Source: an uncultured delta proteobacterium (lineage in GTDB: Bacteria > Desulfobacterota > Binatia > UBA9968). Taken from it: a stretch of DNA of 64,000 nucleotides. The DNA is taken from contig CAVWLW010000074.1 of NCBI GenBank assembly GCA_963755715.1, positions 32,001 through 96,000 on the forward strand. The letters run 5' to 3'. The position numbers were made by a program, and so were the translations under genes. Shown here one piece after another: positions 1 through 64,000 of this stretch (its first letter is position 1; each line of letters starts with the position of its first letter). The notes under the pieces were generated by a model that had not been told where the DNA came from, made no database searches, and saw nothing but the letters and a program-made list of their open reading frames with translations.

Positions 1-10
1 AAATATATTT

Positions 11-1186
11 TTACTCCGGTTTCTTCGTCCCCATAACAACGACCGTGCCGACTTGCATCAGATCGCCCCAAGCTTGAGCGACGCCGCGCTCGGGCTTGCC
101 GGGCACTTGGCGTTTTGCCGCCTCACCGCGGAGCTGCCAATAGAGCTCACAGATTTTCATCATGCCCGCGGCCGCGATCGGATTGCCGACGCCGAGCAGC
201 CCTCCCGAGGGCGTCACGGGCAAATCGCCGTTGCGTTCGAACACGCCGTCGGCGAGCAGTTTCGGCGCCTGTCCTTTGGGCGCGAGCTGCAAACCTTCGA
301 GGTGATGGAGCTCTTTGTAAGCAAAGGGATCGTAGGGCTCGGCGATATTGATTTCCTTGCGCGGCTCTTTGACGCCGGCCATCCGGTAAGCCATCCAGGC
401 AGCTTTCTCCACGTATTCGGGATAGGCCAGATCGCGATTGGTCCAGTAGGCGCTATCCAAACACCAACCGACGCCTTGAATCCAAATCGGCTTATCGGTG
501 ACGCGGCGAGCCACTTCTTCCGCAGCGATGACAATGGCCGCGGCGCCGTCGCTGGTCGGGCTCACCATCAGTCGATGGACCGGCCAAGCCATGATCTCCG
601 AAGCTAAAACGTCTTTCACCGTGAGCTTTGCGCCGAGCTGAGCAGCCGGATGATTCAGGGCGTTCCTTTTGTTTTTCACCGAGACCCGGGCGATCTCTTC
701 GACGGTGATGCCGTAGGTTTCCATGTAGCGGTTCTGTTCCAGAGCAAAGATCCAGAGCAGATTCGGTTTTAGCGGTTGTTCGGTGATGGGATCGAAAATC
801 GTCAGAAACGCCGCCTGGGGATGGGGCTGGCAAGTCGACATCTTTTCTTCGCAGACCACCAGCGCGGTGTCGAACATTCCCGAGGCGACTTGGAACCAGG
901 CTTGAGCGACGGCGTACACGCCGGTGCCGCCGCCGACGTAGCAGCGCAGAAAGGGTTTGCGCCATGCGCCACAGCCGTCGGCGAGATACTCGCTTTTCAT
1001 GTGCACGCCGTCGAAAGCATCGGGCGCGCTGCCGAGAACCACGCAGTCAATCTGCTTAAGCTTTAGCTCGCTTGCAGCCAGCGCGGAGCGGGCCGCCAGC
1101 CAGGCAAGCTCTTTCGGCGTTTCGAGCGCGCGGTGCATGAATTTTGTCATACCCGCGCCGATGACGGCGACTTTGCGCTTAGCCAC
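11..1186 (-). CDS. Thiolase-fold protein, non-canonical (SCP2/Ltp2-like, archaeal-type paired thiolase, subunit 2)
   Basis: 391 aa; N-term KVAVIGAGMT, EEKMS, SPTSDGAAA, GGLLGVGNP. Canonical Cys (CASG) reads GGGTG, HDCF reads YDPF, GHP reads GNP. 8-nt overlap with the upstream thiolase. Confidence 0.85.
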   Translation of the reverse strand: MAKRKVAVIGAGMTKFMHRALETPKELAWLAARSALAASELKLKQIDCVVLGSAPDAFDGVHMKSEYLADGCGAWRKPFLRCYVGGGTGVYAVAQAWFQVASGMFDTALVVCEEKMSTCQPHPQAAFLTIFDPITEQPLKPNLLWIFALEQNRYMETYGITVEEIARVSVKNKRNALNHPAAQLGAKLTVKDVLASEIMAWPVHRLMVSPTSDGAAAIVIAAEEVARRVTDKPIWIQGVGWCLDSAYWTNRDLAYPEYVEKAAWMAYRMAGVKEPRKEINIAEPYDPFAYKELHHLEGLQLAPKGQAPKLLADGVFERNGDLPVTPSGGLLGVGNPIAAAGMMKICELYWQLRGEAAKRQVPGKPERGVAQAWGDLMQVGTVVVMGTKKPE

Positions 1187-2342
1187 GGGGAGGCTCCACG
1201 CCGAGGATGACCACCGCGCCGCTGGTGGTCGGAACGCCGCGCCATGACTGCGCCAGGCCGATTTTCGCGCGCGACAACTGGCGCTCGCCGGCCTTGCCGC
1301 GCAGCTGAAGCACTAATTCGACCACGCGATAAAGCCCGCTCGCTTCCAGCGCCAGACCCATCCCCAACGCGCCGCCGGAGACGTTCGCCGGCATTTTTCC
1401 ATCCTGGCGGGTTTCACCCGCCTCGATGGCGCGGCCGGCTTGGGCCGGTTTGTCGTATAGACCGAGCGCGATCAGATGTTGCAGCTCCTTATAGGCATAG
1501 GTGTCGTCGACTTCAAAAAAATCGACCTCATGGGGGGACTTAATACCCGCTTGACGGTAAGCCGCTCGAGCTGAGAGTCGGGCGTACTCGGCATTGCTCC
1601 AATCGCGCGATTCCAAAGTCGGACTGTCGGTCGCAAAGCCGCTGCCCAAAATCCACAAGGGTTGGCTGGGCGCTTTGCGCGCTTTCGCTTCGTTTGCGAC
1701 GACGACCACGACGCAGCCGTCCGCGCTCTTGGCCAGCTCGGCTTCACGCAGCGGATAGGCGAGATAAGGCGATGATTCGACTTGCGCCAGATCGGTATCG
1801 AGCGGGTACGCGGACAACGGATTACAACGCGCGTTGCGCTGGTTTTTGACGACGACTTGAGCGCACTGGGAGCCGGTGATGCCGCTTCGACTCAAAAAGC
1901 GGTTCATTTCCAGCCCGGCTATGGCGTGGGGTGTAAGGCCCAGCGGCCGGTTGTAGACCGGATCCAAAGCATAGTCGAGAATCCAGTCCGGCGTTTGGAC
2001 GTTGGAAGCTTTGCTGTGGGCCTCGACGGCGACGATCTCGGCAATTCCGGAGCGAATCTGCATCAGCGCATCTGCGATACCGTGAAGCCCGTCCTGAGTG
2101 AGGGTGTGCATCGGCTTTTGCACCGCGCCGAGCTGATCGGGGGTGTATTCATCGAAAATCGATATACCTTCATTGAGATCTTCCGCGCAGGTGACGAAGG
2201 AATCGATCTCGTCGAAGCGAACGGAGGCATCGGCGTAGGCCTTTTGCGCCGTCTCAAACACGAGCTCCTTGAACGAGCACGCGGGGGTCGCCGGTTCAAG
2301 CGGGCTGAAGCCAATGCCGATGATTGCAATGCGCTCTGCCAT
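1179..2342 (-). CDS. Thiolase-fold protein, non-canonical (archaeal-type paired thiolase, subunit 1)
   Basis: 387 aa; RIAIIGIG start, VVKNQRNA, KSADGCVVVV, EVDDTYAYKE, NVSGGALG. No Cys at the nucleophile position (TQDGLHG) and no GHP His. Confidence 0.85.
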   Translation of the reverse strand: MAERIAIIGIGFSPLEPATPACSFKELVFETAQKAYADASVRFDEIDSFVTCAEDLNEGISIFDEYTPDQLGAVQKPMHTLTQDGLHGIADALMQIRSGIAEIVAVEAHSKASNVQTPDWILDYALDPVYNRPLGLTPHAIAGLEMNRFLSRSGITGSQCAQVVVKNQRNARCNPLSAYPLDTDLAQVESSPYLAYPLREAELAKSADGCVVVVVANEAKARKAPSQPLWILGSGFATDSPTLESRDWSNAEYARLSARAAYRQAGIKSPHEVDFFEVDDTYAYKELQHLIALGLYDKPAQAGRAIEAGETRQDGKMPANVSGGALGMGLALEASGLYRVVELVLQLRGKAGERQLSRAKIGLAQSWRGVPTTSGAVVILGVEPPRG

Positions 2343-2441
2343 GGGGTCCGCACCGCCTAGATTACAGCATGGAGCCTCCGATTATTTCGGAATCGCGACA
2401 CGCCGCCATATTGGTTCTCCTCGCAGCACGATAGGCTCGGG

Positions 2442-3980
2442 TCAAGCTGCGTGGGGCGCCGTCAATGTTCTTCGTTCTCGCTCGCGCTCCCGGAGCTCGC
2501 GCTTGAGTATCTTCCCCGCGGGATTGCGCGGCAGGCTGTCGATGAACTCGACGAATCGCGGCGCTTTATAATCGGCGATGCGCGCCCTGGCATAATCGAT
2601 GATCTCCGGTTCGTGAGCGGCGGCGCTCTGTTTCAAGACGACGAAAGCTTTCACCGCTTCGCCCGAGTCTGGATCTTCGATGCCGACAACTGCCGCTTCG
2701 CTCACGCTCGGGTGCTGGAGCAAAACTTCCTCGACCTCGCGCGGCCACACCTTGAAGCCCGAGACATTGATCATGTCCTTGGCACGGTCCACCAGATAGA
2801 AATAGCCGTCGGCGTCGGCCCTGCCGATGTCCCCGGTCAAAAACCAGCCGTCGCGGATGACTTGGGCGGTTTCTTTGGGCCGGCGGAAATAGCCCAGCAT
2901 CACGTTGGGACCCTTGATTGCGATCTCTCCGGTCTCGCCCGCCGGCAGCGCGCGTCCTTCGGGGTCGACGATTTTCATCTCGACTTTTTCTAGGGGCGTG
3001 CCGACGCTCCCTTCGCGGTACAGGGAATCGTGGTTGTAGCTGGCGAAAGGCGAAGTCTCGGTCAGGCCGTAGCCTTCGTAGATGATCTGCCCGATTCTTC
3101 GTTGCCATTGGCGCGCCACGACCACCGGCATGGGCGCGGCGGCGGTGAAGCAGTAGCGGACCGTGCGGAAATATTCCTCGATATTGGGCTCGGCGAGCAG
3201 ATGCTGATAAACCGGCGGGACGCCGAAAAACATGCTGACGCGATGGCTTTTGACGGACTCAAGAATTTCTTCGGCTTGGAAACGCTCGTGGAGCACGAGC
3301 GTTGCGCCGGCATCGAGGGCGGCGTTCATGATAAAATTTTGACCGAAGCAGTGAAAAAGCGGCAGATAGCAAATCAGTCGATCGTCCGATGCCATTTGCG
3401 TGTGATGCCGGGTGGCCTGGATATTGGAGATGATATTGCCGTGGGAGAGCAACGCGCCCTTCGGTTTTCCCGTGGTTCCCGACGTGTAAAGAATTGCTGC
3501 GCCGTCATTGTTCGCTAAATCTGCGGCCGAGGTTTCGCCCGATGCCAGCGCGAGAAAGTCCTCGAGCGGAAATACATCGGCGCGCTGCGGCTTGTCGACG
3601 CACAGGATCTTCTTGAGCGAGGGAACTTCCCTGGCGTCGGGAACTTGCTCGATGAGCTTGTTTGCGGTGATCAGGACCGATGATTCGGAATCGTTGAGAA
3701 TAAACTTAACTTCGTCGTGCTTGAGCATGACGTTCAATGAAACCGCGATGGCGCCCAGGCGCACGACGGCGTAATAGGCCGTGATGAATTCCGGCCAGTT
3801 TGGTAAAAAGAGCGCGACTCGATCGCCGCGCTTGAGGTGGGCCACTTGTTCGAGCGCTGAGCTCAGGCGGCAAGCTCGCTGGTAAAGCTCACCGTAGGCG
3901 ATGCTCTCGCCTGCAAACAAAATCGCCTGCTTCTTGGGAAAAAGACCGTTGCCGTATTCCAACACATCGAAGATGTTCAT
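2442..3980 (-). CDS. AMP-dependent acyl/aryl-CoA ligase (long-chain fatty acid or cinnamate/4-coumarate CoA ligase-like)
   Basis: YTSGTTGKPKG P-loop, GYGLTETSP, TGDIG, DRAKDMINVSG, LPRNPAGKIL. ATGA overlap with the upstream lyase stop. Confidence 0.9.
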   Translation of the reverse strand: MNIFDVLEYGNGLFPKKQAILFAGESIAYGELYQRACRLSSALEQVAHLKRGDRVALFLPNWPEFITAYYAVVRLGAIAVSLNVMLKHDEVKFILNDSESSVLITANKLIEQVPDAREVPSLKKILCVDKPQRADVFPLEDFLALASGETSAADLANNDGAAILYTSGTTGKPKGALLSHGNIISNIQATRHHTQMASDDRLICYLPLFHCFGQNFIMNAALDAGATLVLHERFQAEEILESVKSHRVSMFFGVPPVYQHLLAEPNIEEYFRTVRYCFTAAAPMPVVVARQWQRRIGQIIYEGYGLTETSPFASYNHDSLYREGSVGTPLEKVEMKIVDPEGRALPAGETGEIAIKGPNVMLGYFRRPKETAQVIRDGWFLTGDIGRADADGYFYLVDRAKDMINVSGFKVWPREVEEVLLQHPSVSEAAVVGIEDPDSGEAVKAFVVLKQSAAAHEPEIIDYARARIADYKAPRFVEFIDSLPRNPAGKILKRELRERERERRTLTAPHAA

Positions 3981-5578
3981 GGTCCGGCCCTCCAGTCGGG
4001 AAGAGGAATGAGCCTTTTTTGGATCAGCTCGCCGACTTTGGCGATGTCTCGATCCAACGGCCTATCCTCGTCTAAAAACGTCACTTCGCTTCTCACCGTG
4101 GCATAAATGGCCTGATTGCCTTTGCCGAGATAGTTGGCCGCGCGCCGCAAGTCGATGGCCTGGCAGAGCGCGATGAGCACCATCGCCACGGCCTCTCGCG
4201 CCAGGGCGGTCATGTCCATGGCGGTCAACGCCGAGTGCGTGCCCAAGCTCACCATATCTTGGTTGTACTGCTCGGTGGGCAGGGTATGGATCATGCTCGG
4301 CTGAGCGAGCTGGCGAAGGGCGCAGACCAGACTCGTCAGGCACAGCTGCACGCCTTTGAAGCCGGTGGAAACTCCGGGATTGGGCGACAGATTGGACGGC
4401 AGCCCGTTGCTGAAGCGCTCGTCGACGAGCATCGCCATGATGGCATGAAGCCAGTTGGCCAAGGTGGCGAGATCGATTTTCCAGCCATCGAGCGCGCGCG
4501 CCACGTGACCGCCGTAGAAATTACCCGTGTGGTAGATCTCGCCCCGAACGGGATCGACCAACGGGTTGTCATTGACGGAGTTGGCCTCGCGCTCGAGGGT
4601 CCTTCGATATTCCTCCAGAGCGTCGAGAAGCGGGCCGAGACCTTGCGGCGCGCAGCGCAGCGAGTAGGGCGACTGAATGCATTCCTCGGCGCGGACCACG
4701 CCTTGACGCTTCGCCTCTCTGGTATCGCTCAGCTGAGCGCGGAGGAGGTCGAGGTTGCGAACATTGCCGCTGGTGCTGAGAAGCTCGCGGCAAAAAGCTG
4801 CCGCGGTGATCTGGCCCGGATGGTTTTTTGCCCGGTGAATGGCGTCTTTGAACGGGTCGTCAGTGGCGCCAAGCGCTTCCAATGCCAAGCTTACACACGC
4901 CAAGACTGAAGCGGTAAGATAAGCGCCGTCGTCAATCACCAGCGAGCCAATCCCATTCATCACGGTGGTGCCGTTGACCAGGGCGAGCGCCTCCTTGGCT
5001 TCGAGCCGAAGCGGTTCCATGCGGGCGTCGGCCAGAGTTCGATCTGCGGGCCGGACCGTTCCTTGATAATAAACCTCTCCTTGACCCAAGAGCGCTCGGG
5101 CGATGTAGGCCGACGGAATCAGATCGCCGCTCGCTCCCACCGAGCCGTAGCGCGGCACCACAGGCGTGATGCGCTTATTGAGGAGGTCGAGAAGTTTTTC
5201 GATGATCACCAGGCGCACACCGGAGAATCCTTTGGCCAGCGCGTTGGCTCTGAGCAACATCGCCGCGCGTACGGTGTCTTCCGGCAAAGCCGTGCCCACC
5301 CCGCAGGCGAGGAACTGGAACATATTTTCTTGATGCTTGGAGATTTCCGAAGACGGGATGAGATAGCGCGCGTTGCCGCCGAAGCCGGTATTGACGCCGT
5401 AAATGATCTCTCCGGCCGCTAGTTTTTTCTCTAACAGCCGCCGCGACGCAGAAATTTTTTCCCGTACGTTGAGATGGGATACGAGTTCAACACGCTTACT
5501 GAGACGGGCGACCGAAGCGACCTTCGCGATCGTCAGGCCATCTCCGGAGATTTCCACGAGAGAGGGATTCATTTCCAT
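3977..5578 (-). CDS. MIO-dependent aromatic amino acid ammonia-lyase, phenylalanine ammonia-lyase (PAL)-type
   Basis: GSVGASGDL (MIO-forming ASG), YGVNTGFGG, VNGT, YSLRCAPQ, NDNP, EQYNQD. Specificity segment QENMFQFLACGVG has FL (PAL) rather than SH (HAL) or HL (TAL). Start set at ATG 5578 because a -10 box lies at 5602-5610. Confidence 0.85.
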   Translation of the reverse strand: MEMNPSLVEISGDGLTIAKVASVARLSKRVELVSHLNVREKISASRRLLEKKLAAGEIIYGVNTGFGGNARYLIPSSEISKHQENMFQFLACGVGTALPEDTVRAAMLLRANALAKGFSGVRLVIIEKLLDLLNKRITPVVPRYGSVGASGDLIPSAYIARALLGQGEVYYQGTVRPADRTLADARMEPLRLEAKEALALVNGTTVMNGIGSLVIDDGAYLTASVLACVSLALEALGATDDPFKDAIHRAKNHPGQITAAAFCRELLSTSGNVRNLDLLRAQLSDTREAKRQGVVRAEECIQSPYSLRCAPQGLGPLLDALEEYRRTLEREANSVNDNPLVDPVRGEIYHTGNFYGGHVARALDGWKIDLATLANWLHAIMAMLVDERFSNGLPSNLSPNPGVSTGFKGVQLCLTSLVCALRQLAQPSMIHTLPTEQYNQDMVSLGTHSALTAMDMTALAREAVAMVLIALCQAIDLRRAANYLGKGNQAIYATVRSEVTFLDEDRPLDRDIAKVGELIQKRLIPLPDWRAGP

Positions 5579-5601
5579 GAGACCCCCCAGCTGCAAGTCT
5601 A

Positions 5602-5610
5602 ATTATAGCA
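5602..5610 (-). promoter_or_regulatory. Extended -10 promoter (TGCTATAAT) for the PAL-ligase unit
   Basis: Minus strand reads TGCTATAAT, a perfect TGnTATAAT, about 24 nt upstream of ATG 5578. Confidence 0.65.
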
Positions 5611-5688
5611 TCCACCAGGGGGCATGAAACAAGGACCATTGCCACGAGCTGGAAAGAACGGAGAGAAGGGTGGGAAAGGCGCCGAAGA

Positions 5689-7104
5689 TTATAAGGGGCG
5701 CCGCGCAAGCGCGTGAGTCGCCGTGCCGTAAAACGATTCCGCGGCTTCCATCAGGGTCTCCGATAGCGTCGGATGGGGATGCACCGAATCGGCGATGTCA
5801 CGCGCAGTGGCGCCCATTTCCACGGCGAGTACGCCTTCGCTGATCAGTTCGCCGGCGCCGACGCCGACGATGCCGACGCCGAGGATGCGCTCGCTCTCCG
5901 GTTCGATAATGAGTTTGGTCAAGCCGTCGGGCCGATCCAAAGTGAGCGCGCGGCCGGAAGCGCCCCAGAGAAATTTGGCGATCTTAACCTCGATGTTTTT
6001 TTGCTTGGCTTCGGTTTCGGTGAGACCGCACCAGGCGACTTCCGGATCGGTAAAAACCACTGCGGGGATCACTACGTTTTCGAATGCGCTCGCTTCACCG
6101 AGCATCGCTTCCACGGCGATCTTTGCCTCTTTGAATGCGCGGTGGGCGAGGAGGGTGCCGCCGTTGACGTCACCGACCGCGTAAATGTTCGGGTCTTCGG
6201 TTTGCTGCTGGGCGTTGCATTGAATGAAACCTTTGTCATCTTTGGTGACTTTGGTGTTTTCCAGTCCAAGATCGGCCAGATTGGGCACGCGCCCGACGCT
6301 CACGAGGACGCGGTCGTAAAGTTCCTCGCGCTGCTCTTTGTTGATCTCCGTGATGACTTTGATCTGCTTGCCGGCGGTGGCCATCTTGAGCACTTTGGTG
6401 TTCAGGCGGATCTCCTTGAAGGCCTTTTGCGCTACGCGACTGACCGGACGCACCAAATCGGGATCGACACCGGTAAGAATCGAAGGCAATGCTTCGAGGA
6501 CGACGACGCGACTGCCGAGAGCGGCATAGACGGTGCCGAGCTCCATGCCGATGTAACCGCCGCCGACCACCAATAGGTCTTGCGGGACATCGGGCAGCTC
6601 GAGCGCCTCCGTGGAGGTCATGATGCGTTTGTTGCCGAGGTCGAAGGCGTTGGGCATGGCCGGCTTGGAGCCCACCGCGATGATGGCTTTTTCGTAACGG
6701 ATAAATTTCTGGCCTGCGTCGGTCTCGACCCGCAGAGTTTGCGAATCTTCGAAGTGGCCGCGGCCGTGCACGACTTCGACGTTGCGATGCTGCGCCAGAG
6801 TTTTAATTCCCTGGCCGAGTTTTTCGACGATCGATTCTTTCCACGCGCGCAGCTTGTCCAGATTAAGATTGAGCGCGCCAAATTCGATGCCGCGTTTGGA
6901 CGACTCCTTCGACTCGCGCATGACCGCAGTAGCATGCAGCAATGCCTTGGACGGAATGCAGCCGACGTTCATACACACGCCGCCGAGCCGGGGATTTTGT
7001 TCGACGAGAGTTACTTTTTTACCCTTGTCAGCGGCGTAAAACGCGGCGGTGTAACCGCCGGGGCCGGCGCCGAGAACGAGGATTTCAGTGCTGGTCGGTT
7101 CCAT
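5689..7104 (-). CDS. lpdA: Dihydrolipoamide dehydrogenase (E3)
   Basis: GAGPGGY, GGVCMNVGCIPSK redox disulfide, GGGYIGME, HPHPTLSE. Confidence 0.97.
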   Translation of the reverse strand: MEPTSTEILVLGAGPGGYTAAFYAADKGKKVTLVEQNPRLGGVCMNVGCIPSKALLHATAVMRESKESSKRGIEFGALNLNLDKLRAWKESIVEKLGQGIKTLAQHRNVEVVHGRGHFEDSQTLRVETDAGQKFIRYEKAIIAVGSKPAMPNAFDLGNKRIMTSTEALELPDVPQDLLVVGGGYIGMELGTVYAALGSRVVVLEALPSILTGVDPDLVRPVSRVAQKAFKEIRLNTKVLKMATAGKQIKVITEINKEQREELYDRVLVSVGRVPNLADLGLENTKVTKDDKGFIQCNAQQQTEDPNIYAVGDVNGGTLLAHRAFKEAKIAVEAMLGEASAFENVVIPAVVFTDPEVAWCGLTETEAKQKNIEVKIAKFLWGASGRALTLDRPDGLTKLIIEPESERILGVGIVGVGAGELISEGVLAVEMGATARDIADSVHPHPTLSETLMEAAESFYGTATHALARRPL

Positions 7105-7115
7105 AGATTAAGGTT

Positions 7116-8432
7116 TTACTTGAGCTTCAAGTCGGCTTCATCGAATGCTTCGAGTCCAGCGATAACGTCCTTTAAAAAGCGCACGGCGTCGGCGCCGTCG
7201 AGAACGCGGTGATCGTAGGCGAGGCAGAGCGGCACGATCGTTCTGATGGCGATCTTTCCATCGATCGCGACCGGTTTGGCCTGCCCTTGCCCGACGCCCA
7301 AGATCGCGACCTGGGGCGCGTAGATGATCGGCGTAAAGTGGCTGCCGCCGATGCTGCCCTGGTTCGAAATCGTAAACGTGCCGCCTTGCAGCTCCTCGAG
7401 GGAAATCTTGCGTTGGCGGGTCTTCTCCGTGAGCGCGTGCAGCTCCTGCGAAAGCTCAAAAAGATTTTTCCGATCGACGTCGCGCAACGTCGGCACGATC
7501 AGCCCGCCTTCGGTATCCACCGCGACGCCGATGTGGCAGTAGTCTTTGTAAACGATCTCGTGGGCTGCTTCATCCATGCTGGCGTTTGTGCGCGGATGCT
7601 TTTTCAAAGCGCGGCCAAGCACCAGCAGCAAAAACGACGTGAACGTGAGATGGGCGCCCTTTTGCTCATATGCGGCTGCATGCTTTTTGCGCAGCGCCAG
7701 CAGCGCGGTAATGTCGGCGTCGGCGAATTGATTTATTTTCGGGATCGTTGTCCACGATTCCACCATCCGGCGGCTGACCGTGCGCCGGAGCGGCGACATT
7801 TTTTCCCGGCGTATCGGCCCCCATTTGGCAAAATCGATGGCTTCGCTCGGTGCCGGAGTCGGACCGCTGGCGGAAGCGGCGGGCTGCGCGCTTGACGGGG
7901 CGCTGTGAAATGCGATCTGCTGCAAGCGCTGAACATAAGCGCGCAGATCGCCGAGATTGATTCTGCCGCCGGCCTCGCTGCCTTTGATTCTCGTTAGATC
8001 GATGCCGAGATCGCGCGCGATCTTGCGCACCGACGGCGGCGCGGGTGGCGGCGCGCCGCTTTTCGACTCGTAATGGTAGTTTTCCACGGCCGCGGCAGTG
8101 GTTGCCGGCTGCGTTTGCGGCGGCGTGGTCGGCCTCGTCGGTGGCGCTTCAGTAGTGGCCGGCGCCTGCGGCGGCTTCGCGCTCGCAGCGCTTGCGGTGC
8201 CGCTCGATTCAATGGCGATCAAGGCTTGGCCGACCGCGACTTCCATGCCTTGCTTCACGTAAATTTTCGTCACAATGCCCGAGCTTGGCGCAGGGATCGA
8301 ACCCACCGCTTTTTGGGTTTCGAGCTCCATGATGGCCTGATCTTTTTTGACTTCCTGGCCTTCGGCGACCAGGATGCTTACGACCGTGCCGGACTCTACA
8401 CCTTCAGCGAGCTGGGGAAGTTTCACGTCCAT
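7116..8432 (-). CDS. aceF: Dihydrolipoamide acetyltransferase (E2) with a single lipoyl domain
   Basis: Lipoyl domain ELETQKA, E3-binding PSVRKIARDLGIDL, catalytic DHRVLDG. Confidence 0.93.
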   Translation of the reverse strand: MDVKLPQLAEGVESGTVVSILVAEGQEVKKDQAIMELETQKAVGSIPAPSSGIVTKIYVKQGMEVAVGQALIAIESSGTASAASAKPPQAPATTEAPPTRPTTPPQTQPATTAAAVENYHYESKSGAPPPAPPSVRKIARDLGIDLTRIKGSEAGGRINLGDLRAYVQRLQQIAFHSAPSSAQPAASASGPTPAPSEAIDFAKWGPIRREKMSPLRRTVSRRMVESWTTIPKINQFADADITALLALRKKHAAAYEQKGAHLTFTSFLLLVLGRALKKHPRTNASMDEAAHEIVYKDYCHIGVAVDTEGGLIVPTLRDVDRKNLFELSQELHALTEKTRQRKISLEELQGGTFTISNQGSIGGSHFTPIIYAPQVAILGVGQGQAKPVAIDGKIAIRTIVPLCLAYDHRVLDGADAVRFLKDVIAGLEAFDEADLKLK

Positions 8433-8465
8433 GAAAAATTTTTGCGAATGCGTTTTTGAGAGTGA

Positions 8466-11186
8466 TCAGAGGTAAAAAGGGAATGGCTTTTCGGGATCGA
8501 CACCGAGCTTCTTGATCGCTTCCTCGACGACGCTCGCGGGAAATGCTTCCTTTTGATGGAGCGCATAGAGGGTTGCGACGGCTGACAATTCTGCGTCGAC
8601 CTCAAAAAATCGCCTGAGATTGGACCGCGTGTCGCTCCGGCCGAAACCGTCGGTGCCGAGCGTCGTCAGCCCGCCGGGCACCCACGGCGCAATCTGATCG
8701 GGAACCATCTTCATATAATCGGACACCGCGACAAAAACTCCTTCCTCGTTTTGCAGGATTGATTCTAGATAGGATAATTTTGGCGGCGCCGTCGGATGCA
8801 GCATGTTCCAACGCTTGGTTCGCAACACGTCGCCGCGCAGCAGCTTGTAGCTCGTCGCGCTCCATACATCCGCCGCTACGTCGAATTGTTCCGCGAGAAT
8901 TTCTTGCGCGCGTAGTGCTTCTCGGAGCAGCGGGCCACTGCCGAATATATGCGCCTTGTATTTTTTACCCCTGGTCGCGGGCTTGAGCTTATATAAGCCT
9001 TTAAGTATTCCTTCTTCGGCGCCTTCCGGCATGGCCGGCATCGGATAGCTCTCATTGTAAAGCGTGAGATAGTAAAAATACTCTTCGCCTTCTGCATAGA
9101 GGCGGCGCAATCCGTCTTTCACTATCGCGGCGATCTCGTAAGCGAACGCGGCGTCGTAGGTCAACAAAGTCGGAATGGTGCTCGCCAGCAAGTGGCTGTG
9201 GCCGTCTTGATGCTGTAACCCTTCACCGTTGAGCGTCGTTCGTCCCGCTGTCGCTCCTAACAAAAAGCCTTTTGCCTTGCTGTCCGCCGCCGCCCAGATT
9301 AAATCGCCGATGCGCTGGAAACCGAACATGGAGTAGTAAAAGTAAAATGGGATCATGTTGACGCCGAGATGCACGTAAGACGTGCCCGCGGCGATGAACG
9401 ACGACATGGCGCCTGCCTCGGTAATGCCTTCTTCGAGAATCTGGCCGTCTTTGGCTTCGTTGTAATAGAGCAACGTCTCGCGATCGACGGGCTCGTAGAG
9501 CTGTCCCTTGGGAGAGTAAATACCGATCTGGCGGAATAACGAATCCATGCCAAAAGTCCTCGCTTCGTCGGGAATGATCGGGACGATGCGTTTGCCGATC
9601 TCCTCGTGACGCAAAAGCTTAGTCAGGATTCGCACGGTCGCCATGGTGGTCGACATAGAATGGTCGCCCGAACCTTTGAGGAATTCCTCATAATCGACAG
9701 CTTCAGGAACTCTTAAGGGCTTCGCCCTAACTTTCCGTTGCGGTACGAAGCCGCGCAGTTGTTTGCGCCTTTCGAGCAAGTATTGGGTTTCCGGGCTGTC
9801 GAGCGGCGGGCGGTAAAAGGGCGTCTCGACGACTTCTTCATCGGGCAATGGTATGTCGAAGCGGCTGCGAAACTCTCGCAACTCGCGTTCGTTGAGCTTT
9901 TTCTGCTGATGGGTGATATTCCGACCTTCGCCGGCTTCGCCCATGCCGTAACCCTTCACCGTCTTCGCGAGAATCACCGTCGGCGTGCCTTTGTGTTCGA
10001 CCGCCGCTTTGTAGGCGGCGTACACTTTCATGGGATCGTGACCGCCACGCAGCAGCTTGCGAATCTGGTCATCGGTCATAGGATTGACCATCTCAAGCAG
10101 TTCAGGGTACTTGCCAAAAAAATGCTTTCTGGTGTAACTCCCCGGCTCCACCGAGTATTTCTGATAATCGCCGTCAACCGCTTCTTCCATTCGTTTGAGT
10201 AACAATCCTTTATTGTCCTTCGCCAATAACGGATCCCAATCGGAGCCCCAGATGACTTTGATGACATTCCATCCCGCGCCACGGAAGAGCGCCTCGAGCT
10301 CCTGAATAATTTTGCCGTTACCGCGAACGGGGCCATCGAGACGCTGGAGATTGCAGTTTACGACCCAGATGAGATTGTCGAGATTTTCCCGCGACGCTAG
10401 CGTCAGCGCGCCTGAAGATTCCGGTTCATCCATTTCGCCGTCGCCGGCAAAACAGAAAATGCGCGGCTCTTCACCGCCAAGCAGCCCACGGCTTTTGAGA
10501 TAGCGCACGAACCGCGCCTGATAGATCGACATAATCGGCGCTAGTCCCATGGAGACCGTGGGAAACTGCCAGAAGTCGGGCATCAGGTACGGATGCGGAT
10601 AAGATGACACGCCGCCGACGCTGGAAAGTTCCTGGCGGAAATGATGCAGCTTGGGCGCGTTGATGCGCCATTCTACGTAGGCACGCGAATACGCGCCGGG
10701 CGACGCATGGCCTTGAAAGTAGACCATGTCAGGATGGTCATCACCGTCGCCGCCGCGGAAGAAATGATTCTGAGCGACTTCGTAAAGTGTCGCGGACGAC
10801 GCATAGGTCGAGATATGTCCGCCGATATCGGGATGGATGCGATTGGCTTTGACCACCATCGCCATCGCGTTCCAACGGATATAACTTTTTATGCGCCGTT
10901 CGATCTCGCGATTGCCCGGATAGGGCGGCTCTTTTTCCGGCGGGATCGTGTTGATGTACGGCGTGCTCACCATGTGCGGCAGGTTGATACCTGATTGACG
11001 CAACCGTTCGATGAGCTCTTCGAGAACCAACGAAGCGTTTTCGGGTTGCTCGTTCTTTAGAATATATTCGAGAATAGATTCCAGTGAGGCGACCCATTTG
11101 TGCCGATCGTTTTTGTTTGCGCGGCCGTTAGGACGCTCGCTTTCGACCGTGGTAACGGTGGGAATATCTTTGTTTTCAGGTTCCAT
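8466..11186 (-). CDS. aceE: Pyruvate dehydrogenase E1, homodimeric type
   Basis: GGHISTYAS, SYPHP, FPTVSMGL, TPP motif GDGEMDE...NCN, GEGLQHQDG, LGTDGFGRSD. Confidence 0.97.
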   Translation of the reverse strand: MEPENKDIPTVTTVESERPNGRANKNDRHKWVASLESILEYILKNEQPENASLVLEELIERLRQSGINLPHMVSTPYINTIPPEKEPPYPGNREIERRIKSYIRWNAMAMVVKANRIHPDIGGHISTYASSATLYEVAQNHFFRGGDGDDHPDMVYFQGHASPGAYSRAYVEWRINAPKLHHFRQELSSVGGVSSYPHPYLMPDFWQFPTVSMGLAPIMSIYQARFVRYLKSRGLLGGEEPRIFCFAGDGEMDEPESSGALTLASRENLDNLIWVVNCNLQRLDGPVRGNGKIIQELEALFRGAGWNVIKVIWGSDWDPLLAKDNKGLLLKRMEEAVDGDYQKYSVEPGSYTRKHFFGKYPELLEMVNPMTDDQIRKLLRGGHDPMKVYAAYKAAVEHKGTPTVILAKTVKGYGMGEAGEGRNITHQQKKLNERELREFRSRFDIPLPDEEVVETPFYRPPLDSPETQYLLERRKQLRGFVPQRKVRAKPLRVPEAVDYEEFLKGSGDHSMSTTMATVRILTKLLRHEEIGKRIVPIIPDEARTFGMDSLFRQIGIYSPKGQLYEPVDRETLLYYNEAKDGQILEEGITEAGAMSSFIAAGTSYVHLGVNMIPFYFYYSMFGFQRIGDLIWAAADSKAKGFLLGATAGRTTLNGEGLQHQDGHSHLLASTIPTLLTYDAAFAYEIAAIVKDGLRRLYAEGEEYFYYLTLYNESYPMPAMPEGAEEGILKGLYKLKPATRGKKYKAHIFGSGPLLREALRAQEILAEQFDVAADVWSATSYKLLRGDVLRTKRWNMLHPTAPPKLSYLESILQNEEGVFVAVSDYMKMVPDQIAPWVPGGLTTLGTDGFGRSDTRSNLRRFFEVDAELSAVATLYALHQKEAFPASVVEEAIKKLGVDPEKPFPFYL

Positions 11187-11245
11187 TTGCGCTTGCTGCT
11201 AGTATTTTAGCAGACAACAAAATAAGTACAAAATCAACTGAACTC

Positions 11246-11965
11246 ATGGAATATCTCGATCTCACGTTTGCCGACCCGGCCAGCAATCTCGCCTGCGACG
11301 AGGCGTTGCTCGACTGGTTTGAGAGCTCACCATTCGACGGTGCGCTCCTGCGCCTTTGGGAGCCGCAAAATTACTTCATTGTGCTCGGGCACTCCAATCG
11401 AGTGAGCGATGAAGTCAACCTTTCAGCCTGCGACAACCGCGCGCTACCGGTTCTCCGACGCATGAGCGGCGGGGGCGCAGTCGTGCAAGGTCCGGGCTGT
11501 CTTAACTACTCGCTGATTTTGCCCAGCGCCTCCTATCGGCTGAAAAGCATCGGCGCTGCCTTTCGTTACGTTTTAGAACGCCATCAGCGCTTTCTTGACG
11601 ATCTGGCCGGCGTGAAAGCTCGCATCGAAGGTGTCAGTGATTTGACGGTTTCGGGGCGCAAATTTTCCGGCAATGCCCAGTACCGAAAATCGCGCTTCGT
11701 GCTTGTCCACGGGACGTTTCTCTTGAACTTTGACCTGCCGCTTATTGAAACCTGCCTGCGGCTGCCACCAAAACAGCCGGCCTATCGTGCGGCTCGGTCC
11801 CACTTGGAGTTCGTCGCCAATCTCAATCTTGTTTCGCGAGAGGTGCGCGACAGTTTGAGAAAGGGTTGGGAGGCGAATGAGCAATTAATACAGGTGCCAT
11901 TGGCTCGGATCGAGACACTCGTAGAAGAACGTTACGGACGAGAGGAATGGTCGAAAAAATTTTGA
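11246..11965 (+). CDS. Lipoate-protein ligase A family protein (catalytic domain only)
   Basis: NLACDEALL, RRMSGGGAV, GRKFSGNAQ, HGTFL; divergent from the PDH operon. Confidence 0.88.
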   Translation: MEYLDLTFADPASNLACDEALLDWFESSPFDGALLRLWEPQNYFIVLGHSNRVSDEVNLSACDNRALPVLRRMSGGGAVVQGPGCLNYSLILPSASYRLKSIGAAFRYVLERHQRFLDDLAGVKARIEGVSDLTVSGRKFSGNAQYRKSRFVLVHGTFLLNFDLPLIETCLRLPPKQPAYRAARSHLEFVANLNLVSREVRDSLRKGWEANEQLIQVPLARIETLVEERYGREEWSKKF

Positions 11966-12020
11966 GGCGTGTACAGGGTCCGTCGCTTGAATGCGTAGCG
12001 ATGCTTATGTGAAAAAAAAT

Positions 12021-12070
12021 TGGTGGTGGTGGTAGGAGTCGAACCTACGACACCGCGGATATGAGCCGCG
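12021..12070 (-). repeat. Duplicated 3' part of tRNA-Met (att-like direct repeat)
   Basis: 48/50 identical to 16147-16196; covers anticodon arm, T arm and CCA but lacks the D arm and 5' end. Confidence 0.92.
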
Positions 12071-12086
12071 CTGAAATAATTAATCA

Positions 12087-12520
12087 CGGGTTGACCCGCG
12101 ACCCCGGAACATTTTTCTCGAACGGGTCCTGGACCTTTTCCGGAGGAATCTCCACGTCGCGCGTCGATCTCATCGCCATAGTAAAGCGTCGGCGTGCCGC
12201 GCAGGGTGAGCAGCAGCATCGCCGCCAAACGCGCCTGCGCCGGACCGACCCGGGATGCGATGCGCGGCCGGTCGTGGTTTCCGAGAACCCAGTTTGGCCA
12301 TCCACGCTCCGGCAGTGCCGCTTCGTATTCCCCGATGATTCAAGCGATATCACGCGCCTGCCAATTCGCGAGGAGAAGCTGAAAGTTGAAAGGGACATCG
12401 ACGCCGCCAAGATCGACGCCATAGTATTGTACGAGCCGCTCGATGGGCAGATAGATTTCACCGATCAGCACCCGATCTTTGTACTGATCGACTAGGCGCC
12501 GGACCGCAACCAGCGACACA
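12087..12520 (-). pseudogene. GH13 alpha-glucosidase/alpha-amylase internal fragment
   Basis: Translates as DRVLIGEIYLP...PFNFQLL...DIA*IIGEYEAALP..GWPNWVLGNHDRPRIASR...LLLTLRGTPTLYYGDEI, then a frameshift to DVEIPPEKVQDPFEKNVPG. In-frame stop; both ends missing. Confidence 0.85.
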
Positions 12521-12720
12521 ATATGCTTTCTTTCACTCGTTCGCTATCCTCGTCCAGTCCTTCTCTTTTCACCAGCAAGAAAACGGCAGCGAGACTCCTT
12601 GCAACGAAGAAAACCTTGCTTCGCTTGTAGCTTCCCTTCGTCGATCAGCGCGCGAAAAAACCTTTACCGCGAAAGAGATATTGATCAATGCGCCATTCTG
12701 AAAAGCGATCTTTGCCGGTA

Positions 12721-12857
12721 GGCGCTAATTTTGCACTAAATCATTGACCATCCTGCCGCGTCGCGAACGTGTTGATGGAAATGGCGTATCTCATTGGGCC
12801 GTGTACGTCATTTCCGACATTAACCAGTCTGGGTGAAAAAATTCGACTGGATTATCA
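12721..12857 (+). promoter_or_regulatory. Repeated non-coding element, copy 1: sigma54-type -24/-12 motif plus conserved hairpin-forming sequence
   Basis: GGCGCTAATTTTGCA (GG-N10-GC). Shares the identical 23-mer ATTGGGCCGTGTACGTCATTTCC and TCGACTGGATTATCA with 14920-15057. Confidence 0.6.
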
Positions 12858-12968
12858 TACGTATTGATCGCGATGATCACGCTAAATCGTTAGGGGTGAT
12901 CCGGCAGTTTTATTGATGTGCAGCGAATGCCTACGATAGCAATTGAAGCTGTCGAGAAAGTCCATTGA

Positions 12969-13850
12969 ATGATTGTCTTACATAATTTAACAACGAAAAA
13001 GCGGGCGCAGACTACTCACTCGAAGAGAGCCGTAACTCACTATGCCCCAGGGTGTCTTCGCAGGTTGATCCGCCGGCTGATAAATTGCCATCTACGAGCT
13101 TTAGCGCTTTTCTATAAAAAACGACCTGTTCCTCTGAGCTACTGGTTGTCTTTTCACTCGGCCGTCGCAGCTCTGTCTCATTCTTCTGATCCTCTGTTGC
13201 CTAGTCAAAATTGCCTTCAGAGTAGTGGCGCATCTTTGCCAATACGAGAGTTAAAAGAAGTGTTGCGTCACGATTTATTAGGAATGTGGGCTCTGGATGC
13301 CGATACTATCACTTTATTGTGGAAACGAATTCGGCAGGATCGACCGAAGGTCATTATCGAATGTGGGGCCGGAGTGAGTACTCTAGCTTTAGCAAAAAGT
13401 ATAGCGGACTATGAATCGGGATCAGAGACTTTTGCGTCGTTGCTTTCATTCGAACAGGATCTTTGGGTGAAGGAAGGGGTTGAGAAAAGACTTGAGATAT
13501 GTGGGCTGAAATCCGTGACGATATTGCATGCGCCTATTTCGAAAGAAGGAGAGTACCAGTTCGATGAGAATCAGTTGAGAGAACATCTAGGGTCCGAAAA
13601 AGTTGATTGGGTAATCGTTGATGGACCGGCCGGTCCGGAGGGCTGCCGCGTATCAACGCTCCCTTTTCTGGCGCGTTTTTGCCGTCCAGGAGCACGCTGG
13701 TTTTTAGACGATTCCTTTCGCGATGGGGAACTAAGGGTGTTGAATCAGTGGAACCGTATGCACGGAATTGTGGTTGAAGGGATCTATCCTATTGGCAAAG
13801 GATTAGGTGTCGGAATCGTGGCGGATCCGCAGCAGGTTGCTCGGTCATGA
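12969..13850 (+). CDS. Class I SAM-dependent methyltransferase (island cargo)
   Basis: WALDADT, IIECGAGVST (motif I), LSFEQD, VIVDGPAG, FLDD. AT-rich; true start uncertain. Confidence 0.75.
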   Translation: MIVLHNLTTKKRAQTTHSKRAVTHYAPGCLRRLIRRLINCHLRALALFYKKRPVPLSYWLSFHSAVAALSHSSDPLLPSQNCLQSSGASLPIRELKEVLRHDLLGMWALDADTITLLWKRIRQDRPKVIIECGAGVSTLALAKSIADYESGSETFASLLSFEQDLWVKEGVEKRLEICGLKSVTILHAPISKEGEYQFDENQLREHLGSEKVDWVIVDGPAGPEGCRVSTLPFLARFCRPGARWFLDDSFRDGELRVLNQWNRMHGIVVEGIYPIGKGLGVGIVADPQQVARS

Positions 13851-13929
13851 AAGTCCCTATTCTCAACCCAAGCGCGTACGCCAAATTTTGGCTCAGACCT
13901 GCTGCAACTGTACCGAGACCGAATATCTG

Positions 13930-14143
13930 CAACGTGAGCGGTTGATCTTATATTTGAGCCAAGCCCTCGCTCCGCCGGCCGAACTCGTAGTAGAGGATCC
14001 TTTGCGTTGGCGATAATGCCCTCAAACTCCAGCGTCTTGGCTACGCGGATCAACTCCGCTGGCTTGGCCTCGAACGCCACGGATGGAAGCACTGGGTAAT
14101 GGAACTTGGCCAGCGGCTTTTCGAGCAGTTCGCACCGCTCCCT
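13930..14143 (-). pseudogene. ATP-dependent DNA ligase (LigD/LigC-type) fragment
   Basis: ERCELLEK...EFEGIIA(K) (motif IV) and, after frameshifts, WLKYKINRS (motif V). Confidence 0.7.
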
Positions 14144-14147
14144 CTAG

Positions 14148-14633
14148 ATCCGACGCGGCTTGATCGCTCGGTGCTTAACCAAATGACCGACCAACTGCTT
14201 GTTCAGATCCGCAACCCGCTTTTCGCCAAATCTCTGGTTGAACTTGATCAACGTGGTGGCATCGGGAACCGTATCCATCAACGACAGACGGCAGAAATAT
14301 CTCCATGGCAGTCTTCCCGAACTTCCGTCTCAACTTCTTCGTAGCTCAGTCCCAGCGAAACTTCAGATACATCATGCGCAGATAGATCCCTACGGCTGTG
14401 CCGGGTCGGCCCATGCTCTTATCGAAAACTTCTTCGAAGGGTTTGACCAGTGCGGGGCTCGACAGAAGCTCGTCGACTTTCTTGAGCTCGTTGTCCGACT
14501 CGTACAACGACCGATCGATGAAGCCATCGCCAAAACTCATCTGCTGAGATATTGCTCTGCGCATAATTTCTTTTTCTACATCAAAACTACAATGACACAA
14601 GAAAATTCTGACTTTTTCAGTGAGAACTAACTA
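14148..14633 (-). mobile_element. Truncated IS (IS5/ISNCY-like transposase N-terminus, frameshifted) with one putative end
   Basis: From ATG 14564: QQMSFGD...MGRPGT...LRMMYLKFRW / LSYEEVETEV / WRYFCRLSLMDTVPDATTLIKFNQRFG. Ends before the DDE domain; candidate end TAGTTAGTTCTCACTGAAAAAGTC. Confidence 0.75.
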
Positions 14634-14919
14634 ACACCGAAACCTCGACTAAAAGACCCTCGAAGGGTCGAGCATCTCTCGCCGATTGGTATTTATTGCA
14701 ACCGACGGTCGGAGAGAGCGCCGGATCTCGGCGCGGTGAGAGAAGGTGAAAACAATTTAGTCACTATTGAGGAGTTCGGCACAGCGCGATATCTGCCACC
14801 ATCCTATGGTGTCACGCGTGTTGTCGATGCGTTTTGACCGTCGCATCAGAAGCCGCCGAAAAGCGAATCTCGCAAATAATCGGAATCGTAGCGGCGGTAC
14901 GCGGCAATTCATGCCACTC

Positions 14920-15057
14920 GGCGCTAATTTTGCACACAATTAATCGGTAATCGTCCTGCCTCGTGGAAAGTGATGGGGAAAACGCGGGTCTAATTGGGCC
15001 GTGTACGTCATTTCCAACATTGACCGATCTGGGTGGAAAAAATCGACTGGATTATCA
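14920..15057 (+). promoter_or_regulatory. Repeated non-coding element, copy 2: sigma54-type -24/-12 motif plus conserved hairpin-forming sequence
   Basis: Identical GGCGCTAATTTTGCAC start; same conserved blocks in the same order and near-identical total length as copy 1. Confidence 0.6.
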
Positions 15058-15211
15058 CGTGGCACACATAGCTACAGAGTGCGAAGCGGAAGCAAAACAA
15101 TGATAATCGTGCGAACCGCACAGTTGATTGAGGGACTGAGCGCCAAGCTTCGACTGCGCGGGTCGCGGTAAAAGATCGCCAGCGATTGCCTTGCGCAGGA
15201 GAGGTGATGAA

Positions 15212-15463
15212 ATGTCAATAAAAACGACTCTCACTAACCTTCCTACGATTGCACTTCAAATCATCGGCGGAATCTTGATTCTCACATCGATGGTGGGCTT
15301 CAGAAGTGGTGGCATGCTTTGGCCGATGCTCGGCTCCGGGACTGGAACAGGGTTGCTTATCTTAGGGTGGGAACGGACGAAAGAAAAGCACGCGGCGCTA
15401 CAAGATGATCAGGAAAAACCCGAAGCAGTGCCAACCACACGACCTGTCCGTGCGGCGAGGTGA
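15212..15463 (+). CDS. Small hypothetical membrane protein (2 TM segments)
   Basis: GAGGTG RBS before ATG 15212; two hydrophobic stretches and a charged tail. Confidence 0.55.
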   Translation: MSIKTTLTNLPTIALQIIGGILILTSMVGFRSGGMLWPMLGSGTGTGLLILGWERTKEKHAALQDDQEKPEAVPTTRPVRAAR

Positions 15464-15938
15464 TCGCCCTGGGCGAATCCTGACCTGCCTGTGGCTCGGT
15501 CACGACACATATATGCCTCAAGTGTGGCGCGGAAGTGCGGCTGGATCGGTTCTTGAAAGACTTCACTTCCGGCCAGAATTGAGCTAGGCAGGCATTCGCA
15601 TCGTCTTTCTCATCATGTATTCTTCGACAGGTGTGACCCTTTAGCATATTTTCTTTTCAAGGTCCTTTTTTGTATCCCGACAAATTGAGGCATTGGAATT
15701 GTGCGCCTTTGGCCTAACCGTTGCTCGCCAATAGTTTCGCCAGCCAGTTAGTTCTTCTTGAACCCACATCGAGCATTGTCTAACAAATGACAGTACGAGG
15801 GCAACGCACCGGCAGCAGGTATTATGCTTGTCTTGAAAATGGTGAACAGACATTTGGCCAAGTTGACGCGGGAATATACCGCAACACAAAAGGGTGATCT
15901 CCGTGCGCTGGCAATCGCAGAGGAACTTTCACAGGTAG

Positions 15939-16044
15939 GTGATGAGACACACGAGCTTGCAACCACGACGAAGTACATGCGGACTGTTGAAGAGCGGATA
16001 AGGCACGCTGTTGAAAATCTTGGGGGCGATTCTGGGGGCGATTC
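15939..16044 (+). pseudogene. Tyrosine integrase C-terminal remnant
   Basis: VMRHTSL and ATTTKYMRTVEERIRHAVENL join across a 1-nt frameshift to give the H-x8-Y catalytic box; it points toward the tRNA 3' end. Confidence 0.6.
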
Positions 16045-16146
16045 AATGGCCGCAAATGGCCGCGAAACGTCGGATTTGGCCAACTTGCAAAATTTGAATG
16101 CGTTGGCGAAAGCACTGACAAACCACGGTTATTTCAAAGGGAATGT

Positions 16147-16223
16147 TGGTGGCGGTGGTAGGAGTCGAACCTACGACGCCGCGGATATGAGCCGCGTGCT
16201 CTGACCAACTGAGCTACACCGCC
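16147..16223 (-). tRNA. tRNA-Met (CAT), elongator-like
   Basis: GGCGGTGTAGCTCAGTTGGTCAGAGCACGCGGCTCATATCCGCGGCGTCGTAGGTTCGACTCCTACCACCGCCACCA; 77 nt, G1-C72 paired, CCA encoded. tRNA-Ile2 is not fully excluded. Confidence 0.93.
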
Positions 16224-16271
16224 GGGGCAAGTTAAACTTATTTATGATGACGTGAGTAAAAGATCAATCTC

Positions 16272-16997
16272 TCAAGAAAAGACCGAAGGTAAATTCCACT
16301 TGCGCTGAACCGAAGTCCGATTGATGCTCTTTTTTCCTCGGTGAATCTGGTAAAGAACTTTCTCATCTACATCGAGGCATGTCAACATGTTGCCATAGAC
16401 GAGGCCGGTATCTAAGCCGACCTTATAAGGAAGATCGTACAAGACGGTGGACTGGGGCGTATGGCCGAAGAGCACGGTGTAGGGAAGACCGTGTGAGCTG
16501 TAAATAAACGCGTTGCGGATCCAGAAAAACTCTTCGTCGGTTTGTTCCGTCAAGGGCTTTTGTGGGTGGATTCCGGCATGCACGCACAAAAACGAATCCA
16601 TCTGATGATATTTCTCAAGTGTTTTATAAAAGCGCACATGAGCGACTGGGATCGCCTCAAAAGCTTGCGCCGGGAGGAACTGATCCGGTGCCACTCCATA
16701 GCTCGCCAAAGTGGCCTTGCCACCGTTGATCAGGAACATGTCGCCGTGTTGACCGTCCAGACCGAGATAGGACAAAAACATGTCCTCGTGATTGCCTTTC
16801 AAAAACACCCATTCGATCCCGTCTAATTGTTGTCGTAAGGATATTAAATAGGCAACGACAGCCGCGGAGTCAGGCCCGCGGTCGATGTAGTCCCCGAGGA
16901 ATACCACGGAGTCGCCGCCGCGAAGCGGCAGGGCGTCGATCAAGCGACGCAGCTCCTCAGCACAACCATGAATATCGCCGATAACGTAACGGCTCAT
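16272..16997 (-). CDS. Metallophosphoesterase, Ser/Thr protein phosphatase family
   Basis: GDIHG, GDYIDRG, GNHE, VHAG, GHTP, DTG. Confidence 0.92.
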   Translation of the reverse strand: MSRYVIGDIHGCAEELRRLIDALPLRGGDSVVFLGDYIDRGPDSAAVVAYLISLRQQLDGIEWVFLKGNHEDMFLSYLGLDGQHGDMFLINGGKATLASYGVAPDQFLPAQAFEAIPVAHVRFYKTLEKYHQMDSFLCVHAGIHPQKPLTEQTDEEFFWIRNAFIYSSHGLPYTVLFGHTPQSTVLYDLPYKVGLDTGLVYGNMLTCLDVDEKVLYQIHRGKKSINRTSVQRKWNLPSVFS

Positions 16998-17032
16998 GAA
17001 CGGAATCCTAAGCTACTCGTTAGTGCCGCGCA

Positions 17033-17494
17033 ATGCCAACAGCGCCGGCTGGAAAAACAACTGCGAGCCGGGTATCGTCTTCAGTAAGGTTATTCATCGT
17101 GAAGGTCCGGGAAGTCTATTCCAATTATCTCATGGTTACAGGAGTGATTTGCCTGGTCATGGGAATCGGCAACTGGACGGTGGGGGTCATCGAATCGTCC
17201 AAGTATCAGGCCCTCTTATACAAGACGGCGCGTACTGGCTTGGAAGAAAGCTACCGAAATTTTCAACAGTTGGATCACCAGAAAAACGAAGAAGTGCTCC
17301 GGCGCATTAACGAAGACCGGGAAAAGTATAATGGCGCCAGAGTCAAACTCAATTTTTTTTATATAGTCTTAATTGGCGGGCGAGTGCTGTTTATCATCGG
17401 GGCAGGTTTAACTTTGGCGGCGATGGTGTACCTGATCCGGCGCGACAGTCAAACTAAAGTCAAACGCCTGCTTGAAGTCCCCGGAGAAAACTAG
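17033..17494 (+). CDS. Hypothetical membrane protein (2 TM segments flanking a helical loop)
   Basis: 153 aa ORF with two hydrophobic segments; fills the gap between neighbouring genes. Confidence 0.65.
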   Translation: MPTAPAGKTTASRVSSSVRLFIVKVREVYSNYLMVTGVICLVMGIGNWTVGVIESSKYQALLYKTARTGLEESYRNFQQLDHQKNEEVLRRINEDREKYNGARVKLNFFYIVLIGGRVLFIIGAGLTLAAMVYLIRRDSQTKVKRLLEVPGEN

Positions 17495-17510
17495 TCGAAT
17501 TCGTTTTTAT

Positions 17511-18533
17511 TTACTTAGAAGGTTTGGATTTCTGATACTTGCGGTAATCGTAGCCAGTGGCCATGGCCAATAAAATGTCTTCCATCCCGCCGCTCTTTTC
17601 GCGTCTCAAAATCAATAAACGATCATAAAATTCTTTGAAGTCTTTATGGACGCGCTGGCTGTCCTCGGCAGCGCGAAGATAGAAATCTTTAAGCCGGGTC
17701 ACCGTAAAGCGCAGAGCCGAGAAGCGCAACTCGTTCGGAAATGAGTCCCATTCGGGCAGGGAAAGAGGGCGCAAGCTCTCGTAGCCCGAGATCAAGGCTT
17801 CGAACCGTTCGATGCGATAGCGATCCTCGATAAAGCAGAGGGCGTTGACGGCCGTCGCTAAATCGTAGATGAGCTTGCCACGGCAAGCCGCCTCGAAATC
17901 CATCACGCCGGTGAGCCGGTTCCCTTTGAACTTGACGTTGTCGGGAAATAGATCGCCGTGAATGATTCCTTTGGGAAGATTGTTATCGAGATAATTTTCT
18001 AGATAGGAAAACTCGTCGTCTAAAACCCGTACGATACTTTTTAGGTGTGACGGCATCTGCCGCCGCACATCTCGATAGATCGCGACGATGCGGTTGAACC
18101 CGAAGCGGTTGTCGATGCCTTTTTTGTAACTTCGGCCGATCAAATGCAGATTGGCAAGAGCATGTCCTAGCGTGCTCAAGTGTGTCGCATTCATGGCCTC
18201 GACGGGTAATTCAACGCCGTCGAGATGACGCGTTACGGTTACGCATTTTTCCTGAAATTCCAGATGATACCTACCGCTTTTGGTCTTAAGAGGTTGCAGG
18301 CAGGGAAAATTTTGTTTGCGAAGATGGAGCAGCAGGTCGAGCTCTTGTTTGACTTCGAGCTCGCTTTTGACTTCGTCGACCTTGGCAAAAAATTTTGCGC
18401 GCTTTGTTTCGATCAGATAATGGGTGTTTACCGACCCGGTACGTATGCCGCTAAAAGATACCAGGTCGCCGAGCGCAAACTCATCCACCAGTTTGGCAAT
18501 GTCCTTTTTTGATAGTGTCGTATAAATCGCCAT
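17511..18533 (-). CDS. thrB: Homoserine kinase, type II (APH/choline kinase fold)
   Basis: MAIYTTL start, GSVNTHY, LPKGIIHGDLFPDNV, MDFEAAC, ALRF..RL.DFY. Confidence 0.85.
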   Translation of the reverse strand: MAIYTTLSKKDIAKLVDEFALGDLVSFSGIRTGSVNTHYLIETKRAKFFAKVDEVKSELEVKQELDLLLHLRKQNFPCLQPLKTKSGRYHLEFQEKCVTVTRHLDGVELPVEAMNATHLSTLGHALANLHLIGRSYKKGIDNRFGFNRIVAIYRDVRRQMPSHLKSIVRVLDDEFSYLENYLDNNLPKGIIHGDLFPDNVKFKGNRLTGVMDFEAACRGKLIYDLATAVNALCFIEDRYRIERFEALISGYESLRPLSLPEWDSFPNELRFSALRFTVTRLKDFYLRAAEDSQRVHKDFKEFYDRLLILRREKSGGMEDILLAMATGYDYRKYQKSKPSK

Positions 18534-18617
18534 TCAACTGCTTTCTCTCATTCGAGCATTCCTGGAATCCTGAGATGCAGGCCGGCGCAGTCAAAAGAGC
18601 GCAGGCTAACTGCTCTA

Positions 18618-18646
18618 TTTATAATGGAAAAATGGTCAAAGGTCAA
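18618..18646 (-). promoter_or_regulatory. Sigma70-type promoter for thrB
   Basis: TTGACC-N17-TATAAA on the minus strand. Confidence 0.55.
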
Positions 18647-18713
18647 TAATGCTAGTTTTTTGTTTAGTTTTAACAGTAGCTTGGGATGTAAAAGACATCC
18701 TCCACATTGCTTA

Positions 18714-18738
18714 TTTTGCGCGCACTTTGCGCGCAAAA
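18714..18738. repeat. Perfect 11-bp inverted repeat
   Basis: TTTTGCGCGCA-CTT-TGCGCGCAAAA. Confidence 0.7.
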
Positions 18739-19240
18739 CTAACTTAATCACCCTTTAATCAGCGTGACCAATGTTATCTTCCCGATATGAATCACGGCAA
18801 TGAAACTGAGAGAATTTTAGCAGGAATCGACTCGCATCAAACTCAGACAACATGAGGACCCGCGACGGGTTAGGCTATCTGGGGCATCGGCTAAATCGAT
18901 ATTCGTTGAATAAAAAAGACCCTAGATCTTTGGTCCAGAGATTCTGGTTCTGATAGGAAAGGGGCCGCGGATAGAAGCGATTTGGCCGATTTCATTCACA
19001 TAGATCCAATATGGCCCCAAAAGGCAGTCTATGACAGGCGATATCCAAATTTTTTTCTTGACAATTGTGCTCAGCTTTTCCTAATCTCGCCCCGAAAATT
19101 TAGGATTCTCTTTATTTATTCGAAGCTCACCTAAGCGTCAGAGGTGACACCGCCTTGCGCCAGTGCTGCGAGTGAAGAAGAGATGTACGGCATGGCTCCG
19201 TGGTATAACGCGCCGCTAACATCGCGCGCGAGGAGGTTTC

Positions 19241-19441
19241 ATGGCTTCGGGCAAGGTCAAATGGTTTAATAACGCAAAGGGTTACGGTTTCATCGAAAAA
19301 GAAGGCGGCGGCGATGTGTTCGTCCATTATAGTGCGATTCAAGGGGAGGGATTTAAATCCCTCAACGAAGGCGAGAGTGTCGATTTTGAAATCGCCCAAG
19401 GCGATAAGGGACCGCAAGCGGTTAACGTCGTGAAACGGTAA
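19241..19441 (+). CDS. cspA: Cold-shock protein
   Basis: KVKWFN, KGYGFI (RNP1), VFVHY (RNP2); AGGAGG RBS. Confidence 0.96.
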
Positions 19442-19700
19442 GTTGCCATAGAGCGGCCGGTGTGGCAAATAGCTCCGCGAAGTCGCTTTGACTTTTGCTG
19501 CTGCGGCTTTGCTATCCTTCCCATCTAATCAAGAGCATAATCGCTTGTGCGCTGCCTTAGAATCGCGTCGAGCGGTATAGCGATCTGGCTTCTTGCGCGT
19601 TCGAACGAATGCGGATTTGTTTATTCGACACAAAAAGAGTAATTTTCTGGTAGAGTAAGAGAGCGGTCAGATCGTCACCAAACGGTCAGCGGCTTTACGA

Positions 19701-20210
19701 ATGCAGCAAAATAATTCCGAAATTAAGTCCCATTATGGACAAGACAAGCTGCTCGCCGAAACGGTTGTTCTGACCCGTTTGGATAAGGCGGTGGGCTGGG
19801 CGCGCAAGTATTCCCTTTTTCCTTATCCCTTTGCTACCGCCTGCTGCGCAATGGAATACATGTCCCTGTCGATGTCGCCGTACGATATCGATCGCTTCGG
19901 TGCGCTGCTGCCGCGCTTCAGTCCGCGTCAAGCGGATTTACTTATGGTTATCGGGACCGTAACCCACAAGCTTTCACCCGTTTTAAAGCGAGTTTATGAG
20001 CAGATGTCCGAGCCCAAGTGGGTGATGGCTTTTGGCGCCTGTGCCGCCAGCGGTGGATTTTACGACAACTATGCGACAGTGCAGGGCATCGACCGGATCA
20101 TCCCAGTCGACGTTTACGTGCCGGGCTGTCCGCCGCGGCCGGAAGCCGTGCTCGACGGCCTGATGGAGTTGCAAAGCCGCATTGCTTCTCAGAAACAGCC
20201 GATCGGCTAG
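19701..20210 (+). CDS. nuoB: NADH-quinone oxidoreductase subunit B (orphan)
   Basis: TACCAME, FSPRQADL, EPKWVMAFGACA.SGG, PVDVYVPGCPPRPE. Confidence 0.92.
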   Translation: MQQNNSEIKSHYGQDKLLAETVVLTRLDKAVGWARKYSLFPYPFATACCAMEYMSLSMSPYDIDRFGALLPRFSPRQADLLMVIGTVTHKLSPVLKRVYEQMSEPKWVMAFGACAASGGFYDNYATVQGIDRIIPVDVYVPGCPPRPEAVLDGLMELQSRIASQKQPIG

Positions 20211-20314
20211 GTTCCCGCGCGTCTTCTGCATGTCGCTTCGATTGAAACGGAAGTCTTCCGCGCAGTGGATGAGGGACAGGAAAGTTTTCAATTTCCGTTA
20301 GCGCGGTTCTAAGC

Positions 20315-20623
20315 ATGGCTGAAGACAAAGATCCCTTGAAGTCTGCGCGCGGCGATTTTTATCATCAAGGCATTATCACTAAACTGTTTCCCTCGAACAA
20401 TACTGGCGTCGTGCGCACTGAAAATGGCCGCGAGCTAACTTTTTCCTACGAATTGGTGATACTCGTTGGCGAAGCCAAGTCGCCGCTCGATTTACATGTC
20501 GGTGAGGGAGTGGGCTATGACTTGGGATGGACCTCGGCGGGTCTACGAATCACCAAGATCAAGACTTATCCCAAATCCGATGTCGATGGCAGCGTGCCCG
20601 GTTCAGAAGGGCAACCCGGTTAA
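20315..20623 (+). CDS. Hypothetical protein, possible divergent cold-shock/OB-fold domain
   Basis: GIITKL..TGVVRTENGRELTFSY...LHVGEGVGYDL..G.RITKI parallels cold-shock domain strand spacing. Confidence 0.55.
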   Translation: MAEDKDPLKSARGDFYHQGIITKLFPSNNTGVVRTENGRELTFSYELVILVGEAKSPLDLHVGEGVGYDLGWTSAGLRITKIKTYPKSDVDGSVPGSEGQPG

Positions 20624-21433
20624 CGCAAGAATCTGCCGGCCTAAAATCTCGCCGACGAAAACTCCCAAGAGCGCCATATAAAATAATCCGGTGGCGGCCA
20701 TGGTGTGCGGTATCAGCAGGGTGCGCCAAATCATCCAAGCTAGAATCAGCGGCGCGGCCTGGCCGACCACGAGCCTTGTTGTCAGCAGCATCGAATGATC
20801 CTGCCATAAATGCTGCATTGCAAATAAACTTTGTGGTGCGCCGAAAAGATAGAGTGCGAGGGGCGAACTCGCCAAGAACGCGCATTGCGCGATCAGCGCC
20901 ACCAGAAAGAATTTAAAAATACGAATAAAAGGATCGAGGCTTTGTCCGGTGTCGATGAGATACCAATGGCCGATCAACATGCCGACCGTAACGCCGCCGA
21001 GTAGAAGAGAGGAGAGGAAAAAAGCGGCTGGGTAGAGAACCGATTCGACCGAAAAAAAAGGCGCCTGGTAAAAACCATGCGCGCTCAGCGCCAAGCCTGC
21101 GGCGCCGATCAGCACGGTCGACGCAAAGCTCCGCGCGCGAAACGTTTGCCTTTCAATCCACAGGGAGATCATGTAGCAGGAAAAACAAACGATGAAAGCG
21201 ACGTGGAAAATAACTTCGAGAGCGATGCCCACACTAAACTGCCGCGATAAGGTTTGCCAGTAGAGCGAGCTCTTACCCGACAAACCGAGCAGCGCAATCA
21301 CGTAGAGAACGCCTGCCGTCGACTTGTAAAAAGCCCGTTCGATCTCATGAAACGGCGTGCCTGCCAGGGCAAAAAGGCCGCCCAAAGCGATCTGATAAAA
21401 GAAAATTAGAAAACTGCTGGAGAATCCTTGCAT
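20603..21433 (-). CDS. Polytopic membrane protein (about 8 TM) with GHWYL and HTMAATG motifs
   Basis: 276 aa, strongly hydrophobic; starts 10 nt after the menG-like gene. Confidence 0.75.
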   Translation of the reverse strand: MQGFSSSFLIFFYQIALGGLFALAGTPFHEIERAFYKSTAGVLYVIALLGLSGKSSLYWQTLSRQFSVGIALEVIFHVAFIVCFSCYMISLWIERQTFRARSFASTVLIGAAGLALSAHGFYQAPFFSVESVLYPAAFFLSSLLLGGVTVGMLIGHWYLIDTGQSLDPFIRIFKFFLVALIAQCAFLASSPLALYLFGAPQSLFAMQHLWQDHSMLLTTRLVVGQAAPLILAWMIWRTLLIPHTMAATGLFYMALLGVFVGEILGRQILALTGLPF

Positions 21434-21443
21434 GAAAGCTACA

Positions 21444-22175
21444 TTACGAGGCGGGCGCGTGCGGTTTGTCGGCGACGTGCATGCAGACGGCGCCGCTCAG
21501 AAACTTTCGTATGGTGACATGCTCGAATCCGGCGGCGCGGATGATTTCCGCGACTGTGGCCGGCGGATGAAACTGCCGTACGGAGTCGGAGAGATATTGG
21601 TAGGCGCTGCGATCCTGCGCGAGAAAGCCTCCCATGCGCGGCATTAAACAATGAAAGTAAATGGAGTAGAGAGTCGCAAACCAGCTTGGCTCGGGAGGAA
21701 ACATATCCAGAGAGACAAATCTGCCGCCGGGCTTGAGCACGCGCATCGACTCGGCGAAAAACAGCGGCAGATCGGAGACATTGCGTAGCACGAAGGCCGC
21801 CATGGCACCATCGAACTGTGCGGTTTTAAACGGCGCAAACATCGCGCTGCCCAGGACGAAGGCAGTGCTGGCGCCGTCCGCCGCGCGCGCCCGTTTGGCT
21901 TGCGCCAGATTTAACATGCGCAGCGAAAAATCCAGACCGACGAAATTTCCCTTTCCCTTGGCGATGGCCGCGGCATTCAAAGCGAGATCCCCCGTGCCCG
22001 TGCCGATGTCGAGAATGCGCGGCTGGGCGCCCCTCAGTACGGCGCGGATCGCTTGGCGCCGCCATCTGGCGTCGAGGCGAAAACTGATGATGCGGTTGAG
22101 CAGGTCATAACGGCCGGCGATCCGATCAAACATGTTTTGCACGGATCGGTCGCGTGAATGATTGACGGCGAACAT
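21444..22175 (-). CDS. menG: Demethylmenaquinone/ubiquinone methyltransferase (MenG/UbiE)
   Basis: MFDRIAGRYDLLN, LDIGTGTGDL, LRNV, RVLKPGG, AYQYLSDS. Confidence 0.9.
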   Translation of the reverse strand: MFAVNHSRDRSVQNMFDRIAGRYDLLNRIISFRLDARWRRQAIRAVLRGAQPRILDIGTGTGDLALNAAAIAKGKGNFVGLDFSLRMLNLAQAKRARAADGASTAFVLGSAMFAPFKTAQFDGAMAAFVLRNVSDLPLFFAESMRVLKPGGRFVSLDMFPPEPSWFATLYSIYFHCLMPRMGGFLAQDRSAYQYLSDSVRQFHPPATVAEIIRAAGFEHVTIRKFLSGAVCMHVADKPHAPAS

Positions 22176-22220
22176 CGGCTGAAATCTGAATGACGGAAAC
22201 CCGTGAGGAAGACCCGGGAG

Positions 22221-23348
22221 CTAGAAATCTCGATCGATGATCAGTTGGACTAGGCTTTTGAGGCCGTTGCGGTACATCGACGGTGGCAGCTTTTTTACTG
22301 CTTTCAGGGCCTCACGGGCATAGCGCTTGGAAAGCGACTTTGCTTCTTGGATGGAAGAACCGGTCTTGATCGAATCGAGGGCCGCGTTGATTTGCGCTTC
22401 GGTCGGCTTGCCGTTCTCGAATGCGCCGATGGTCGCCGGATCGCCGTCGATCACCGACAAAATGATCGGCAAAGCGGGATTGCCGTCACGCAGGTCCATG
22501 CCGATCGGCTTGCCCAACAGATCGATGTGGCCAACAACGTCGAGAATGTCGTCGACCATCTGGAAGGCAATGCCCATATTCAGGCCATAACTTTCAGCCT
22601 CGTCCACCAAGGAGGAATGCGCGCCGGCGAGGTAGGCGCCGACCTTAGCTCCGGTATGAAATAGGGAAGCGGTTTTTCGCTTGACGATCTCCAAATAATC
22701 TTCGACCGTGACGGCGCGGTTGCGATTGAAATGGCCTTGCAAGATTTCACCTTCGGTCAAGAGTGTGCAGGCGTCGGCGGTCCATTGAACCACCGTCTCG
22801 TCAAATTTGCCGGCAAACTCAAAAGCCTTGATGAAGAGAAAATCGCCCGTGACCAACGTGGACTTCAGGCCGAATTTCTTGAATGCGGATTCTTTGCCGC
22901 GCCGCGTTTCGGCGCCATCGATGATATCATCGTGCAACAACGTTGCGGTGTGAATCAGCTCGATCGCGGTGGCGATGTCGACAATATCCTGGGTGCGCTG
23001 GCCACCAAAGGCAAAATACGCCAAAAGTGTGACCATTGGTCGCACTCGCTTGCCACCGCTGTCGATCAGGTGGCTCGCGATGCGAGTCAGATCAAGCTCG
23101 CGCGACCTAACCGCGCGCACAAGGTTTTCTTCTACGAGCTGCAGCGACTCACTGACGCAACTGAACGGATCATCGGTGCCGTGAAGCAAGGGAATTCTCC
23201 GTTCGGCGCCGGGCACAACCGTCGAATCTGCTTGCAGGCTGCTCGATTTATTTTTTTGGATCAGAGATACTCCGCGCGCTGGCGAGAAATCTATGAGAAA
23301 AATGGCATAGATCACCGATTTGGTCAAGCCAAGATGAGCTCTGCGCAA
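22221..23348 (-). CDS. Long-chain polyprenyl diphosphate synthase (IspB/HepT family)
   Basis: GGKRVRP, LLHDDIID..RRG, KTASLF, FQMVDDILD. True start probably downstream of 23348. Confidence 0.92.
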   Translation of the reverse strand: MRRAHLGLTKSVIYAIFLIDFSPARGVSLIQKNKSSSLQADSTVVPGAERRIPLLHGTDDPFSCVSESLQLVEENLVRAVRSRELDLTRIASHLIDSGGKRVRPMVTLLAYFAFGGQRTQDIVDIATAIELIHTATLLHDDIIDGAETRRGKESAFKKFGLKSTLVTGDFLFIKAFEFAGKFDETVVQWTADACTLLTEGEILQGHFNRNRAVTVEDYLEIVKRKTASLFHTGAKVGAYLAGAHSSLVDEAESYGLNMGIAFQMVDDILDVVGHIDLLGKPIGMDLRDGNPALPIILSVIDGDPATIGAFENGKPTEAQINAALDSIKTGSSIQEAKSLSKRYAREALKAVKKLPPSMYRNGLKSLVQLIIDRDF

Positions 23349-23433
23349 TGGTCGCGCGACGGATCCCTCGCATCTTGACCGTCAGGCGCGACTAAATTCC
23401 TGGCAAACGAAATGGGAAATTCACTGCACGCGC

Positions 23434-23485
23434 CCATAATTATGGCGGTTTTTTCTTGACAAGAATGAGCGACCCCGAATATATA
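23434..23485 (+). promoter_or_regulatory. Palindrome CCATAATTATGG followed by a TTGACA-type promoter for the PuuD-like gene
   Basis: Perfect 12-bp palindrome at 23434-23445; TTGACA at 23456-23461; TATATA 18 nt later. Confidence 0.5.
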
Positions 23486-23553
23486 AACGCCAAACAACAT
23501 TCACGATTTGCTCGTTGGTAAAATATCCATCGAGCGCAGAAGGAGGGGAAGAC

Positions 23554-24249
23554 ATGGAGTTTACCTTATTTATGTTGCGGTGGCTGCATTTTCTGGCGGG
23601 TATTACGTGGATTGGAATTCTTTACTATTTCAATTTTGTTCAGACGCCGTTTTTTGCCGAGACAGAGGCGACGGTCCGGACGGGAGCGATTCAGAAACTC
23701 GTGCCGCGCGCTCTGTGGTGGTTTCGTTGGGGCGCGATGTTCACGTTTCTCGCGGGTATCGCGATCTACATTCTGCGCATGGGCGAGATGGGCGGGGGCC
23801 TCTTTTATTCCTCGTCTTACGGTGTGACGATCACCGTCGGCGGTTTGATAGGCACTCTGATGTTTCTCAACGTCTGGCTCGTGATTTGGCCCAACCAGCA
23901 GATCGTGATCGCGTCGGCCAATCAGGTCGCATCGGGCGGCCAAGCGTTGCCCGCTGCCGCGGGGGCCGGACGGCGCGCCGCATTGACTTCCCGCACGAAC
24001 ACTGTTTTTTCGATTCCGATGCTGCTTTACATGGGCGCCGCCAGTCACTACGCGCCGATGGTGCACCAGTCGGATTCTCGTGGATTTTTTTGGCTCTTGG
24101 TCATCGTGATCATTGGCGCAGTTGAGTGTAACGCACTGATCGGCACTCAGGGCCCGACCAAGGTTCCGCTAGACAGCGTCAAAGGCACGTTGTGGATCGG
24201 ATTCCTACTCGCGGGTATTCTTTTTCTCTTGACGCTCGGCTTGACTTAG
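23554..24249 (+). CDS. PuuD-like (urate oxidase N-terminal/DUF989-type) membrane protein without the cytochrome c domain
   Basis: LRWLHFLAGITWIG..YYFN, ALWWFRWGA, GTLMFLNVWLVIWPNQ, SRTNTVFSIPML; AGGAGG RBS. Confidence 0.78.
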   Translation: MEFTLFMLRWLHFLAGITWIGILYYFNFVQTPFFAETEATVRTGAIQKLVPRALWWFRWGAMFTFLAGIAIYILRMGEMGGGLFYSSSYGVTITVGGLIGTLMFLNVWLVIWPNQQIVIASANQVASGGQALPAAAGAGRRAALTSRTNTVFSIPMLLYMGAASHYAPMVHQSDSRGFFWLLVIVIIGAVECNALIGTQGPTKVPLDSVKGTLWIGFLLAGILFLLTLGLT

Positions 24250-24264
24250 ATGATGCATTTTTCT

Positions 24265-24606
24265 CTATTTGAGGTAGGCGGCTAAATACTGGATATCGTC
24301 TTTCAAGTAGGGAAACTGCGGCATTACTTTAGTGGGACGCTTGGGTTTGTAGTTGGGCGGATAAGAAGTGGTCAGGACCCGCGTCTCGATCAATTCTCTC
24401 GATGACCCCTTGATGGCAGGTCCGATCGGTCCATCTTTCGATGGATCGTTGTTGTGGCAAGCTACGCAGTTTGCGACGAAGACGGCTCTGCCCCTTGCTA
24501 AATCTGGATTGCTTCCGGATGCCGGTGCGTCGTTGGAGTCCTTCGAGCAGGCAACAAAGCCAGCAGCGACCAAACTGATCAACAAGAGTATCCACAATAG
24601 TTTCAT
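24265..24606 (-). CDS. Monoheme cytochrome c, probable lipoprotein
   Basis: Signal peptide ending FVAC; CVACH heme motif; distal MP ligand. Confidence 0.88.
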   Translation of the reverse strand: MKLLWILLLISLVAAGFVACSKDSNDAPASGSNPDLARGRAVFVANCVACHNNDPSKDGPIGPAIKGSSRELIETRVLTTSYPPNYKPKRPTKVMPQFPYLKDDIQYLAAYLK

Positions 24607-24855
24607 AGGGCGCTCGATTGGCAGCGTGTTCAAATACTCCGTCCGTGGACAACTTCGTAAGTGCCGCGCCTCGTTGATGCGAGCACAGGCGCATCGCGAG
24701 CTTCTCTAGAGAATCTTCACTTCCAAATAGTATGGAATGGCGCGGCATCCAGCCGAACGATCACGTGAGCACGCGATGATAGCATTGCCGCGAGGATCAG
24801 TGGAAGCAGGTTAGTCGATAGAGAAACTCGGGTTTGTATGATAGAAATCGATTGT

Positions 24856-24942
24856 TGGTGCGAAAGGGGGGAATTGAACCCCCACGGCCTTTCAGCCACA
24901 GGATCCTGAATCCTGCGCGTCTACCAATTCCGCCACTTTCGC
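24856..24942 (-). tRNA. tRNA-Leu (CAG)
   Basis: GCGAAAGTGGCGGAATTGGTAGACGCGCAGGATTCAGGATCCTG...GGTTCAATTCCCCCCTTTCGCACCA; 87 nt with long variable arm. TTGACA-N17-TAGATA upstream. Confidence 0.95.
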
Positions 24943-25027
24943 CAACTTGGTCAACATCCGTTTGTAAGCATTTTATCTAACTTGCGGTGTCGGCCTTGTC
25001 AAGTTTACAAAAACGGATGATGACTTT

Positions 25028-25507
25028 ATGAGCAAGATTTTTATTGTCCAGCCGCACAAAATGCTGCGCCACGCGTTTGCCATCGCTTTATCGCCGGATC
25101 ATGAGGTTGAGATTTCCAAAACCATGCCGGCGTCGGCGGATCTGCAAGGGAGCGATCTTGCGATCGTCGATGCCGCGTCGCTGCGCGAGCGCAGCTCATT
25201 GACGGCGCCGGAGCTTCATACGATTCAAAGCTGGAAGATTCCGATTATTTGGATTGACGACGACGTGGAAATCCAAGCGCCGACGCGGGATAAGTTGCTC
25301 CGTTTGAAAGCGCCGATCGATAAGGAGACGCTCAAAAAAACGGTGACGCAATGCTTGGGGCAATCAGATGCGAACCAACCGGCTCCCAAGACGAAAAGCC
25401 GCGCGCCAGCTGCTCTATCGAATGTCAAGCCGCCCGAGACGAAATCATCCCAGTCCGCGGTCGACGCGGAGAAGAAGTTTATCGAGTTAGTGGACATCGT
25501 CGAATAG
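25028..25507 (+). CDS. Hypothetical protein, degenerate receiver (CheY-like) domain with low-complexity tail
   Basis: KIFIVQ start, DLAIVD, IPIIWI, LKAPIDKETL resemble receiver-domain strands; tail FIELVDIVE. Confidence 0.55.
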   Translation: MSKIFIVQPHKMLRHAFAIALSPDHEVEISKTMPASADLQGSDLAIVDAASLRERSSLTAPELHTIQSWKIPIIWIDDDVEIQAPTRDKLLRLKAPIDKETLKKTVTQCLGQSDANQPAPKTKSRAPAALSNVKPPETKSSQSAVDAEKKFIELVDIVE

Positions 25508-25554
25508 CGGTCGGTTCAGACTGGAGCGGAAGAACAACAATCTACAATCCACCT

Positions 25555-28309
25555 ATGCAACTGTCCAAGGCTTACAGTCACAAAGACGTCGAATCAAAAT
25601 GGTACGCTCACTGGATGAACGCAGGCCTTTTTGCCCCGGCGAAAGGCATCGGTCGATACTTCTCGATCGTGATTCCACCGCCCAACGTTACCGGTTCGCT
25701 GCACATGGGCCACGCGCTCAACAATACGCTGCAAGACATTCTCTGCCGCTATAAACGCATGGATGGCTTCCGCGTGCTGTGGGTTCCGGGCACCGACCAC
25801 GCCGGTATCGCGACCCAAAACGTCGTCGAGCGGCAACTGGCGCAGAAGGGAATAAGCCGCACCGAGCTCGGACGGGAAAAATTTATCGAGAGAGTTTGGC
25901 AATGGAAACGGGAGGCCGGTGACGCAATCCTGCATCAGCTCAAGGCGCTCGGCGTTTCCTGCGACTGGGCTCACGAACGCTTCACGATGGACGAAGGGCT
26001 TTCGCGCGCGGTGCGCGAAGCATTCGTCAAACTCTGGGAGGACAAGCGTCTCTATCGGGCGCAGCGACTGATCAATTGGTGCCCGCGCTGCAAAACCGCG
26101 CTCGCCGACATCGAAGTGGTGCACGAAGAGGCTGACGGCAGTCTTTGGCACATTCGTTATCCCCTGGCCGATGATCCAGCACACGCCCTTATCGTGGCGA
26201 CCACCCGACCGGAAACCATGCTCGGCGATACTGCCGTCGCCGTGCATCCGGATGACGAGCGCTATCAAGGATGGGTCGGCAAAAAAATTCGCTTGCCAAT
26301 TACCGGACGCATCGTCCCGCTCATCGCCGACCCATTGGTCGATCGCGAATTTGGCACCGGCGTGCTGAAGATCACGCCGGGACACGATTTTAACGATTTC
26401 GACATCGGCGAGCGTTTCGGCTTGGATAAGGTCAGCATCTTCGACGCCGACGCGCGCATCGACGCCGCTTCGTTCTTGGATCGCGGTGAGAGCGGTGAAT
26501 GGATCGAACGTTATCGCGGCAAAGATCGTTTCGAAGCGCGGAAGTTCATCGTCGCGGAATTGAAGGAAAAGGGCTTTCTCGAAAAAACCGAGCCGCATAA
26601 GCTCGCGGTCGGTCGTTGCTATCGCTGCCAGACGGTCATCGAGCCATACTTAACGCCGCAGTGGTTTGTCGATATCAAGCCGCTGGCGGAGCCGGCGATG
26701 GCGGTGGTGCGCGAGGGCAAGATCAAGATTATTCCCGAAGGCTGGAGCAATTCCTATTTCGCCTGGATGGAAAACATCAAAGATTGGTGCATCTCGCGAC
26801 AAATTTGGTGGGGCCATCAAATTCCCGCCTGGTATTGTCTGCGCTGCGAGGCGTCGAACTTGATCAAAGGCGCGGACGGCGAATATCGGCTCGGCAAAGA
26901 TGCTAAACCGATCGTTGCGCGTGAGGTCCCGGCAAAGTGTCCGACTGTGTGGCGGCAAAGAACTCATTCAAGACCCCGACGTGCTCGATACTTGGTTTTC
27001 TTCTGGCTTGTGGCCGTTCTCGACGCTGGGTTGGCCCGATCAGACCGTGGATTTGAAGGATTTTTATCCAACTTCGACGCTTGTTACAGGTTTCGACATT
27101 CTTTTTTTCTGGGTTGCGCGCATGATCATGATGGGACTCAAATTCATGGGCGACGTGCCGTTTCGCGACGTCTACATCCATGCATTGGTGCGCGACGAAC
27201 AGGGACAGAAAATGTCCAAGTCCAAGGGCAACGTCATCGATCCGCTCGACGTCATGAGCCAATACGGCACCGACGCGTTCCGCTTCACGTTGGCCGCGAT
27301 GGCCGCCATGGGACGCGATATCAAGCTCGCCGAAGATCGGATCGCAGGGTACCAAAACTTCGTCAACAAACTTTGGAACGCCGCACGATTCGTGCAAATG
27401 AATTTGGGCGCGGCGGATGGCGCTAACGGCAATTCCAGCGGCGTTATCGACGATCGCGATCTCGGCTTCGCCGAACGATGGATTCGCTCGCGGCTCGCCT
27501 TTGCCATAGCCGAGGCGCGCAACGCGATCGACAGCTATCGTTTCAATGACTATGCGAACGTTCTTTATCAATTTACCTGGCACGAGTTCTGTGATTGGTA
27601 CATCGAGATGAGCAAGCTTGCGCTCAATAGCGCCGACGCCAACGTGGCGGCGCGAAGCCGAAAACTTCTGCGCGAATTGTTGGATCAGATTCTCTTGCTG
27701 CTGCATCCGGTGATGCCGTTCGTGACTGAAGAGATTTGGCAGGTGCTAGGCGACAACCGCACCAGTGTCATGGTGCAGCCTTACCCCGTCGCGCAACCGG
27801 GCTGGATTGACGAAGAAACTGAAAAGCAAATGACGTTCTTGACCGGAGTGATTCGCGCTATCCGTAATCTTCGCACCGAGATGAATTGTCCGCCGGGGAA
27901 AGAAGTGCGGGTAGTTTTTTGCGGAGCAGATGCGGATCTCGCTTTTCTGCGCGAGCAGGAAGCCTACCTACGTTCGCTCGCGCGGGTCGGCGCGTCCGAA
28001 TTTCGCCAAGCTGGCGACCGGCCCAAAGGCGCGGCCACCGCTGTGATCGGCGCCATGGAAATTTATTTACCGCTGGACGATCTCGTCAATCTCGACGAGG
28101 AGCGAGCAAGACTAGCCAAAGAAGTCGGCAAGGTCGAAGACGAACTGGCGCGAGTGCAAAAGAAACTAGCCAATGGTGATTTCCTCGCCAAAGCCAAGAC
28201 CGAAGTGGTGCATAAAGAGCGGGAAAAGGCGACCCAGTTCGAGGAGAAAATTCGCACGCTGAGAAGCAGCCTGGAGAAGATTCAGGAAATCCAGGCGGGA
28301 AGGAGCTAA
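25555..28309 (+). CDS. valS: Valyl-tRNA synthetase, split by an apparent +1 frameshift near 26945
   Basis: PPPNVTGSLHMGH, DWCISRQ in the first ORF; DVLDTWFSS, KMSKS and C-terminal coiled coil in the second. Confidence 0.95.
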
Positions 28310-28313
28310 GCCG

Positions 28314-29168
28314 GTGGATATACACGTTAGCCCGCAGATAGAAAGATTGATCCGCGACTCTCTCGATGAGGATATTGGCGCGGGAGACTTGGCGACAATG
28401 GCGACGATCTCAGCCGAGTCGCGCGGCACAGGATTATTCCGCGCAAAAAAAGAGGGCGTGGTGGCAGGTTTGGTTTTGCTCGACCGTATTTTTTATTTTA
28501 TCGATCACAGAGTCGAGGTGCGCTTGCGCGCCAAGGACGGCGCGCAGGTCACGCCAGGCATGGTAGTGGCCGAAGCGATTGGGCCGGTGCGGGCGCTGCT
28601 ACTCGCCGAACGCACGGCGCTCAACTTTCTCCAGCGCTTATCCGGCAATGCGACGCTCACGCGCAAATACGTCGAGGCGGTGAAAGATTTTCCCTGCAAA
28701 GTTCTCGACACCCGCAAAACCACGCCGGGACTGCGCACGCTGGAAAAATACGCTGTGCGCATGGGCGGCGGCATGAATCACCGAATCGGCTTATATGACG
28801 CGGCACTGGTGAAAGACAATCACATCGAAGCGACGGGTTCGATCGCAGAAGCGGTGAAAGCCGTGCGCCGGCACGCGCCGTTCATGGCCAAAGTGGAAGT
28901 GGAGGCGAGCAGCTTGAAACAAGTTCAGGAAGCGATCGACGCGGGCGCCGACGTGATTATGCTCGACAATATGACCTTGGCGCAGATGGCCGAGGCGGTG
29001 AAGCTGGTTAATAAACGGGCGTGGGTCGAAGCTTCCGGCGGCATCACGCTCGAAACGATTCGACAAGTCGCCGCCACCGGTGTTGATTTTATTTCTTCTG
29101 GCGCGCTCACTCATTCCGCGCCAGTCGTTGATTTCAACATGAAGATTACTATGAATGTCGAAAAGTGA
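28314..29168 (+). CDS. nadC: Quinolinate phosphoribosyltransferase
   Basis: ERTALNFLQ, DTRKTTPGLR, KDNHI, EVE, MLDN, EASGG. Confidence 0.96.
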   Translation: MDIHVSPQIERLIRDSLDEDIGAGDLATMATISAESRGTGLFRAKKEGVVAGLVLLDRIFYFIDHRVEVRLRAKDGAQVTPGMVVAEAIGPVRALLLAERTALNFLQRLSGNATLTRKYVEAVKDFPCKVLDTRKTTPGLRTLEKYAVRMGGGMNHRIGLYDAALVKDNHIEATGSIAEAVKAVRRHAPFMAKVEVEASSLKQVQEAIDAGADVIMLDNMTLAQMAEAVKLVNKRAWVEASGGITLETIRQVAATGVDFISSGALTHSAPVVDFNMKITMNVEK

Positions 29169-29991
29169 TCCCGGTTTCATGCCAGCCACGGCCAGCGGCG
29201 CGCCCCTCGACGTCAGAAAAGTTCAAGAACAATTGACAGCGCGGCGCCTTGGCGCCAAGTTTCACTACTTCACCGAGATTAGCTCTACCAATACACACGC
29301 GCGCGAACTTGCTGAGCGCGGCGCCGCCGAAGGCGAGATCGTGATCGGCGAAACGCAAACTCACGGGCGCGGTCGCTTGGGCCGGCACTGGGAATCGCCG
29401 TCCCTCGTCAATCTTTACTTATCGATCATTCTTCGTCCCAAATTGGCGCCGAAGCACGCGCCGCAGATCACTTTGATGGCGGCTGTCGCCTTGGTGGAGA
29501 CCTTTGCTCCGTTGATTGCACAGGCGCCGATAATCAAGTGGCCCAATGATATTTTGGTGAATAGCAAGAAGCTGGCGGGGGTTTTGACCGAGGCGGCTTG
29601 CTCGGCGGACCTGATCGAACACGTGATCCTCGGCATCGGCATCAATGTCAATTATCGCGTCGATTCGATGCCGCCGGAGCTTCGTTCACGGGCGACTTCC
29701 ATCGCCGATCTGACGCGGAATAACGTCGATCGCGAAAACGTTCTGCTGCGATTGATTCAGGCCCTCGACCGGTGCTATGGAGAGCTTGAAGAATTCGGCT
29801 TCGACGCTCTGCGGCGGCGTTGGGAAGCGCATTTCGGTTGGCGCGGACGGCGCGTAAAGGTTCAGCATCTGGATCAAGTTCTCACCGGCCGGGCGCGCGG
29901 CATCGAACGGGATGGAGCGCTGGTTCTTGAGGACGATCATGGAGTGCTGCACAGTATTTATGCCGGAGACGTGATTCCGTTGGAGACTTGA
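29155..29991 (+). CDS. birA: Biotin-protein ligase (no N-terminal HTH)
   Basis: STN, QTHGRGRLGRHW, KWPND, KLAGVL, GIGIN. Confidence 0.95.
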   Translation: MSKSDPGFMPATASGAPLDVRKVQEQLTARRLGAKFHYFTEISSTNTHARELAERGAAEGEIVIGETQTHGRGRLGRHWESPSLVNLYLSIILRPKLAPKHAPQITLMAAVALVETFAPLIAQAPIIKWPNDILVNSKKLAGVLTEAACSADLIEHVILGIGINVNYRVDSMPPELRSRATSIADLTRNNVDRENVLLRLIQALDRCYGELEEFGFDALRRRWEAHFGWRGRRVKVQHLDQVLTGRARGIERDGALVLEDDHGVLHSIYAGDVIPLET

Positions 29992-30001
29992 AGTCCAATC
30001 C

Positions 30002-30796
30002 ATGCTTCTTGCCATCGATATCGGTAACACGAACATCGTTCTCGGCCTCTATCAAGGCAGAAAACTAGTCACCCACTGGCGTCTCGCCACGCAAGCGGAA
30101 CGAACCGCCGACGAATACGGCGTCATCATCTCGCAACTGATCGATTACTCCGGCCATCGCTGTCAGCAGATTTCCGCGATCGCGGTCTCGTGCGTCGTGC
30201 CGCCGATGCTGACGACCACGCAGGAGCTTGGGCAAAAATTTTTCCGAATCGATCCTTTGGTCGTCGGGCCGGGTATCAAGACCGGCATGCCGATTCTGTA
30301 TGAGAATCCCAAAGATGTCGGCGCTGACCGCATCGTCAACGGCATCGCCGCCTACGAAAAATATCACGACTCCTGCATCATCGTTGATTTCGGCACGGCG
30401 ACGACGATCGATTTGATTTCCAAGAAAGGCGAATACATCGGCGGCGCCATCGCGCCGGGGCTGTCGATATCGCTGGAAGCGTTGGTTCAGCGCGCCTCGA
30501 AGTTGCCGCGCATCGAGGTCATCAAGCCCAAAGAGGTCGTTGGCCGAAACACCATCCATTCGATCCAAGCCGGGATTTTTTACGGCTATGTCGGGTTGGT
30601 GGACGGCATCGTGCGGCGCATTCAAGATCAACACGACGGCCGTTCCAAGGTCGTCGCCACCGGCGGCTTGGCCCCTCTGGTGGCGTCGGAATGTTCGAGC
30701 ATCGATGAGGTGGATGAATTTTTGACGTTGGATGGTCTGCGCATTATCTACGAGAGGAATTCGCTTCAAGAAGTGAAAGTGAGAGCTCAAACTTAG
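30002..30796 (+). CDS. coaX: Type III pantothenate kinase
   Basis: IDIGNT, GADR, DFGTATT, GGAIAPG, ATGG. Confidence 0.96.
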   Translation: MLLAIDIGNTNIVLGLYQGRKLVTHWRLATQAERTADEYGVIISQLIDYSGHRCQQISAIAVSCVVPPMLTTTQELGQKFFRIDPLVVGPGIKTGMPILYENPKDVGADRIVNGIAAYEKYHDSCIIVDFGTATTIDLISKKGEYIGGAIAPGLSISLEALVQRASKLPRIEVIKPKEVVGRNTIHSIQAGIFYGYVGLVDGIVRRIQDQHDGRSKVVATGGLAPLVASECSSIDEVDEFLTLDGLRIIYERNSLQEVKVRAQT

Positions 30797-30824
30797 GATA
30801 ATCCGAAGGGAGGAATCCACTGTC

Positions 30825-32931
30825 ATGGCTGCAACGGAGCTAGACAAACTTCGTAATCTCGGCATTCTCGGCCAAGGAGGTTCCGGGAAAACCTCTTTGG
30901 GAGAGGCGATGTTGTTTGCGGCGGGAGCCACCCAGCGGCTGGGAAAAGTTCAAGACGGCACGTCGGTGTTGGACCATGAGCCGGAAGAAATCAAGCACCA
31001 TGTGTCGATCTCGACGGCGTTTCACTCCTTACCTTGGAAAAAATACGCCATCACTTTGATCGATACACCGGGCTACGCCGCGTTTCTCGCCGACTCGATC
31101 ACCTCCATGCGCGCGTTCGGTGGCGCGGTGTTTGCTCTCAATCCCGCCGTTAGGCTGCGCGTCGAGTCCGAGCAATTGTGGGCGAGAGCCAATGAGGACC
31201 GCGTGAGCCGCCTGCTTTTCGTGACCAAGATGGATCATGAGCCAGGCGACGTCGAACAACGGATCGCGCCGATTTTAGAAACCTTGGAAGCCAAAGGGGT
31301 CTATCTGCAAATGCCGATCGGCGCGGAGGCGAATTTCAAAGGCGTCGTCGATCTAATAGGGATGAAGGCGTATCTGTACGAAGGAGACGCGGGCAAGTTT
31401 GCCGAAACGGAGATTCCCGCGGATCTGAAGAGCACTGCCGACGAGTGGCGGCAAAAAATGATCGAGGACGTTTGCGAGACCGATGATCAACTGCTGGAAA
31501 AATTTCTTGACGGCAAGGAACCGAGCACGGAAGAATTAAAAAAAGCGATCCGCGAGGGCACCAGGGAACAGAAACATCTTTCCGATTCTCTTTGGCGCGC
31601 CGTTACGCCAAATCGGCATCGCGCAATTGCTCGATGCTGTCATCGACTATCTGCCATCGCCGCTCGATGAGGGCGAAGCGGAGGGGGTCAACCCCGCCAA
31701 TGGCGAAACGATCAAGCGCGCCGCCGATCCCAACGCTCCGTTTTCGGCCTATGTGTTCAAAACCGTGATCGATCCGTTCGCCGGCAAGCTTTCGATCATG
31801 CGGGTCATGTCGGGAAAAATCGCTCCGGACGTGACTTGCTACGTGCCGAGCCGGCAGGTGAAGGAAAAAATGGGTCACTTGTTTCGCCTCGAGGGCAAGA
31901 AGCAAGAAGCCGTGAAAGAAGCCGTGGCCGGTGAAATTGTCGCAGCGGCGAAATTCAAAGACATCGCCACCGGCGATACGTTGTGTGACGAAAAGGCGCC
32001 GGTCCGCTATGACGGCGCCGCGCATTTCTCGCCGAACATTTCTTTCGCTCTGGAGCCGAAAAGCAAAGCCGATGAAGACAAGTTGCCGCAAGGCTTGCAT
32101 CGCATGATGGAAGAAGATCAGACTATCGCGATGCATCGCGACGAAGAAACGCGCGACTTTATTCTTTCCGGTATGGGGCAGCAGCACATCGAGATCATCG
32201 TCGAAAAATTGAAACGCAAATACGGCGCGGAAGTCATTCTCAAAGCGCCCAAAGTGCCGTACAAGGAGACCATTCGCGGCAGCGCCAGCGCGCAGGGACG
32301 GTTGAAGAAACAGACCGGCGGGCGCGGCCAGTTCGGCGATACTTGGCTCAAGGTCGAGCCGTTGCCGGCGGGCAAGGGATTCGAATTCGTCGATCAAATC
32401 GTCGGCGGCGCGATCCCGCGCAATTATATTCCCGCCGTCGAGAAGGGCGTGAGAGAAGCGATGGTGGCCGGCTATCTGGCAGGTTATCAAATGGTCGACG
32501 TGCGCGTGACCCTCTACGATGGATCGTATCACGACGTCGATTCTTCCGACATGGCCTTCAAGATCGCCGCATCGATGGGATTTAAAAACGCCGTGGAAAA
32601 AGCCAAGCCGGTGCTTTTAGAGCCGGTGATGAATATGGAAATCTCGGTGCCCGACGAGTGCATGGGCGACGTGATCGGCGACCTGAACAGCCGGCGCGGC
32701 AAAGTGCTCGGCATGGACACCAAAGGCCACACCCAGGTGATCAAATCGCGGGTGCCGATGGCCGAGGTTTTAAAATATGCGCCCGATCTGCGTTCCATTA
32801 CCAGCGGGCGTGGCGAGTTTCATATAGAGTTTTCCCATTACGAAGAGTTGCCCGCACACTTGGCGGAAAAAGTGATCAAAGAAGCCAAGGCAAGCAAGGC
32901 GGGGGAGCATAACGGGGAACACAAAGCGTAG
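30825..32931 (+). CDS. fusA: Elongation factor G paralog (EF-G2 type), split by an apparent +1 frameshift near 31573
   Basis: GQGGSGKTS, DTPG, TKMD; KKQTGGRGQFG, DGSYHDVDSSDMAF, LLEP, DLNSRRG. No RGITI switch I. Confidence 0.9.
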
Positions 32932-32940
32932 GGTAGTTGT

Positions 32941-33159
32941 ATGGCGCAGTCCTTCGACCAGTTCAACGCGTCGTTGCTTTATTGCAGCAAATGCGGCCGG
33001 GCGATGCCGGTGCGTGAAAAATTGTTGCTGGTGCTGCCGGATGGCGAGCTTTATGACTACACTTGCCAGGGGTGCAACAGCTCGGTCGGGTCCAAAACTG
33101 AAAAAGCTGGGCTCGATCCAACGGGGAAAAATCCGCGATCGAGATTGGGAGGGCTTTAG
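32941..33159 (+). CDS. Small zinc-ribbon protein
   Basis: CSKC...CQGC; fits tightly between fusA and the amidohydrolase. Confidence 0.75.
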   Translation: MAQSFDQFNASLLYCSKCGRAMPVREKLLLVLPDGELYDYTCQGCNSSVGSKTEKAGLDPTGKNPRSRLGGL

Positions 33160-33161
33160 CG

Positions 33162-34190
33162 ATGGTGGTGATCGATTCGGACGCGCATGTCTTAGAGACA
33201 AATCATACTTGGGATTACCTGCTGGAGTCGGAGCGCGACATGCGGCCGCGCATCGTGCCGACGCCGAACGACTCGTTATCGGGCGGGGAATCTTGGTTGG
33301 TTGACGGCACTTACATCGGCAAGGCGCGCAACGTCGGCCACGATACCTCGAGAGAGGCGCGCGAGATGGAAGACATCAAAGCCCGTCTCAAACACATGGA
33401 CGAGCTCGATATCGACATCCAGGTGCTGTATCCGACGATTTTTCTGCGCCCGTTCACGCGCCGTCCGGAAGTCGAGCTGGCCGTGACCCGGAGCTACAAC
33501 CGTTGGCTGATCGATATATGGAAAAAGGCGCCGGAGCGCTTGCGCTGGGTGGCGGTGCTGCCGCTCTTGTCCATGGACAAAGCAATCGAAGAAGCGCGCT
33601 TTGCCAAAGAGAACGGCGCCTGCGGCATCTTCATGCGCGGCTTGGAAGGCGACAAGCATATCAGCGACCCACATTTTTTTCCGATCTATGAGGAAGCCGG
33701 CAGACTGGATCTGCCGATCTGCGTGCACTCCGCCACCGGCAGCTTCGCGGTGCATGATTACTTTCTCAACGAGTGCGGCTTTAACAAATTCAAGCTCGCC
33801 GTGGTCGGCTCTTTTCACTCGTTGATCTTCAATAAAATCCCGGACAAATTTTCGCACACCAAATGGGCCTTCATCGAAGTGAGCTCTCAATGGGTGCCCT
33901 ACGCGATTCACGACTACGCAAGGCGGTTCGAGCGCAGCGGGGTTAGCGTCGACAAGAGTCAGGTGCTGCGCAGGAACAAGATCTGGATCACGTGCCAGAC
34001 CGATGACGACCTGCCCTACGTGCTTAAATATTCCGGCGACGACAGGCTCGTGATCGGCACCGATTACGGCCATAACGATACTTCGTCCGAAATCTTGGCG
34101 CTGCGCAAATTGAAGGAAGACGGCGCGGTGCCGACTTCCGTCGTCAACAAAATCCTCGATGACAATGCGCGCGCTTTATATGGCCTATGA
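33162..34190 (+). CDS. Amidohydrolase-2 family protein
   Basis: IDSDAHV, QVLYPT, YNRWL, PICVH, GTDYGH. Confidence 0.88.
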   Translation: MVVIDSDAHVLETNHTWDYLLESERDMRPRIVPTPNDSLSGGESWLVDGTYIGKARNVGHDTSREAREMEDIKARLKHMDELDIDIQVLYPTIFLRPFTRRPEVELAVTRSYNRWLIDIWKKAPERLRWVAVLPLLSMDKAIEEARFAKENGACGIFMRGLEGDKHISDPHFFPIYEEAGRLDLPICVHSATGSFAVHDYFLNECGFNKFKLAVVGSFHSLIFNKIPDKFSHTKWAFIEVSSQWVPYAIHDYARRFERSGVSVDKSQVLRRNKIWITCQTDDDLPYVLKYSGDDRLVIGTDYGHNDTSSEILALRKLKEDGAVPTSVVNKILDDNARALYGL

Positions 34191-34212
34191 GACTTATTTA
34201 CTGTGACTGGAC

Positions 34213-35238
34213 ATGATTATTGATTTTCAAGCCCACGTCTTCCCCGAAGCTTACATCGCTGAAATGAATCGTCTCGACGGCGCCGTCGTTCTCGAGGAGC
34301 CTGATCCGCACAGCGGCATGAGGTACTTCTACGATAAGAAACTCAAATGCCGGATCAACACCGCGACGTTCCAAGGACAAGACATCGAAAAACGTTTAAA
34401 GCACATGGATGAATTGGGCATCGATATCCACGTGCTGACGATTCCCGCGCCCGGCGCGGACCGCTTCGAGAGTGATGACGCGATTCAGATCGCGCGCGTC
34501 GCTAATGATGCGATCGCGGCGATCGCGCGGCGCTATCCCAAACGGTTCATCGGGTTCTTCACCCTGCCGACCTGCGATATCAAAGCGTCGCTCGACGAGC
34601 TCGAGCGCTCGGTCAATGATCTCGGCCTACGCGGTTTCGGCTGCTTCGTAAATCTCAACGGCCAGGCTTTGGATCGGGAAGAGCTCTTTCCGATTTACGA
34701 ACAGCTGGTGAAATACAAGCTGCCCGTTTACCTCCATCCGACCGCGCCGCTGGCGACGGAAGCGACCGGCATCGACATCATGCCGACCTTGATCTTCGGT
34801 TGGGCGTTCGACAGCAGCGTGGCCATGACGCGCCTCGTGTATGGCCGGGTGCTCGAGCGCTTTCCGGAGATCAACTGGGTTGTCGCTGACGTCGGCGGTG
34901 TGTTGGCGTTCTTCGCGCAGCGCGCAATCAATATCTACACGGGACGCACCGACGAGATTCGGCACAAGTATGGGTTGAAAGAAAATCCGCTAGACTCGTT
35001 TCGACGATTTTACGTCGACACGGCCGATCACCCGGCATCGACGCTTCGTTGCGTGAAAGACTTTTTCGGTACCGACAGAATGGTCTTGGGCACCAACTAT
35101 CCTTATGGCCCGGAAGAAGGTTGTGTGCTGGTAAAAAACAGCCTCAAGGCGATCGACGGACTCGATCTCGATACAATGGACAAAGAAAAAATTCTCGGCG
35201 GCAACGCGGCGGGAATTCTTGGACTTGGAGCAACATGA
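34213..35238 (+). CDS. Amidohydrolase-2 family protein (decarboxylase/hydratase-like)
   Basis: IDFQAHV, MDELGID, AND, PVYLHP, FYVDT, GTNYPY, ILGGNA. Confidence 0.88.
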   Translation: MIIDFQAHVFPEAYIAEMNRLDGAVVLEEPDPHSGMRYFYDKKLKCRINTATFQGQDIEKRLKHMDELGIDIHVLTIPAPGADRFESDDAIQIARVANDAIAAIARRYPKRFIGFFTLPTCDIKASLDELERSVNDLGLRGFGCFVNLNGQALDREELFPIYEQLVKYKLPVYLHPTAPLATEATGIDIMPTLIFGWAFDSSVAMTRLVYGRVLERFPEINWVVADVGGVLAFFAQRAINIYTGRTDEIRHKYGLKENPLDSFRRFYVDTADHPASTLRCVKDFFGTDRMVLGTNYPYGPEEGCVLVKNSLKAIDGLDLDTMDKEKILGGNAAGILGLGAT

Positions 35239-36836
35239 ATTTCGCCAAAGCGGCACGACCGGTGATGATGGGGCAAAACGGCATGGTGTCCTGCGGCCAT
35301 CAGCTGGGGGCGCTTACCGGTATCGATATTCTTCGGGAAGGCGGCAACGCCGTCGACGCCGCGCTCGCGGCGGCGTTCGTCATGGCGGTAGTCAAGCCTG
35401 AGACGAGCGGTCCCGGAGGCGATCTGTTTGCGCTTGTCTACATGAGAAAGACGGGCAAAGTGGAGGCGCTCAACTCCAGCGGCCCCGCGCCGGCGAAAGC
35501 GACCATCGAGTATTTTCAGGAGCACGGGTTGAAGAGCATTCCGCAGTATGGACCGCTGAGCATCGCGGTGCCGGGCGCGGTGGACGGCTGGTTGGAGCTG
35601 CACAAAAAGTACGGCACGAAAGACTTATCGCGGTTGATGGCCGACGCGATTCACATCGCGCGCACGGGTTTTCCGATCTCACAAGAATTTGCCGAAAGTA
35701 TCGACGAGTTCAGCAATGAATTTCCCTGGGTCGATCGCTGCTACCGTCGGCCGTTCGGCATGCCGACGCCTGGAAAGATACTTGTACAAAAGGGTTTGGG
35801 CGACGTGCTCGATAGGATCGCGCAAAAAGGGCGCGACGGTTTTTACGCCGGCGAAATCGCCGATAAAATCTGCGCGACGATCAAAGCCGAAGGCGGCATT
35901 CTGGCGCCCGAAGATTTGCAGCCAATCGTTTGTCAGTGGCTGGATCCGGTCAGCTCGACGTACCGTAACACGCTGGTTTACGAGCAGCCGCCGGTATCCC
36001 AGGGCTTTATGGTTCTCGAGATGCTCAATATTGCCGAGCTGTGGCCCTTCCACGACGGCAGCATGAGCCAGGCTGATATAATTCATTGCCAAGTCGCGGC
36101 TAAGAAGCTGGCTTTCGAAGACCGCATCCGTTACCTGGAGGATCCGAAATTCGGCGATCCGAAAATCGCTATGCTGATTTCGAAAGAGTATGCAGCAAAG
36201 CGCCGTGAATTATTCGGTGAGATCATGAATCGGCCGACGGCAAGGATCGCGAATCAGAGCAGCGACACGACGTACCTTTGCGTGGCGGATCGAGACGGCA
36301 ACGCGATTTCATTTATCCAGAGCGTCTTCGCGCCGTTCGGCTCGCGCGTGATCGCCGGTGATACCGGCGTAATTATGAATAATCGCCTGTGCAGCTTCGG
36401 TCTCGATCCGAGCAGGGCCAATGCGGTCAAACCGGGAAAACGTCCGGCGCACACGCTCAACACCTACATGGTTTTCCGCGGCGACGAAGTCTTCGCCGTC
36501 GGCGGCAGCCCCGGCGCCGACGACCAGCCGCAAACGAACTTCCAGATCATTCACGATCTGGTCGATTTAGGGATGGATCCGCAAAGCGCCGTCGAAGCCC
36601 CGCGCTGGAGCCATCAACCGGGCACGCCGCCGCGCGACCAATTACCGGAGTCACTGCGTGTCGAAGAAGGCTTGGATCAACTGACCCTCGATAGTTTGCG
36701 CGAAAAAGGTCACGCTGTGTCGGTCGTCGAGCGCTGGTCGTTCGGCAGCGCGAAAGTGATTGTCAGAGATCAAGAGAACGGCTGTTGGCTCGGCGGCGCC
36801 GACCCGCGCCGTGTCGCCTACGCGTTGGGCTATTGA
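35235..36836 (+). CDS. ggt: Gamma-glutamyltransferase family (Ntn hydrolase)
   Basis: GGNAVDAA, VPGAVDGW, autocleavage SD/TTYL, PGKRPAHT, GADPRR; ATGA overlap with the upstream gene. Confidence 0.9.
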   Translation: MNFAKAARPVMMGQNGMVSCGHQLGALTGIDILREGGNAVDAALAAAFVMAVVKPETSGPGGDLFALVYMRKTGKVEALNSSGPAPAKATIEYFQEHGLKSIPQYGPLSIAVPGAVDGWLELHKKYGTKDLSRLMADAIHIARTGFPISQEFAESIDEFSNEFPWVDRCYRRPFGMPTPGKILVQKGLGDVLDRIAQKGRDGFYAGEIADKICATIKAEGGILAPEDLQPIVCQWLDPVSSTYRNTLVYEQPPVSQGFMVLEMLNIAELWPFHDGSMSQADIIHCQVAAKKLAFEDRIRYLEDPKFGDPKIAMLISKEYAAKRRELFGEIMNRPTARIANQSSDTTYLCVADRDGNAISFIQSVFAPFGSRVIAGDTGVIMNNRLCSFGLDPSRANAVKPGKRPAHTLNTYMVFRGDEVFAVGGSPGADDQPQTNFQIIHDLVDLGMDPQSAVEAPRWSHQPGTPPRDQLPESLRVEEGLDQLTLDSLREKGHAVSVVERWSFGSAKVIVRDQENGCWLGGADPRRVAYALGY

Positions 36837-36936
36837 TTCGTCAAGCACCGCGAAAGTCAGTTTGCTGGCCGCCCGCTTCCTTTAACATGCTGCTCAAAGG
36901 GTAACGCTTCGCCTTCCGACCGGCACAGGAGTAAAC

Positions 36937-37779
36937 GTGGAAAAGATCGGTATGATTGGCACCGGCGCGATGGGATTGGCGCTGCTCGAACGGCTCAAGG
37001 TCGCGGGCGTTAACGCCGTCTGCTACGACGCCTACGCGCCGGCGCTGGAGCAGGCGGGGGCATTGGGCATGCGCACTGTCGGCAGCTCGGCGGAAGTTGC
37101 CGCGGAGTCGACGCTGATCGATATCGTCGTACGCACCGATGAGGACATGGTCGATTGCGTTATCGGCGCGCATGGGGTTTTGGCGAATGCGCAGCCGGGA
37201 ACTCTATTGTTGCTGCACAGTTCGATACTGCCGCAGACGATGATTAAAGTCGGGCAAGCAGCAAGCGGCAAAGGCGTGCACGTGGTCGATGCCTGCATGA
37301 CCGGCGTGCCGGACGCTGTGCGCGCCGGTGAATTGTGCTTTGTTGTCGGCGGCGCGGAGGACTTGGTGCAACGCGCCAGGCCACATTTGCTCAAGATGAG
37401 CAAAGAGGTTTTTCACATGGGGCCGCTCGGCACCGGCGCCGTGGGAAAGCTGATCGTGAACATGCTCGGCGGCGCAGAGACGCTGATTGTGCACGAAGCG
37501 ATTCAGATCGGTTTGGCGGGCGGCATTCCTTATCCGAAGGCGCTAGAGATGATGCGCCGCATCGGCCACAATAGCGTGCTCAACCGCTGGCAGCGCACGT
37601 TCGACCCGGTGGGAAACGATCCGCTGCCGAGATCGGGCCGGAACGTTTTGAACAAAGACATTCCGCTGGTTGCCGAGTTGGCACGGCTGCACGACCTCGA
37701 TGTCCCGATCACTCGGCAATTGGCTGCATCGGCCAAGCGCATTGTCGATGCCAATGAAAAACGCAACAAGAAGTCATAG
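36937..37779 (+). CDS. NAD(P)-dependent beta-hydroxyacid dehydrogenase family
   Basis: IGTGAMG, VDACMTG, VGG, GTGAVGKLIVN, KDI. Confidence 0.88.
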   Translation: MEKIGMIGTGAMGLALLERLKVAGVNAVCYDAYAPALEQAGALGMRTVGSSAEVAAESTLIDIVVRTDEDMVDCVIGAHGVLANAQPGTLLLLHSSILPQTMIKVGQAASGKGVHVVDACMTGVPDAVRAGELCFVVGGAEDLVQRARPHLLKMSKEVFHMGPLGTGAVGKLIVNMLGGAETLIVHEAIQIGLAGGIPYPKALEMMRRIGHNSVLNRWQRTFDPVGNDPLPRSGRNVLNKDIPLVAELARLHDLDVPITRQLAASAKRIVDANEKRNKKS

Positions 37780-37818
37780 TTTTCGTATGGCCATCGCCGA
37801 CGAAGGGAAAAGCAAAAA

Positions 37819-38871
37819 TTGAAATTCAGTCTGTTTACGGAAATTCAATGTCCGCCGGGCTCGTCACCGACGGCGCGGCTCGAAGAATTCATGGAACAAG
37901 CCGAGCTGGCCGATCGCTTGGGATTCTACACCTACTGGATTGCAGAGATTCACTGCCAGCCTAAATTTTCGCTGCTCTCCGCTCCTTACGTTGTGCTTGG
38001 TGCGGTGGCGCAGAGAACCAAACGTCTGCGCCTCGGTGTCGCCGTCAACACATTGCCGGTGCACCATCCGGTGCAGCTTGCCGAAGAAGCGGCGATGCTC
38101 GATCTGGTCAGCAACGGCCGGATGGATTTCGCCGCCGGCGGCGGTCATCCGCACAGCCGAGCGTATGAATGCTTCGGCGCCGATCACAAGTCGACTCACG
38201 ACGTCATGGCCGAGTCGCTCGAAGTGATTCGCAAAGCGTGGTCCGAACCGACGCTTGCCTACAGCGGTAAGTTTTTTCAGATTCCCGAAGTGATCGTCAA
38301 TCCGAAACCGGTGCAGCATCCGCTGCCGCCAGTCTACATGGCAACGAGCTCGCTCGACGGCGTCGAAGTCGGCGCGCGCTTGGGGATCAATATGTTCTTG
38401 CCGATTCACACGCGCGCCCCAGAACAGGTTGTCGAGTACGCGCAGGCGTACTGGGACGGTCTGAAGAAAAATGGCCATGAACCGAAAAGCCGGGAGCTCG
38501 GCTTGTTGATTCCAATGCACTTGGCCGCGACGACCGCCGAAGCGAAAAGCCGCGCGGAAGCCGGCGTGATGAGTTATTTCAAAACGATCCTCGACCTGCG
38601 CTTGGATTACACCGATTGGCTGACGCGACGCGGCGTCGAGCTGCCGTCGCGCTTGCGCACTGCGGCGGGAACGATGGTCGGGTTCGACACGGTCTGTGAA
38701 AAACATGCGGTCATCGGCGATGCCAATCTTGCCGTTGAGAAACTCAAAGAACTGACGCAAAAAACCGGCGCGACGAATCTGCTCACATGGTTCAACATCG
38801 GCACCGTGCCGCATCCGCTTGTAAAGGAGTCGATGGAGCGGTTTATTAAAGACGTGATGCCGAAGCTGTAA
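37819..38871 (+). CDS. Luciferase-like (LLM) flavin-dependent oxidoreductase
   Basis: ADRLGF..WIAEIH, RTKRLRLG, HPVQLAEE.AMLD.SNGR, PKPVQ.P.PP. Confidence 0.9.
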   Translation: MKFSLFTEIQCPPGSSPTARLEEFMEQAELADRLGFYTYWIAEIHCQPKFSLLSAPYVVLGAVAQRTKRLRLGVAVNTLPVHHPVQLAEEAAMLDLVSNGRMDFAAGGGHPHSRAYECFGADHKSTHDVMAESLEVIRKAWSEPTLAYSGKFFQIPEVIVNPKPVQHPLPPVYMATSSLDGVEVGARLGINMFLPIHTRAPEQVVEYAQAYWDGLKKNGHEPKSRELGLLIPMHLAATTAEAKSRAEAGVMSYFKTILDLRLDYTDWLTRRGVELPSRLRTAAGTMVGFDTVCEKHAVIGDANLAVEKLKELTQKTGATNLLTWFNIGTVPHPLVKESMERFIKDVMPKL

Positions 38872-38880
38872 GATCGGTGT

Positions 38881-38904
38881 GTAGGGGCACGGCAGGCCGT
38901 GCCC
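38881..38904 (+). repeat. GTAG-family REP palindrome
   Basis: GTAG followed by GGGCACGGC-AG-GCCGTGCCC, 10 nt after the LLM stop codon. Confidence 0.75.
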
Positions 38905-38942
38905 GCATCGATGCACCGTGAAACTGTAATCGGAGGATTAAC

Positions 38943-39296
38943 ATGGAAGAGTTGACCGAACAAAAATGCGTAGCTTGCCGCGTCGGCGCGCCGTCGGTGA
39001 CGCCGGAGGAGACGAAAGAACTCCAGCCTCAAGTGCCGGAGTGGCAGATCGTGACTGAAGACGGGATTCCGAAATTGGATCGCCTGTTCAAGTTCAAAAA
39101 TTTCAAAGACGCTATTTCATTTACCGACGAAGTCGGCGCAGCGGCTGAAGAAGAAGGTCATCATCCACGCATTACGACGGAGTGGGGCAAGGTTGCCGTC
39201 ACGTGGTGGACGCACAAGATCAAGAATTTGCATAAGAACGACTTCATCATGGCCGCGAAGACCGACGCGATCTATAAGAAGTATGCTCAGTTGTAA
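38943..39296 (+). CDS. phhB: Pterin-4-alpha-carbinolamine dehydratase
   Basis: KCVAC, FKNF, AEEEGHHP, WWTH, NDFIMAAK. Confidence 0.93.
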   Translation: MEELTEQKCVACRVGAPSVTPEETKELQPQVPEWQIVTEDGIPKLDRLFKFKNFKDAISFTDEVGAAAEEEGHHPRITTEWGKVAVTWWTHKIKNLHKNDFIMAAKTDAIYKKYAQL

Positions 39297-39784
39297 GCAT
39301 TCCACCAGGTTTTTGGGTAACCGGCATTAGATTGATTAGAAGAACCGCGAAATACTAACGACGCAGCGCTGGAGGAAATTTCTTAAAGGCGAGTTTCATT
39401 AGCCAGCGATTTTCGCTGGCATCGGGTTCCAGAGCGAAGTTCCACCGTTTGTATCCAGGGGTGGTAGCCACCAGGCTACGCAAATCGGCGATGATCCAGT
39501 CCAAGCCTTTACGCTGAGCTTGCGCGTGAAGCGGCCCTGTTCGTCGAACGAATAAATAGCGATTTCACCGAGCACGTCCGTGCCGTCGATACGATTGACG
39601 ACAATAAAATGAGACAAAAGAATAGCCTCATCGATTCAGGCTTCCGAGTATTAATAAAAGTGTTTATGCAGAGATCTGCATGGAGAACATGATCGTCGCA
39701 AGAGCTCTTGGCGGTTGTAATTTTAGATTTTTAGAACGATTAGGACGCTAATGCGGTGGCCAAATCCGTGCTCACGGTTGCCGG

Positions 39785-41446
39785 CTATTGCATTACCTGA
39801 TCGATCACCACATCTACGTTCTTTGTCCCCACTTCCGCAGGATTTTTTTTGTACTCCCCGGTCATGTCGCCGGGGGTGCGGGTGACGGGGTTGCCGTCTT
39901 TGTCGAGGCGAACGGTGAGGTTGATCTTGCCGGTGAAGGGCGTGCCTTGCATCATCACGTTTTCCTGACTCAACGAGTAGGTAAGCGGAAAGACCGGCTT
40001 GTCGATTTTTTTGACGGCGAGGGGCGGGCCGCCGGCGCCGCCGCCGGGGCGGGCGATGATGAACAGCGCGGCGTTGGGATCGACGTTGGCTTTGAGCTTC
40101 GGGTCGATAGTGATTTTGCCACTGATTTGTGCGGACGATGGCGCAGCGGCTGTCGGAGTCTTCTCAGTTGCGGCTGATCGGGTTGAGTTGCCGCCGGTCG
40201 CCGGGATCTCGGCGAGCACTTTGACGATCTCATTTCGTTGTTCGCCTGCGGGAAGGAGATTCAAAAGCCGCTCCAGGATTTCACGCGCGCCGGCAAAATC
40301 TTTTTTGTCTTGGTACAAGACCATCCCTTTGCCCCAGAGCGCCATGGGAAAATTCGGCGCTTGAGATAAAGCTTTGTCGAAGGCCATCAACGCGCCGTCG
40401 CCGTGACCGGCTTGCACCAAAATAAATCCCATGTAGCTGTGTGCTTCCGGATTGTTCGGATCGGCGGCGAGGACTTTTTTGAAAGCTTCGATCGCTTTGG
40501 GAAAATCCTGATTGCCGAAAGCCTGTTTGCCTTCGTTGAGCGCTGCGCGGACCTCGACGGATGAGGAGTTGGTGCCGGTCAGGAAATCGCCGGTCATCGT
40601 GTCGTTTTCCGATTCGCGCGGGCGCACCGACTTGGTCAGCATCACGCCTAACGCCAGGCCGAAGAGCATAAGAAAAGTTCCACCGGCAATGATCTGCCAG
40701 CGGCGGAATTGAGATGGGTTGGCGTTGACCTTGACGTCACGAGCGCGGGACTTGCCCGCAGGCGCGGGCTTGGCTGCGGGCTCCGGCGGCAGCGAACCGA
40801 GTTGTTGAATGACGGTGCCCGCTTTGGTTTCGATCTCCTGCTTGAGCCCCGTGTAGTCCGACTCAGAAAGTTTGCCGGATTGAAAGTCGAAGTCTAGATC
40901 GATCAATTCATTGCGCAGCCGGGCGCGCTCGCGCAACAGTTGGGCCTTGGCGCTCGCGTCTTCAAGATCAGGCTCTTCGACATTTTTACGCAAAAGCTCA
41001 GCGCGGATTTGTTGAGAAACCGGCGCCGGAGCCGCGCTTTGCTCCGCGTTTTTTTTCCTGGCCACCCAGCGCCGCACAAACCAAAGCGCGGCGCTGACGC
41101 CGAGCACGAGCACGACGTACGGCAGGATCCACAAAAGCGCGCTGAAACCGGTAGTCTTCGGTTTGAGTAGCACCCATTCGCCGTATTTCGACACGAAGAA
41201 GGCTTTGATCTCGTCAGGCGATTTGCCGGCCTGCAGCTGCTCGCGCACGATGGCGCGCATCTGCTGGGCCATTTCCGAAGGCGAGTCGGCGACCGAAAGA
41301 TTTTGACAAACGACGCAGCGCAGCTCGGTGGCGACAGCGCGGGTTTGGTCGTCGAGATCGGGCGCGGTTGCGGCGTGGAGTGGATGAACGAATAAGACCC
41401 ATAGGGCGAATATGGCAAATAGCGTGCTTGGGCTCATCGTCTTCAT
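39785..41446 (-). CDS. ccmH: Cytochrome c maturation CcmH fused to CcmI/CycH-like TM, TPR and C-terminal domains
   Basis: LRCVVCQN, KYGEWVL, LDFDFQSGKLSESDY, TPR repeats, GPPLAVK...FPLTY...VRLDKDG. ATG 41446 overlaps the ccmG stop. Confidence 0.88.
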   Translation of the reverse strand: MKTMSPSTLFAIFALWVLFVHPLHAATAPDLDDQTRAVATELRCVVCQNLSVADSPSEMAQQMRAIVREQLQAGKSPDEIKAFFVSKYGEWVLLKPKTTGFSALLWILPYVVLVLGVSAALWFVRRWVARKKNAEQSAAPAPVSQQIRAELLRKNVEEPDLEDASAKAQLLRERARLRNELIDLDFDFQSGKLSESDYTGLKQEIETKAGTVIQQLGSLPPEPAAKPAPAGKSRARDVKVNANPSQFRRWQIIAGGTFLMLFGLALGVMLTKSVRPRESENDTMTGDFLTGTNSSSVEVRAALNEGKQAFGNQDFPKAIEAFKKVLAADPNNPEAHSYMGFILVQAGHGDGALMAFDKALSQAPNFPMALWGKGMVLYQDKKDFAGAREILERLLNLLPAGEQRNEIVKVLAEIPATGGNSTRSAATEKTPTAAAPSSAQISGKITIDPKLKANVDPNAALFIIARPGGGAGGPPLAVKKIDKPVFPLTYSLSQENVMMQGTPFTGKINLTVRLDKDGNPVTRTPGDMTGEYKKNPAEVGTKNVDVVIDQVMQ

Positions 41447-42009
41447 CGAACCGCCGAGTAGTCGCCTTTTCCTTCTTGGGCGCTGACGATGCCTTTGGCG
41501 GCTTCTTCGAGCTTGGCGATGACGAGGGCTGCGCGGATGCCGCCGACGTGTTTGTAGGTGATCCGTCCTTGGGGATCGATGAAAAAACTCTCCGGTATGC
41601 CCCACGTGCCGTAATCGACGCTGATCTTGCCGGACTCGTCTTTGCCGTTGGGATAGCTGACGTTGAACTCCTTCAAGAATTCCGACGAATTCTTGTCGGT
41701 GTCCTGCAGCGCGACGCCGAGAAAGACCATGTTTTTGTCTTTGACTTTCTGCCAAGCGGCTTCGAGATCGCGGGCTTCTTCGCGACAAGGCAAACACCAA
41801 GAGGCCCAGAAATTTATAAATATGGCTTTGCCGCGGAGATCGTCCAGCGTCAGCTTGCGCCCGTCGAAGAGCGTGACCGTAAACGGCGTCGCCGGCTTGG
41901 CGATCAGCGGCGAGACGATGTAGCGCGAATCGCGCCTGAAGCCATAGGCGAGCAGCGCCAAGACCGGCGCGATGATGAAGATCGTGATCGCCAAGCGTCG
42001 CCAGGGCAT
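41443..42009 (-). CDS. ccmG: Periplasmic thioredoxin (CcmG/TlpA)
   Basis: N-terminal TM, NFWASWCLPC, GIPESFFID. Confidence 0.9.
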   Translation of the reverse strand: MPWRRLAITIFIIAPVLALLAYGFRRDSRYIVSPLIAKPATPFTVTLFDGRKLTLDDLRGKAIFINFWASWCLPCREEARDLEAAWQKVKDKNMVFLGVALQDTDKNSSEFLKEFNVSYPNGKDESGKISVDYGTWGIPESFFIDPQGRITYKHVGGIRAALVIAKLEEAAKGIVSAQEGKGDYSAVR

Positions 42010-42077
42010 CTAGTCCTCGCTCCGCTCGGAACGGCAGATCTCTGCTCGCAAAATACAGATTGTGGATTCCAAAAAGA

Positions 42078-44039
42078 TCATGTCTCCGAAGATTCCGTCT
42101 TTCTCATCGGCCAGATGCAGACGAGAGTTCCCAAGGCGATGACACATCCACCAATCCACATCCAGATCACCAACGGGCGAACGAGCACTTTTAAGGTGGC
42201 GTGATTGCGATCCACTTCGCTGAAGCCCGAAAGAATCAAATAAATATCCTCATCCAAGCTACTCTGATGCACCGCGCGGCCGATGGGTGACTGTTGGGTC
42301 GGAAAAAATTTCAGCGCCGGGGTCAAAATGCCTTGATCGTTGCCGTTGTGAAAAACTCGAAAGGCGCCTTCGACACGAAAATGGGTCGGTTGCTGTGAGC
42401 CTTTTAAACCTTCGAACTGGACACGGTAGTTACCAAGTTGCAGTTCCTGCTTCACGGCCATCGTTGCTTCTTTCTCCAGGCTATAGGTCATTGAGCCGGC
42501 AATGCCCATCATGATCAACACGATGCCCAGATGAACGACGAATCCGCCGTAGCGCCGCTGATTGCGCCGCGCCAGAGTTACCAGACCGTAGAGGATGCCT
42601 TCGCCGGCGATGCGCTTGCGCGCGCGCAGCGCCAACGCGGTGTCGTAAAGAATCGAAAATACGACGAACGCCAACAGCGTAAATCCTAACAAGGGCAAAA
42701 AGTCGTGTACTTTCCAGGTAAACAATCCCAAGCCGAAAGCAAGCGAAGCGGTAGCGGGCCAGAAAAAATTGCGCTTCAGGTTGTCCCAAGAGGCGCGTCG
42801 CCAGGCGATCATCGGTCCGACGGCCATGAGAAAAACTAAAAAAAGAAACAGCGGCACGGTGACGGAGTTAAAATAAGGCGCGCCCACGCTGACTTGCACG
42901 CCGGCGACGGCCTCGGAGAGCAAAGGAAAGATCGTTCCGAGAAAAATCGTAAAGAGCGCCGAAACGAGCACGATGTTATTCAGCAAAAAAGCCGATTCGC
43001 GGCTGACCATCGAGTCGAGCTCCGGTTGCTCCTTGAGCAGATCGGCGCGATAGGCCACCAGGCCAAAGGACGCGAGTAGGATCACGGTGAGAAAGCCAAG
43101 AAAAAAACCGCCCACCGGTCCCGATGAGAACGCGTGGATCGACGACAGGATGCCCGAGCGGGTGAGAAAGGTGCCGAAGATGGTGAGGCTGAAAGCGACG
43201 ATGATCAGCGACAGGTTCCAAACCTTCAGCATGCGCCGGCGCTCCTGAACTTGAATCGAGTGCAAAAAAGCGGTTGCCGGTAGCCAGGGCATGAACGCGG
43301 CGTTTTCCACTGGATCCCACGCCCAGTAACCGCCCCAACCGAGGACATGATAGGACCACCAGGCGCCGACCAGATTTCCCGCAGTCAGGAAAAACCAGGC
43401 GATAATCGTCCAGCGCCGCGTACTGACGATCCACGCTTCGTCGAGCTTGCCGACGATCAGCGCCGCCATAGCAAACGCATACGGTACGGTGAGACCGACG
43501 AAGCCGGTGTAGAGCAGCGGCGGGTGCGTCATCATGTTAGCGTCTTCGAGCAGCGGATTTAAACCGCGACCGTCGAGCGGCACCGGCGAAATGATTTCGA
43601 AGGGATTCGACAGAAAGCCGACGACGCCAAGAAAAAAAGCCGATACGATACAAAAGATCATGATCACCCAGGGCATCATGTCTTTGTGCCGGTCGCGATA
43701 GAGCCACGCGACGACGCCCGAGAAAATGATCAGAATCCATTCCCAAAGCAGCAGCGAGCCTTCGAGTGCGCCCCACAAACCGGTCACGCGATAATAGATC
43801 GGCGTGGCGCGAGTCGTGTTGAAGGCGACGTATTTAATGGAAAAGTCCGTGGTGACCAGGCCGTAGATCAAAGCGGTGGCGGCCACCGTGACCAAAACGA
43901 ATTGCGCGAGAATCGCATAACGCGCGATTGACAAATATCGTCGGTCGCCTGAGCGCGCCGCAATAATAGGGCTGACGATCCCCGCGAGAGCTATGATAAA
44001 AGCCAGCAGGATGGAGCTATGGCCCAGATTCGCGGTCAC
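42078..44039 (-). CDS. ccmF: Heme lyase CcmF
   Basis: EGSLLLW, GLNPLL, HPPLLY, WGGYWAWDPVENA, SIHAF. Confidence 0.96.
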   Translation of the reverse strand: MTANLGHSSILLAFIIALAGIVSPIIAARSGDRRYLSIARYAILAQFVLVTVAATALIYGLVTTDFSIKYVAFNTTRATPIYYRVTGLWGALEGSLLLWEWILIIFSGVVAWLYRDRHKDMMPWVIMIFCIVSAFFLGVVGFLSNPFEIISPVPLDGRGLNPLLEDANMMTHPPLLYTGFVGLTVPYAFAMAALIVGKLDEAWIVSTRRWTIIAWFFLTAGNLVGAWWSYHVLGWGGYWAWDPVENAAFMPWLPATAFLHSIQVQERRRMLKVWNLSLIIVAFSLTIFGTFLTRSGILSSIHAFSSGPVGGFFLGFLTVILLASFGLVAYRADLLKEQPELDSMVSRESAFLLNNIVLVSALFTIFLGTIFPLLSEAVAGVQVSVGAPYFNSVTVPLFLFLVFLMAVGPMIAWRRASWDNLKRNFFWPATASLAFGLGLFTWKVHDFLPLLGFTLLAFVVFSILYDTALALRARKRIAGEGILYGLVTLARRNQRRYGGFVVHLGIVLIMMGIAGSMTYSLEKEATMAVKQELQLGNYRVQFEGLKGSQQPTHFRVEGAFRVFHNGNDQGILTPALKFFPTQQSPIGRAVHQSSLDEDIYLILSGFSEVDRNHATLKVLVRPLVIWMWIGGCVIALGTLVCIWPMRKTESSET

Positions 44040-44479
44040 TTGACGTAGGCTTCCTTGGCGGGAATGAAACTTTTAGCGGCGTCTTTGCCGTCGGTGTGCG
44101 GGCTGTACTCTTCGGCGTGTTTAGCCATGATCGTCGTAGCTTGAAACACGCCATCTTTGCCGATGCGTCCTTCGACGACAGCGCCCTTGCCTTCGCTAAA
44201 CAAGTCCGGCGGCACGCCTTTGAAGAACACCGGAAAATTTGTCGTGCCGTCGGTCAGCTCGAAGCGGTAGGTGAGATTTTGCAGGTCTTTTTGCATCGAT
44301 CCCTTTACGACCATGCCGCCCATGCGCAAGAACTTATCGGTGGAAGTATTTTCTTTGGCTCTTAGCTCGGATGGGGTGACGAAATAGACGATGGCTTCTT
44401 TCATGCCGCCAATGATCAAGTAAGAGATTGCCGCGAGAATAATGACCCCGCCGATCAAGAAACGTTTACTTTTTGACAT
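44036..44479 (-). CDS. ccmE: Heme chaperone CcmE
   Basis: YFVTPSE, RMGGMV, PDLFSEG, AKHAEEY (HxxxY). Confidence 0.95.
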   Translation of the reverse strand: MSKSKRFLIGGVIILAAISYLIIGGMKEAIVYFVTPSELRAKENTSTDKFLRMGGMVVKGSMQKDLQNLTYRFELTDGTTNFPVFFKGVPPDLFSEGKGAVVEGRIGKDGVFQATTIMAKHAEEYSPHTDGKDAAKSFIPAKEAYVK

Positions 44480-44621
44480 CGCGATCCGTCGCCTCCACCG
44501 AGCTGAGCACGTCCAGCTCGGCTTGCGCGCTATTGTAGCGCCGCTTCAACGAAATGAGGTACAGCAGGATTACCCCCCAGACAATTCCATACGCCAGCGC
44601 AACAAAACCCCAAGGTCCCAT
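44466..44621 (-). CDS. ccmD: Heme exporter protein CcmD (51 aa, absent from the ORF track)
   Basis: MGPWGFVALAYGIVWGVILLYLISLKRRYNSAQAELDVLSSVEATDRDVKK; TGATG overlap with ccmC; canonical position. Confidence 0.85.
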   Translation of the reverse strand: MGPWGFVALAYGIVWGVILLYLISLKRRYNSAQAELDVLSSVEATDRDVKK

Positions 44622-45328
44622 CAGCCGCCTCGCGCCAAGCGCCGCGCTTTGATCTCACCACGCATTTCACCGAACCGATAGCGCAACGATAGCAAATAAA
44701 AATAAAGCAACAAGAATCCGACAAAACTGATCGTTAAAGCGATCAGCATCGACGGATGAACATTTTCCCAGGGAGCTTTGTTCGGCTGTAAAATCGACGG
44801 CGGTTGATGCAAGGTGCGCCACCAGTAAACCGACATGTGGATCAATGGAATGTCGAGAAAGCCGATGATGCCCAATACCGCCGCGGCCGATGCGGCGCGG
44901 TTTTCATCTTCGATGAGCGATCGCAACATCAAATAACCGATATAGATCAATAAGAGGATCGCTGTGAGGGTAAGCCGCGCATCCCAGGTCCACCACACGC
45001 CCCACGTTGGGCGTCCCCAGATCGAGCCTTCGATGATCGTCAGCGCGGTGAACAGCACGCCGAGCTCGGCCGCCGAGTGCGCCAGGATATCGTCGCGCTT
45101 CTCACGTTTCCACAAATACATGCCGCTGCCGATGAACACTAAAAAATAAGAAAGATAAGCGGTGAGAATGCTCGGCAGATGCAGATACATGATGCGCTGG
45201 ACTTGGCCTTGATAAGCGTCCGGCGGCGCGATCACGAGACCCCAATACAGTCCGACGGCGATGGCGATGAGCGCCAAGGCGCCGAGAATGCCACGGCGTT
45301 TTTTGATCGGTCGAGCGCCTTTCTTCAT
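44621..45328 (-). CDS. ccmC: Heme exporter CcmC
   Basis: RIMYLHLP, WGRPTWGVWWTWDARLT, WWRTLHQ. Confidence 0.96.
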   Translation of the reverse strand: MKKGARPIKKRRGILGALALIAIAVGLYWGLVIAPPDAYQGQVQRIMYLHLPSILTAYLSYFLVFIGSGMYLWKREKRDDILAHSAAELGVLFTALTIIEGSIWGRPTWGVWWTWDARLTLTAILLLIYIGYLMLRSLIEDENRAASAAAVLGIIGFLDIPLIHMSVYWWRTLHQPPSILQPNKAPWENVHPSMLIALTISFVGFLLLYFYLLSLRYRFGEMRGEIKARRLARGG

Positions 45329-45329
45329 G

Positions 45330-46007
45330 TCAACTCTCGATGACGTGATCGAAAAGCAGGACGCCGAGGGTCAGAAATATCACATCAAAACCTAAAAGCA
45401 GCCGGAGCCAGGGGAGCGCCTCGCCGAGTTCACCCATGCGCAGAATATTTTCCATGCAGCGGATCGTCGCCAGTATGACTGGAATCATTAAAGGAAACAG
45501 CACCAGCGGCAGCAGCAGCTCGCGCGCCCGGGCGCGCAGCGTGACCGCTGCCATCATCGTTCCCAGGCCACAAAAGCCAACGGTACCTAACAAACTAACC
45601 AGAAATATTTGCGGTAGCAAATTCCATGAATGGAGATTGAAAAGGATCCAAAAGAGCGGGATGACCACGATCTCGACGAGAAGCATCAGGATCAAGTTGA
45701 AGCCGGTCTTGGCGAGAAACAGCGCGCCGCGATCGAGCGGCGACAGCAGCAGCGCATCGAGGCAATGATTTTCACGCTCGGCGTTGAAAAGTTGGGCGAG
45801 ACCCAAAGTGCCGGTGAAAAGGAACGCCAGCCAAAGCAGCGCCGGCGCCATTTCAACGATCTTGTCCGGCGCGAGATCGAAGGAAAAATGAAAGACAAAC
45901 AGCAGCAGCGTGCCGAAAAAAAACATCGTCAACAAGCTCTCGCGCCGGCGCAACTCCAGCAGGAGATCTTTCCAGAGCAGCAGGTAAGTTTCTTTGAGCA
46001 GCGTCAT
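45330..46007 (-). CDS. ccmB: Heme exporter CcmB
   Basis: KDLLLELR, LDALLLSP, LLLPLVLFPLMIPVI. Confidence 0.93.
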   Translation of the reverse strand: MTLLKETYLLLWKDLLLELRRRESLLTMFFFGTLLLFVFHFSFDLAPDKIVEMAPALLWLAFLFTGTLGLAQLFNAERENHCLDALLLSPLDRGALFLAKTGFNLILMLLVEIVVIPLFWILFNLHSWNLLPQIFLVSLLGTVGFCGLGTMMAAVTLRARARELLLPLVLFPLMIPVILATIRCMENILRMGELGEALPWLRLLLGFDVIFLTLGVLLFDHVIES

Positions 46008-46708
46008 GGGTCGCCGTGCGGCAGAAATTCACCGAAGGCTTGATCGAAGCTCGGCCAGGGCTGGCGTTTGGTTTCGTCGAAAGTCACCCGACCTTGATGC
46101 AAGATCACGGCGCGATTGCACAGCCGCAGCACGCGCGCGACATGATGCGAGGCGATGACGACAATGCCGCCCCGGGCACATTGCGCCAGCAAAAAATCTT
46201 CGAGCAGATCGACGCCGCTGCCGTCGAGCACGCCGTAAGGCTCGTCGAGCAATAAGAGCTCGGGTTGCAAAAGCCGCCACTTGGCGATGGAGAGACGGCA
46301 CTTCAGGCCGCTGGAAAGATTGGCCACGTATTCGCTTTGGCGCGCGGCGAGCTGAACGGCTGCAAGATTTTCCTCGATGGCGGCGTCGTGCGGGCGGCGA
46401 TAGAGCGACGCGAAGAAGCGGAGATTTTCCCCCACTGTAAGATTCTCGTATAAATGATCAACGGGAGACAGAAAACCGATCTTTCGGCGCAAGCCGGTGT
46501 TCCCGGGCGCAAATTCGGCGCCGTCAAAGCAGATCGATCCCAAGGTGGGGACGATCAATCCAGCGAGCAGTCGCAATAAGGTTGTTTTACCGGCGCCGTT
46601 GGGTCCGAGCAGGGCGGCGAGCTGTCCCGGTTGAAAATCGAGACGGACATCTCTAAGCGCCCACAAAAAACCGTAGGCTTTGGATAATTTGTCGATGGAC
46701 AGGTGCAA
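46004..46708 (-). CDS. ccmA: Heme exporter ATP-binding protein CcmA
   Basis: GPNGAGKTT, LSSG, LLLDEP; first gene of the ccm operon. TTG start inferred. Confidence 0.9.
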   Translation of the reverse strand: MHLSIDKLSKAYGFLWALRDVRLDFQPGQLAALLGPNGAGKTTLLRLLAGLIVPTLGSICFDGAEFAPGNTGLRRKIGFLSPVDHLYENLTVGENLRFFASLYRRPHDAAIEENLAAVQLAARQSEYVANLSSGLKCRLSIAKWRLLQPELLLLDEPYGVLDGSGVDLLEDFLLAQCARGGIVVIASHHVARVLRLCNRAVILHQGRVTFDETKRQPWPSFDQAFGEFLPHGDP

Positions 46709-46888
46709 GATCTGGTTCCGATGGCGACGCAGGTTTCGAGTATCGCTGCCGAGTCGCTCGACTATAGTGAGGGGAGGTTGCGGTTGCAAGTACGGTGGAA
46801 GTTTTGCTTTTTGACGCCTTAGTTTGACATTATTGCTGTAACTCCCCTATTTAGTAGTTGCGATCGTAGATCGCGCCTAAAGGAGGAA

Positions 46889-47567
46889 TTGATGAATCCG
46901 ATGGTCACAGTCACGGGATTTTGGGACGCCTTTGTCACCAAGATCGCGGTATTTCTACCGAACCTGTTCTTTTCCATTGCGATCCTTCTGCTCGGCTGGG
47001 TGATCTGCAACGTGATCAAAAGAATCGTCGTGCGTCTGCTCAAGCTCTGCCAGTTCGATTCGCTGGCGGAGCGCGCCGGTATCAAGCAGATTCTCGAAAA
47101 GGGCGGGATCAAGCAGGCGCCTTCCGACATCATCGGGCTGCTCGCTTTCTGGTTTCTTTTTCTGATCGCGATCGTGACGACGCTGGAGACGCTCAATCTT
47201 GAGCGGCGCCACCGATACCTTGCACACGATTTATCTCTACATTCCCAAGATCGTCGCGGCTTTAGTGACGTTGATCCTCGGGCTTTATTTCGCGAATTTT
47301 TTGGAAACCGTGACGCGGACCTCCTGCGCCAATGCCGGTCTCCACGCCGCGGCATCGATCGGCCGTGCCGCTTATATCGGCACGACGATCTTCGTCGTCG
47401 CCGGCATCTTTGAAATCCTCGATATCGCCTCCGAAATCGTCATCTGGGCATTCATTTTGGTCTTCGGCGCGGTCTGCTTGGCGCTGGCTCTGGCCTTTGG
47501 TTTGGGCGGCAGAGACGTCGCCGGGCGCTACCTGGAAAAGTGGCTAGAGCAGAAGAAAAACGAGTAG
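46889..47567 (+). CDS. Conserved TM-helix repeat membrane protein (CmpX/MscS-associated type), apparent +1 frameshift near 47199
   Basis: FLPNLFFSIAILLLGW, second repeat YIPKIVAALVTLILG, C-term LALAFGLGGRDVA. Confidence 0.8.
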
Positions 47568-47697
47568 TTAAGCGCCTTGACTCGCCCTAGTTTATCAGTT
47601 AGTTTCGAGCAGTTAAAAATTCATTTTTAAGCAAATAGCCTAAGGTGCGTTTAGATTTGTAGAAGGCCCTTAGGCTATTTTTGCAGGTGAGGAGAAC

Positions 47698-49104
47698 ATG
47701 GCAGAGTATAAAGTGGTAAAAGTCCCGACGGGCGGCGCAAAGATCACCATGGGAGCCAACAAAAAGCTTCAGGTTCCCGACAACCCAATCATTCCCTATA
47801 TCGAAGGCGACGGCACCGGGCGCGATATTTGGCGCGCGTCGGTGCGCGTGTTCGATTCGGCCGTGGAAAAGGCCTACAAGGGCAAAAAGAAAATCCACTG
47901 GATGGAAGTTTACGCGGGCGAGAAGTCATTTAAGCAGTACAATAGCTGGCTGCACGATGAAACCGTGCCGGCGTTCACTGAGTTTCTCGTTGGCATCAAA
48001 GGGCCGCTGACCACTCCGATCGGCGGCGGCATGACGTCGCTCAACGTAGGTTTGAGGAAGTTGCTCGATCTCTATGTTTGCCTGCGCCCCATTCGCTACT
48101 TCAACGGCGTGCCGTCGCCGGTCAAGCATCCTGAGTTTGTCGACATGGCGGTTTTTCGCGAGAACACCGAAGATATTTACACCGGCATCGAGTTTCCCAA
48201 CGGCACCGAAGCCAACGCTAAGTTCAAATCGCTGCTCAAGGAAAACTTTCCAAAAGAATATGCCAAGATTCGCTTTCCAAACACCGCAGCCGTCGGTTTG
48301 AAGCCGGTCTCGGTCGAAGGCACCGAGCGTTTGGTGCGCGCGGCGATTCAGTGGGCGCTAAATAACAAGCGCAAGAACGTAAACTTCGTCCACAAGGGCA
48401 ACATCATGAAATATACCGAGGGCGCGTTTATGGAATGGGGCTACGCCCTCGGAAAACGCGAATTTCGCAACGATGTGGTCAGCGAGCGCGAGTCGTGGAT
48501 CCTAGGTAACAAGGAAGCCAAAGCGAATATTTCAGTGGAAGAAAATGCCAAGCTGATCGATCCGGGCTTCGACATGATGTCGCCGGCACAGCAGGGCGAT
48601 ATCAAAAAAGAAGTCGAAGAGGCGCTTAAACTTTGGCCGACCCACGGCGACGGCAAATGGAAGTCAAAGTTGATGCTCAAAGACTCCATCGCTGACGTAA
48701 CGCTCCAATTCGTGCTTATCCGGCCAAAAGACTACGACGTCATCGCGACATTAAATCTGAACGGCGACTACCTCTCCGACGCTTTGGCAGCTCAAGTGGG
48801 TGGCATCGGCATCGCGCCCGGCGCCAATATAAATTACGAAACCGGCCATGCGGTTTTCGAGGCGACCCACGGCACCGCGCCGAAGTATGCCGACCTCGAT
48901 AAAGTGAATCCGGGATCGGTTATTCTTTCCGGCGAAATGATGCTCCGCTACATGGGTTGGGGTGAGGCCGCTGATCTCATCATCAAGGGAATCGAGGGCG
49001 CGGTTAACAATAAAACCGTGACCTACGATTTCGAACGTTTGATGCCGGGATCGAAGCTGGTGAGTTGTTCCGGATTCGGCGACGCCATCATTGCCAATAT
49101 GTGA
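47698..49104 (+). CDS. icd: Isocitrate dehydrogenase (NADP), with an internal insertion
   Basis: [49 protein letters not shown]. Confidence 0.97.
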
Positions 49105-49161
49105 AGAAGTGCGCGCTGAGAGATTCAGTTGTAGCTTGATTAAAATAGGTTTGAGGGAGTT

Positions 49162-50106
49162 ATGGCAAGGAAGAAAATCGCGCTTATTGGCGCGGGCAAT
49201 ATCGGCGGATCGATGGCCCACTTGGCGCTGTTAAAAGGGCTCGGCGACGTGGTGATGTTCGATGTCATCGAAGGGCTGCCGCAGGGCAAAGCGCTCGATT
49301 TGTCCCATGCCGGGCCGATCGAAGGTTTTGACGGCAGCGTCATCGGCACCAACAAGTACGACGATATTGCCGGCGCCGATGTTTGTATCGTGACAGCGGG
49401 GATCGCGCGCAAACCTGGCATGAGCCGCGACGATTTGCTGGGCACCAACGCCAAGATCCTGACTTCAGTGGCGGACGGAATAAAAAAACACGCGCCAAAC
49501 TCCTTTGTCATCGTCATCACCAATCCGCTCGATGCGATGGTGACCTTGATGCAGCGCGCGCTGGGTTTTCCGAAAAACCGCGTGGTCGGTCAATCGGGAA
49601 TTTTGGATTCTTCCCGTTATCGTTCGTTTATTGCGAAAGAACTGAATGTTTCCGTAAAGAGTGTGCACGCGACGGTGTTGGGCGGTCACGGCGACGACAT
49701 GGTGCCGGTGCGGAGTTCCTGCATTGTCGGCGGCGTCCCAGTGGAGAAACTGATCCCGGCTAAGCGGCTCGATGAAATCGAAGCGCGGGTACGCAACGCC
49801 GGCGGCGAAGTCGTCGCGCTCTTGAAAACGGGATCGGCCTATTTCTCACCGGCTTCGGCGGCGATTCAAATGACGGAGGCCTTCCTCTTTGACAAGAAGG
49901 AAATTCTTCCATGCGCGGCGTTGCTCGAAGGCGAGTACGGCGTCAGCGGTTATTACTTCTGCGTGCCGGTGATGATTGGCGCCGGAGGCGTTGAGAAAAT
50001 CATCGACATCAACCTCAATGCCGCCGACAAGAAGGCCTTCGACGAATCGCTCAGTCATGTTAAAGACATCGTACAAGCGATGAATCGTGTTTTGGGCGTC
50101 GCGTAA
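49162..50106 (+). CDS. mdh: Malate dehydrogenase (LDH-like)
   Basis: [32 protein letters not shown]. Confidence 0.96.
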
Positions 50107-50129
50107 CCGAGTCGAAATTCAGTAGTCTT

Positions 50130-50165
50130 GAGACCCTGAGACTAATCGTCTAGTCTTAGGGTCTC
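50130..50165. repeat. 15-bp stem hairpin between mdh and sucC
   Basis: GAGACCCTGAGACTA-ATCGTC-TAGTCTTAGGGTCTC with one G-U pair. Confidence 0.7.
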
Positions 50166-50186
50166 GCTTTATCACGCTCTAAACCG

Positions 50187-51353
50187 ATGAACATCCACGA
50201 GTTTCAAGCCAAGGAAATTCTCAAGCGCTTCGGTGTCGCCGTACCCCGAGGAATTGTGGCTACGACACCGGAGCAAGCCAAAGCTGCGGCGCAAGAGCTC
50301 GGCGGTGGAGTGAGCGTCGTCAAAGCGCAGATTCACGCCGGCGGGCGCGGCAAAGGCGGCGGCGTCAAAGTCGTCAAGAGTCCGGACGAGGCGGCGGCAA
50401 AAGCGCGTGAGATGCTCGGTAAAAATCTTGTCACGCATCAAACCGGCCCGGAAGGCCGCCAGGTCCGCCGGGTGCTTGTCGAGCAAGGGCTCAATATCGA
50501 GCGCGAGCTTTATCTGGCCATGGTTTTGGATCGCGCGCAGTCGCGCGTGACCGTGATTTGTTCGTCGGAAGGCGGCGTGGAGATCGAAGAAGTGGCCGCA
50601 AATCATCCGGAAAAGATTTTGAAAGAAACGGTCGATCCCGTGATCGGCCTGGCTGCTTTTCAATGCCGCCGCTTGGCATTCGCGTTGGGCGTCCCGCCTG
50701 CATTGACCGGAAAAATGGTCGGTGTCATGCAAGGGCTTTATCGCGTCTTCGAAGAATGCGACGCCTCGCTCGCCGAAATCAATCCACTGATCATCACGAA
50801 GGAAGGCCAGGTGATGGCGCTCGACGCCAAGATGAATTTCGACAGCAACGCCTTCTTTCGGCAGAAGGAAATTGTCGCGCTACGCGACTTGGATGAAGAA
50901 GACCCGCGTGAAGTCGAGGCCAGCAAATACGATCTCTCGTATATTTCGTTGGACGGCAACATCGCCTGTATGGTCAACGGCGCCGGCTTGGCGATGGCGA
51001 CCATGGATATTATCAAGCTCTACGGCGGCGAGCCGGCTAATTTCCTCGACGTGGGCGGCGGCGCCGACAAGGAAAAGGTCGCCCAGGCTTTCAAAATTCT
51101 TCTGGCCGATGCGCGAGTGCGTGGCGTGCTGATCAATATTTTTGGTGGCATTATGCGTTGCGACGTATTGGCTCAAGGCGTTGTGGATGCCGCGCGCGAG
51201 CTGAACATCAGTGTGCCGTTGGTCGTGCGCATGCAGGGAACCAACGTGGAGCAGGGCAGACAAATCCTCGCCGAATCCGGCTTGACGATCATTTCCGCAG
51301 AAACGATGGCCGAAGCGGCGGAGAAGATCGTGAAAGCAGTCCAAACAAATTAA
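50187..51353 (+). CDS. sucC: Succinyl-CoA synthetase beta subunit
   Basis: [45 protein letters not shown]. Confidence 0.97.
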
Positions 51354-51431
51354 AAATGCAAAATGAAAAATTAAAAATGGATAGGGCGTTGCCTTTTTTA
51401 ATTTTTAACTTTTAATTTTAAATTTATTTTT
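51348..51431. repeat. AT-rich inverted heptamer array
   Basis: TAAAAAT GCAAAAT GAAAAAT TAAAAAT, a spacer, then complementary ATTTTTA/ACTTTTA-type units. Confidence 0.75.
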
Positions 51432-51439
51432 GATAGCAC

Positions 51440-52312
51440 ATGTCGATCCTCGTCAATAAGCAAACCCGTGTCTTGACCCAAGGCATCACCGGGGCGACGG
51501 GGCAATTTCACACCAAAGCGTGCAAAGAGTATGGCACGCAAATGGTGGCTGGCGTCACTCCCGGAAAAGGTGGGACGGTGTTTGAAGGCATTCCGATCTT
51601 CGACAGCGTTGAACGGGCGGTGCGGGAGACCGGCGCTGACGCGAGCGTGATTTATGTCCCGCCGCCGTTCGCGGCGGATGCGATCCTTGAGGCGGCTGAT
51701 GCCGGAATTCCCTTGATTATCTGTATTACCGAGGGCGTGCCGGTGCGCGATATGGTGAAGGTGAAGCGTTACCTCGAAGGTCGAAGCTCGCAACTGCTTG
51801 GCCCGAATTGTCCGGGCACGATTACGCCGGGAGAGTGCAAGATCGGCATTATGCCGGGACACATTCACAAAGCGGGAACGATCGGCGTGGTTTCGCGCAG
51901 TGGCACGTTGACGTATGAAGCCGTGGATCAGTTGACCCGTTTGGGCATGGGGCAGTCGACTTGCGTCGGCATCGGCGGCGATCCGGTGCATGGATTTGAA
52001 TTTATCGACGTCTTGAAAATGTTTAACCAGGACTCGGGAACCAGCGCGGTAGTGATGATCGGCGAGATCGGCGGCAGCGCCGAAGAGGAAGCCGCGGCCT
52101 GGATCAAGCTCAACATGAAAAAGCCGGTGGTCGGTTTCATCGCCGGCCAGACGGCGCCGCCGGGGAAAAGAATGGGCCACGCCGGCGCGATCATTTCCGG
52201 CGGCAAGGGCACCGCCAAAGAAAAAATCGAAGCGATGAAATCTGCCGGTATCCGGCTGGCACCGTCACCGGCCACTATCGGTCGCACCCTGCAGGAGGCA
52301 ATAGGAAAGTAA
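51440..52312 (+). CDS. sucD: Succinyl-CoA synthetase alpha subunit
   Basis: [27 protein letters not shown]. Confidence 0.97.
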
Positions 52313-52731
52313 TGAGTGTTGAAAGAACCTTATCGATTGTCAAACCCGACGCAGTCGGACGAAATCTGATCGGCGAGATTCTGCGCCGGTTCGAGGCCGC
52401 CGGTCTCCGGATCGCCGCGGGAAAACTTCTGAGACTGTCGCCGGAGCGAGCGCAGGCATTTTATGCGGTGCACAAGGAGCGGCCGTTTTTTGCCAGCCTG
52501 TGTACCTATATGTCTTCCGGGCCGATCTTCGTGTCGGTTCTCGAGGGGGAGAACGCGATCGCGAAAAATCGCGAGATCATGGGCGCCACCGATCCCGCGA
52601 AAGCCGCGCCGGGAACGATTCGCAAAGATTGCGGCAAAGACGTCGAGCAAAACGCCGTCCATGGCTCGGATGGAGCGGAGACCGCTGCCGGTGAAATTGC
52701 TTTCTTTTTCAGGCCCGACGAAATTTTTTAA
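52312..52731 (+). CDS. ndk: Nucleoside diphosphate kinase
   Basis: [28 protein letters not shown]. Confidence 0.97.
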
Positions 52732-52815
52732 CGCGTCCCGCATTCGTTCTAAACCGGGCGACCCGCGAGCGTTGCAACGACAAACCGCGAACGTCTTTCG
52801 AGCGTTAATTGCAGC

Positions 52816-53886
52816 GTGAAGCCCAACATCAAAGATTTGAGCTTCAAGGAGCTGACGGCGTTTCTGAGCGAGCACCATCATCCTGTCTATCGTGCCAAAC
52901 AGGTATGGCAATGGTTGTTTCAGAAGCGGGCGATCACGTTCGCCGAAATGACAAACCTGTCGCGCTCATTGCGCGAGCAATTGGACGAAAATTTTAGCAT
53001 CGGCCGATTGCAAACCTTGCGGCGCGCCGAGTCGCGCGATGGCACCGTCAAGTTTCTTTTCGGCCTCGTCGACGAGGTGAGCATCGAAAGCGTGTTGATA
53101 CCGGAGCCGCGCCGGTTGACGCTTTGTGTTTCGACCCAAGCCGGTTGCGGTTTCGGCTGCGCTTTTTGCGCCACTGCGATTTTGGGTCTGAAGCGAAATT
53201 TAACGACTAGCGAAATCGTCGATCAGATTCTCGAAGCGAGCCGCACGCTGGGCGATGATGGGCGCATTACACATATCGTTCTCATGGGCATGGGCGAACC
53301 TTTGGCCAATTACGACCAGACCGTCAGAGCGCTGCAAATCATGACCGATGGCGAATGGGGCATCGGTATCTCGCCGCGCCGGGTGACGCTTTCGACCGTC
53401 GGCTTGGTACCGCAAATCGAAAAACTCATGGCCGAGACACGGGTCAATTTAGCGATCTCGCTGCACGCGCCCAACGACGAGCTGCGCGGCGAATTGATGC
53501 CGGTCAATCGCAAATATTCTCTGACGCAACTGCTCGATTGCTGCCGCTCGCTGCCGATACCACGGCGCAAGCGCATCACCTTCGAATACGTCTTGTTGCG
53601 CGGCGTCAACGATTCCGAACAGCAAGCGCGCCAGCTTGCCAAGCTGCTGCGCGATATTCCGAGCAAGGTCAACGTGATTCCATTCAATCCCCATCCCGGC
53701 AGCTCCTATTTGCGGCCGGCGGGCGAGGATATTGTTCGTTTCGAAAACGTTTTGCACGATGCCGGCGTGCAGATCAACGTGCGCCGGCCGCGCGGCGATG
53801 ACATTCAAGCTGCTTGCGGGCAGCTTCAAGGCGAGGAACAGAGCCGCACGCGGCGCGGAAAACGCCTTGCTGCAGAAGCCGTCTGA
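52816..53886 (+). CDS. rlmN: Dual-specificity RNA methyltransferase RlmN
   Basis: CGFGCAFC radical SAM motif, MGMGEP, ISLHA, AACGQL. Confidence 0.96.
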   Translation: MKPNIKDLSFKELTAFLSEHHHPVYRAKQVWQWLFQKRAITFAEMTNLSRSLREQLDENFSIGRLQTLRRAESRDGTVKFLFGLVDEVSIESVLIPEPRRLTLCVSTQAGCGFGCAFCATAILGLKRNLTTSEIVDQILEASRTLGDDGRITHIVLMGMGEPLANYDQTVRALQIMTDGEWGIGISPRRVTLSTVGLVPQIEKLMAETRVNLAISLHAPNDELRGELMPVNRKYSLTQLLDCCRSLPIPRRKRITFEYVLLRGVNDSEQQARQLAKLLRDIPSKVNVIPFNPHPGSSYLRPAGEDIVRFENVLHDAGVQINVRRPRGDDIQAACGQLQGEEQSRTRRGKRLAAEAV

Positions 53887-53893
53887 TACGATC

Positions 53894-54754
53894 ATGGGAG
53901 CACCTATCATTGGCGTGATCGGCGGCAGCGGTCTTTATCAGATGAGCGAAATCGAAGGAGTACGCGAAGTCGAGGTCAAAACGCCTTTCGGCAAACCGTC
54001 GGATCGACTGATTCGCGGCCAGCTGGGCAACGTCGAACTGATTTTTTTGCCGCGCCATGGCAAGGGACATCGTTGGTTGCCTACGGAAATCAATTTTCGC
54101 GCGAATATTTTTGCGCTGAAGAAACTCGGCGTCGGGCAAATTATTTCGGTCAGCGCCGTCGGCAGTTTGCGCCAGGAGATCGCGCCCGGACATTTAGTCG
54201 TGCCCGACCAGTTCATCGACCGCACGACGCAGCGCCCGAGCACTTTTTTTGGCCGCGGCTTAGTCGCACATGTGAGTCTGGCCGATCCTTTTTGCAAAGA
54301 TCTATCGGCGACGCTGATCGACGCGGCGCGGTCGGAAGGCGCGCAGGTTCACGCCGCCGGCACTTACGTGTGCATGGAAGGGCCGCAGTTTTCGACTCGC
54401 GCGGAATCACATTTGTATCGGAGCTGGGGCGCTCATGTGATCGGCATGACCAATCTCCAGGAAGCCAAGCTGGCGCGGGAGGCCGAAATCTGTTTCGCCA
54501 CGCTCGCGCTCGCGACCGATTACGATTGTTGGAACGAGAGCGCGGGAAACGTCGAGATTGAGCATGTATTGACCGTGCTAAAAAACAATGTGGACCTGGC
54601 CCAGCGTACGATTCGGCGCGCCGTGGCGAAACTGTCCGCGCCGCGCGCCTGCGCCTGTGCGTCGGCGTTAAAGGATGCTATCATCACCGAACGCGCGCGC
54701 ATTCCCAAGAAACTCCGCGCCGAGTTACGGCCGATTATCGGGAAATATTTATGA
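53894..54754 (+). CDS. mtnP: S-methyl-5'-thioadenosine phosphorylase
   Basis: GVIGGSG, PRHG, EGPQFSTRAES, GMT..EAKLARE, TDYDCW. Confidence 0.93.
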   Translation: MGAPIIGVIGGSGLYQMSEIEGVREVEVKTPFGKPSDRLIRGQLGNVELIFLPRHGKGHRWLPTEINFRANIFALKKLGVGQIISVSAVGSLRQEIAPGHLVVPDQFIDRTTQRPSTFFGRGLVAHVSLADPFCKDLSATLIDAARSEGAQVHAAGTYVCMEGPQFSTRAESHLYRSWGAHVIGMTNLQEAKLAREAEICFATLALATDYDCWNESAGNVEIEHVLTVLKNNVDLAQRTIRRAVAKLSAPRACACASALKDAIITERARIPKKLRAELRPIIGKYL

Positions 54755-55656
54755 GCGTCTTAGTGGTTGGCACCGTTGCTTTTGATTCGATCGAAACGCC
54801 TTTCGGTTCCGCCGAGCGCATCCTCGGCGGCTCGGCCTCTTACTTCGCCCTCGGCGCAAGCTTTTTCGCGCCGGTGCGGATCGTCGGCGTGATCGGCGAG
54901 GATTTTCCGCAGGACTATATCGACCTTTTCAACCAACGCAACATCGACATCGAAGGCATTCAGCGCGAGAAAGGTGACACGTTTCACTGGCGCGGGCGCT
55001 ATCACGAAGACATCAACTTGCGCGACACCATCGAGCTGCATTTGAACGTCTTGGCCGGCTTCGAGCCAAAACTGCCGGAGCGCTACCGCGACGCCGAATA
55101 TGTTTTTCTCGGCAACATCGATCCGCTTATGCAGATGAAAGTGTTGGACCAACTGCGGCGCATGAAGCTGGTGGTGTGCGACACCATGGATCATTGGATT
55201 CGCGAGAGCCAAGAAGAGCTTAAGAAAGTTCTGCGGCGCATCGAGATCCTCGTCGTCAACGACTCGGAAGCGCGACTCCTAAGCGGCTATGACAACATCG
55301 TCAAGGCCGCGCGAGCGATCCTCAAAATGGGACCGAAGATGGTACTGATCAAACGCGGCGAGTACGGCGTTTTGCAGTTTTCCGACTCCTCGGTCTTCGC
55401 CACGCCGGCCTATCCGCTCGAGGAAGTTTTCGATCCGACCGGCGCGGGCGATTCATTTGCCGGGGGGCTCATGGGCCATCTGGCGCGCTCGGGCGATCAA
55501 AGCCAGGGCGGATTGCGCCGGGCGATCGTTTACGGTTCGGTCGTGGCTTCGTTCACCGTCGAAGATTTCGGCGTTAAACGGCTGACCGATGTGTCTCTTG
55601 GCGAGATCGAAGAACGCTACCAGCGCTTCGTGGAGTTGACCGATTTCCACTCCTGA
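54751..55656 (+). CDS. PfkB family carbohydrate/nucleoside kinase
   Basis: GTVAFD, LGGSASY, NDSEA, DPTGAGDSFAGG. Confidence 0.9.
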   Translation: MSVLVVGTVAFDSIETPFGSAERILGGSASYFALGASFFAPVRIVGVIGEDFPQDYIDLFNQRNIDIEGIQREKGDTFHWRGRYHEDINLRDTIELHLNVLAGFEPKLPERYRDAEYVFLGNIDPLMQMKVLDQLRRMKLVVCDTMDHWIRESQEELKKVLRRIEILVVNDSEARLLSGYDNIVKAARAILKMGPKMVLIKRGEYGVLQFSDSSVFATPAYPLEEVFDPTGAGDSFAGGLMGHLARSGDQSQGGLRRAIVYGSVVASFTVEDFGVKRLTDVSLGEIEERYQRFVELTDFHS

Positions 55657-55660
55657 GCCG

Positions 55661-56615
55661 ATGGAGCTGTCGATCGTCATTCCGGTTTATAACGAGGAAG
55701 AGAACGTCGAACCGTTGATCGGAGAGATCGAAGGCGTCTTGGCGGCCGCGGAGAAAACCTACGAGATCATCGCCGTCGATGATGGCAGCAAAGATCGCAC
55801 GTTCATGATGCTGCGCCAGTTGCACGGGACCCGGCCTCGGCTCAAGATCGTCAGGCTGAAGCGCAACTTCGGGCAGACCGCCGCGATGGCGGCCGGCTTG
55901 GCCTACGCCAAGGGTGAAATCATCATCGTCATGGACGGCGACGGTCAAAATGATCCCGCCGATATTCCCGAGTTGATTAAAGAGATCGAAGAGGGAAACG
56001 ATCTGGTGGCGGGCTGGCGTTCTAATCGCCAGGATCCGTTTTTCCGCCGTCGCCTGCCTTCAATGATCGCCAACCGTCTGATATCCTGGACCACGAGAGT
56101 GAAGCTGCACGACTACGGCTGCACGCTCAAAGCCATGCGTAAGGACGTTGCCAAGAGCCTGAGGTTGTACGGCGAAATGCATCGCTTCATTCCGGCGATC
56201 GCTTACGAGCGCGGCGCGCAGATTGTCGAGCTTAAAGTGAATCATCGGCCGCGCTTACGCGGCGTCTCGAAGTACGGGATTACCAGAACTCTGCGCGTAG
56301 TGTTGGATCTACTAACCGTGAAATTCTTGATCAGCTATTCGACCCGGCCGTCGCACATTTTTGGGCCGCTCGGAGTCTTCAGCGGCGGCATCGGATTTGT
56401 ATTTGGAGTGTATCTGACTATTGAAAAATTCTATTCGGGCATGGCGATCGGTGGCCGGCCGTTGCTGTTGCTTGCCGTATTGCTGATCTTTCTCGGTTTT
56501 CAATTTCTCACCATGGGATTGCTCGGAGAGATGCTGGCGCGCACATATCACGAATCACAGAACCGTCCGATATACGTCGTCGGCGAGGTGTTGGCGCATG
56601 GAGGACGAGTCATGA
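55661..56615 (+). CDS. GT2 glycosyltransferase (DPM1/ArnC-like); in this assembly it reads in frame into ugd
   Basis: IPVYNE, DDGS, RNFGQT, MDGDGQNDP, HDYGC, HRFIP, two C-terminal TM segments. Confidence 0.88.
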
Positions 56616-57916
56616 AGTTGGCGATGGTCGGCGTTGGCTACGTGGGGCTGGTGGCAGGCACTTGCTTTGCCGAGAGTGGCAACGACGTGACCTGCGTCGA
56701 CATCGACGAGAAAAAGATCGAAATGCTCAAGGCGGGCAAGGTGCCGATTTACGAGCCGGGCTTGGAAGAAATGGTTCGGCGCAATTTCGAGGATCAGCGC
56801 TTGAGCTTTACTACCGATTTGCCGAGTGCCGTTAAAAATTCGCAAATCATATTTATCGCTGTTGGCACGCCCCAGGGGCCGACCGGACACGCCAACCTTG
56901 AATATGTCGAGGCGACAGCTAGGGGCATCGCCAGAGCGATGAACTCGTTCAAAATCATTGTCACGAAAAGCACGGTGCCGGTGGGCACGGCCGACCGGAT
57001 CCAACAGTGGATTGCCGAGGAAACTCAGCAGCCTTTTGCGGTGGCGTCGAATCCCGAGTTTATGAAGGAAGGCGCGGCTGTGGAAGATTTTATGAAACCC
57101 GATCGCGTGGTCTTAGGCGGCGACAACGCCGAGGCCTTGGAGACCCTCAAGGAGCTCTATGATCCTTTCTTGCGCACCGGAAATCCGATTCTTGTGATGG
57201 ATTGCCGTAGCGCTGAAATGAGCAAATACGCGGCCAATGCTATGTTGGCAACCAAGATATCCTTCATCAACGAGATTGCGCACCTGTGCGAAGAGATGCA
57301 AGCCGATGTGGGCGAAGTTCGGCGCGCGATCAGCCTCGACCGGCGCATCGGGCCGCACTTCATTTTTCCCGGCGTCGGTTACGGCGGCTCGTGTTTTCCG
57401 AAAGATATCCGCGCCATGATCGGCATGGCTGGAGATGAGCCCGCCATGCCGCTCCTCAGAGCAGTGGAACAGGTGAACGAACAGCAAAAGGGACTGCTGT
57501 TCCAAAAAGTGAAAAGGCATTTCGGCGTAGAGTTGGCGGGGTTGACCTTTGCGATCTGGGGGCTTGCCTTCAAACCACGCACTGACGATATGCGCGACGC
57601 GCCGGCGATCACCGTCATCGAATCCCTTTTGAGCGCCGGCGCGCGAGTGCAAGCATTCGATCCGGAGGCGATGGAGGAAGCGAGAAAAATCTTCGGCGAC
57701 CGCATCCAGTACACGCATCGAAATTATGACGCGCTGCACGGCGCCGCGGCGCTGCTGATTCTGACCGAGTGGAATGAATTTCGCCGGCCGGATTTTTCGC
57801 GGATCAAAGGATTGCTCAAACAGCCGGTGATCTTCGACGGCCGCAATATTTACGATCCGATCGATCTGCGCAAGCTCGGCTTCACATATTATTCAATAGG
57901 ACGGAACCATGTCTAG
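56612..57916 (+). CDS. ugd: UDP-glucose 6-dehydrogenase
   Basis: GGAGGA RBS; [40 protein letters not shown]. Confidence 0.93.
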
Positions 57917-58856
57917 ATATCTGGTGACGGGCGGCGCCGGTTTCATCGGTTCTCATCTGTGCGAGAGTTTCCTGAACCAGGGACATGAGGTGCTCTGCAT
58001 GGACAACTACTCCACCGGTGCCAAACAAAATGTCGGCGCGTTTCTCAAAAACCCGCGTTTCCGTTTCATCGATCATAACGTGAGCCGCTACATCGAAGTG
58101 CCGGAGCCGCTCGATTACATCCTGCATTTCGCTTCGCCAGCGAGCCCCGTCGATTATTTGGAGTTGCCGATCCCAACCTTAAAAGTTGGCGCTTTGGGCA
58201 CGCACAACACGTTGGGTCTGGCGAAAGCCAAGAGCGCGGTTTATTTGCTGGCGTCGACTTCCGAAGTCTATGGCGATCCGCTGGTGCGACCGCAGACGGA
58301 AGAATACTGGGGCAATGTCAATCCGATCGGGCCGCGCGGCGTCTACGATGAGGCGAAACGATTTGCCGAGGCGATGACGATGGCGTATCACCGTTTCCAC
58401 GGCTTGAACACGCGCATCGTGCGCATCTTCAATACTTACGGGCCGCGCATGCGCTTGCACGATGGCCGTGTGGTGCCGAACTTCATCATGCAGGCGCTCA
58501 AAGGAGAGCCGTTGACGGTTTACGGTCAGGGCGAGCAGACGCGCAGTTTTCAATACGTCGATGATCTCGTCATCGGGCTCAAGAAGCTTCTCGACGCCGA
58601 TCATCACTTGCCGGTCAACATCGGCAATCCGCATGAGATGACCGTCTTGGAATTCGCCAAAAAAATTATCGAGCTCACCGGCTCGAAAAGTTCCATCGTC
58701 TACAAACCCTTGCCCGAGGACGATCCGCAAGTGCGCCAGCCCGATATCACCAAGGCCAAAAAGATTCTCGGCTGGGAGCCCAAGGTGCAATTGGAAGAAG
58801 GCTTGGTCAAAACCATCGAATATTTTCGCGCCCGGCTGGAGGAGCAGAAGACGTGA
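57909..58856 (+). CDS. uxs: UDP-glucuronate decarboxylase (UDP-xylose synthase)
   Basis: [48 protein letters not shown]. Confidence 0.9.
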
Positions 58857-59776
58857 GAATCATCGTTACCGGCGGCGCGGGTTTCATCGGCTCGAACATT
58901 GTCGATGCTTATTTGGAACGCGGTCATGAAGTGCATATCTTCGATGATCTCTCGACTGGGCAGAAGGCGAATCTCAACGCCAAAGCGACGCTGCACGAGG
59001 TCGATATCGCGGCTCCAGAAGCGGCACGGCGGATCGAGCAAATCAAGCCGGATGTTTTGTGCCACCACGCGGCGCAAATGGACGTGCGCCATTCCGTCGC
59101 TGATCCGACGTTTGACGCGCGCGTTAACATTCTCGGCTTTATCAATTTGCTCGAAGCCGGCAAAAACGCCGGCGTGAAAAAAGTTATTTTCGCTTCTTCA
59201 GGAGGCGCGGTTTACGGCGAGCAAGAGACGTTTCCCGCCGCCGAGGATCACGTCACGCGGCCGGCGAGCCCCTACGGCGTGAGCAAGCGGGCGGGCGAGC
59301 TTTACCTGTCTTATTACCACCAAACCTTCGGCTTACCGTACATCGGGCTGCGTTACGCTAACGTTTACGGTCCGCGCCAATCCACCAAGGGCGAGGCCGG
59401 TGTCGTCGCCATCTTCTTGTCACTGCTGCTGCAGGGCAAAGCCCCGGTCATAAACGGCGATGGACGGCAGACGCGTGATTACGTCTACGTCGGTGATGTG
59501 GTTGCCGCCAATGTTGCGGCACTGGATGCGCAATTTGTCGGTGAAATAAACATCGGCACGAGCATCGAGACCGACGTGGTGACGATTTTTCAGCACCTGC
59601 GGCAAGCCGTGGGCAGCGAGATCGACGCGCGATACGGACCGGCGAAACCCGGCGAGCAGCGACGCAGCTGTATCGATGCGGGTCGGGCCGCGCAAGTGCT
59701 TGGCTGGCGTCCCACGATGGCGCTCACTGAAGGGCTTCGGCGCACCGCTGCCTGGTATCGGGATACGACTGGCTAA
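58853..59776 (+). CDS. NAD-dependent epimerase (UDP-glucose 4-epimerase-like)
   Basis: [36 protein letters not shown]. Confidence 0.88.
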
Positions 59777-61569
59777 TGACTCTGGATCACATCAGGAATT
59801 TTTCCATCATCGCGCATATCGATCACGGTAAATCAACGCTGGCCGACCGCTTGCTCGAATTCACCGGCGCGGTCAGCGCGCGGGAGAAAACCGATCAGAT
59901 TCTCGACAGCATGGACCTCGAGCGCGAGCGCGGTATTACCATCAAGGCCAGTCCGGTCTGCCTGAGATACCGAGCCAAGGACGGCAAAGAGTATAAGCTC
60001 AATTTGATCGACACCCCCGGGCACGTCGATTTCACTTACGAGGTATCGCGCAGCCTGGCGGCCTGCGAAGGTGCGCTGCTCGTCGTCGACGCGGCTCAAG
60101 GAGTGGAAGCTCAGACTGTGGCCAACGTGCACATGGCGCTCGATCACAATCTGGAAATTCTTCCCGTGATCAACAAGATCGATTTGCCGAGCGCGGAACC
60201 GGAGCGCGTCAGAACCGAGATAGAGGACGTCATCGGCCTGGATGCTTCCCACGCCGTGTGCGCGAGCGCCAAAGAAGGCATCGGTACGGAGGAGATCCTC
60301 GAAGGGATCGTGCACTACTTTCCGCCGCCGAAAGGAGACGCTTCGGCGCCCTTGCGAGCTTTGATTATCGATTGCCGGTTTGATCCTTATCACGGCGCCG
60401 TCGTGATGACGCGTATTTTCGACGGCGCCATGCAAAAGGGCACCAAGATTCGCATGATGGCGAGCGGCCACGCGTTCGAAGTGCTGCGCCTCGGCGTTTT
60501 CTCGCCCGGATCCGTGGAGGTCGCGGAACTAAATGCCGGCGAGGTCGGTTTCGTGATGGCCGGCATCAAAGAAGTGGCCGAAACCCAGATCGGCGACACG
60601 ATCACGACGGACGATCGGCCGGCGCAGGAGCCGTTGCCGGGATTTAAACCGATGAAGCCGATGGTTTTCAGCGGGCTCTATCCGACCGACTCAGGGCAGT
60701 ATCAGGCTTTGCGCGACGCGCTAGAAAAACTGCGGCTGAACGATTCCTCGTTTACCTACGAACCGGAGACTTCGCAAGCGCTGGGCTTCGGTTTTCGCTG
60801 CGGCTTTCTCGGCTTGCTCCACATGGACATCGTTCGCGAGCGTCTCGAGCGCGAGTTCAGCCTGAGTCTGATCACCACGGCGGCAACGGTGGTTTATCGC
60901 GTGATCACAATTGCGGGTGCCACGCTCATGATCGACAATCCGGTGAAGCTACCCAACGAATCGGAGATCGAGCGGATCGAAGAGCCGGTCATCCAGGCGA
61001 CGCTTCATCTGCCTCAGGAGTTCCTCGGCGGTGTGCTGAAGATCTGCGAAGAGAAACGCGGCACGCAAAAAGAAATCCGCTATTTGGGCCCCAAGCGGGT
61101 GATGCTCGTCTATGAGTTGCCTTTGAATGAAATTGTCGTAGATTTCTATGATAGACTTAAATCGGTGAGCCGCGGTTATGCATCGATGGATTACGAATTG
61201 GCCGGCTATCGACCGGCGGACCTGGTAAAACTGGACGTGCGCATCAACGGTGATGTCATCGATGCCATGTCGATGATCGTTCCTCGGGAGAAGGCCTATT
61301 ACCGTGGCCGCGATCTCGTGCAGAAAATGCGCGAGCTCATCCCACGCCAGCTTTTCGAAGTCGTCATCCAAGCCGCCATCGGCAGCCGGGTGGTGTCCCG
61401 CGAGTCGGTGAAGGCGCTGCGCAAAAATGTCACCGCGAAATGTTACGGCGGCGATATCACGCGCAAGCGCAAACTGCTCGAGCGCCAGAAAGAAGGCAAG
61501 AAGCGCATGAAACAGGTCGGCAAGGTGGAGATACCTCAAGAGGCGTTTCTCGCGGCGCTCAAAGTTTAG
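59776..61569 (+). CDS. lepA: Translation elongation factor 4
   Basis: [43 protein letters not shown]. Confidence 0.98.
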
Positions 61570-61583
61570 TGGCAGGGTTGCCA

Positions 61584-62252
61584 ATGGCTTCAGAAAAGGT
61601 GAATAAAGTGAAAGATCAAACAATCATGGAGAATTCAACTACGGTGAAGGCGAAGTCGACTTTCCGCGAATACGCGGAAGCGATCATCATGGCGCTGGTT
61701 TTGGCGCTGTTTATTCGAACCTTCATCGTGCAAGCGTTCAAAATCCCTTCCGGCTCGATGATTCCGACTTTGGAGATCGGCGATCACATCCTGGTCAACA
61801 AGTTGTCCTACGGTTTGCGCATGCCGTTTTTGGAACGCTACTTATTCCAATATTCGACGCCGAGCCGGGGCGACGTGGTGGTATTCATCTACCCGGAGGA
61901 TCGTTCCAAGGATTTTATCAAGCGCGTAATCGGCGTCGCTGGCGATACGGTGGAGGTGCGCGCTAAAAAAGTTTTTATCAACGGCAAGCAGGTCGAAGAT
62001 CCGCACGCTCACTTTGCCGGTTACGATCCCCAGGCGGGCGCGGTAGGGAGCGGCGATGACTACGGGCCGAAAGTGGTGCCGTCCAATCACATCTTTGTCA
62101 TGGGCGACAATCGCGACCGCAGCTACGACAGCCGTTTCTGGGGCTTTGTCAATCTCGAAGAGGTGCGCGGCAAAGCCTTCTTGATCTATTGGTCCTGGGA
62201 CGGCGGCGACCGCTGGGTGCGCTGGGAACGCTTGGGCAACATCATTTACTAG
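61584..62252 (+). CDS. lepB: Signal peptidase I
   Basis: IPSGSMIPTL, FIKRVIG, MGDNRDRSYDSR. Start uncertain (61584 or 61626). Confidence 0.95.
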   Translation: MASEKVNKVKDQTIMENSTTVKAKSTFREYAEAIIMALVLALFIRTFIVQAFKIPSGSMIPTLEIGDHILVNKLSYGLRMPFLERYLFQYSTPSRGDVVVFIYPEDRSKDFIKRVIGVAGDTVEVRAKKVFINGKQVEDPHAHFAGYDPQAGAVGSGDDYGPKVVPSNHIFVMGDNRDRSYDSRFWGFVNLEEVRGKAFLIYWSWDGGDRWVRWERLGNIIY

Positions 62253-62300
62253 GGGAAATAATTTGCGAGCGTCGATCAAACAACGGATGGACAGAGCTCC

Positions 62301-62588
62301 GTGACAAAAAAAACAAAAATTTTCCTGACGATTTGGTCGTCCCTGCTTGTCGTTTTCGTGCTGTTCAATATTCTCATTTCGCTCGGCAACCAATCGATTC
62401 AAGCCGAAGTGGGCGAGCGCCAGCAAGAAATCGCCCAGACGATCCAACTGGAAACGCTCAACCGCCAACTGATCACGGTGCTCGCCAGTCTGGCGGTCAA
62501 GACCAACGACGAACAACTGAAGAAAGTCTTGGCGGACAGCGGCGTCAACCTCGGCAACGCGCCTGAGGGCGCGCCGGCGAAAAAGTGA
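62301..62588 (+). CDS. Small bitopic membrane protein with coiled coil
   Basis: One TM segment, then a Gln/Glu-rich helix, ending KVLADSGV and an Ala/Pro/Lys tail. Confidence 0.7.
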   Translation: MTKKTKIFLTIWSSLLVVFVLFNILISLGNQSIQAEVGERQQEIAQTIQLETLNRQLITVLASLAVKTNDEQLKKVLADSGVNLGNAPEGAPAKK

Positions 62589-62594
62589 GGCATC

Positions 62595-62996
62595 ATGGCC
62601 GAGGAAAATGACAAGATTCTTGAGCGCGAAGAAACCCTGGAGGATTCTGCGGTCCCACAGCCGGTTTCGAATCTGCCGTTCATTATTACCCTCGTGGCGT
62701 TGACGATCTATTTCGTGTTTCAGACGCTGCAACTCGCAACCGAGCGAAGTAATCTCGGCATGGTGAAAGCCAATCAAGATGCGGCGATCCAGGAAGCGCA
62801 GAAAGTCCAGACTCAGTTTAAAACGCTCGTGTCAAAAACCGGCGAACTGGCGGCTCAAGGCCATGCCGGCGCGAGGATGGTAATGGAAGAGCTGCAAAAG
62901 CGCGGTCTCGGCGCCGCGCCAGAAGCGCCGACGCCGGAAACGAAGATGCCGGAAACCAAAGCGCCTCCAAAGAGCGAGACGAAGCCCGCCAAGTAA
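62595..62996 (+). CDS. Small bitopic membrane protein with coiled coil
   Basis: GAGG RBS; one TM segment, Gln-rich helix, EELQKRGL, Pro/Glu/Thr/Lys tail. Confidence 0.72.
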   Translation: MAEENDKILEREETLEDSAVPQPVSNLPFIITLVALTIYFVFQTLQLATERSNLGMVKANQDAAIQEAQKVQTQFKTLVSKTGELAAQGHAGARMVMEELQKRGLGAAPEAPTPETKMPETKAPPKSETKPAK

Positions 62997-63068
62997 TTTC
63001 GTTACGGAGTATTCAGTTTGGCGTATTTGGCCAACCCGACTTGCGTGCGTTCGCTATTTTTCGATTCC

Positions 63069-63099
63069 AACGACGGGCAAGCGCCAGCGCCGTCGTTTT
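63069..63099 (+). terminator. Possible intrinsic terminator
   Basis: AACGACGG...CCGTCGTT stem followed by a T-rich stretch. Confidence 0.4.
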
Positions 63100-63162
63100 G
63101 TCTGTTGAACCTTAGCTGATTTCAATTTAGGCTATTTTCTCCACTTTACAGAGAAAACTAAT

Positions 63163-64000
63163 TTGAACACGTCTTTTCACCCGTTAGTCCAGCGCTGGTT
63201 TGCCGAGAAATTCCAAACTCCAACGCCGGCACAAGCGCAGGGTTGGGAGTCCATCGCCGCCGGAAAATCCACGTTGATCGCGGCGCCGACGGGGTCGGGC
63301 AAGACCTTGGCCGCGTTTCTCTGGTCTCTCGACCGGCTGATCAAGCGCGCGCTCAACGGCGGGCTCGATGAGTGCACCAGCGTGGTTTATGTCTCGCCGC
63401 TCAAGGCGCTTGGCAACGATATCGCCAAGAATCTGCAGGCGCCGCTGGCGGAAATTTACGATCTGGCGGGACGCGAAGGAATTCTTCTGCCGACGATTCG
63501 CGTGGCCGTTCGTTCCGGCGATACGCCGGCGCAAGAGCGCCAAGCGATGGTGCGAAAACCGCCGCATATTCTCATCACGACGCCCGAGTCGCTTTATATT
63601 TTGCTCACTGCCGCGCGCAGCCGCGACTTCTTGAAAACCGCCCAGACATTGATCGTCGATGAAATCCACGCGGTCGCGCAAGACAAACGCGGCGCGCATC
63701 TGGCGCTATCGCTCGAGCGTCTGGATGCGCTGGCCGAACGGCCGCTGCAGCGAATCGGCTTGAGCGCGACGCAAAAGCCGATCGAAGAAGTTGCCCGTCT
63801 GCTGGTCGGGACGCGCCATATTTCAGCGGACGGCGCGCCCGGCTGCGCCATTGTCGATGTCGGTCACAAGCGCGAGATGGAGCTTCACATCGAGGTGCCC
63901 GATGAAGAGCTCGGACCGATTATCCGCCAAGATATCTGGGCCGCGGTCTACGATAAGCTCGTGGCGCAAATTCAGGCGCACCACACGACGTTGATCTTCG
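63163..64000 (+). CDS. lhr: Lhr-like DEAD/DEAH-box helicase, 5' part (runs off the window; absent from the ORF track)
   Basis: From TTG 63163: FHPLVQRWF, APTGSGKTLAAF, YVSPLKAL, RSGDT, ITTPESL, DEIH, GLSAT. Confidence 0.9.
   Translation, partial: MNTSFHPLVQRWFAEKFQTPTPAQAQGWESIAAGKSTLIAAPTGSGKTLAAFLWSLDRLIKRALNGGLDECTSVVYVSPLKALGNDIAKNLQAPLAEIYDLAGREGILLPTIRVAVRSGDTPAQERQAMVRKPPHILITTPESLYILLTAARSRDFLKTAQTLIVDEIHAVAQDKRGAHLALSLERLDALAERPLQRIGLSATQKPIEEVARLLVGTRHISADGAPGCAIVDVGHKREMELHIEVPDEELGPIIRQDIWAAVYDKLVAQIQAHHTTLIF

Follow-up and report, generated by a model that had tools for sequence, protein, structure and literature searches.

The window, which is the whole stretch of 64,000 nucleotides that we analysed, contains, next to the 3' end of a tRNA-Met gene, a decayed insertion of 4.1 kb with a 51-nt direct repeat on both sides. 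The empty site, in the order lplA-tRNA-Met-phosphoesterase, is present in 3 of 11 related loci. Among the remains of decayed genes, this island holds two copies of a short repeat, each followed by an intact open reading frame (ORF). A third copy lies elsewhere in the same genome, on contig C7, at the start of a gene that we call p178. The features of the island are as follows.

12020..12070, - strand: displaced 3' half of tRNA-Met at the left edge of the island; left copy of the 51-nt direct repeat, 96% identical to 16146-16196
12084..12519, - strand: decayed fragments of an alpha-amylase-family (GH13) gene, recognized by tblastn to an intact gene on contig C73
12713..12745, + strand: putative sigma-54-type promoter of copy 1; GG at 12721-12722, GC at 12733-12734, predicted start ~12746
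12746..12872, + strand: leader of copy 1, homologous to the 5' leader of p178 and ~81% identical to C7:5534-5729
12873..12907, + strand: what copy 1 retains of the p178 coding start (~12 codons), from alignment, BLAST limits and tblastn
12969..13850, + strand: intact ORF of 293 amino acids, island cargo, weakly methyltransferase-like (Pfam Methyltransf_24, E=2.6e-4, under the curated cut-off)
13784..14600, - strand: remains of a transposase gene of DDE/ISNCY type (NCBIfam ISNCY at E=3e-5, far under the cut-off; tblastn to an intact transposase on contig C59)
14906..14944, + strand: putative promoter of copy 2 with an upstream stretch common to the C7 copy; GG at 14920-14921, GC at 14932-14933, predicted start ~14945
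14945..15057, + strand: leader of copy 2, homologous to the 5' leader of p178, ending at ...GGATTATCA, 16 nt before the position of the C7 ATG
15212..15463, + strand: intact small hydrophobic ORF, 83 amino acids from its ATG, island cargo
16147..16223, - strand: intact tRNA-Met (CAT) at the right edge of the island, from a tRNA match

The gene on C73 matches Pfam Alpha-amylase (E=3e-69) and the transposase on C59 matches Pfam DDE_Tnp_1/DUF772; the GH13 fragments themselves have no Pfam match. Neither of the two cargo ORFs was found in any of 30 other genomes of the genus. The 83-amino-acid ORF differs between strains at 1 of 370 compared bases and, judged by eye from its sequence, probably encodes a membrane protein.

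The repeat had been described in the original prediction as two copies of ~137 bp. The repeat itself is real, and the quoted motifs, including a 23-mer that is identical in both copies and an exact GG-N10-GC, are all there; its extents were drawn too narrowly, as copy 1 runs from 12713 to 12907 and copy 2 from about 14906 to 15057 by their BLAST limits, both on the + strand. The predicted distances of 110-155 nt to intact ORFs agree with our measurements of 112 nt from copy 1 to the ATG at 12969 and 134-155 nt from copy 2 to the TTG at 15191 or the ATG at 15212. In a whole-genome BLASTN search the two copies match each other with E=2.5e-27, far beyond chance, and they share two direct-repeat families, one pairing 12777-12857 with 14977-15057 (81 nt, 86%) and the other 12713-12741 with 14912-14940 (29 nt, 83%). 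The third copy (G000:C7:5528-5729) is 78-82% identical to copies 1 and 2, and BLASTN and nhmmer agree on a genome total of three. On C7, 16 nt separate ...GGATTATCA from the ATG of intact p178 (G000:C7:5694-6230, 178 amino acids). Copy 1 keeps ~35 nt of the same coding start, 1 nt out of frame: a 1-nt deletion follows the ATG, a stop comes after 6 codons, the remnant peptide reads HAKSLGVIRQ by tblastn where p178 has HAKSLRVIGQ, and homology ends at 12907. Because the C7 copy leads into the p178 ATG and copy 1 preserves the coding start, the element belongs to a single protein gene, p178, as its 5' region, and is not the portable regulatory cassette or undescribed noncoding RNA (ncRNA) that had been proposed.

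The p178 protein belongs to an uncharacterised family with ~10 paralogues per genome, and its N-terminus, M-x-H-A-K-S-L-R-V-I-G-Q, is kept in all 28 homologues that we fetched from related genomes. It has no family in Pfam or NCBIfam, no usable match in the protein atlas and nothing below E=0.23 among PDB sequences. Its AF2 model (pLDDT 75.7) gave nothing at E<=0.001 in a Foldseek search of the PDB, and the best VIA-align result (Z 6.0, rmsd 6.6-11.6) is within background, so far as this model goes leaving p178 with no convincing structural relative.

The element itself is absent upstream of the 9 other p178 paralogues in its own genome, and no trace of it was found upstream of homologues at <=56% identity in related genomes. 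A 211-nt query, run by BLASTN on 60 related genomes and the window's own, matched 4 others, only at query positions 174-209, the coding start of p178. With an element profile, nhmmer found no match better than E=0.39 in the own genome beyond the three copies, and none better than E=0.55 across 32 related loci. The collection of genome contigs, scanned for an exact degenerate 25-mer, gave 0 matches, and a scan of the same collection for loci related to p178 gave 140 pattern matches with 0 confirmed. A metagenome scan returned 16 loci; each is an orthologue, 96-99% identical, of one of the three known loci, and no fourth type turned up. The further homologues anticipated from BLASTN are thus limited to orthologues of the same three loci, and on the sequences searched the element appears to be confined to three loci in one species-level lineage.

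Each leader is preceded by a candidate sigma-54 promoter. The sigma-54 consensus is TGGCAC-N5-TTGCW; like RpoN promoters with a -24 GG and a -12 GC, the element has an exact GG-N10-GC, matches 9 of 11 specified positions and includes a long leader, as is common for the class. By simple arithmetic, chance would give ~745 such sites in 7.4 Mb, so the consensus match alone proves nothing. The genome has one rpoN gene (a single Sigma54_DBD match, 213 bits), as the prediction needed, and 31 of its 36 Sigma54_activat matches reach E<=1e-59, which gives ~31 strong activator genes. The GG-N10-GC is intact in 19 of 19 element sequences. The promoter 16-mer is unchanged in all 10 C7-type and all 3 copy-2-type sequences and is substituted in 3 of the 6 copy-1-type sequences. 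Upstream regions of the 28 p178 homologues hold 10 forward sigma-54-like sites (2 of them from the unpublished genome G005) against 1.6 in shuffles, none of 500 of which reached 10, although the 5 sites on the reverse strands of the same regions mean that this enrichment may be partly compositional. These counts flag p178 as an unstudied protein family that often has sigma-54-like sites upstream. Sigma-54 promoters have an activator site (enhancer) about 80-150 nt upstream, and none was identified for the element: no sequence is common to the three copies beyond ~20 nt before the GG, and copy 1 shares nothing with the others upstream of about -33, so that its duplication did not include any such site. 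By eye, we also considered an ECF-type or sigma-70 promoter within the leader and dropped it, since the + strand has no sigma-70-like site in 12500-15500 and the -35-like GGAAA lacks the AAC typical of ECF -35 elements. The promoter is most likely sigma-54-dependent, with both the dependence and the starts near 12746, near 14945 and, at the equivalent position on C7, near 5569, placed by the usual -24/-12 spacing, being predictions. The proposal of a sigma-54-type promoter with a leader is therefore reasonable in light of the core, rpoN, the activators and the site enrichment; its extension to an independent ncRNA is not.

We consider it probable that the element comprises this promoter, most likely a sigma-54 promoter, and the ~130-nt 5' leader of p178, and that the copies in the window are old, partial segmental duplicates within the island. 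The GG(-24)/GC(-12) core would be the binding site of sigma-54 RNA polymerase, opening of the promoter would depend on an activator ATPase, and transcription would begin ~12 nt downstream of the GC. The 5' region of p178 would have been duplicated in part, twice, into the tRNA-Met island, with copy 1 carrying the first ~12 codons, now out of frame, and copy 2 having its breakpoint 16 nt before the ATG. Genomic islands linked to tRNA genes are known to contain segmental duplicates of gene 5' ends and pseudogene relics, and the window copies resemble such relics in their nested limits, their divergence of about 20%, the frameshifted gene start, the amylase and transposase fragments around them and the 51-nt direct repeat. 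They differ in that both are correctly oriented, 110-155 nt ahead of intact cargo ORFs, and this arrangement leaves room for promoter capture. The value of the result is mostly corrective, as what appeared to be a new ncRNA family is duplicated DNA from the upstream region of a gene.

Promoter capture, in which the window copies now drive the methyltransferase-like and small membrane ORFs and form a three-gene mini-regulon with p178, assumes the same origin as the duplication that we favor and differs from it solely in claiming a present-day function. We regard capture as a distinct possibility, if a somewhat doubtful one. Whether the copies still fire and now serve the intact ORFs downstream is close to an even call, and it is unlikely that a lineage-specific sigma-54 promoter-leader module, copied into the island from a chromosomal gene, was recruited there to drive two horizontally acquired genes, so that one activator, possibly with one leader-binding factor, controls p178 and the two cargo genes. 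If it were so, this would be a natural example of how copying a promoter together with its leader can bring an acquired island into a host regulon, and in any case the locus is a small case in which the re-use of duplicated promoter-leaders for the expression of island cargo can be tested. Both cargo ORFs are intact, and the methyltransferase-like ORF shows 21 synonymous against 11 non-synonymous differences between strains and no indels. On the + strand, the DNA from each element to its ORF has no sigma-70-like site and, in 12713-12968 and 14906-15211, no terminator-like site, and the GG and GC are intact in all copies. Metatranscriptome contigs from two runs, in which DNA carry-over is possible, lie only on 13301-13597 and 15374-15500 and on 13828-14082 and 14594-14633; the elements themselves are uncovered, so these contigs are silent on their expression. 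Variation within the species gives a mixed picture. Copy 2 differs at 0.66% of positions (2 of 304 bases) against 1.6-1.95% (16 of 918) in the two flanking spacers, a contrast based on only 2 substitutions. Copy 1, however, is more variable than its surroundings (2.9% against 1.55% in the spacer upstream), in addition to its substituted 16-mers, and the C7 leader shows 3.4% against 2.0-2.4% in its flanks; within the species the leader is thus no better conserved than the flanking DNA, except for copy 2 on those 2 differences. Also against capture, no shared upstream activator site was found, and in the metagenomic locus L015 the DNA differs after 12963, so that copy 1 is not invariably joined to its ORF.

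The other readings concern the leader itself. We think it quite unlikely that it works in cis as a structured regulatory RNA (riboswitch, thermometer or protein-binding leader) with control over p178 and, by way of the copies, over the ORFs of the island. In favor of this, copy 1 folds well (z=-2.98, equalled by 1 of 200 shuffles); its minimum-free-energy structure contains the stems originally quoted for it. A GGAAA...UUUCC hairpin can be drawn in all three copies, a small hairpin in copies 1 and 3 pairs UCAU with AUGA, which includes the AUG, and the core is apparently kept in an orthologue at 81% protein identity. But stability does not exceed that of shuffles in all members (z=-1.0 in copy 2 and +0.08 in the C7 copy, ahead of the intact gene), and the register of the stems differs from copy to copy. 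RNAalifold gave a covariation term of -0.31 with compensatory change at 1 of 24 pairs, from effectively three independent sequences, which have little power either way. Rfam 15 at the gathering score found only two tRNAs in the window, and at E<=10 nothing in 12500-15300. Nor are differences between the copies clustered (p=0.25, 0.16 and 0.43 by three measures), and the block-wise conservation that had been described is indistinguishable from randomly scattered differences. A conserved structured RNA, as the original prediction had it, has no support here. A sigma-54-dependent family of trans-acting sRNAs is less plausible again, and we judge it very improbable. The LuxO- and sigma-54-dependent quorum-regulatory sRNAs Qrr1-5 of Vibrio (10.1101/2021.07.01.450815) are paralogous copies behind sigma-54 promoters with a highly conserved core. 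The element resembles them in that it occurs in several diverged copies upstream of unrelated ORFs, with a sigma-54-type core before each, and in that an identical 23-mer common to the copies might serve as a seed. Unlike the Qrr sRNAs, the element has no terminator-like site on the + strand in or after the window copies and no Rfam match, its best copy, on C7, is continuous with the coding sequence of a protein gene, copy 1 holds a piece of that gene, and the three loci all belong to one species-level lineage.

That the copies are a miniature inverted-repeat element (MITE), an IS end or a short coding sequence (a micro-ORF, or p178 extended at its N-terminus) we find barely credible. Transposase fragments do lie nearby, but exact inverted matches between the two ends of the element reach 6 nt at most, leaving it without terminal repeats, the flanks are unrelated and show no target-site duplication, and the genome has only 3 copies. 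The original prediction had named an Rfam family or an IS or MITE end as the identity that would overturn it, and a match to neither was found. The Correia elements of Neisseria are miniature repeats that bear promoters. The repeat studied here is likewise short and able to supply a promoter to different downstream genes, but it differs from them in having no terminal inverted repeats, no target duplication and just three copies, and in its evident origin in the upstream region of a gene.

A coding role might be suspected because gene callers ran several p178 orthologues N-terminally through the leader and because a frame, VYVISNINQS..., is common to the copies. This reading was rejected, as the shared frame has a stop in copy 1 and in the own-genome C7 copy, P0003 and P0010 are read in other frames, and the 28 homologues and own-genome paralogues either start at M-x-H-A-K-S-L-R or have no similarity upstream of it. 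The over-called orthologues fit the duplication of a p178 promoter and leader. P0002, P0004 and P0008 use one leader frame; P0010 (81% protein identity) uses another, in which the core of the 23-mer is matched as LGRVLHF; and P0027 (60% identity) matches only the last 30 nt of the leader. Since the frames differ, the leader is noncoding DNA that is conserved together with p178, and these short peptide matches, rather than DNA matches, suggest that it is older than the duplication.

The repeated element is real, and it is accounted for by partial duplication of the 5' region of a gene. A direct-repeat search found two copies of a ~140-nt sequence inside the window, and comparison of the two recovered every motif listed in the original prediction. 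Two repeat families fall within them:

12777-12857 and 14977-15057: repeat family D1, 81 nt, 86%
12713-12741 and 14912-14940: repeat family D4

A whole-genome BLASTN search matched copy 1 to copy 2 at E=2.5e-27 and located a third copy on a separate contig (C7:5528-5697, 81-82% identity). In the three-copy alignment, 104 of 147 columns are identical, and any two copies agree at 78.2, 78.8, or 81.6%. The C7 copy ends ...GGATTATCA, and 16 nt further on lies the ATG of p178, an intact 178-aa ORF (C7:5694-6230; L006:1661-2197) that begins MNHAKSLRVIGQ... The similarity between copy 1 and C7 extends to 12907, through an ATG (12873-12875) and ~12 codons, where copy 1 carries a remnant of the p178 start in which a 1-nt deletion leads to a stop after 6 codons. 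The copy 2 match spans ~14906 to 15057 and does not reach the ATG. The limits of the three copies are therefore nested around the 5' end of p178. The general interest of a duplication explained in this way is low.

The p178 gene belongs to a family of uncharacterized proteins. A search of 60 related genomes and the window's own with the element extended by 50 nt gave matches in four genomes of the same genus, confined to the final ~35 nt of the query, and in all four this stretch is an ORF start reading M-A/T-H-A-K-S-L-R-V-I-G-Q. In a large protein database, 189 homologues were found, all unnamed or "hypothetical", that come from metagenomes of soil and other sources, and 19 of 90 genomes in the taxonomic family, the window's own included, have a match at E<=1e-25 (best, 56% identity). 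The motif K-S-L-R-V-I-G-Q coincides with the start, or lies at most 2 residues from it, in all 28 homologues fetched, which fixes the p178 start codon and identifies the sequence upstream of it, the element, as a 5' leader. No Pfam or NCBIfam family was found for p178, and comparison of its AF2 model (pLDDT 75.7) with the PDB yielded no convincing relative (best Z 6.0); the protein consists of two similar halves, each helix-plus-sheet. Differences among strains (C7:5694-6230 against L009-L024) are nearly all nonsynonymous, with 2-5 versus 0-1 synonymous per locus, which hints at relaxed or diversifying selection on small numbers and nonindependent loci. In one metagenomic strain (L012:1-1182), a DDE transposase gene (Pfam DDE_Tnp_1_4) splits p178 after ~codon 82.

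The element is absent upstream of the ~9 additional, distant p178 paralogues found in the genome by tblastn, and an nhmmer profile detected no more copies in the genome and none near the p178 homologues of related genomes. An exact 25-mer scan of species-representative genomes gave 0 matches; the same scan of metagenomes gave 16 loci (5 of copy 1 type, 2 of copy 2 type, and 9 of C7 type), each 96-99% identical across its whole aligned length to one known locus. These loci are strains of one species-level lineage and add no new family members. For several orthologous proteins, the gene call runs back into the leader and translates it as an N-terminal extension, in one common frame in P0002, P0004, and P0008 and in a frame that changes part-way in P0003. 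P0010 (81% identity) uses another frame, yet spells the 23-mer core (LGRVLHF) and ...KIRLDYHT; in P0027 (60% identity), the match is limited to the last ~30 nt of the leader. Retention of the core across differing frames suggests a leader that is noncoding and older than the species, on the basis of short peptide matches, not DNA.

The proposed sigma-54-type promoter is plausible. Its core, AGGCGCTAA(T/A)TTTGCA, agrees with the consensus at 9 of the 11 specified positions, and GG and GC are kept in 19/19 sequences. The 16-mer is unaltered in all 10 C7-type and all 3 copy-2-type sequences and carries one substitution in 3 of 6 copy-1-type sequences. The 12 nt directly after the core diverge strongly among copies; divergence between -11 and +1 is expected. 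The genome encodes rpoN, and a search for the activator ATPase domain gave 36 matches in it, of which 31 are strong. The sequences upstream of 28 p178 homologues contain 10 sigma-54-like sites in forward orientation, at 50-221 nt from the start (2 of the 10 come from the unpublished genome G005), against a mean of 1.6 in shuffles, of which 0/500 reached 10; the reverse strand also has 5. No sigma-70-like sites were found on the plus strand of 12500-15500. We lean toward dependence of the element on sigma-54; it would act as, and probably is, a promoter of this class followed by its leader.

The original prediction also held the sequence to be a structured leader or small RNA conserved in blocks, and here the tests, weak with effectively three lineages, lent no support to a structured RNA and were negative or without power. 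Folding z-scores are -2.98 for copy 1, -1.00 for copy 2, and +0.08 for the gene-linked C7 copy. RNAalifold, given 13 distinct sequences, predicted two hairpins with a covariation term of -0.31 and both-sided changes in 1 of 24 pairs, and the register of the first hairpin differs from copy to copy. Block-wise conservation was not borne out (longest run of identical columns, 14, p=0.25; run count, p=0.16; window variance, p=0.43). Within the species, the elements are no better conserved than adjoining noncoding DNA: differences amount to 2.90% in copy 1 versus 1.55% upstream, and to 3.41% in the C7 leader versus 1.99-2.37% in its neighborhood, many of the C7 differences being reference-specific sites that recur in the counts of several loci. 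The figure for copy 2 is lower, 0.66% versus 1.64-1.95%, on 2 differences only. The element does not fit a Qrr-like small RNA on the features examined, as it has no terminator and no Rfam match and is continuous with coding sequence. Unlike a MITE, a reading that is rejected, it has no terminal repeats and no target duplication, and it exists in three copies only.

Both window copies lie in a segment (12071-16146; whole span, 12020-16223) that has the intact tRNA-Met on one side and a 51-nt copy of its 3' end on the other. The genes lplA, tRNA-Met, and a phosphoesterase follow one another ~70 nt apart in 3 of 11 related loci; given this empty site, the 4.1 kb is an insertion. It is decayed, with no recognized integrase, and contains fragments of amylase-family and transposase genes, the element copies, and two intact ORFs, neither of which was found in 30 other genomes of the genus. 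Strain differences in one of these, a methyltransferase-like ORF, comprise 21 synonymous and 11 nonsynonymous changes and 0 indels (the loci overlap and the counts are not independent). The synonymous excess and lack of indels indicate that this ORF is probably a live gene in need of a promoter, so the cargo genes may now use the duplicated promoter-leaders. A fixed link between copy 1 and this ORF is argued against by the metagenomic locus L015:1-585, where unrelated GC-rich DNA directly follows copy 1 from window position 12963 and replaces the ORF, through either structural variation or chimeric assembly.

Soil metatranscriptome contigs from two runs, in which DNA carry-over is possible, map to 13301-13597, 13828-14082, and 15374-15500, falling on the methyltransferase-like ORF, where the transposase fragments begin, and on the end of the other intact ORF, a small one. 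The ORF-bearing stretch beside the tRNA (15641-16204) resembles at the protein level (55-60% over 60-66 aa) another part of the contig that holds the window, C74:3008-3439, next to a DAHP synthase gene.
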